From: Klebsormidium nitens
Taxonomy: Eukaryota; Plantae; Klebsormidiophyceae
Assembly: GCA_000708835.1 (NCBI GenBank)
Contig: DF237555.1
Span: 1-53,337 of the forward strand
Direction of reading: 5' to 3'
Length of the DNA: 53,337 bases
Part shown: positions 1 through 53,337 of the stretch, piece after piece
Position numbering within the stretch: the first letter of the stretch is position 1
How the letters are laid out: each line of letters starts with the position of its first letter
Notes under the pieces: generated by a model
The model's database searches: none
What the model was told of the DNA's origin: nothing
What the model saw: the letters and a program-made list of their open reading frames with translations, nothing else
Program-made: the position numbers and the translations under genes

Positions 1-351
1 ATAGGCACCTGCCAATAGCCTCCGGGCGCAGAACCCAGACTTTGCATGGAGCACATGAGTCATGACGGCAGCATCAATGTCAATGTCATGCTCGGACTCG
101 GAGTCGGAGTCGATTCCCAGCTGAGCTCTTTGGCAAAACAAGATACCTATTAGTCTTTATTTAACTGTAGGGTGTGTACTTGGCCGTGCCCTGCCCTTCT
201 GAGGCAGGTTTCTCTTCCTAATTCAGCTTGTCAGCTGCGTCAAGCTTGTCTGCAGACACCAGGGCAGCCTCGGTAGCTTTCTCCCAGCGGCTCAGCGTTC
301 CAGAAGCTGCACAATTACTGTTGCTAAAAGTCTCTTTCGGAAATTGTCAGA

Positions 352-2488
352 ATGTCAGACGCTGGACCCAGCAACTCCAGGACTTATGAGGTGGTGCAGC
401 GTGCTCTGACGCAACGCCAATTTCATGATCTTGCCTGCATCTTAGATGCCTTAGAACTTGAGGTAATTGACCATGTTCCTGATCCTGTTCCTGATAGACA
501 TTCCTTTGACATCCTGCCATTCTGATCAATTTACTTTGACACATCAGTGGAGACTTCCTGGTTGCCACTTGATTTGATTGCTCCCAACCTCCTCTCAAAG
601 CTCCCATAATATCTCCACCCAGGGAGCAGAAGTCTGGATCTGAGAACAAATACTTAATTGTTACTCTCCAAAGCGGCGTGGGTTAGCAACCCTGCCAGGT
701 GGCCTTGCTGCACACTGTGGTGCAACATATCAATGCAACATCGCAGACAGGTAATTTGGTGTGTGTACGAAAGTCCTTCAATTGCTCGAACTCTTTTTGA
801 AACCGCAGTCATCAGACTTTCTCGATTTGAATGCCAACACTTGCTAATAAGCTGGTTCGTGCTGTGCAGGTTGCAGGCAGTGCATTGGATGCAGACTGGC
901 CTTATGTGCTGCATTTGCTGGGGCATGTCATCCTGCAAGACCTGTAAGTCTTGTCAAACGGAGGCAGTGTGGTCCGGGCCCCTGGGGACTTATAAGTCTG
1001 TGGACATGTTATCTTTCACTACGGCGATGTCGTCAAGATTTCAATGCAAATGCGTAAGTTCATGGTTTGATTTGGAGCAATGCACAATTTTTTTTTATAG
1101 AAAAACTGTAACGGATTCAGTACAAGATTCAGGCTCGATGCCATGTAGCATGCTATGCTGTGCAGGAATTCTGCGCGCTTCTTATGGAAGCGCATTCCTC
1201 AATCTATGAAGCTCAGCAATCCTGAACTACAAGCGGCGTGGCGAATAGTGCAAGCTCTTTGGCAGCATGATCGGCCAGAGGTACACAGAGCACTGAAAGG
1301 GTATGCTTGGACCCAGCCTGCCCAAGGGCTTGTAACAGCAATTGGCGGTGAGTCTTCGCTGCTCTTCAGAAGGTGCAGATGCATATGGACTAAGTCCTGA
1401 AAGGGGAGATTTCTAACTAGTTATTCGTACTTCAGTACATCTAAGTCGCGCTCATCAAGCATGCGACATGTCCTGGTTATAATGTATGATGTATGAGATG
1501 ATTGCAAGAGTTCCACACTCGGGCTCTCTTAGTCTTGTAGGTCTGGGACAGCTCCAAGTTAGGTGGCGGAAGTGATGATTTCTGGTAAGATGCACAGAGC
1601 GACTCCTACGCGTAATCAGTTTAGGCCAGACCGAAGATCAGGCTATAGATAGGCTTTTTCAGCTGCCTAAGCAGAGTCCTTCCTGATCCTCCCAAGCCGT
1701 TGTTATGTTGGAAACAAGCCGCTGTCGTTGTCGCGTCATCATTAGCAGGTCACACGCCCAATCGGAGTTCTCTGCTGCCCGTATAGTCGAGCCCTGGAAC
1801 CATGCTGAGCTCCTGAGAAGTATTGAGGCGACCACGCTTCCCCTGGTGGCTGCAGCCGTCAGGCTTCTTTCTTCACCAGAGATGGCCGCTTGATTGTCGA
1901 AGTGCATTCGATTGTCGAAGTGCATTCTTTGTCAGTGCTTCTTCAGGCGTTTATTGTTTGCACTGTGCATGCCTCTTTCTCCTTCTGTCCTTCTTTCGCT
2001 AACCGGATGTATCATACATGGTTTTGCAGAAGAGTTTGGGATGCAGATGTTCAAGCTTCTTTCGACCTCATATTCTTCCATGTACGTCGACGAGGCAGCG
2101 CGCATTCTTGGAGTCACAACTGCGGAGACAATTGCCTGTGAGTAATCCTTCTTGTGTGAGGACTGTCACAACGACCTTGAGGTCACTGTCCATGCATGAT
2201 GTGGCCACTGCAGACACCTACCGTGTTGCTTGGACCTGGATTCTGGTTTGTCTGTCTCACTTGGGAGTCTGATTCTCGACAGTCAATCATGCAAGCAGAA
2301 GAAAGTGTCGGACTTCAAACGCATTGTTCTGCACTTTGTTTATTGCAGTAGCTTTGCAGAGGGGATGGTCCGTTGACCCTACTTCCAAAATTCTGACAAC
2401 GACCAAGTCACGTGAACGTCCAGAGCAAAAGACGGATGTAAGCCACTTGCAAAACCTCACAGACTATGTTTTCCAGCTTGAGCAGTAG
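352..2488 (+). CDS. CSN8: COP9 signalosome subunit 8 (spliced)
   Basis: Hand-spliced exons 352-462, 870-943, 1166-1347, 2030-2137, 2349-2488, all GT-AG and phase-compatible. Product: MSDAGPSN...DWPYVLHLLGHVILQDLNSARFLWKRIPQ...AAWRIVQALWQHD...MFKLLSTSYSS...GWSVDPTS...LQNLTDYVFQLEQ*. This matches plant CSN8 motifs (DWPYAIHLLG, SARFLWKRIP, LTEYVFHLEH). Optional extra exon at 699-750. Confidence 0.92.
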
Positions 2489-5400
2489 TACATGCACGCG
2501 TACTTGAGATTCAAGTTCTTCTGGAATTAGATTGAGCAGAAATATTTGACGAACAACGATACATGGATGTAGAGTACTTAGGACGGGATCTTAGGTCATG
2601 GGCCAGCTTTACAAGCTTGGTTGGGTAATACATGCATGCTTTAGGTTTGCCAGCTCTTGCGTATCTGGATAGCACCTGAGGATTCCGGCATAGAGTTTTC
2701 CAGAGGATGAGGTTGTTGCACAAGAAGTCATTGCCCTTGGTATTCTTTACTTTTGCATTAGTAGTGGAAGAGTCCGTGGTCAAGTACCACCGTCTGCCAA
2801 GCTTGTCATGGATCGTCATGGATTGGCAGGCCAAGTTGTCGACGTTGAGTTCAACTCGTAGAATCCTTTAGCATGGTAATTTGTTGCTATATCCGCTTGC
2901 TTTTCAGTGATTAGACTGGCCTGCGGTAATGGCCGCCGGCTCCCACAGATGTGCAATGGCTATAAGTGCCCGGAAAGTTTGTATGTATGACAATCCCATC
3001 ATGGTTGACTCGATCTAACTATATATGCATGTCTGCGGGCGGCTCTCCTTCACGTGCGGATCATTCTAAAATTAAGGAACCAAACCCGGCACAACTCTGA
3101 AGCCCACACAAACGTCCGACATTGAAGTAAGTTATTCATGCGCCATCGCATATATGTGAAAAAATAAATTAGAGTCCGTTCGGGACCACTGATCGGATAG
3201 GCCTAGTGGACTGTTCTGATCGATGGTCTACTCTATCTAATTTTTGCTTTTCTTCTCTGCATACTTAGATGAAGGAATCTGGGTATAGCTCCCTGATCTG
3301 AAACATCTAAATAATTGTTTTGAAGTCCTTTTAATGCCATCCAAAAGGAAAAGCTCACATGGAGTGCCGTACGTCCGTATGTCATATAAAATTGTAGGAT
3401 GCACAATCAAAGACGAAATTTGCTCTCCATGAGTCTATAGCTTCCCGGCTATAGTGGGATTACAAAGCTTACACAGTCTGCTCGCTCGATTTAAGCTTTG
3501 CCATCTGCCCGTCTCGACCGCCAATGTATGGGAGCCTACACGAAAGCCTGCTTTATTGAAAGAAAGCATTGCTTGCGGTGCATATTGAAGCTTATCTACC
3601 TAACTCTTCCATCCGTGCCCGTCTAATTTTACTTTCTCAAAGTATGTCTCGATCACATTAATGGAACCCACCAATGCTCTCGAAGGTCCACTATATAGTA
3701 ATGCTAACTGCGCGCGCTCTGTTTGCAGTCTAACGGTAGACCTGCCTGGACTAAGCTACTCTTTGCAGACTCGTGAAATTGACCTGGCAGCTCCATACAT
3801 ACATATGGATCGATACCATAATTAGTAAGAGTTCCGAACATCTAAGCATGTGCAGAGATTTGCTTGATTCCAAAAACAACAATCTACAATAAGAACAACA
3901 CATGCATGATCAATAGACGTTGACTCGCTAGCAAGAAGCCGACTCAAAATCGGAAGTGAGCCTGCGGGCCATGGCTTCTCAAAGTCACTCCTCACCAATA
4001 CGCCGACCGTGCGCCGACCCGAAGCAGCAATCATTCGTAATGAGAATCGGGTATCCCCACGACCAACAAATCTTGACTCGCGCTAGACTCGGCCTTGCAG
4101 TGACCTAATTAAGGTGCTCTAACCTGCTCGAGCTGATGAACTGCTGAATCGCGCTCTAGCTCGGCTACGTGGTACGCGCGGCAGACCAACTGAGATGCGC
4201 CGCCTGGCGGAGCGCTGACGTGGTGCCGACGATAACTAAGCTCAACAATCGAGCAGCCTTCTCCTCGACATGGCTCTCATCCGGAGTCTCGATGCCGCGC
4301 AACACGCTGAGCGCATGCATGCGCAACACTGCTGCTAAACGGCCCTCCTAGGCACCCAAAGATCTCCACCGCTGAGCAGTGGGAGAAACAAGCATAACCA
4401 CGTCGTTGGGGAAGTGGTCGGCCTGTACGTGCCGCCTTAGAAGCCTTTTCTAACACTGGCAGGCTGCGTGACTTGTCTCCACCGCCGACTCCGTTGTAGA
4501 TCTCAAGGCATCGTGGTAGACATGTCTGCAAAGGCGTCCGGAACTCCGAAACTAAAACTGGCCACCAGCCCCGGCCCCCACCTCCTTAGAATGCCCGATT
4601 TTACTTGGGGGTAAATTTGCCCCTACTAAGATGATACCCCCACCAGCGTCCAGCCGCCCCTCAACGAGGGCCAGTTTGCAGAGTTCCGGACGCTCTTGCC
4701 AATGTGATCTGACGTACGATGCCCATTGAAGGATCGAGTCCACCAACGTCATTGAAGCGCAGGACCCCCGGCGGGTCCGCAGCCACCAAGTCCATCACCC
4801 TCGCGGTCTGTCTCTCCCTCTCGCGCTGAGTGGGAATTTGCCACGCGCCTCTCTCCGCATGAGGGCATGAGGCGGCAACAGCTGCATGTGCCAAACATGT
4901 AGCATTGAATCGTTCCGACGTCGGAACCACTAACTTTTTCAGAACGCATCATTGAATCCCGCAGCCACGGCCTCAGAGGGTGGTGATCATTTGGAGGGCT
5001 TCAAGGGACCTCGATTGAAGCGCGCGCCGTCTTCAACAGCAGGTCGGAATTGCATATTGTCGCCATATGCACCATGGCACGATACTACCGGGCGCTAGAT
5101 TCAGCCACTGCCTTTTCCCGATATCGGGACGGACACCTGGCCGGTCACAGATGTGCATGCAACAGGAATATCTTTCAAGATGCATGGGCAATAATTCAAG
5201 GGCGAGGGCCTCGAACTTCCTTCTTGACAGAGTGATTGTGTTACGTGCCATGAATTGTATTAGTAGTATAGTAGGGCATGCACAAGCATGGCAAGATAGT
5301 TCTGCAAGCTTCAGCGAACGATTGGATTCAATTTGCACTGAAGCATCCATTCGACAAGCTATAGTAGTGGCGCATGGTCGATTGCAATTGTCCAAAAGTC

Positions 5401-5724
5401 CGGATGCCAGTGCTCACGTGTGTGATTTCACATGCGCTGCCGGCCTCAATTTAAAAGCCACTTATATCATGCATCCGAATAGAGGAACCTGTACGAGCCA
5501 CACACAATCTGCAATGAGCTTAGGTCGAGTCCAAGGCGCAGGTAAGCAAAGATAGGTCCAAGTCATGTGCTGTATTAAAACTACTCGAGTGTCCGATTTC
5601 TTGTGACGGAAAGTAGCACTCTCTCTTCTCAACGCCACTGACTCACCAGCCTTCTTGTCCTGCTGGGCTAGTTTTCGCAATCTTGGCAGTCCATCCATAC
5701 TGTACATGTGCCTGGCGCTCCTCC

Positions 5725-8089
5725 TCATTCGTCTTGTAGTGCTATCTCAAGAGCAATGTCATCTCGTTCCTGCACATGATGCCAAGGCTCATGCGAATCA
5801 AGAAGGAAGAAACGAACCAGAAGAAGGAACCCGAATGCAAACAATTGAAAACGACGAACAATGGCCGAACGAGCATTCCGGACAACCCAGCGGTAGTTGA
5901 TCATGATCAAATTTTGAAACAAAGCAACGAGGCAGATTTCGGCGAATCAACTTCCGAAACAAAGCAACGAGGCAGATTTCGGCGAAGCAACGAGGCAAAT
6001 GTTGACGACCATGGCTAAGCAGCATCATCCCCTTTCCAAATTCGGCAAAGGAAACATCTGATACTAGCGACCAGGAAGAGGATGCCAAAACTCACGATGG
6101 GACCCCTTGCGAAGTATTTTCCAAATTGCAAATAATACACCTGCAAGGACAGGAACAACATGATGTGCGTTACCTTCAAACCGTGCTTGTAAAGAAAGCT
6201 CGACCGGTTTTGACATTGGAATGAAGCAATCCTGCTACATTGCAGCGACACCAGTAGGTGCTACCGAAGGAAGAAAGGCGGGGTCCGCTGCATGCTTTTG
6301 GCAGCCACGATAGACACATGGTGAAAAGGGTCCCAATCAGCCTTGTGAGCACGCATTGGCCCTTGCACATCGCTGCGTCCTGAAGACCGACATGGTGCAA
6401 TGTGCACGAGCCTGCACAGCGACCGCCGCCGGAGGCAAGGGCCCGGCCCAGGGCACCCCCCCCGTGGGCTCACCTCATCCTCGTCTTGTGTCTCCACTTC
6501 TACGTCGCTGAGGGGGTACGCCACGCACAGCAGCGCGTACCCCTGCACGCACCAGCAGGCCACCGCGTCAGCAATGGGCCCGCGCAGGAGGCACACCCCC
6601 GCAAGGCCGGCCTGCCACCGCTGCGCCCGCGCTCGAGCGGCCTGCCCCGACTGGGCATTGCCATGTTGCCACCACGGCACCCCAGCGCAGGAGGGGCGGC
6701 ATGCCCCCAATGGCCAGAGCGGCTGCGCGTGCATGGCCCACCTGGTGTGGCCCAGGGACCACAAGCAGATTGCAAGCGCCAAAAGCAGGTCTGGGCGGAC
6801 CAAAAGCAATGGCCCGCTGAGAGGCCCCAGAAGGGGGGGGGCAGCACGTGACAGCCCGCAGCGCCATTGTCACTGGGCGAGCTGGGGCGCGCACACCATG
6901 GGGCTTACCTGCGCTTTGAGCTCATTGGAGATGCCGAGGGCCAGAGGCTGGTACAGCTTGCCCGCCTTGACCCGCACCGCACACGCCGTACAGCAACCTG
7001 GGGGAGGCGCAGCGGCAAGCACGTCAGACCCTGCCGGGCCGGTGATCACATGGCAGGTGCAGCAGGGAAGGTGCGCACTCAGTAATCCCCGTGGGCGGGT
7101 TCCCCACGCCCCCCCAGCCTTGCCCAGGAGGCAGACTCGCTCGCCCTCAGGCGGCCCTGGTGGGGCAAGTGGCAAGCAAGCACAGAGCCAGCGATGACAC
7201 AAGGGGACTCACCCATTCTGCAGGCAAAGGGCAGGGTGTGGCCCTGCTCCTCCGCGGAGTGGAGGATGTAGCGGTCCTGCACAAAGGCACGGCGTCAGCA
7301 GCAGCGGGGCCGCAACTGCGGAGCAGTGGCCCGCCCACAAAGCATGCAGTTTCTTGACATCACTGAAAGTACTCAGGGGGCAACATGAGCTCTGAGAACC
7401 AAGTCTTTCTAGCAACCTGCGGGGCCCTCGCTCACATTCACAGACCCTGCCTTCAATCCCATGTAGGGTCAACTGAGACTTGCAAACCGGGGCGACGCCA
7501 TGCGGGGCACCGTCCAGCAGCGAGGCTCGGGCAGCGTGCACCGTGCACCCTGCGCCAGACACACCAGACGCCAATAACCCATGCACAGAGCTCCACGTTC
7601 CTGCCCCGCTGTGGCGCTCGTGTGCGCGTCGGTGGCGGCCCTCACCTCGGGGACGTCCACCTCGAAGGTGCGCCCCGCGGCGCTGTCGTGGATCTTGACG
7701 CGGTGCAGGGGCACCTCCTCCCACTCCTCGTCGTCCCCAATCTCAAAGTCCCCCTCCAGGTACGGGTTCCGGTTTGCAATGTCGCCTTCTTCCACCTGCT
7801 CCACCGCCCACCCCGCCCGGGTGCCTGCCACCGCGGGCAGCCTCCCCACCGGACGGGCCCCCCCGGGCAGCTCATCCCGCAGCGCTGCCCTGCCCCAGTG
7901 GCTGCGCAGAGTCCCCTGGTCAGGGCCAGCGTGCGCCAGGTGGGGAGGGCCGCTGGGACGTGTGGGGGGCAGCTTGAGCGCTGGCCAGGGGAGGGCGCAG
8001 CAATGCTGTGGCAGAGCAGCCCGCACGGGGCGCTGCGGACAGGGAGCCTGCCAGGGCGAACTGACGGCCTGCACCGCGGTGAGGGCCAT
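5725..8089 (-). CDS. FdC2: Plastid ferredoxin C2 (C-terminally extended 2Fe-2S ferredoxin)
   Basis: Exons 8089-7646, 7276-7213, 6997-6909, 6542-6474, 6140-6096, 5769-5725. Transit-like N-terminus (MALTAVQAVSS), then [34 protein letters not shown]...GYALLCVAYPLSDVEVETQDEDEVYYLQFGKYFARGPIERDDIALEIALQDE*. CX4CX2C...C cluster ligands plus the FdC2-type tail are present. Confidence 0.92.
5916..5997. repeat. Intronic tandem repeat, 40-bp period
   Basis: The 31-mer GAAACAAAGCAACGAGGCAGATTTCGGCGAA occurs at 5916-5946 and 5956-5986, with a partial third copy ending at 5997. It lies in the last FdC2 intron. Confidence 0.9.
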
Positions 8090-8269
8090 GCCGGGACGGC
8101 AGGACGTCGGGCAAGGACGCACAAAAGGAGCCACCCGGCAGCCAAACTGAAAACACCAGCACCAGCTGGCAACGTGCAAGGCAGGCGACAGCTGGTGGCA
8201 GTGGACCGTGCGAACTCCAAGAATCAGAGCGCCCTCGCTTGAACACCTTGTGAACGCCTGAAAGTCTAT

Positions 8270-8425
8270 CCAACTCCGACTGGCCGAGTCCCAGCGACTC
8301 CGAGTCCGAGTCCCACTTCCACTCCCCTGGGGAAGGAGACCCTACTTANNNNNNNNNNNNNNNNNNNNAGCCGATCCTGCTGGGGAAGGAGGGACTGTCC
8401 CTCTCCGAGACTCCGACTCCGATCG
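8270..8425. promoter_or_regulatory. Divergent FdC2/ZPR1 promoter with GACTCCGAGTC-type motif array (contains 20-N gap 8349-8368)
   Basis: Lies between head-to-head ATGs at 8089 (-) and 8573 (+). Multiple ACTCCG/GAGTC words; CTGGGGAAGGAG at 8327-8338 and 8380-8391. Confidence 0.5.
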
Positions 8426-8572
8426 AGCAAGGGGACTGTTCAAGAACTTCAACAAGAAGTCAAACCGGTCCTCCATAGGCACGGCATTTCTTTGTCAGGC
8501 TGAAGCGCCAAGGCCCGAGGCTGGAGGTTCCGGAGACTTCAGAGTGGTGGGTGGTGCGCAGCGAGGAGCATC

Positions 8573-11500
8573 ATGGCCTCCGCCCTTCTTTCGCAGCCGC
8601 ATGTTGCTGACGTGGGGACTGCCGCAGGGGATGCTTTCGCGGCGCCGCCCACCCTCGAGGAGGCGCCCCTCGAGGAGCTGCAGGAATTGGAGAGCCTGTG
8701 CATGAGGTGTGGAGACAACGTAAGGTTACGCACGGTGGTCTGCAGCGCTGGCAGGGCAGCACCTATCTCAGCAGCCCACGTGTCAGAAACTGGCATTCCA
8801 AAGTAACCTGAATTCCGCCTGCGAATGTTTGTTCATTCAAGGCGTCCATTCTGGTCAATAGCTTCTTGGTGTGCCAGTCCTTTTTGGCAACTTCAGGGAT
8901 CACAGAATCTCCACATCTCATCATGGAAACCTGCAGGCGTCTAATGTTATTTGGGCCGCACTTGGACCGGTGTTGCCGTCCCTGTGTGTGCCCCCTGTTT
9001 GCGAGTGGGGGGTGGTGGGGGGGCAGGCGGGCAGTATTTGCAGGGCGGACCTTGGGAGTCCCTCTGTGTACCATTGGTCGGCAGCAGCCTTTGTCATTTT
9101 GCGCGCTCTTCGTGCAGGGCACCACGCGGCTGCTGCTGACGCGCATCCCGCACTTCCGTGAGATCGTGCTCATGGCCTTTGAGTGTCCCCACTGCCATGA
9201 ACGCAACAGTGAGGTGCAGTTTGCGGGGCGCCTGGAGCCGCGCGGCGTGACCCTCACCCTGCGTGTCCCTGAGAATGACCGCGAGGCGCTCAACCGGCAG
9301 GTGGTCAAGGCTGACCACGCGACCGTGCGCATCCCAGAGCTCGAGTTTGAAATCCCGGAGCAGGCGCAGCGCGGCACCCTCACCACGGTAAGCGCGCCCC
9401 TCTTTGCTCCGCCGGCAGGCCGGGGACGTGCCCAGGCCAGGGGGGTTGCGAACCCAGGGCAGAGGAGCGGGGCTGTGCGACTATCATCACAAATGAGGCA
9501 CGAGTAAGATGGGGTCGGCTGCTCTTTGTTGCACGGAAGCAGATGTCAGGAGAGCGGACAGTGTGTCGATCATAAAGGACCCTTCGAAGAGCGTCCCTGA
9601 TTTTGGGGTAGGTGTTGCAACCCCAAAAGCCCGTGTCGGAGCATCTTCGGGAGGCATCTTAGGCCTTGATAGTTGACACCCTATCATGCACGTTCATGAA
9701 GATGGGAACTCCTGATCATCGTTGATTCATCTTGCGATGCTTGCTGAGAGTGCCCGCCTCCTCGCTTGCATGCTCTCGCCTGGTGGGGGGCCTCTCCTGT
9801 GCGCCTCACCTGCCTGCCTGCCTGCCTGCCAGGTGGAGGGCCTGCTGACCCGCGCTGCAGAGGACCTGCGCGCGCTGCAGGCGGAGCGGCGCGATGCAGA
9901 CCCCACCATGGCGGCGGCGCTGGACACGTTCCTGGGCCAGCTGGACGCGGCAGCGGAGGGGCGGCGCGCCTTCACGGTGGTGCTGGACGACCCCACCGGC
10001 AACAGCTTCATCGAGAACCCGCACGCACCGCGGCCCGACCCGCAGTTGACGCAGCACTACTACACCCGCAGTGTGGAGCAGAACGTGCAGATTGGGGCCA
10101 TGGCCGAGGAGGCGCTGCCGGACAGGGGGCCAGCGCCGGGGAGCGGGCCGGAGGCTGACGGTACGGCAGGGGAGCGCACGGGCGGGGGGGGGGCTGCAGC
10201 GGGTGCCTACGTGCCGGCAGGGACGCGGTATGTGCCGGGGATGGCGCCGCATGGCGCAGTGGGGGCCACCCGGATGCAGGCCGCCATTGCAGAGGGCAGC
10301 TCCGAGGCAGTGGCGCAGGCGCTCTTCAAGTACGCGGCGCCAGAGGAGGTGAGCCACACCATGTGGAAGGGGATGACGTGCCTTCTGCGGTCAGTCTGAA
10401 CTCCTTCCGCCTCCAGCTCGGAACCCCACCCGGCTGCGCGGCCCCGCATGCTTGGCCATGGCACGCCTGGCTTGCGGCGTGCCCGTGGGCTGCTCCTGAG
10501 CGTGGCCCGGCCGTTCTGCGCGCGCAGGTGATGGTGTTCCCCGCGACATGCGGTGCGTGCGGCGCAGCCTGCGAGACGCGCATGTACGTGACCACCATCC
10601 CGTACTTCAAGGAGGTCATCGTCATGGCCTCCACCTGCGACACGTGCGGCTACAAGAACTCGGAGCTCAAGCCGGGGGGGGCCATCCCCGCGCGCGGCCG
10701 CCGCTCCACCCTCCAGGTGCGCCGCTGGCCCACAGCGCAGGCTTGGCAGCAGAGAGGGACGCAGGATATTCTCGCATACGACAACTGGCGCATATTCCTG
10801 GTTGCTTTTGTTCTGAACTCGAAATAGGATGCGCCGGGCTAAATCCGGTCAAAACAGGTCCAAAAACCACAATCCAGTCGAGAATGTTTGTATCGATAGT
10901 AATCTGTGCGCACATAAGGTCTTTGTTGAGTGGCCTGACGTCATCCGGTTCACTGGTTCCGGTGCGTCATGTGATCCTGTTTTGTCAGCAGTACTCGACT
11001 CCTCGGCTGGTCACACTGCACGGTGGGCCGCAAGCCCGCTGTCTTGCAAGGACCATTTGTTTGGCTGTCCCCCGCCTCTCGGCGGAGTATGCCGCCTGTT
11101 GCATGTGCCAGCATCCTTGGCGCCGCCAGTGCGCACCCGCTGTCTGCTGCAGCATGCTCCCTCTGCTTGCAGAGCGCTTTGTCCGCATCCGCCTGTCACA
11201 CTCGGATCCCCCCCCCTGCCCCGCTCGCCTCGTACTGCACACAAGCAGCTCCTCGGACTCCCCCGGTCGGCGACACGCCCCCGCTCGCCCGCCGTCCCCC
11301 CCTCCGCTATAGCCACGACACCGGAGAGCGCTTGGCAGAGTTGGCAGCTCCGGAGTCCTTTGGCGTGGTGACAGGCAGGGCCGCTGACGGTGGGGCGGGT
11401 GGTGGTGCGTGCGCAGGTGACGTGCGCGGCGGACCTGAGCCGCGACGTGATCAAGAGCGACAGTGCGGCGGTGGCCGTGCCGGAGGCGGAGCTGGAGCTG

Positions 11501-12497
11501 GCGCCGGGGACGCTGGGGGGCAAGGTGACCACGGTGGAGGGCCTGCTGACCGCCATCAGCGAGAAGCTGGCCTCCCTGCACAGCTTCAGCCTCGGGGACA
11601 GCGCGCAGCAGGTCAGCGCGCAGTGCCGGGCCGCGAGAATGCGCCGTCCCAATCTCGTCAGGCTGCAGCGGTCACGCTGGTCGCGGTGGCAGTGCTCGTG
11701 AAGGCATCAAGCGGGCAGGCATGCGACGCGGCGCAGCGCAGCATTCTTGGATGGGTGCGTCCTGGCGTGCTGGCGTGCTTGGCGAGTGAACGGGCCTGCG
11801 TTCTGACCTGCATGTGTGCGTACGTGCGGCGCAGGTCCAGCGCAGCGCGTGGCAGACATTTGAGGCGCGGCTGCGCGGGCTGCTGGCGCTGGAGCGGCCG
11901 TGGACGCTGATCCTGGAGGACCCGCTGGCCAACTCGTTCATCGCGCCCGCCACCGACGACCCCGCCAACGACCCCCAGGTACGCCGCCGCCAGCCCCACC
12001 GCACACACAGGGCCGCCTGCCCCAGCAACGTCCCACCCGAGTCGTCCTCTGATCAGGGGACGTGGCGTTGGACGTGTGTTTCAGACGACGATGCAGCGGT
12101 TGCTCCATCGTGCGATTCCAGCTCAGATGCTTTCGCCCACCTCGAATGGCGCTGAATCCGTCAGCTGGATCGTATCCTTGAAGCCACCCCGCGGTCGCCC
12201 GCGACGTGCCCGATGCTGAGCCGCTCGTTTGTGCGTATGGTGGACGCGGGGCTGCTTGAGTGTGCCTGCCCTGCGCCGCTCGTTGCGTGACTGCGCGGTC
12301 GCTGCGTGCAGCTGGTGCACGAGGAGTTCGAGCGCAGCGCGGAGCAGGACGAGGAGCTGGGCCTGACCCAAATGGACACGCGCGCCGCAGACGTCGCGTA
12401 CGCTGCCCAAGACCAGCAGGCCGCCGCCACGGATGGAACCGCGGAAGCACGCACTCAGAGACACGTCTCGAACGAGCCGAGCCGACCAGAAGGGTGA
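8573..12497 (+). CDS. ZPR1: ZPR1 zinc-finger protein (7 exons)
   Basis: Two Zn-finger/A-B domain modules: ESLCMRCGDN|GTTRLLLTRIPHFREIVLMAFECPHCHERNSEVQ...LDDPTGNSFIENP and FPATCGACG...IPYFKEVIVMASTCDTCGYKNSELKPGG...SRDVIKSD...GKVTTVEGLL...LEDPLANSFI...RSAEQDEELGLTQMDT. Stop at 12495-12497. Confidence 0.93.
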
Positions 12498-13576
12498 CGA
12501 CGGCCGGTATCTGTCACCCTCATGCCGGGGTGAGTGAGCACGACAGACCTCCGGCCCTCCGCAGGACAGTTTAGCAACACTTCTTCACCTGGTCCTCGGA
12601 GAGTGCATATCGACGGAATGTCTGCAAACCCTGTCTGGGGCATGGCCCACTGCAAGAGCTAGCCTGTTGGACAATCGATTGTAGTCGAGGCTTCCGCTGT
12701 TAAGCAGACACAGGTCATTCACTGCCTTTGGGAGGTTCAGGCGGTCCATCGATGAGGTCAACCCATGCATTCCTTAGCCGCCAGCTATGAGGAGCTTGTA
12801 TCGAATTGGTGACTCGATGAATCGATACTATTGTGCAGCTGATTCAGCCTGCATCGTGCTTTTGCTGAATTAAACTAACAGAATTCTATGCATCTTGCAA
12901 GTCACACTTGCACTAGGTTTTCAATGGACATGAAAAGTGAAAAATGAAATATGACATCTGCTTCTTAAAGAGCATGCATGGTTCACAGTTCACAGTCAGG
13001 GCTGTCTGCCACTTTCGGGAAATTGAATCGCAATGTTACACCCATTTCGTTGATCGCAGGCTTGTACAACATACTTGTAAAATCTGTGAAATAGGGTTAA
13101 CATGACTCTCAAATCATCACGTACATGCGGACGGTCCGAACGGTGGACTGACGATCATGTAGTCCATGGTGCATGTTCTCGCAATGGGATCTAGTGAATG
13201 TTTCCAGCAATTATCCAGTGCCAATTTCCACCACAAACATATGAACGACCTAATTCGCTACCAGCATATCAGAGCTAGCTGACGCCATGACTGGCCTGGA
13301 TAGAGCCCCTGATCATTAATGAGTCCTCGTCGAGTCATTAACGGCTCGTTAGCATGCAGTTTAAACTGAAAGCTTTGTCTTGTTTGGCACTTTGGTAACT
13401 AGATAGACGTCGTGGAAGAGCCTATGAAAGCCTTTTCAGTCCAAGGCGTCGAAGCCGTGTTCATTTGCGCGAAATTGCGAGTCCTACAGGGTCCCCTGCA
13501 TCCAACTTCGAACTGTGTGAAGTCAATTGAACAGCGCCTAGTTAGCAGAGTGGCCCACGGTGGCATTTGCTTAAGA

Positions 13577-13752
13577 CTTCAATTTAGGTAAAGTAAGCTT
13601 CAGGTAAAGTAAGCCAAGCAGCCTGGGACGGGTGGGGTTAGTTCGGGGGTTAGGGTGGGTTCGGGTGCGGAGCGGGTGATTTTCAGGGTTAGGTTTTTAG
13701 TGTTAGGCTGGGAGCTTACTATACCTCGAGCTTAACTTTACCTAAATCGAAG
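13577..13752. mobile_element. MITE-like cassette: ~39-bp imperfect terminal inverted repeats around a G-tract/telomere-like core
   Basis: Left arm CTTCAATTTAGGTAAAGT-AAGCTTCAGGTAAAGTAAGC (from 13577) versus reverse complement of 13714-13752, CTTCGATTTAGGTAAAGTTAAGCTCGAGGTATAGTAAGC. The core has 8 G>=3 tracts (13625-13676) plus TTAGGG/GGGTTAGG words. No clear TSD. Confidence 0.7.
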
Positions 13753-14486
13753 GGACATGCATTTGCTCCCGGCTGACACGAGGCCGATGGGCCTTAGTAA
13801 CTACTTTTGAAAGATTTTCTTAGATCGTACTAGAATTCTGTTTAATCAGGGTCGCTTGCGTATCCGTCCATGGACGCAATTTGAACGATCACGTGCTTCG
13901 ACGAAGGAATTCGGGTCCCGGGAATCACGGTGGCCGCCTATACCGCGACACTCAAATTCACCGATCAGACTCACCGATTCACCGATCAAACCGGCGGGCA
14001 GCGGGCAGCCGGGGCGGCTCGCCGTCCGCCCGGCCCCCAGCGACCTGCCAGGCAGCTGGCCCGGCAGGGCCCAGGGCCCATACTCGGGCCCGCCCGGGGC
14101 CACAACCGTGTACCATGCACGTACAGTTACGGCGCTCATTATGAAAAGTACCGGAAGTAGACTCAGAGACTTCAAAGTTCAAACCTGTTCGCAGGCTGGC
14201 ACTGGCAGCGGTCAATTTCTTGATCGAAACGATTTCAAATGGAGGCCGCGTCGCTCTGCCAACTACCTAGAAATACAATGGGGAGACAAACTGTGGGTCT
14301 GGACTCTGGACAGAGGCGGCGGCTGCTACGAAAAGCTGGAGAAGTCATTGATTGGATGAGAAAGAGCTTCACATCGCAACATGATGAGGGTATTATCGTA
14401 TGAGGCCGCTGACAATCCATGCTGTCATGCTTGACAGGAGGATCATTGTCCCCCCTGCCGGTCGTTGGGAGAGTTGCGATTGGTAG

Positions 14487-17400
14487 ATGGCTTCCCTGTG
14501 TGGTACAAACAGCTCGGTGAGATGGAAGCCTCCGGTTCTTGACGAGATTGGGGTGGTCTGTCTTTCCTCCCACACCAGCGGGGACAGGAGTGATCTCTCC
14601 CCAGAGTGCTCATGGGATGCTCATCTGCGCGCCGGCACACCTGACGACCTGCCTTCTGGCGACAGTACCGCGTGCTCCTGCTCCGACAGTGACGAGGGCA
14701 TGAGCGACGGCAGCCCCAGGGACTGCCCCTTTGAGCTTCTCCCGGTACAGCGCATGCCCGCCCGCTTCCCCTTGCTGGACCTCACTGGTGCAGCGGCGGG
14801 GTCGCAGGTGTCCGGTTCAGGAGCACAGGGGGCACACCGGGAAGCAGAATGCACAACTGCAGAGGGCAGACAGGGCAGGGACGGCGGCAGCGGCCAGGCT
14901 GGGGAGTGGCTGGGGGGCAGGGAGCAGGAGGGAGAGGCCGCCGGTGCTGCGGCGCCTGATCTGCCCCTCAAGAGCTTGACACTGGGAGATCTTGTGTTTT
15001 TGCGCTTGTTGGGGTCAGGAGCGGTGAGCAGACGCCTCCACATTTGCCGAGGGGGCATGTGCCTGCAGGGTGAAAGAGCCTGATCGAGGTCAGGGGAAGG
15101 GCTCTTGCAACAAGCTCGACAAATGCACCAAGCATTTGGGGCAATCTGTGATGACCCAGGCGTTGCTTAATACCTTTCTGGCTTTCCCGTGCAGTATGGG
15201 AAGGTGTTCCTTGTGGAAGACCGCAGGAGCGGCGCGCGTTACGCCCTCAAACACCTCAGCAAGGCTGTGGCCGTGCAGATTCCCCGCAATCTGATTGGTA
15301 CGGCCTGACTCAGAGCAGCACATTATCCCCATCAACTCAGTCAGCTCTAACTTGAGTGGAGGGCTTTGTTTTGCGTCTCTCTTTACTTGTGCACCCTGCG
15401 TTGTCGTGCGGCACTGTGTCCAGCTGTGGGGAGCAGGGGGAGGGAGAGGCTCTGCTCCTGCGGATGACCTTTTTGAGCCGTGCCCCGCTTGTGCACGGCC
15501 GCCGCGGTGAATGGATCTTGGTTGGACTCCCCGTTTAGCAAAATGTAGCCTGAGACTTGGGCTCAACGGAGCATCTTGACAAACGGAGCAGGGTTCCGTT
15601 GATGCCACAAGGGAGTCCTGCCGGTCTTCGTCTCTGTTGCTGCGGTCCCCTCCTTGCCCCGTCCTGCTCACCGTGTGGCCCCTGTTCCAGACGAGGTGCG
15701 CGCCATGAGTGCCGCCGAGGGCTGCCCCTTCACCGCCCGCTTGCTCAAGACGTTTGTCGACGCCTCTGCGTTCCACCTGCTGCAAGATGCCATCCTGGGG
15801 GGCGAGCTGTTCACTAGGGTCGTCTCCAGTGCCGATGTGAGCAGCTCCTTAGCCGCACTTCACGCCACAGGGGGCTCACCGCCGTGCACCTCTGGTGGAC
15901 TGGCTTCCCTTTTCCAATCATTGCTGGGTAGAGCTGCCCGGGTGGCAGTGCTCGAGCGCTCGGGCTGTCGAAGCCCCCACCCCCTGCCAGTGCTGCCACG
16001 TCCGATGCTCAGCTACAGAATGTGACACTAGCTTCACCAAGAAGCCCCTGGCCGCAGCCCACTGGAGGAAATGAAGCAGACAAACGCGTGCATAAAGATG
16101 CCGGCCTGACTCCTCCTACCAGGCCCAAGTTGGTTTGGAGGAGAATGCGCAAGGACATACGCTTCACTCCGTGCAGGGGCGATTGGACGAGGGGACGGCG
16201 CGCTTCTACCTGGCCTGCGCTGTCACCACCCTGGCCAGCCTGCACACCCGCGGCATCCTGCACCGGTGAGCTGTGCCCCCCGCTGTCCCACCCGACCAGG
16301 AGCAGGCTGTGCCTCGCCGCCGGCGGGGCTGCCGCGGCCCCCGCGTGAAACTGCTGGCTGGTGCTGCCGTCGGGGCTGCGTCTGACGTGCGCATGGTGGG
16401 CCCCCCGTGCGTGCAGGGATGTGAAGCCGGAGAACCTGCTCCTGGCGGCGGACGGCTACCTCACGCTGGTCGACTTTGGCGCCGCCTGCAAGTACGGCCC
16501 CGGCCACGAGGCGCGCACCGTCACCTTCTGCGGCACCGCCGACTACCTGGCGCCCGAGGTACGCCCCCGCCCACAGCCGCACCTCCGCACCTGCCGCTGC
16601 TCTCCCCCTGCGCGTGCTCCCTACCCCGCCTGGGCCCCTCTCTGGCCACGTGTGCTGGGCTGGTGCTCATGATCCTGCCAGCCCGCCTCTTGCGGCGCTG
16701 CACCGGCTCCCCCCTCTCCCCGGGCTGCCCCGTGCTGGCCGCCGTCCCCTGTGCCGCCCCTCCTTGCTGCGCTGCTGACTGTGTGGGGCCGCTCCTGCAG
16801 GTGCTGCTGCAGCGGCTGTACGAGTGGGGCCCCGCTGCGGACTGCTGGGCGCTGGGGGTGACGCTCTTCTTCATGGTCACCGGCCGCCTGCCCTTTGCTG
16901 TGCCGGACGCGAGCCGCACTGTGGGCACCGGCAGCCCGCGCCTCGCGGACCCGCGCTTCAACTTCCCCGCCGACCTCCAGCTGTCGGCGGCGGGGCGGGA
17001 CTTAGTGGGCCGCCTGCTGGAGAGGAACCCCCGAGCACGCCTAGGGGGCGGACCCGCAGGTGAGCGCCACACAATGGCCGGGGCGGGCCTGGGCATCCAC
17101 GGTCGGAGATGCGCTGCCCCCAAAAGGGCGCGTGGGAGACGGGGCCCGAGGCATTGTCTGGCAGCGTACTGTGGCCGCCGTTTGAAGCTGGCCGAGGAGC
17201 TTGTGATGGAGTCGCCGCCAGCCCCGGCAAGCGCAGGGCTGGGATTTGGCGAGGCCGTTCTAGGCACCCCTTTCTTGTTGGTGATTGCGAGTGTGGTTCT
17301 GTGGGCGCAGGTGCCATGGAGATCAAGGCACACCCGTGGTTCGCGGGACTGGACTGGGCAGCCCTGGAGCGCAGAGCTGTCCCCGCCCCGCCCAACCCCG

Positions 17401-17677
17401 GCCGCCGCGCGTCGCTGGACGCCGGCACGCCGGGCAGCGAGGGGGCGACCGCACGGACCGCGACATGCGTGGCCGGGGTGCCGTCCCCCGTGGACCGNNN
17501 NNNNNNNNNNNNNNNNNGGACACGTTCTTCGGGGAGGAGAAGTGGCGCGAGGAAGGCGGCCGCGAGAAGGAGGCCGCGGCGCGCAGGATGGCGGCGCTGA
17601 TGCGGCAGGCAGAGGCGCGCAGGAGAGACGAGGAGGAGAGGGAGAGGGTGTCGCCGCGCAGTGTACGAATACTCTGA
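14487..17677 (+). CDS. AGC-group Ser/Thr protein kinase, divergent PKA/PKG/S6K-like catalytic domain (20-N gap 17498-17517 in last exon)
   Basis: Spliced motifs: LGSGA|YGKV, YALK, IDEVRAM, GGELF, ARFY, LHR|[38 protein letters not shown]|[16 protein letters not shown]. About 165-aa low-complexity N-terminus; start codon uncertain. Confidence 0.85.
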
Positions 17678-19006
17678 TAAGGGGGAGAAGGCCCGCCACC
17701 GACAGTCTGTACAGTAACCGTCTAAGTCTGACTGTAAAGTCGAGTTGACAAATAGAGAGGTCCATTGTCAACGGAACTGCCTAGTAGTGTCATAAAATCG
17801 TCGACAGTCTTGTTGCAGACTGCTTATCCATGGATGAACCATATCGGACCAGACCTGTCCAAATCCTTAGTCCAAATCCTTCTCAGTGCCAATTCGAAGA
17901 ATTATGACACATACCTACTCATGTACATATGCGACGATTGGGAACATGCATGTATCGCACACGCTCATTTGCAGTCGCTATAGCATAGTTCGTCGAATTA
18001 TACGGAGCTAGTAGGCTAGTGCTTCAATACGTTACATCACGGCGCCATATATGCACAAGTGTTGCTCATATGCAGGATGAACGGAATAGATCTGTCTGAA
18101 TTGCGTCTATCATTGCACTGATCATGCATACGTCCAATCAAACTGACATTTAGGCAATTGACCTTGCATGCATGTGCAATTGCGAGTAATTGGCATTTCG
18201 CATGTGCATGGACATACTAACGTACCGGCTGAATCGATCGAACGTTTCCAGTTTATCTTGCGCATGCGCCATGTGCAGACAGTCAACATAATTTTGGATC
18301 TTTTGAATCCGTTTTCCATAGCATTGCAAGTTTTCGGTTTCAACACTTTGCATGTGCGGTCTTGCATGATACTAACCGTATTCAAAGACACTTAATATTT
18401 TATTGATGTAATCATGACACACCGACACTGAATACGATCAAATTTGTCACAAACAACGATCAGTTCGATGAATTGCTCAAGGTTGCAGTTTTGAAACAAC
18501 TGTGGTTGAGTGAACGGTAGGTACTGACGTAAGACACATCGGATCTGTTACAAATCACTGCAATTAATGCGTGCATGGTGCCATTTGCTCAAAACTAAGC
18601 TGTCAAAAACTTTTGTTAAGTAAGCTTCTAACGCTTACTTCGTCGTGACAATGATGCCGTTGAAATCTCAGCACAATCTCCCTGATAACCAGACGCAGAA
18701 ACTTTCCCACCGCAGCCAATTTTGCCAAGGACTGGATGTCGTGTACACTACCTGCATCTCTCCCGCGTGCTTCGAAAGTAACAAGAAAACTCTCTCGACT
18801 ATCAAAGCCGTCCAAGGATGGTTGCGACTCTCGCAAGCGAAAATCGATTGTCATCCAATGACATCCCCTGATTTTACAAGGCTTTTGAGACGGATCACTG
18901 GACTCCTATATTAGGTGCCTGACTCTGACTTTGCATGCAAGGTTGCAAGCTTTGACCTCCGTGTGGACAATGCAAGTGCTTTCCCCGGGCTGCATGTTCC
19001 TCCGCC

Positions 19007-22000
19007 CTACGCGTTGACCACCATGCCCCCTGCGCAGGTGCACACAACAGGAGGTCAGCCTTGACCACCCCTCGGACGAGGAGCAGCAGGCGACATGTAA
19101 CGACCACGCTGGAATCCCAGAGCAACTTGAGGGGAGCAGGCGGTGCTCTGACCGAGCGGAGCAGGGAGCCCACCGAACATTTGTGGAAAGACTACCGGCG
19201 TCCTCAGCACAGGCGGTCCGCAAGAACAAGTCGGTTCTGCAGCCTGCACCCTTGTGTCCGCCAACACTGACGTCTGGTTCCACCACAAGGCTTGCACCTG
19301 CGCTTTCGGAGACGGTTACTGCCCACCCCTGCGCATGCGGGTCTTTGCTCACCGTTGGGGTGGATGACCTGGCCGGTGATGTACGACGCGTCGGCCGAGG
19401 CCAGGAACACGTACGCCGGCGCGACCTCGCTGGGGTGCCCCGCGCGGCCCAGCGGCGTCTCCTCCCCGAACTTGGCCACCTTCTCCTCGGGGAACGTGGC
19501 GCTGATCAGCGGCGTCCATATCGGGCCGGGGGCCACGCCTGCACACAGCCACGCATGGGGAAGCGCGTCACGCAGGGGGGCAGACTGAACCAGCGGGCAG
19601 CGGGCTGCGGACTGCGTAGTCAGTGTCAATAAATTGGGTCCAATGCGATTCGTGCCAGATTTGAACCAGAGGCTGTGTTTACTAGAAACACTTCGAATCC
19701 GTGCAAACTTCCTCAAGTCAAACCTAGCAACCCGCAAATCCGCTCTACACAGCCCTTTTTAGCAGACACGAAACTACAGACTGCAACAACAGCAGTTTCG
19801 CCCAAGTCAGGCCCAACAACGGAGGTGCCTGAGCCAGTCACGAGACAGGAGTGCGGGAGAAGAGCCACACCGTTGACGCGGATGTTGCGAGACGCGAGGT
19901 TGAGCGCGAGGGCGCGCGTGAAGGCGACGTTGGCGCCCTTGGATGCGGTGTAGTCGATGAGCTGCTTGTTGCCCTTGTACGCGTTCACGCTGGCCGTGTT
20001 GATGATACAGCCGCCCTCCGGCATGGCCGGCAGCAGGTGCCGCGTCAAAAAGAACTGGCTGTACACGTTCGTGCGGAACGTGCGCTCCACCTGCACCCAC
20101 CGCAGCAGCAGTCGGTTGTGGCGCGGAAGATTTCCGCAGAGGACAGCGGAGCAGTCGAAGGCAGCAGCAGGAAGCAACCTTAGACGAAGCTCCAGGGTCT
20201 GGCTCGCACCAACCGACAGGAGGAGTTTAGTGCCTCACAAGCTCACAAGGGTGTAGCATGTGCACGCTTACCGTCTCTGGCGACAGCTCCTCGAACTTTT
20301 GCACGGCATGCTGTTCGCCCGCGTGGTTCACCTGATCAACACATACCCGGGTATGCCGTCAGTTGACCCCAGGACATGGGCGATGCACATCCAGTTGGGG
20401 GGGCTCTCTCAACGACTGTGGCTTTCACTTTCAGTACCCAGTTGGGGGGGCTCTCTCAACAACTGTTGCTTTCACTCTCAGTACGTTTAGAAAGTCTTAC
20501 TGACAACGGGGGAAACTGCGCTGGTGGCGAGAGTCAGCAACCTTAGAAACGGATACCATCAAAGGAAGGCCGTCTTTTGCTGTGCGGCCTCATGTGAGCC
20601 CCTCTGCCCCCATAATGGCAGGGTTGCCACACACTGCAACACAGAGGCGCAGGCCCCTCCCCTTACCAGGATGTCGATCCGGCCATGGTCGCGTAGGAAG
20701 GCGTCGGCCACCTGCTTGCACTGGTCGTCGTAGCCCAGGTCCGCTGCGTACTTGGTGGCCTTGCGCTTCCCGCCCGCCACCTCGGCCAGCAGCGCCAGCG
20801 TGTCCTCCACGTCCTTCTCCTCCTGGCCCGCCACGTACGTGATGCCCACATCAGCACCTTCCATGGCAAACAGCGCGGCCACGGCGCGACCGATGCCCGA
20901 GTCGCCACCTGGAAGCATGCAAGGGACACCCGAAATTGAAGGGGGCCAATGCAGCTTGCACCAACAACGTTGGCAGTGGCGGAGGGAGCAACTCCCAGGG
21001 ATAACGGCCAAGCATTGCAAGGCCCGAGCTTTCATTACAGCAATGAGGTGTTGCAGGATAGACAATCGAAGAAAGAATGTGCCATGTTGGTTCAGAACCC
21101 ACATTCAGCACACAAAATGGAAACGATCTTTTTCGCCAACCTCAATGGCCCACACTTCAAAAGAAGCAGAAGTAGACCTGTCATCAGAGTTGTGAACAGG
21201 CCAATTCAGCCATGATTGTTGCAGACTGTTTTATCCTGGAGGCTCTGCTGCTCATTACGAGTCCCCTCGAAATGGCCACAAGGGCCTTTTCCTTTGTGTG
21301 TTTCCGTTCATTTTATGGCCACACAGCACCATAAGGACATATCCAGTGAGGCACCATGCCATGCTCTGTGTCCGTGACACGCAGGGACGCATGGCACCCC
21401 ATTCCCTGAGGAACAGCAAGTGCTCTGTTGATTTGCATGCACTGGCACATGCATGCACGCTGTCAGAGGCACCCCCGCAACAAGTCTTCAGCTTAATTCC
21501 AGCCCCCACTTCTCTTCCCCACCCCGGTGCAGCATGCATGCACCAGTGGGCTGCTTCCCCCGCTGTCCTCCCCTGCGGCCTCACCTGTGATCAGTGCCTT
21601 CTTGCCCTCCAGCTTGCCCGCTGCCTTGTAGTGCTGCGGAATAGTCTCTGGCTTCACTGCCATCTTGTGCTCCTTCCCTGGCTGCATATCCTGGCGCGCC
21701 TTCTCTTCACCCGCCTCGAACCCGGTGGCTTGGGAGCCAGAAGGGGTCTGGGCCGCCATTATGGACAGGGTTCTGGTGACGGATTTACGCGGGGATTGGC
21801 CGGAGCTGGGCTGCTGTGGGACCTGCTTCAGGGCGGGGCTCACAAGGAGGCGGCGCAGGCTCGACGGGGTCGTCCCAGGCAGCGAGAAACCACCAGCTGC
21901 ACTACGCGCAACCGACGCGTCGCAGGACAGGCGGAACAAGGAGGGGGAGCCTGAGGCGAGCTGTGGCGCAGCAGGCAGGCGGGTGGCAGCAGACTGCAGG

Positions 22001-22074
22001 CGACCCAAGGAACGCGAGGCGGTGGCGAGCGTGCAAGGCGTCATGGGGAGGGGCGCCAACGAATGCAGCTGCAC
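19007..22074 (-). CDS. Short-chain dehydrogenase, glucose/ribitol dehydrogenase (ChlADR / bacterial general-stress YdaD-like) with long transit-like N-terminus
   Basis: YKAAGKLEGKKALIT|GGDSGIGRAVA...DIL|VNHAGEQH...|VERTFRTNVYS...NTASVNAYKGNKQLIDYTASKG (YxxxK)...RVN|GVAPGPIWTPLI...TPLGRAGHPSEVAPAYVFLAS...ITGQVIHPN|GGMVVNA*. TAG at 19007-19009. Start could be 22074 or a downstream Met. Confidence 0.9.
20391..20484. repeat. 47-bp intronic tandem duplication
   Basis: CCAGTTGGGGGGGCTCTCTCAAC(G/A)ACTGT(G/T)GCTTTCACT(T/C)TCAGTAC, two copies at 20391-20437 and 20438-20484 with 3 mismatches, in an SDR intron. Confidence 0.9.
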
Positions 22075-22411
22075 TTTTCAATCTTTTGGACGTTATAACT
22101 GTTTTCACTGCACCTGGAGCAAACGTACAGCAACTCCGAGCTAGCTAACCACCGGCACCTACCGTATAGGACCTGTAGCTGTGATTGGTACCGTACGCAC
22201 TGCGCAGCCCGTTGTGGCGTTCGCTGCATGCACGATGGGAGGTAACCTGTAAGCTCTTCTGTTTGAACATGGCTTGGGACCTTGCTTGGGACCTTGCTTT
22301 GCTTGCTCGCTTGCAAGTTGCATCATGCATATACGTCGTCCGTTTTGCATGCGAATCCCAGCATTTAGTGCTTGCACGAGCCTCTTGTGCCAACTCCGGC
22401 CCGCTTAACAG

Positions 22412-23045
22412 TTAAGGTAGAAGTATGGCATTCAANNNNNNNNNNNNNNNNNNNNNNNNNNNNNNNNNNNNNNNNNNNNNNNNNNNNNNNNNNNNNNNNN
22501 NNNNNNNNNNNNNNNNNNNNNNNNNNNNNNNNNNNNNNNNNNNNNNNNNNNNNNNNNNNNNNNNNNNNNNNNNNNNNNNNNNNNNNNNNNNNNNNNNNNN
22601 NNNNNNNNNNNNNNNNNNNNNNNNNNNNNNNNNNNNNNNNNNNNNNNNNNNNNNNNNNNNNNNNNNNNNNNNNNNNNNNNNNNNNNNNNNNNNNNNNNNN
22701 NNNNNNNNNNNNNNNNNNNNNNNNNNNNNNNNNNNNNNNNNNNNNNNNNNNNNNNNNNNNNNNNNNNNNNNNNNNNNNNNNNNNNNNNNNNNNNNNNNNN
22801 NNNNNNNNNNNNNNNNNNNNNNNNNNNNNNNNNNNNNNNNNNNNNNNNNNNNNNNNNNNNNNNNNNNNNNNNNNNNNNNNNNNNNNNNNNNNNNNNNNNN
22901 NNNNNNNNNNNNNNNNNNNNNNNNNNNNNNNNNNNNNNNNNNNNNNNNNNNNNNNNNNNNNNNNNNNNNNNNNNNNNNNNNNNNNNNNNNNNNNNNNNNN
23001 NNNNNNNNNNNNNNNNNNNNCTTGAATGCCATACTTCTACCTTAA
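22412..23045. mobile_element. TIR DNA transposon (probably non-autonomous) with TTAA target-site duplication; interior is an N gap
   Basis: TTAA (22412-22415) + GGTAGAAGTATGGCATTCAA (22416-22435) + N gap + TTGAATGCCATACTTCTACC (23022-23041) + TTAA (23042-23045). Perfect 20-bp inverted termini. Confidence 0.85.
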
Positions 23046-23069
23046 CTTCTCAGATTCTCAATTGTTTCA

Positions 23070-23366
23070 AGGTATTAAAGCACCCGGGGGAACGGGTGGG
23101 GTTAGTCTGATGGTTTACTGTAACAGGGTGGGTGGCAGGTGCGGCCGGAGCGTTAAGGATTGGGTTAGTTTTGGTTGAGCTGCCCGGGGCTTTGCATATT
23201 GGTACACGGTACATGCATTCTATGAAGAGTGTCTGCCAGGCAAGTTGTACCTTTTGGAAGGGCGGGTACCGCCGGGTAGGGTTGGTAAAGGAGGTTTAAG
23301 AGTGGGTGCGGCTGCGGAGCGCATTATGTTTTGGGTTAAGGGTTTGGTTGTGGTGCCCGGGGGCTT
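23070..23366 (+). repeat. Degenerate tandem copies of the G-rich cassette related to 13577-13752
   Basis: Exact 15-mer ACGGGTGGGGTTAGT shared (13628-13642 and 23092-23106). GGTGCGG..GGAGCG...TTGGGTTA...TTGGTTG..TGCCCGGGG occurs twice (about 23138-23193 and 23302-23366). Short IR AAAGCACCCGGG / CCCGGGGCTTT. Confidence 0.65.
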
Positions 23367-24116
23367 CTTGTCGAACAGTCTGCTGTTTCGTCTGCTTGTA
23401 CGTGAAGTCTGCTTGTACGTGAACCGATCATATCTGAAACCAAGTATCGGACGATCCTTCTTCTAAGAGAAACCCTGTAGGCTAGGACTCCTACGGACTC
23501 CTACGGACTCCCGACCGTGAGATCCGTTTACCCCGCACCGTCGATGATGGTCAGTTACGCGGCCCTTCCAGAGCGTTCGGACGATTGTTCGGAACTTCGG
23601 GGTCCGAATCGAAGACCAAATTTCTTACCGTACTAAAGTTGGCCGGGGCCGGGGAGTCGGGACTCGAGAGTCGTCGAGACGGCCAGTATCTCGGTATCCT
23701 ACCTAGGTAGTACCTACTTACCGGCAGTGGGGCTGCCGAACTGAGCGCAAGGCAGGTGCTCATGAGAGCCGGGGCACCGACTCCCGAGCACTGTACAAAA
23801 GTGTCCGACGCGACTTGTGCAGGGCTGCTTGACCCGAGTGACGTTGAACCGCCTAGTCTAGTGTCCGTAGCTTCGGGTTGCGCCTAGTCCCAGGCTGAGG
23901 TTGGATCGAACGTGAAGGCGTTGATCGCCAGGGAGGGCTGAGGAACGGTGATAGCACTCGACAAGCAGGTATTACCATCAGATCATAGAGGGGCGCATCA
24001 GTCGTCGTTCGAGCTCCGCCTGCAAAGTAAACGCCTGCAAAGTGTTGTTAATCTTTGGTCCGAAAGCAATTGTTGGTCAAGAACGCAGCTGCGCAGGAAA
24101 AGTTTTTGCATTGAAA

Positions 24117-28806
<4,690 letters not shown>

Positions 28807-30533
28807 AGGGGAGAAGCGGCGCAGCGTAGAGCAGGGAAGACGGAGCGCACCAAAGGGCGCCAGTCAGTGCCACGGGCTAGTCAAGAGTCAAGATGAGAGC
28901 TGAAGCCGCAAGTCAAGGAGGCCATCCTCCAAGGAGCAGTTCTCAGACGGTTCGGAGCATCCCAATGATTGTATTCTTGTTTCTATTGTACACAGTTCCT
29001 TTTTAATGCTCCAAGTCACTTCGACCAACACGTTTGATTCACGATGTTGACTGGTTACGGTGCTCTTCTCTACAGCTAAGCTTGCAAGGAATTTCAATGA
29101 CTTAACCCAAGTCACTAACTACAGCGTGAGCTAGCTATGGTGCTCTAGCATTTTTCATGGGTTGAGCAATTTGATTTCCGTTGCACCAAAGAAGCTTGCT
29201 GACTGCATTTGGATGCGTGGCCACTGAACCTAACTTAGTAAGCGAATTGACAACCGGACCAGGTCGAAATCATGCAAGTGCCCAACCTAGATGAGTTTCG
29301 ATTCAAGTCTGGAGGTGTTGCTATACCATGTCTATAGTACTAAGGTTACAATATTCCTCTCACTGTGGTAGAATATGTCTACGCTGCCTACGTGATGATC
29401 GTACGGTTCAATCGCATGCATATACGGGCAGCTGCGCGGCGGCGCAATTGCGACTGAGCCTGATCGATATCCAGCCTATAGCTGCATATGACTCACATGG
29501 TGATGTGCCGCCCAATCATGCTGGATTAGTTCTAGCTAGTGTTGCCAAGTCACGTCCGCGTCGGCTGCATGACGCTGACCTACACGTTTGTATATATAGT
29601 ATACCTAGCGAAGCTTTCTAATCTGATCCCATGTCCGATCACGCATGCTGCCATATTGACTTTATAGGGCAGGGTCACTATGGCTTGCCATGCCATGGCG
29701 CATGCAAAGCATGTAATCTCATTCAATACAAATGGCAGAGCCGGAAGCATTCTTACCACTTGCGGTCCCCGACATAGCAAGAATGAACTTACACGCTCAA
29801 GCCTTCTTGTCGGATGCAGCTATAGTTCCAAGCCTCTATATCATTGCTTATATATAATGCAACGGCTAGATTTCACGGTCCACCTAAGTTCTAGTAGAAC
29901 TGACCCTGCCCAAGGTGTAATCTTGGAACTCAAGCTATATATGCAATATGTCGCCCGTGCAATGCACGGTTACGCGATTTCATGGGCTGTGACCATTGGA
30001 GGGGCGCCGGCGCTTCCGCAGCTGGCCGCCGGTTGCAGGAATGGGCACTGTTTGATCGACAGCACGTGCATTATGAGGCCGCCCAAACGGAAACTCTGCA
30101 TGATATAATATGAAAAGCGCGGCGGTTCATAAGCCCATGTAGCTATATAGCCGGTACGAAACTTCATGTATGTGAAGCTAGTAACGAAGTATATATAACG
30201 CGATCGTGTAGTATTTACTTTAGCCAAGCACGCGCGGCGAGCCATAATGTAAAGTGGTTCCATCTATGCAAATCATGCCAACGTGCAGTGGGGCAACGGC
30301 GAGCCGCACAAAGCACATGTCGCGCCGCCACGTTTGGGAGCGAGATCGGGCACGCATCTAACTGCATCTGGGACGAGGGACAGGGAGCGGCTGATCGTGG
30401 CGCCGGGCAGGCATGTGCCAGTCTGTCTCCACAGCTCAGGCTTGCAGCCGCGCGGCTTCATTGGTAACAGCGTCCCGGTGTAAACCTCCTCGAAAATGCA
30501 TCTACTGCGAAGAGCGGCTTCAGTTTCGGTCGT

Positions 30534-33500
30534 TCACGTGTCTTTGAGTCTGCTGCCGCCTATCCTCGGTGCTCTCGGGCCGTTCGCCCGGCCTGGCCCC
30601 GCCAGTCTGCCGCCGCCCTTAAGACTGCTCCGGTCCCGTTCTGCCCCCGGCGGCGACCGCCCCATGGCCCCGACGCCGCACTGTGGCTGCGACGCCATCT
30701 CGGGCGGCGGCGGCGGCTTCGTCCCGGGGCCATGGGGAGACACGGCGTCGCCTTTGACGGGGGAGAGCGGCGCGGACAGCGCCAACAGCTCCGAGATGGA
30801 GGGGTCACTTTGTAGGGTCGCAATGGGGGATCCCAGCCCGGCAAATCGCGCGGAGGCGAAGGAGTATTGCACGGCGGGGGCCAGGCTGGCCGCACCACGC
30901 TTGACGGCCTGGTACGCGGCCAGCTTGCGGAAGAGGTACCTGCGCAGCGGGCGACCGCGCGTCAGCCGCGACACGCGCACAGGATCCACTCCGCCAGGGC
31001 CGGCCCCTACGAGCTGGCAGCGGCGTCACCGAAAGGCCTGCGATGTCGGAGCGGTATACCTTGGCAAGCTCGCTAAATCGTCCAAGCAGAGAGCGTCGAG
31101 AGGAGGAGCAGACGCGGCCGGTCAGCGGTGCTCCAGTTTGAGGCTGTTGTCACGTGGCGGTCTCTGCCGCGCCTTACTCGAGCGCGTGCTGCCGCTGGTG
31201 CGGCGCCAGCTCGTCGAGGCCCCCTTGCACCACCGCGGGGCCCGTGCTGTCGGGGCCGCCTGCCGGGGGCGCCGTCACCGCCACGATCTGCTCGCGCACA
31301 TCCGCGAGGCACGCACGCAAAAAATGCAGCGCCTCGTCCTCGTGCGCAGCGGCCGCCGCCAGCTCCGCCGCCTGCGCCTCCGCCACACCGCGCAGCCGCG
31401 CCGCGTCCTGCACAGCCAGATGCGGGACGAGTTAGGGCACCGGCTGTGCAATCCCGTAACAATCTGTGGTTGACAATCTGGCCACGGATGAAGCACAGTC
31501 CAGAGCGGGGAGCAGCCTCCCAGGTATCCCCGGCCCCTCCTCCCGCCGTGTCGCGCTTGCCGCGGTTGCCCGGGCTCACCTGCTGCGCTGCGGCGAGCTG
31601 GTCCTCCAGGGCGTTGCGGTGGGCCGCCAGGGCCCGCGCCTGCGCGCGCAGGTCGGCACACTCCTGGTCAACCTCGCGGTGCGCCTCGTGCTGCCCCGCC
31701 ACGCGCGCTGTGAGCAGGGCCACCGCCTTAGCGGACAGGCACTGCTTGCGCGCCACCTCCGCCGCGAGCTGGCACCGCGCCGACAGAGAAAGGCACACGT
31801 CAGGCAGGGGTCCCAGGACAGCGTCGTTTGGGCACGCTCGAGCCGGGGCGGCAGCAGAGGGCCCGCTCTGAAGCAAGCTGCAGGGGGCGGAGGGGGCAGA
31901 GGGGGCGCACCGTGTTGGAGAGGTCGAGGTCGCGCTTGAGCGCGGCATTTTCGGCGGCCAGCTTCTCGCTCTGCTGCAGCAGCTTCTCCGCGCGCTTGGC
32001 CGTGTAGCGCAGCTCCGTGGCCAGGGCCTCGTTCTCCGCAATAGTCGCGCGGGTCGCCTGCGCAGGATGCCACGCCGCATGCTCAGCAGCGGCACTGCAG
32101 ATCACGGCCGAGTGCCAGCTCAGCGAAGGTGCTCCACGAGGCTAGCAGCAGAGGGTGCCCCCCGGAGGCCTGCATGCTGCAGCTTGCTCAAGGAGGAGTC
32201 CTAACGCCGGTAGGCGGGGCGACCGCTCCTCTGAACTCAATCAGCTTGACAACAAACCCCTCCGTCAAACACTGGCATTCAGCAGAGGCTGGAGGCATGT
32301 CTGGACAAGCACCAAGGGCCCGCTCCCCCGCTGCCTGCCGGCGCTGTGCAGGGTGCGCGGCGCTGTCCCGCTGGCGGCGCGGGCTCACTGTGTCCAGCTG
32401 GCTCTCGGTGAGGGCCATCATGGCCGCCTTGGCCTCCTTGAGCTTGGCCGCCGCCTCCTTGCGCAGTGCATCCTTGTCCTGCACCGCAGCACCAGCCGCA
32501 GGGGCACACGTGAGCAGGGCACCCGGGCGCAGCATGCAAGCGGTGAGGGGAATACTCACGCAGTGCACTCGAGTGGAAGGGCTGCAAGGAGATCAAGGGC
32601 AGGCATGCGCACTTGCGAGGTCAGGGAGGCTCCCTTCTCATCAAAGCTAAGGAACTGACGTGCTTCCAAAGTCTTTGGTCAGCAAACAAAGACGCGCACC
32701 GAGACACTGCCTTCCAGTTAAACTCGAAACGCATTAACTCAATGTGCCCAGAAGTCTCGCATGTTCCCCCCAGTCGGCTCCTTGGTTCCCCTGACGCCTG
32801 ACCTGCACGGTGTGCCGCTCCAGGCTGCACAGCGCGTCCTCGTGCTCCTTGTGTTGCCGCACCAGCTCCGCGCGCGCCGCTGCCAACTGCTCGTCCAGGT
32901 GGCCCTTGCGCTCCGCAAAGTCGCGCACCTCCTGCACACACGCGCAATGCCACCACCCGGCTCACCCCACCACCCTCCGCACTCTCTGGTGATGCAGGCC
33001 TAGTACACCGAGAAGAAACATGTGCGCGCGCGGGTATGCCTTGCCTCCGCGCTCACCCGCAGCTGCCTCTCGGCATCCTCGGTGCGGGTCGTCAGGTCTG
33101 CAATGTGCTGCTTGGCGGTGGTGCGCTCCTCCGCTAGCTCACGCTCCAGCGCCCCCCGAGTGCGCTCCGCATCCCGCAGCGCCTCCGCCAGCTGGCGCTC
33201 GAGCGCCGCCACTGCTGCTGTCTTGGCCGCCACCTCCGCTGTCAGCACCTCGCTGCACCACCAAGGTACAACATGGGGGGCTGCAGTTAGATGGGCCTGG
33301 CGAGTACACACAGGGGAGACAGGAGGATGGGGACTGCGCGCTGGGCTGCCCCAGTGGCGTCCCCTTTGCCAAAGTGCCAGCATCAGTCGGGCTTGCGGAT
33401 GGGCCCCACTGTCCTCCTCGGCCCTAGCCAGGCAGGCATCAGCTGGCACTGCAGTGGCCGGAGGCCCAGCGCAGCTGTCAGTGCCGGCTCCATGTGCGGG

Positions 33501-33825
33501 GCCTCGCGCTGCTGCTGGCGCTGCAGTCTACTGAGGTGGTAGGTTCCCACCTGATGTCGTGGAGCGAGCTCCGCGCCTCCGTCACCTCCTCGGTCAGCTT
33601 CTCGTTCTCCGCTGTCAGCAGCCGGCACCGCTCACTCAGCGCGGTCAGCCGCTCCTTGGCCTGCGCCGACAGCAGGCGCCGCTTCAATCGGCTGTCCGGG
33701 TCGCCCTCGCTCTCTGCATCCCCGTCGTCCTCCAGCGCCCCTTCCCCTTCTGCCTCCTCCTCCTCCTCCCCCACCTCCTCCTTCTCGTCGTCGCTCGTCT
33801 CCGCCACGTCCTGCTTGGGACCCAT
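30534..33825 (-). CDS. CFAP157: Coiled-coil cilia/flagella-associated protein, CFAP157-like
   Basis: Acidic N-terminus, then spliced coiled coil ...EVRDFAERKGHL...LERHTVQ|DKDALRKE...LTESQLDT|ATRATIAENEALATELRYTAKRAEKLLQQSEKL...HALE|YLFRKL. This recalls CFAP157 (LEKKSVLDKDRLRKE...TTKRAIKEN). Orthology is from memory, not a search. Confidence 0.7.
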
Positions 33826-34463
33826 CCTGCAGCCGACCGTGCCCCGCCAGGAGCCGGACCAGAAGCAGGGAGGGGCCGACGGCGAAGAGCGGAGCCAAGG
33901 GAACGGCCTTGGCCCTGGGCTGTAGTGTGCGCAGAAATCGCAATGCTGTGGCCAACAAGCGCGTACTTTTAGTCGTAGGCAGTAGTACTACTTGGCACTT
34001 GATTGATGCAGATGCTGCCAGGGATCTGGTTACAATGAGGCATGGCATGGTCATTGGTGAGGCGCCCAATCTCGCATGTTTAGCGCGCCAGCACTGGCCC
34101 GGCCGCCAGACTCCAGAACTGGAAACGCTCCGACTCACACTGACCGAATGCTCCAAGCCGGCGGGCGGCCCGGTGTCCCAAGAGAACACTCTTGTTTGCG
34201 CGCGTATGGCTTTATCGAGGGCTCAAAATAGGCTCCTTAAATTTGAACGGTCGATCAAGCCAGTTTGCATGTTATCGCAGAGTCGGTCGCACAGGTTCAA
34301 GTTGCTACATTCGGTATGTACTATTCTCGTGAGCATTTCCGTTTGGGGCCCTTTTCGCGGCCGCTAGGACTGCTGCCGCCGCCCTGAGCATCCAACATTG
34401 ATGCTGTGTTTGACTAGCTGGGTAAGCCAGTGCTCGTTGCGACTTCCCAGGAGCGAGCGCTCA

Positions 34464-34469
<6 letters not shown>

Positions 34470-34500
<31 letters not shown>
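34470..34500. repeat. (GA)15 microsatellite; a (CT)8 tract lies at 35394-35410
   Basis: Direct read; both tracts sit in the divergent CFAP157/orphan intergenic region. Confidence 0.95.
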
Positions 34501-34502
<2 letters not shown>

Positions 34503-34693
34503 CGACAGCATTTGAGCAGAGTGGTCAACATGGCAAGGCAATGCCATCCTCAGAGATGTCACTGAGGCAAGCCGGCGACGCAGCGATCCCTTTGAGTCAG
34601 TGCCAAGTGTCCTGCAATCCGTGTCACCTTCTTGCACTTCCAAGAAGAGAGACATAATTACAAAATATGAAACACAGTCGACATAAGTAGCTT

Positions 34694-35358
34694 NNNNNNN
34701 NNNNNNNNNNNNNNNNNNNNNNNNNNNNNNNNNNNNNNNNNNNNNNNNNNNNNNNNNNNNNNNNNNNNNNNNNNNNNNNNNNNNNNNNNNNNNNNNNNNN
34801 NNNNNNNNNNNNNNNNNNNNNNNNNNNNNNNNNNNNNNNNNNNNNNNNNNNNNNNNNNNNNNNNNNNNNNNNNNNNNNNNNNNNNNNNNNNNNNNNNNNN
34901 NNNNNNNNNNNNNNNNNNNNNNNNNNNNNNNNNNNNNNNNNNNNNNNNNNNNNNNNNNNNNNNNNNNNNNNNNNNNNNNNNNNNNNNNNNNNNNNNNNNN
35001 NNNNNNNNNNNNNNNNNNNNNNNNNNNNNNNNNNNNNNNNNNNNNNNNNNNNNNNNNNNNNNNNNNNNNNNNNNNNNNNNNNNNNNNNNNNNNNNNNNNN
35101 NNNNNNNNNNNNNNNNNNNNNNNNNNNNNNNNNNNNNNNNNNNNNNNNNNNNNNNNNNNNNNNNNNNNNNNNNNNNNNNNNNNNNNNNNNNNNNNNNNNN
35201 NNNNNNNNNNNNNNNNNNNNNNNNNNNNNNNNNNNNNNNNNNNNNNNNNNNNNNNNNNNNNNNNNNNNNNNNNNNNNNNNNNNNNNNNNNNNNNNNNNNN
35301 NNNNNNNNNNNNNNNNNNNNNNNNNNNNNNNNNNNNNNNNNNNNNNNNNNNNNNNNNN
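34694..35358. other. Assembly gap (665 N) flanked by a 13-bp direct repeat
   Basis: ACATAAGTAGCTT at 34681-34693 and 35359-35371. Confidence 0.95.
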
Positions 35359-35453
35359 ACATAAGTAGCTTCCAATGGTGACGAAACAGACAGCTCTCTC
35401 TCTCTCTCTCACAGCCACTAGACGAACGCAGCCGCTCTTTTTGGGCGGTCACC

Positions 35454-37106
35454 ATGGGCTGTGGTGCCTCTGCTGCGAGGGCCGCCGTCTCCCCCCACGC
35501 TGTCGCCAGCTCGCTGGCTCCCCCCAGTACAGACACCAACAAGGAGCCTTCAGAAGCCCAGGCCGGAGTGGGAGGGCCTGCCGCGGTGGCAGCAGAGCCG
35601 GACGAGCTGGAAGGGCTGCTGGCAGCGCTGGAGGAGCACGCGGACAGCAAGAGCCGCCGCACGGGGACGCCGGCCACGCAGCCGCAGGATGCCGGTGGGC
35701 AGCGCCCGGAAGGAGCGCTCCGCAACGGGGACCTGGAGCAGCTGCTGAGCGAGCTGCAAGAGGAGACAGAAGAGGACTGCGCCCGCACGAGCAGCAAGCC
35801 CACTGCGCTTGCAGCTCTGGCTGCGCCTCTGGCCGCGCTGACCCCGCCCGGGCCCGCCCCTGCGCGGCAGCTTGCCCCGCTCAAGGTCACCGGCCGCGCA
35901 CCCATTGCCTCACGCCTGGCACCCGCGCCAGCTGTGCAGCTGCCACAGGGGTCTCCTGCTGCTGGGAGGGCGGGTGTGTCCCCCACAAGTCCCGGGGCCA
36001 TGCGCGGCAGCACATGGGCAGGCAGCTGGGTGGCAGAGCTAGAGCCCCCCGACTCGGTCACGCTCTTGAGCATTGACCACCGCGGAGGGAGGGGCAGCGC
36101 AAGCCGTGCGTCCAGCCTGGGGTCGCCCTCTACCGCATCCACGACCTACATCACATTTGACTTGCTGCCGGACGGAGACCGCACGAGTGCGGAGGGGGAG
36201 GGGGAGGGGGAGGGGAGCCTGGGCCGGGGCAGCGCAGCAGGGGCCGGGGCCGGAGGCGCAGGGCTTGCGGGGGGCAGGGAGGAGCCCCTGCGGAGGAGCG
36301 GTGCACAGAGCGCCAGGGACGGGCTAGAGCAAAAAGCAGCGGAAGTGGACGAGCTGCTGCGCGATGTTTTCGAGGACCACGCAGGGCCCCAGCCCAGACC
36401 CAGGGCGGGAGCGGGGGCGGCCCCTGCAGCCGTGGTGGGGGTCAAGGGACAAGAGGGACTAGTAGGGGGGGAAAAGCTGAGAGGAATTGACGAGAGCGAT
36501 GGTCATGGCAAGCTGCAGCCCAGGACAGAGAGACCAGGCAGCAACACTGACGAGGCAGGGCGGCGCTGGGAGGGGACGCTGGCCAGCCGCAAGCTGGCAG
36601 CAGATGCTGGAGCGGAGGGACCGCCCACAACAGGGTGGCAGTCTGGCAAGTCGGGGGAGGTGGCGGCGACCATCTCTAACCGAACGAGCTCGCTTAAACA
36701 TCTCGAGGAGAAACGTGTTGATGGGTCTGGTCATGATGTGACTAATGGAGAGTTACCCGGGATTTGGCAGCGCAGAGAGGCAGGTGAGGAAGAGGGCCGG
36801 CGAGAGGATGGCGCCAACATCCTGGACCTGGACGACCTGGAGGACATCGCACGGGACGAGGACATAGAGGGGGAAGCATCACAATGGGGGGCGGGGATGA
36901 TGCCGGGAAAGAGGTCGGATGGCAACGGTGGACACCTCGAGTATAACAACCTGCACTTCGAAGAAGACGAGAGATCAGACACTCAAAGTGGTGACAACGT
37001 GGAGCGGTGGTCTTGCCGGGGGCGGCGCTCGTCCAGCAACGTTGAGCCGGCCAGCACGGAGTACGTGCTGGAGGTGGACACGCTGGAGCTGGAGGAGGAT
37101 GCATGA
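35454..37106 (+). CDS. Orphan, intronless, mostly disordered 550-aa protein with N-terminal MGCGAS dual-acylation motif
   Basis: Longest uninterrupted ORF in the window, GC-rich. G2/C3/S6 N-terminus and acidic LxxLL-like helices. No recognised domain. Confidence 0.6.
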   Translation: MGCGASAARAAVSPHAVASSLAPPSTDTNKEPSEAQAGVGGPAAVAAEPDELEGLLAALEEHADSKSRRTGTPATQPQDAGGQRPEGALRNGDLEQLLSELQEETEEDCARTSSKPTALAALAAPLAALTPPGPAPARQLAPLKVTGRAPIASRLAPAPAVQLPQGSPAAGRAGVSPTSPGAMRGSTWAGSWVAELEPPDSVTLLSIDHRGGRGSASRASSLGSPSTASTTYITFDLLPDGDRTSAEGEGEGEGSLGRGSAAGAGAGGAGLAGGREEPLRRSGAQSARDGLEQKAAEVDELLRDVFEDHAGPQPRPRAGAGAAPAAVVGVKGQEGLVGGEKLRGIDESDGHGKLQPRTERPGSNTDEAGRRWEGTLASRKLAADAGAEGPPTTGWQSGKSGEVAATISNRTSSLKHLEEKRVDGSGHDVTNGELPGIWQRREAGEEEGRREDGANILDLDDLEDIARDEDIEGEASQWGAGMMPGKRSDGNGGHLEYNNLHFEEDERSDTQSGDNVERWSCRGRRSSSNVEPASTEYVLEVDTLELEEDA

Positions 37107-39131
37107 GGCGGCGAAAAGCACATGGGCGGATCAGCTGAAAAAACGGAGCAAGCAAGAGAGTGGCACCGGATGGACTAGTTTGGGGCACATGTCATAGCGC
37201 GAGAAAACGCGCGAGTTGAGCGGTTATCGTCTGCGTCATTAGCAAGTATTCTAGATGTACTTATGGTCTCCTTATGGTCGACATATTTTGAGCACAAATA
37301 GCCTCGGGAATGCGTATGTTTGCATCATGCACGCTTATGAACGAATCAATGCTTAAATCCAATTTCAAATCATAGTGGCCATGGGCCGCGGCGATCCTGA
37401 ACAACCCTCGAATATTGCAATATACCTATTGCAACAAGCCGATTAGCATTGCATGCACACCGCTTTGTTGGACTCATGAGGAAGTTGACAATGATGTTTG
37501 GATTCTCGATCAGCGAGGACGTCGATCGGATGGGCACGTCGATCGGTGATCGTTAGAAGAGTTTAACATGCAATCATGTTGCGTGCTGTAGTAAAATCTC
37601 TGTGCCCAAAGTGCAGAGTGCTGCAGGGCGACATAAGTTCATAAATATCAAAAGCACGCTGAGTTACACCTAGCTGCTATAAACCATTTGCAACCGCTGG
37701 TTGACATCATTGTTGCATGAAAGGGCGGCGCCGTGGCGTGTTTGAAAGATGTTTGTGCAATTTCGACGCTTTGCAAAGACTCTAGGATCAACACGTACTA
37801 AATATATGCCAAATATTTGGTGCAATTTAATCTATACATGACTGATTAAATGACCTTCCTTTACAATATAGCCAACAGGGGTGTCCATGCACAGCCGGCG
37901 TGGAGCGCGGTCTGAACGTTCGACGCTGTGCGGCGCGGCAAGGCGAAGTTATTGGCACCACTGATCAGGCCATGGAAGCCTATGGCCCATGTGGCTACGG
38001 CGTTTTGAAAAGAGAACATCAGGCTCATGTGCATATGTGTACGTGTCATGCATCATGATCTATAAAGTGCATGCGGTGCAAAATTTAGATGAGGACATTT
38101 CCTTTAGTAAACCACATCAACCGGACGTCAAACTCATGCAGACATTGACTGGTAGCCGCAGCAAGCTCTGCGGAGTCAAAACTCAACCGAACAAAGTCAT
38201 ATGCTTTATACATGCCGGAGACCGTGCTCATGCATTCACAACGGCTCAGCTATATATAAGGGCGTTGCATGATTAAATCAATACCTATGTCGGACCGTGC
38301 TACATAATTTAAATGATGCTCAAGTAGGTCTAGGCGGGGCATGCTGAATGATTCCATATACAGATCATGCATGATTGAAAACCCGAGAACATCCGCGAGA
38401 CAGACGGTTGTTGCTTCTTTAAGTTTGCCGACGGTAGGTTGTTGGACGGCCCAGACATCACTGATCAGCAGCCACAACAAGCTGCAAAATTGATGCTTAC
38501 CGTACTGTCTCTCATTACATGGCTGGACTCGCGAGCATGTTGCCCATGCAATTGTTTAAAGAGGGCGCTTAAGGATTCATAGGAAGGGACAATCGAATCT
38601 CCTACGCAGGAAGGGCCCATAACGGCTCGATAGCTTGTCTTCTGTTTGAGCTCGGAAACATTCCCGGGGAGATACGAGTTTGGTGGCTGTCTTGGCCAAA
38701 GTCCGAATCAAACAAAACTCAGTTGCAACCGCATTTACCTGGAGACTTCCAATATGAATCTTGGCGTGATTCAATAATTGGCTGACAAAGCATCAGCTTC
38801 TAGGCCATGCTAGGTCACGGTCAGTAGTTTGTGATTCCGACATTGACATTAAGGAGAGAAAGGACTGGAAGCTGCTAGCAGATGCAAGCTGTCCTTACCT
38901 GGATATGCTGAATTGTCCCATTTCCTACAGCTCTGAGCCACTTGTGGCGCGCACAAGTACTACTTGGGATAACGTCCTAACACTGGTCAAGAGAATCGTT
39001 GTCCAACTTCGGGCCAAGTAAAGACAGGGCTGCGGTTGCAGGTTCTGAACATCACCTATACAAACGCCGCTCGCTCGCCAACAGCAGATTTTACGAAATT
39101 CGTCCTCGAGGTTGAGATGGATTACAAAATC

Positions 39132-40996
39132 TCAAACGTTTTCTGGAGGGAGGCCCCCCCAGACCGTACTGCCAACCTGCTTGTAACCTAAGCTCGGCAG
39201 CGATCGCCCTGCTGAGACGGGAAAGAGAAATTCCTTCCGTGGCGTACTTCCATGGTGACCCAGCCATGCTGGCTCACGCTGTGTTGAGGGTGTGCCTGGG
39301 GATGTACTTCTTCCCGCGATCTTCACACAACGTCTGCAGAGAGCAATTACAATCCATCCCCATTGAACAACCTCGTGCAGAATGCTCGCAATCTCAAACG
39401 AGTCGCAAGCACGGACTTAATAAGCTGGCCAGCCAGCTTGCTAGCATCCCACCAACATGCTGCACATAATCGAGCGGGTTCACAGACAAACTGACCAAAT
39501 ACCTTCTCAAATACCACCTGCCGTACATGCAGAGACAGTACGGCCAGTCCATGGCACCTGCATGCCTGCAACATCAGCGCCAGGTGGCAGGCCAGGTGGC
39601 AGGGCGCAGCGAGAGGCTCCTCACCTGCAGTTCCTCGGACATGGGCTCCGCCACATGGACTGCATAACACCCGGGCACAAACTTGCCTGTGGCAAAGGCG
39701 AGGAGGGGATGAAGGTGTGAACGAGAGCTTTACCGGCAGAAGAACACACGCGCGGTGTGCCAACGACAGTGGCCAACTGTAGGCATGAGGGGACCGCATC
39801 ACCCAAGGGGACCGCATCATGAGCAAGCTCAACCAATGGAAGGCTTCAGCACCGGAGGTCTCCATCATCCAGACCAAAGTGTGCAAGCATCTCGACCTTT
39901 TCCTACCAGGTCGTTTCTGCAAGGCGTTTTCCCCCCTCTTCCCGGAGATGCTTGGATCTTGAATTTGTCACTTACACTATGAACCATCTGCTGAACAGCA
40001 ATCTCAAGACAACACAACAAATTGCTGTTTCAGTACCAAATAAGGGGCCGATTAATGTTGACATTGTCTGAGTAATGCATGAGGGTGGAAAATGGTCCTG
40101 CCACTCGTCCACTCACCTATTCTCTGATAGCGAGCAACCCAGCTGGCGTCAGGGTGCATCAAGGCAATCACACTGCCCAGGGCCATGAAACAAAGTGAGC
40201 CTCTGTCTCAACTAATCACGCTGAACACACAGTGTAGAGGCAGCAATACCCGAAAGCTTGGGATGAAACACCACCCTCCAATGTTTGCAGCTCCCATCCC
40301 AGATGTGAAGGAGTGGGTGTGCAACAACGCATTCTAGTGCCCAAGCTTCAACAAACCAACAGCATTGTCAAGGCGTGTCAATCAAAGTGGTGCAAGTGGT
40401 CCGCCTGGCTAGATTTCACGGGAGCATATGATCAGTGGACTAGGACACGTATACACTCAAACTCCGGAAGTCTACTTTTTTATGTGTATCTGCAATCGTT
40501 TACTGGCCAAATTACTAGCATAGGAATGGAGGCTTTTCTCCCCTTCACAGAGCTGTCAAGCACAGCATCATTTAAGAACAGGTTCTGAGCTGGTCTAAGA
40601 GCTTTACATTGCCCGCCGGTCCTGCCCTTGGTCACTTACCCTGAGAAGTTGTGCGTTGTGCATTCCAGGACCCGATCCTTGTCCCGCTCCATGACAAAGA
40701 AATCGCAATTTTCACAGCCAGCCTCCAAAAACTGTACAAGCAGAAGCGCCCAGCGAGGGCTCAGCAGACACAAATCAGAGAGGAAGAGACAGCAGCCATA
40801 TTGAGATATGCACTCTACGTCATAGCACCACCAGTAACACCACAAGGAGAAACAAATAATAAGAATCTTCGAAGCTCTAAACTGTTGGTTGCTTGCTCAC
40901 CTGTTCAAAGGTTTTCACAAGAGAGCATCGCAGGCAGGCCCGCAAGCTGCGACCAAAGTCGGTTGGGACAGCTGCTGCCGGCATTGTTTCCGCCAT
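39132..40996 (-). CDS. SPT4: Transcription elongation factor SPT4
   Basis: Exons 40996-40901, 40731-40640, 40172-40117, 39686-39625, 39333-(39132, or spliced onward near 39276). Product: MAETMPAAAVPTDFGRSLRACLRCSLVKTFEQ|FLEAGCENCDFF...CTTHNFSG|VIALMHPDASWVARYQRI|GKFVPGCYAVHVAEPMSEELQ|TLCEDRG. Four Zn-binding Cys present. C-terminal end uncertain. Confidence 0.92.
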
Positions 40997-42116
40997 AGGG
41001 GTGCCCCAGAGCAGAGAGATTGCGGCCACTGGAAAAATCTGTTTTAGGCGTCACCTGAACTCGATGCACAGGCGATGTACATGGGACTAGAGCCAGAACT
41101 TCTCTTTGAATGTGCATAGGTACTGCTGCTTACATACATTCACAAAAGAAACCGCCGTCTGGAGGTCATCCGGCACTTACATATGGGAACCACTTGCGGT
41201 GCACTTCATTGATACTGCAGAGCCCCAACCAACTTCGACCAAGAACATGGTGGTGCCAATCTCCGTAGCACCGACACCCCCGGCTGCTCTCAGAAGAAGT
41301 GGCAGGCAGAGACCTTTGACCAATTCAACTTGAAGTTGCGCCCTTCCTTGACCCACTCCAGCCAGCAAACTTGTCATTGGTACAACTTTTAATACAAGAC
41401 TATGTACACCTTCAGCCTACGGTACTTTAATATAGGTAGACCGTAGGTAGTTGTAGTGGGTACCTACCGTACCGGCAAGGGAATTCACCACCTTTTGGTG
41501 TGAAAAGCATCCTGAGGTTTCACCGGGCGCGTTGAAATTTTATTTTTTCATTTCACACAAGCACTTGTTTTGCTTTCCACACACTCTATTAGCAGCCCAA
41601 AATGATACTTATGATTCCAGAAAATGTTAGTTTCACCTTTTCACAGTTGGGGTGACCCTTGGTTTTGTTAACCCTTTTACAACTTTAATTTGTTGAAAGT
41701 ACGGTACCGGTACTACTTGCAACAAAAACACCTGGCCCTGCACCTAGGCCGCTGCATGGGACCTGGGCTTGGGGTCTTCAGACTGAAACTTTTCATGCAG
41801 GAGCCTAGGCGAGTAGGTAGCTCTGGCTTGGAGGCGGAGCTCTGGAGGCGCAATAACTTGGGCATAAGAAGCTGAACCCACCTTGATTGTCTGTGTGCTT
41901 CATGCGGCCTCAACTCACGCTACCATTCAGCATCACAGGCACTGGCAGCCAATTGGGAAGTCGACCTTTGTGTAATTAGTCCACTGAGTGGAGCTTCCAA
42001 TCCGTAAGACATCGGACCTGCCTACATGTGAGTCAAATCTGCGCAGAGTAATTCGAAAAGGTTGGAGCCAAAGAAGGGGTATAGCGGTAGAATTAAGGAC
42101 ATAGCAGTCCTTCGTC

Positions 42117-45183
<3,067 letters not shown>

Positions 45184-48100
45184 GGTCGTTTGAGCTGGAC
45201 GTTCTATGCAAAAGCAGACTCAAAGCAACGGTGGTGGACCTAAGAAGCAATTGTTTTATGTAATCTTCAGAAAGGTCCTTTGCTGTGGCAGACCAAAAAC
45301 ATGTATCGCAGGTGTGCTTAACTTGCAGAGTGGCGGAAGATGTGTATGGTCGACGTGCTGCTCAGCCGAACATGAGGGGATCTTGGCGGAAGCCCTTTCA
45401 GTGCTCGCAACCTTTTTCTGAAACTTAGCACGGCCTGAAAGAGATCTGGGGCTTGCATTCATTGACTGGATGCCAGTCTGCAATGGCGATCCCTTTTGTG
45501 CTCCATATTGCGAGACTGGCCTGAAGCAGTTTGACATGGCAGGTCTGGTTTCTTTAGACTATGCTATGGATGCCAGCTCGAAATAGCTGCTGGTGCGCCC
45601 CTTCTTTGATTTAGGCTCCCCAATTTCGCGGATTGATTACCACATCCCACATTTGCCAGTGTCTTTTGGTGGCACCACGCGTTTTCCAGCTAGTACACGG
45701 TTTTGTTCGCATGCAACACCCGCTAGTGGCATGTGCAAAGTACTTCATCAAGGCAGTGGCATTGCATTCAATGATGATGAAGCAAAGGTCCCATTCTTGA
45801 GCTCAATCTACTATCAGCTTGTTATAATTATGGTATTCGCTTCAAGGCTTATCTTGCTCAATATCAACGTGTATGTGTTCATATACTCAAATGGTGTTCT
45901 CTTTTCAATGTTTGGTTGGCTTAATTTGATTTTCATGTATTTTCTAGACTAGTAGTACACGAATGACTAGCTTCAAAGCGGGTCAAAATGGATGAAAGGT
46001 CTTACTAACTGACTAACACTATAATTAGTTTTGCATCAGGCTTAATTTGCTACGTACTGCTTCAATTCAATTTGTCACGTTGCAAAGCTTCGCTCTACGT
46101 TGGCGGAGTCCAATTTTAGAAACGTGTTCGATTTGCGACTTCCACGCGTACAAGCTCAGATTTCCTCTAGGAGGGCTATAGGCACGAAGACTGAAATTTG
46201 CTTAGGATCCAATCACCTTAAGATCAGGCAAGGCATGATGATCGATGTGACACGCAAATAGGCCGGGTTGCAACAATATGAAGTTGCAAAGCTTGAGATA
46301 TATCATGCAGTGCAAGTGCTAAGGCCATGAACGAACATAACAAACTAATAACTACAGACATTCAATAACGATTCCGTATATTTAATTCTAGCTTAACACT
46401 AAGATTTTCTACTCGCGATATACTCAATATTCAAGTTGTATATATCCGACTCTTGATGTACACAATATCGTTTACATGAAGATTGTATTCGTGGCCCAAC
46501 TGCTTCAATACTTGAAGAGATATCTCTAGCGCGCTAGCAATATATTGCAGGGCTCAGTAAGGGAATGATATATGCATGCAGCCGCCGTACTGACTCGGAG
46601 CATGCAAGTTGCGGAGACTACAAGTTTCATGCACTCGGCGGAGCGTTGCATGCCCGTGATGGCGCTCAGTATTAAAGCTTGGCTCGGGGTTCAATTTATC
46701 GTACAACAACAAGCCGCGGCCTATGAGTGACCACCGCATGCACAGCTAGCCTGAGCGCTGGCATAGTGACATTAGTCATTCATGCCACTGAATCGGATCC
46801 GATCATATAGCTGCGGCCCGGCGCGCGTTCAAGTTAGCTGCATATGCACATAACTGCGAATGAGGAGGCTATGTATCCGAGGGACCAAGGGCTAGTGTCA
46901 GCCGGGTGTCAGCCGTGACCAAGGCGCGGCGCCATATATTTACGTACAAATAGTATGTTACACTTATAGAGCCTGCATCATTGCCAGCTCTTGGACGATC
47001 GATCAAAAATCCGAGCCTTGCCAAGATGCGACATCATGCATTGGCCGGCTCGCATACACTGACTGAGGCTGCATGTGCACTCTTACCTGCTAATTGGAAA
47101 GGCATTAGAGCCGTAGAGCTCGACCGGTTAATTTCCGCGGCCGGCCCGGGCCAGGCTCAGTGGCCGCTCATGCAGCTCTGATTCGATCATGCACCGCGTC
47201 ACTGGGGCCGCGGTGATCGATTAACTATTTGTCTCTTATAAAAATCAAAGATTTCATGCATTGGAAGCGGTATTTCCGCCATGGCTATATATAGCCTCTG
47301 GTACGTTGCTTGATCGAGGACTTTGAACATGACGCGGTGAACTTGAACCGTCTAGCTTGCCGCGCAATTTTTTTTACTAATTATATATAACGGTCTGCGA
47401 AATGTACCTTGATCGATTATAGTCCTATATGCAACTGTTCGATCATATTGTATAAGTTATGTAGCATGTACGCTGCATGGAGTCCATGTTTCAACTTCAC
47501 CTCAGCGCCGGGCCGGCCGAGACCGTTAGAGTACGTCGTCGATCTTGACTACGTATCCAACATGATCGTCGGATCATGCTGCATGTTGTCCGGCGAGTCA
47601 CTGGAGTGGTTTGTGATCGAGTCGAGCTAGCCTCGGAGTCCGATTATTATCTGTTTACAGCTTGTCAAGTTCGGTCCACAATTCGTCCTTGCTGTCAATG
47701 ACATGCAAAAGGTTGCTTGAAAACTATGATCACCAGTGCGCCTGCCAGCAACTACAGTAACCCATTGCATGCATATAGGTGCCACCAAAGTTTTGAAACA
47801 TATACTTTTCGGATCATGTGCCTCCAATATCTTGAAACATATATACTCAACTCATGCAAAGTGAAGTGTTCAGACCGTGTTCCAGGATGACGATCCTTCG
47901 AGATTTTGAAGACAAATATTGAGAAACCATGCTTTACAGAGAATTCCTGCACACCGCGACATGACGCCGTGACAGTCTTATTTAGCAAAGGAATCGATCA
48001 AGTAGGATGAAATCTGCTGTATAATCTCGAGACTAAGATGCGATATCGATTGGATACCATCAATAAAAATATATATATGCTTACAACTTTGCAAAAGCTT

Positions 48101-48389
48101 ACACGAATCTACGTAGAGTGTGTCCGGATGACAAGATTGATTAAGCGGCGTGCTTTGTACACCTCTGGTCGGACTGTTTGCACGCTTACCCCCTAGGTGT
48201 TGCGCAACAAGGCATTGCAGGGGCGGAGCAGACAGTCGTACGGCAAGGACGTGCAGCGCCCATGCGGCGCCACCATCTTTGGTACAAACGCTCCCAGCTC
48301 TCAGGCCCCATGCAGCACAGGCTACTGCAATCTTCTTCCCAGTTGCCTACCTCTTTCGGTATGCGTGCACTCTGGGTAAAGCAGGCCGA

Positions 48390-51300
48390 TCAGACCACCA
48401 GGAGATCTTCGACGTCCTTCTTAAATGGCCCCCGTAGCTTGGCAATGGCGGTGTTCTACAGGACACCATGGGAAGAAATGCGTTGTAACCTCTGCCGGGC
48501 GTTTCTCGCATGACATGAAGGAAGAGCAAAGAGATAACGCGCACGCTTGCGCATATGCGCTCCCAAATCTGAAAGTTTGCAGCGTCATAATGCAACGCGT
48601 GGCAGATTGAAGTCGTCACGTCCCCGGCACAATGTGCTTACCTGCAACTTGGCAACCTTGGCAAAGCGTACGCTGGCGAGCTTCGATGTCTGCATTCAGA
48701 TGGAAAAATCAACATCAGTGCTCCCGTCTCTCAACACGGATGCGCAAGGTCGGGATTGCTGCGAGTGGCGCACAGTCCGCATGCAAGCACGCCCTTGGCC
48801 TGTATTGCCCGGCCGCATGTTCAAGCCCCCGGCTGGGCGCGGCGCCTAAAACCGTACCTGGGCCAGGTTGTGCACGGGCTGCCCGCGCAGGCCCAGCCGC
48901 AGCTCCAGCACGCGCGCCTCCTCCGCCTCCAGCTTGCACAGCAGCCGCTCGATGTCGTGCGGCGCGCCCTCCTGCGCCAGCATCTGCACACACCCACGGG
49001 GGCGCTCGATCATCCGGAGTCGCCCGAGCGCCCTGAGCCGCCGAGCCTCTCATCTCTGCACCCACTCACTTTCCTGCCACTCATACAGCAAGCAGGACCT
49101 CTTTTCATCACGGGATCATGCGTGCAGCAGCGCGGTGGGGCTGACCTCGTAGGGGTCCTTGTGGCAGTCGGGGTCGGCCAGCTTGTCGGCCCAGTCCGCC
49201 ACGCGCTCCCCGCTGGCCAGGCTGCGCTGCAGCAGCGCGGGGCCACCGCTCTCCAGGGAAACCACCTCCTGCGACGCCGCCAGCAGCAGGCGCACCGCGC
49301 CCTCGCTCAGCCGCACCGCCGCCGCGGTCTCCGCCAACGTCGCAGGCCGGCCCAGCTGCACCAGCAGCAGCTGCAGCAGAGGGGAGAGTGTGTGTGGGGG
49401 GAGGGTCGAACGGCGAGACCGGTTCGAAGAGGCGGGGGTAAGTCGACCGGGAAGGCAAAGAGCATGCGAAGGCAGAGTGGGTCAGGAAGACGGGCAGAAG
49501 TCACCAGGGAGGCCGCTGCGGAGAGGACTCCACGAGGACCAGGGAGGGGAGCAAGGGGACGGGCGGGGCGGGCCTCACTGCTCGGGCCTTGGCGATCTTG
49601 CTGAGGCGGTCCCAGGCGTACGCGGGCAGGCGCACCAGCCGGCTGTCCTGCCGAATGGTCGCCTGGATGCTCTGCACGGCAGCAAGGCGGGCCGTCAGAA
49701 GGCAACGGCCAGGAGCATGCGCCCCGGCCCGGGAAGCGGCCATAGCCCTCGGGGCTGTGACGCGGTTGAGACCAAGAAGAGGGAGGACTCCGCTATCTTA
49801 CAAACCAAGAAACACGTTCCTGGCATAAATGCCACAAAGGGCAAAACCATTGAGACGGTTCAGGTCCACCAATTTAACTGGCTCATCGTGGATTAAAATT
49901 CATTACAGCACTTTTCTCATGAAAACACAACATGGCGAGAGCAACGCAAGTGAGGCTGATTGCTCGGAAAGCCTTTCCCACTTGAGATCCGTGCGACAAT
50001 GAGCTGTAGAGGGGACACCACTCAAAAGCCGTGTGAAAGCAACGAAGTGCTCAGCCACCCTCAGGCGTGCCTTCCTGTGCACACGAGGGCGGCAGCAGGC
50101 GTACCAGGATCTTTGACGAGAAATCCGCGACCATCTTCAAGGCACTCTCTTGCGCTACACATCCATCATGCAAGTCGGGCAGCGCGTGGCGCGGGGCTGA
50201 CCTGGCGGATCCAGTAGGTGGCGTACGTGCTGAAGCGGAAGCCGCGGCGCACGTCGTAGCGGTCGACGGCCTTGAGGAGGCCCACGATGCCCGCCTGCAC
50301 CAGGTCCTCCAGGTCAAGGCCGACGCGCGGGAACGACTGCGCCACCGACACCGCGAGGCGCAGGTTGCCCTCCACCAGCCGGCACTTGGCCGCCACGCCC
50401 TGCTCCACCCTGCAGCAGCGCACCCGCAGCGTCAGCCGGCACGCGAGGGGGGGCCGCACAGCGGAGGAGCAACCAGCGGTACAGCATGCACCGGCAAGGC
50501 GGACGCAGAGGGCAGGCATCAGCGGGGCCCAAAGGGAACAGCACAGGCGAGAGGGAGTCGCGCGTTCAATCTCCAAACAACTATGATTTCCACTTATGCG
50601 CCTGGACCTTGTGACAGGTCCTTCGTAATACATGCAATCATCCAAACGCACACCCACTGTCCACTGCGACTTTTGGAGTGGCACGTGTCTAGTTGCAGGA
50701 AAGAGCAGCATGGAGCCCGGAGAGACAGGCGGGGGTCTGCACCTTCGCCGCAGTTCTCCAACGGAGCTCAGCTCTGAAGCCTCGCTCCACTCCTCGTCAC
50801 TGGGGGAGCGCTGTAATCGAACTTCTAATTCATCTCGGACTGCACGGAGGGCGTGGTATGCCTGCAGATTGAAAACCCTTCGTAAGCGGAGATACAGTGC
50901 GTCTATACAAATGTAGGGACTTCAGATGCAACAGTGCCATAAAGTACTCTTCCGGCCACAGATTTGTCTCCACGACGGCCTTCATTTACAGCTGTTTGTA
51001 TCAAACTTGCCCATTGGGTTCCCTCCTCTCCCAAGCAAAGTTCCTGATCTCAAATGTTTGCTGCCTTCCTTGTCGTTGATCATACGATCCAAGATCAGGA
51101 AACATGCTTACAGCATTTTTAACCCGATGGCAGTTTTGATGCAGAGAATGTACATGCACCCCCTGCGCCCGAGGAGGGGCCCTCACCAGAACCCTGCGGC
51201 TGAACTTCTTCTCCTGCGGCAGCGTGAGCCGTGGGTAGCACGCCAGCAGCAGGTGCAGGTGCGTCGCAGTGCCCGTCTGGTCCGCCCCATCGCGCCGCGC

Positions 51301-52193
51301 CGCCGCCTCCGCGCTCCGCTCGTACTGGCGCGCCCTCTCCTGCAGCAGCTCGCGCAGCCGGGCGGTGGAGGCCTGCTGGCGCCGCACGCGCCTCTGGACC
51401 AAGGTCTGCGTGGCGGGAGCTGCTGCCGCCACCAGGGCCTGGACCTGCGGGGCTCACGAGGATGAGCGGCAGAGCTAGCAGCAGAGGGAGAACGAGCAGC
51501 ATTATCAGCGTATCAGGAATTTGTTGGGTTGAGAGCCGAGGCTCCGGAGCAAGCCAGTCGTTCCATCAATCTGGTTGGTCGATCTGGTGCACACAAAGGC
51601 CTAGTACGGCTCATACCAATTTGAGAAGTCGTCCCACAATTGTGCAAGTTCAAGATGAGTGCGCTGCTCAAGCATTGGGATGAAGTGGCAGAATGGCAGG
51701 AGGGCCCCTTCACCTTCTCTGAGGGTGCTGCGGGTGCTGCAACCACCGAGACCCGCCCGTTCCGGATGCGCACCAGCCGGTCCCCCAGGCGCACTGTGCC
51801 ATCCTGCCAGACGGTGTCCCGGTGCTCCCCCCGCCGCACCCATTCCTTGTACACCGCCATTGTAGCCGCCTCTGACCCCGTCACCTCAGCGCACTTGCTG
51901 CGCTCCTCCAAGGGAGGCTGGCGGCTGACCAGCGGTTCTACCCGGCGGCGCTGTGCGGGCTGCCTTCCAGCTGCCGCATGCCGCCAGTCAACGACCTCTG
52001 CGGGCAGCGGGGGCGGCCCTGTAGGGACACCCCCGTGCCCAGAGCTGCGCAACGCCTCCCCTGACTGCGTGCCTACTGCGTGAAGGCAGCACACACGGAT
52101 ACCACCTGGTGCGCACTTGCTTGGTGAACACGGGTGTGCCGTCTTACGTAAGTAACATGAATTGTCAAGACTTGATATTTGGGCGCTAGCCAT
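48390..52193 (-). CDS. Nucleus-encoded plastid-type RNA polymerase sigma70-family factor (9 exons)
   Basis: Transit-like MASAQISS. Region 1.2 YPRLTLPQEKKFSRRVL; LQRSPSDEEWSEAS; region 2 LVEGNLRLAVSVAQ...DLEDLVQAGIVGLLKAVDRYDVRRGFRFSTYATYWIRQ|SIQATIRQDSRLVRLP; region 3 LGRPATLAETA; region 4 LEAEEARVLELRLGL...NLAQ|TSKLASVRFAKVAKLQ|NTAIAKLR...LLVV*. Last exons 48689-48642 and 48455-48390. Confidence 0.88.
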
Positions 52194-53146
52194 CACAGAC
52201 ATATCCTAGTATGTGTGTAGCAAGGACCATCGGGAGTCCAATTGAGGTCAGGCACAGCTTCGCCCCTCCAGCCAGGACCTGCTCACATGCAGCATGCCAC
52301 ACCAAGCCCAACCAGGATGAGAAGAGAAGAAGAGCACAAAAAGACCGTGGTCAAAATCCAGATACAAGAGATTCTGTCATCTATTCAAGAGGGAGACCTC
52401 AAAGTGACACATGCCCCTTCTAGCTGCAAGACCTTGCAACAGCTTTTCGAGCAGAATCCGGCAACTTGCAAGCTGCCTTGCTTGATCGCAAAAGAAAAGT
52501 TGCAAGCCCCACTCAGGCACGGCTTTTATTCTGGGGTCTGCAAGAAGATCTCCTGGACAGCGTCAAGGTCTTGAGATATGTCACACCCAAGCCACACCAC
52601 CAGCATCAGGCAAAGCTGCAGGCTCTCTGCCGCACCGCCCCTTTCAAATTCTAGGCTACCTACGTTGCGCCAAACTTGAAATGGGGGTTCACACTCTTTG
52701 TGCGCGCTTTTACTACGGTATGGTATTAGGACCTGCATCTAAATAAATTTAAAATTTCGACACTCGAGAATGACGCTTCCACGTCAGAACAGCATGGTTT
52801 CCCACGAAGTTTTCTCCCGGCCGGCCAGCTATTGGCGTCCCCCCAGTTCTGTGGGCTCGGTAGTAGAGATTTGGCTCTACCGGCCGGCTGGCCCCGCCAA
52901 GCACCTGCATTTGCTGCCGCCTAGGCAGCCGGCGGGGTGCCTTCGGTACCGGTCGGGGTCCCTGCTCGGCCGGCCTTGTCCTGGTTCTCCTGCAGCCGGC
53001 TGTGGAACCCCTGCAGAACAGGTTAGCGTTTGGATGGTGTGTGTCAAAAAGAAGGCATAAATATTTACCCCGAAAACTTGGGTATTTGGGTTGGGTAAAT
53101 TGGCTGCTCGAATGACGTCATCTTTGCTTTGCACGAATGAAAGGAA

Positions 53147-53337
53147 GGGTTTTGGGGTTTTAGGGTTTTAAAGAACGTTGATGTGCATTGCATCAAACAA
53201 CTTCTGCGCTTTCAGGATCTGCAAAAATCTCGGAGATCGAAAGTTAGGGTTTTAGGGTTTTTCAACTTTTTGCATGACGTCATCATTATTTGGTTTTAGG
53301 GTTTTGGAGTTTTAGGGTTTTAGGGTTTTAGGGTTTT
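53147..53337 (+). repeat. Telomere-type (TTTTAGGG)n repeats, degenerate proximally
   Basis: Perfect (TTTTAGGG)3 + TTTT at 53310-53337. Further units near 53155-53170, 53243-53262 and 53294-53301. G-rich strand points to the end of the sequence. Confidence 0.85.

Follow-up and report, generated by a model that had tools for sequence, protein, structure and literature searches.

The window analysed here, a stretch of 53,337 nucleotides from Klebsormidium nitens, carries on its minus strand a sigma factor gene of nine exons and 543 codons, which runs from about 52686 to 47920 according to three-frame translation and peptide mapping (Table 1). All introns begin with GT and end with AG, giving eight junctions, and the start ATG at 52200-52202 is preceded by an in-frame stop. 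Exon 4 ends in ...YATYWIRQ at 50202, exon 5 opens with SIQAT at 49671, exon 7 ends in ...VHNLAQ, exon 8 encodes the 16 residues TSKLASVRFAKVAKLQ, and exon 9 begins with NTAIAKLRGPF... at 48455 and reaches its stop codon at 48390-48392. The stretch 48390-50240, which a sequence-only reading had flagged as a plastid-type sigma factor with a rewritten -35 recognition helix, does lie within this gene but is only its 3' part, as the gene reaches 52686. The exons and GT-AG introns are as that reading quoted them, including the RFAKVAKLQ helix in the spliced region 4.2, and all junctions recur in the transcript contigs of four studies. It had proposed micro-exons of 48 and 66 nt; the former is correct, while the 66 nt are only the coding part of a terminal exon that, with its 3' UTR, measures about 530 nt.

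Table 1. Features of the sigma factor gene in the window, with the divided exon 4 of its distant orthologues (positions of the latter refer to the respective contigs).
Feature	Position	Strand	Content	Evidence
Exon 1	51712..52686	-	about 484 nt of 5' UTR and codons 1-163	contig pieces in four runs
Conserved N-terminal block	51747..51872	-	residues about 111-152, WVRRGEHRD...LVRI..G.V	invariant columns in alignment of four taxa
Exon 2	51186..51442	-	linker and diverged region 1.2 (...RLTLPQEKKFSRRVL)	junctions in spliced contigs; conserved in orthologues
Exon 3	50742..50860	-	cyanobacterial-type linker, regions 1.2 to 2.1	cyanobacterial SigA matches in PDB
Exon 4	50202..50408	-	regions 2.1-2.4 up to the Q437 equivalent	Pfam Sigma70_r2
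Exon 5	49579..49671	-	end of region 2.4 and region 3.0 (SIQAT...RLPAYAWDRLSKI)	TIGR02997
Exon 6	49146..49370	-	regions 3.1-3.2	marginal Pfam Sigma70_r3; SigA region 3 profile match
Exon 7	48858..48983	-	region 4.1 and first helix of the 4.2 helix-turn-helix	TIGR02997; Thermus aquaticus sigma-A domain 4
Exon 8	48642..48689	-	48-nt micro-exon: turn and region 4.2 recognition helix, sigma70 positions 576-591	junctions in four runs
Exon 9	47920..48455	-	last 21 codons: end of 4.2 (..AIAKLR..) and C-terminal tail; about 470 nt of 3' UTR	contigs
Split exon 4, L002	4874-4984 / 5364-5459			
Split exon 4, L003	6045-6155 / 6477-6572			
Split exon 4, L005	6047-6157 / 6485-6580			

Elsewhere in the window, a CDC48/p97-type AAA ATPase is represented by a long exon at 25723-26601 on the plus strand (Pfam AAA, E 1e-48), and an open frame at 16273-17745, also on the plus strand, gives a weak protein kinase match. 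The segment 22001-23000 has a G+C content of only 23%, with 37-71% in the rest of the window. Within the sigma gene the last two coding exons (48393-48689) have a G+C content of 0.43-0.60, against mostly 0.66-0.76 in the other exons, and the same is seen in every taxon, that is, in the window and in the orthologous loci L001-L005 described below.

The gene is expressed and spliced as predicted. A run search detected the flagged stretch in 20 runs from 7 studies, with a share of 0.3-0.5 of its words present in each, as expected for spliced RNA. Contigs on 48000-52700 from four runs, each of a different study, contain all eight junctions at the exact predicted positions in every run without a single mismatch. 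The whole mRNA is spanned by each of two contigs of about 2.6 kb, and contigs covering exon 9 extend 73-83 nt beyond 48000. The transcripts use exactly the proposed exons. No alternative exon was seen in the contigs of these four runs, among them none encoding a canonical RERVRQ, and the canonical 4.2 motif is absent from all six frames of the whole window. A frameshift origin of the recognition helix was considered and rejected, as the other two frames of exon 8, read by eye, encode nothing canonical. That the locus is a pseudogene or an unexpressed gene can likewise be rejected, given the spliced contigs in four runs and the purifying selection described below.

Unspliced intron 5 (49645-50231) and unspliced intron 8 (48430-48654) occur only in low-depth contigs, at a depth of 4-7 compared with 67-320, which suggests minor intron retention or pre-mRNA. 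The 48-nt length of exon 8 (48642-48689) is a multiple of three, so that its skipping would delete the recognition helix in frame; no exon 8-skipping joint was found in the four runs, although contigs drop rare forms.

Comparisons with family models, run one exon at a time, support the assignment of the predicted protein as an intact, expressed sigma70-family factor of the cyanobacterial/plastid type (group 1/2). Exon 4 matches the Pfam model Sigma70_r2 (PF04542) with 60.3 bits and an E-value of 1.5e-16, and aligns to residues 374-437 of E. coli sigma70. On the NCBIfam model TIGR02997 for cyanobacterial RpoD/SigA, which has 298 positions, exons 4-7 are collinear, with exon 4 covering positions 70-137, exon 5 139-166, exon 6 172-209 and exon 7 236-274 (E 6e-4 for the last), and no single exon comes near the whole-protein cut-off of this model. 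The placement of exon 7 agrees with its alignment to domain 4 of Thermus aquaticus sigma-A. Region 4 (PF04545) is spread over three exons that were compared separately. Exon 7 gave a match of its own, and the 24 model positions remaining after 274 correspond to the 16 residues of exon 8 plus the first 8 residues of exon 9, up to KLR. As 16 and 8 residues fill the 24 positions without a gap, the gapless alignment of region 4.2 to the sigma70 consensus, claimed by the sequence-only reading, is anchored on both sides.

The remaining exons are more diverged. Exon 6 alone reaches 23.9 bits against Pfam Sigma70_r3 (PF04539), for which the cut-off is 25.3, and a profile built from its orthologues matches SigA region 3 in the PDB (E 0.0075). 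Exon 3 matches only three cyanobacterial SigA chains in the PDB (E 0.026-0.11), which supports the label plastid-type, and it also matches the models of cyanobacterial SigD and SigC. For region 1.2 (PF00140), exon 2 gave no Pfam match; its likeness to this region was recognised by eye only and is conserved in the orthologues. The N-terminal extension consists of a poorly conserved leader followed by two blocks that are invariant in four taxa, VDWR.AAA.RQP.QR and WVRRGEHRD.VW..G.V.LGD.LVRI..G.V. Residues 1-60 are poorly conserved and, with much S, A and G and only two acidic residues, have a composition that hints at a putative plastid transit peptide. The conserved N-terminal block found no match in Pfam, NCBIfam or Atlas; its structure model, a helix and three strands, is of low confidence (pLDDT about 50-69), and a fold search with it gave no match (best Z 3.6).

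The alignment of exon 4 allows the residues to be numbered as in E. coli sigma70. In regions 2.2-2.4, the equivalents of Q406, F427, T429, Y430, W434, R436 and Q437 are unchanged and conservative changes are found at Y425 (to F) and W433 (to Y); positions 425, 430, 433, 434, 436 and 437 among these are equivalents of the DNA-melting residues. Altered are E407 (to A), N409 (to I), T440 (to Q) and R441 (to A), and in region 3.0 H455 is replaced by Y and E458 by D. The core-binding regions 2.1-2.2 had been described as well conserved from the sequence alone; region 2.2, however, is not fully canonical owing to the replacements at 407 and 409. The altered -10 determinants Q/A must also be seen separately. 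In a set of 259 sigmas gathered by their similarity in region 2, 224 have R at position 441, so that its loss is indeed unusual, whereas position 440 varies (T in 69, Q in 29) and the change found there is an ordinary one. At position 433, 228 sigmas of this set have W and 20 have Y.

In region 4.2, the equivalents of L573, V582, A594, K597, L598 and R599 are unchanged, I587, I590 and L595 are conservatively replaced by V, L and I, and the altered positions are G577 (to S), R584 (to F), E585 (to A), R586 (to K), R588 (to A) and Q589 (to K). The residues of sigma70 that read the -35 element TTGACA are R584, E585, R588 and Q589. With F, A, A and K at these positions, the canonical -35 readers are lost in the window gene. 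The recognition helix keeps its hydrophobic core and carries a net positive charge, being more basic than usual. Considering how general R441 and how variable position 440 is among the 259 sigmas, what sets this protein apart is that R441 is missing and that all of the -35 readers are replaced, rather than the change of T440.

Relatives of the gene came from a word search in which the query was the open frame surrounding exon 6; it returned four short ORF products whose contigs were then examined as loci. These come from a Logan genomic assembly (L001, 96% identity in exon 6), an ENA assembly (L002, 80%) and two JGI metagenomes (L003/L004 and L005/L006, 64%). Exon-by-exon tblastn showed that the orthologues share the exon order and the AG|..|GT flanks of the window gene. 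The micro-exon with these flanks is present in L001, L002, L003 and L005, and the stop codon and C-terminal tail are conserved in L001, L003 and L005. The peptide encoded by exon 8 reads TSKRASVRFSKVAKLQ in L001, TSKRASVPFGKVAKLE in L002 and TSRRASIPYARVANIQ in L003/L005. The recognition helix is therefore non-canonical in every orthologue, with F or Y at 584, A, S or G at 585, K or R at 586, A at 588 and K or N at 589. Position 441 reads A, A, Y and L in the window, L001, L002 and L003/L005, respectively, and the Q at position 440 is invariant across the window gene and its orthologues.

Other searches brought no further relatives. An exhaustive representative search with exon 4 contained no orthologue among its best 150 matches, which consisted of bacterial sigmas and chimeric duplicates; the 251-residue open frame around exon 4, compared by words with proteins of 138-439 residues, gave bacterial matches only, and the annotated protein of this alga was not among them; neither the exhaustive search nor the word searches returned a sigma of a plant; and metagenome scans with the alignments of exons 5 and 6 gave no match. 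An additional intron divides exon 4 of the more distant orthologues between ...EDL(V/I) and QAGIV..., while this exon is a single exon in the window and L001, which implies that this intron was gained or lost within the group. The copies in L003 and L005 are closely related (dS 0.14, omega 0.025) and may represent haplotypes, separate but close species, or recent paralogues. An adenylate kinase gene lies downstream of the sigma gene in both, and a synteny check found no counterpart of it in the window.

Purifying selection acts on the gene, and the rewritten helix is no exception. Omega, calculated from Nei-Gojobori counts summed over exons 2-9, is 0.15 for the window against L001, 0.20 against L002 and 0.25 against L003, and 0.025 between L003 and L005. 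In two independent close pairs, the two exons encoding region 4.2 have 14 synonymous and 4 nonsynonymous changes (pN/pS 0.09, binomial p 2.6e-6). Constraint differs along the protein, however. At the deepest comparison, 29/32 residues are kept in exon 4b and 28/31 in exon 5 but only 8/16 in the helix exon, the lowest share of all exons; exon 5 is 87-94% identical to the window exon across the orthologues. As judged from these alignments, regions 2.2-2.4 and 3.0 are nearly invariant among the relatives. In ordinary sigmas, the recognition helix ranks among the best conserved parts. The sequence-only reading had named a canonical exon used in the cDNA, or a silent or neutrally evolving gene, as grounds for giving it up. 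Since the cDNA contains the proposed exons and selection is purifying, neither of these two grounds applies. The orthologues from four algal sources all retain the exon structure and a non-canonical helix.

The pattern can best be explained by a working plastid sigma factor that initiates from -10 or extended -10 promoters without reading a -35 sequence, a proposal to which we give an even chance. It is favoured because constraint is strongest on core binding, -10 melting and region 3.0, while the helix has no canonical base reader. The nuclear-encoded sigma would presumably enter the chloroplast and work there with the plastid-encoded RNA polymerase, and we infer both the import and the polymerase binding. 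Regions 2.2-2.4 and 3.0 would bind the core, melt the -10 element and touch the extended -10, and domain 4 may have been kept for docking to the beta flap and for unspecific contact with DNA. The promoters used by such a sigma would be of the -10/extended -10 type. Promoters that lack a -35 box are common in plastids. In barley, plastid start sites have a -10 element in 89% and a -35 element in 70% of cases (PMC3933795), and the psbD promoters of Chlamydomonas and of cereals also belong to this kind (PMC5508017). Two observations count against initiation from the -10 region only: the polar residues E407 and N409 of the core-binding helix are replaced by A and I, and the purifying selection on the helix exon, together with the aromatic residue at 584 and the basic one at 586, may reflect recognition of another upstream element.

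The conservation of F/Y584 and K/R586 is the reason why two other modes of upstream recognition have to be kept as rivals. A remodelled helix that reads a new upstream element through the aromatic residue at 584, the basic residue at 586 and K/N at 589, and thereby defines a lineage-specific promoter class, is possible but unlikely. It would account for the purifying selection on the helix exon, for the conservation in four taxa of F/Y584, K/R586, V587 and A588 with the flanking T576, S577, A580 and S581, and for a helix without any acidic residue in three of the four taxa. The same exon is the most variable one, however, with half of its residues changed at the deepest comparison, and positions 579, 583, 585, 589 and 591 differ even among close relatives, although a surface that reads bases would not usually vary in this way; moreover, A588 deletes a major contact instead of substituting one. 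Upstream recognition could also have been handed to a partner, with domain 4 or the N-terminal block docking a DNA-binding protein or itself contacting DNA. The conserved N-terminal block in exon 1 without a known family would fit this idea, and precedents for the involvement of further proteins exist: in Chlamydomonas, PEPS1, a subunit with a SAP domain, binds to DNA of promoters and has been proposed to assist promoter recruitment (bioRxiv 10.64898/2026.06.23.732312), and the psbD light-responsive promoter needs an upstream AAG-box factor (PMC5508017). As no partner is known and the N-terminal model is of low confidence and without a fold match, we consider this improbable. A separate, undescribed Klebsormidiophyceae sigma clade that would combine the absence of direct -35 reading and strong -10/extended -10 contacts with either a re-specified basic helix or the N-terminal block as an extra contact to DNA or a partner is, as a whole, rather unlikely.

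Two further explanations are less probable still. The suggestion of the sequence-only reading that the protein acts as a competitive decoy, which binds the core polymerase without forming productive promoter complexes, agrees with the missing -35 contacts and the variable equivalent of R441. It fits poorly with the near-invariant DNA-melting residues and region 3.0, parts that a decoy would not need, and the alteration of two core-binding residues is the opposite of what a strong competitor requires, which makes a decoy very improbable. Nearly as little probability can be given to an ordinary orthologue of a described plant clade such as SIG5, in which region 4.2 has merely drifted and promoter use is unchanged. 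SIG5 orthologues are stated to exist in K. flaccidum, and SIG5 serves a -35-independent promoter (PMC5508017), but here all four base readers are replaced, the replacement is conserved, and the single sigma factor of Chlamydomonas keeps ...VTRERIRQIEAKALRKLR, as its published gene shows (bioRxiv 10.64898/2026.06.23.732312).

No description of Klebsormidium sigma factors was found in the papers examined; in the 18 papers searched that mention both Klebsormidium and a sigma factor, neither term stands in the title or abstract. A conserved and expressed sigma factor without -35 readers but with intact -10 functions would amount to a natural experiment in how promoters lacking a -35 element are served in plastids, and it would offer a defined protein on which helix swaps and in vitro assays could be carried out. 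Klebsormidium stands near the base of the land-plant lineage, where the single algal sigma expanded into a family. If this gene fell into a clade that bryophytes share, it would bear on the division of tasks among sigma factors before land plants arose.

Weak or dispensable reading of the -35 element is a feature of the primary sigmas of Helicobacter and Campylobacter and of E. coli sigma70 at extended -10 promoters, where the -10 and extended -10 elements carry recognition. These belong to unrelated bacterial lineages, and the likeness is one of analogy only. Arabidopsis SIG5 at the psbD light-responsive promoter likewise works at a promoter with a dispensable -35 element (PMC5508017); there, however, the independence comes from the upstream AAG box and its factor and not from a known loss of the -35 readers of SIG5 itself. 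With cyanobacterial SigA and group 2 sigmas (TIGR02997), the Klebsormidium protein shares the order of exons 4-7 on the model and a linker between regions 1.2 and 2.1, encoded by exon 3, that matches only SigA structures in the PDB, whereas it deviates from the consensus of the family in its recognition helix and at position 441. Chlamydomonas RPOD1 and land-plant SIG1-SIG6 resemble it in being encoded by nuclear genes with introns, in having an N-terminal extension and in the cyanobacterial-type order of regions 1.2, 2, 3 and 4, and their presumed common partner is the plastid-encoded polymerase. The SIGs of Arabidopsis keep most of the canonical recognition helix. In contrast to Chlamydomonas RPOD1, which keeps the canonical TRERIRQIE (bioRxiv 10.64898/2026.06.23.732312), the Klebsormidium protein has F, A, K, A and K at positions 584, 585, 586, 588 and 589 and no R441.
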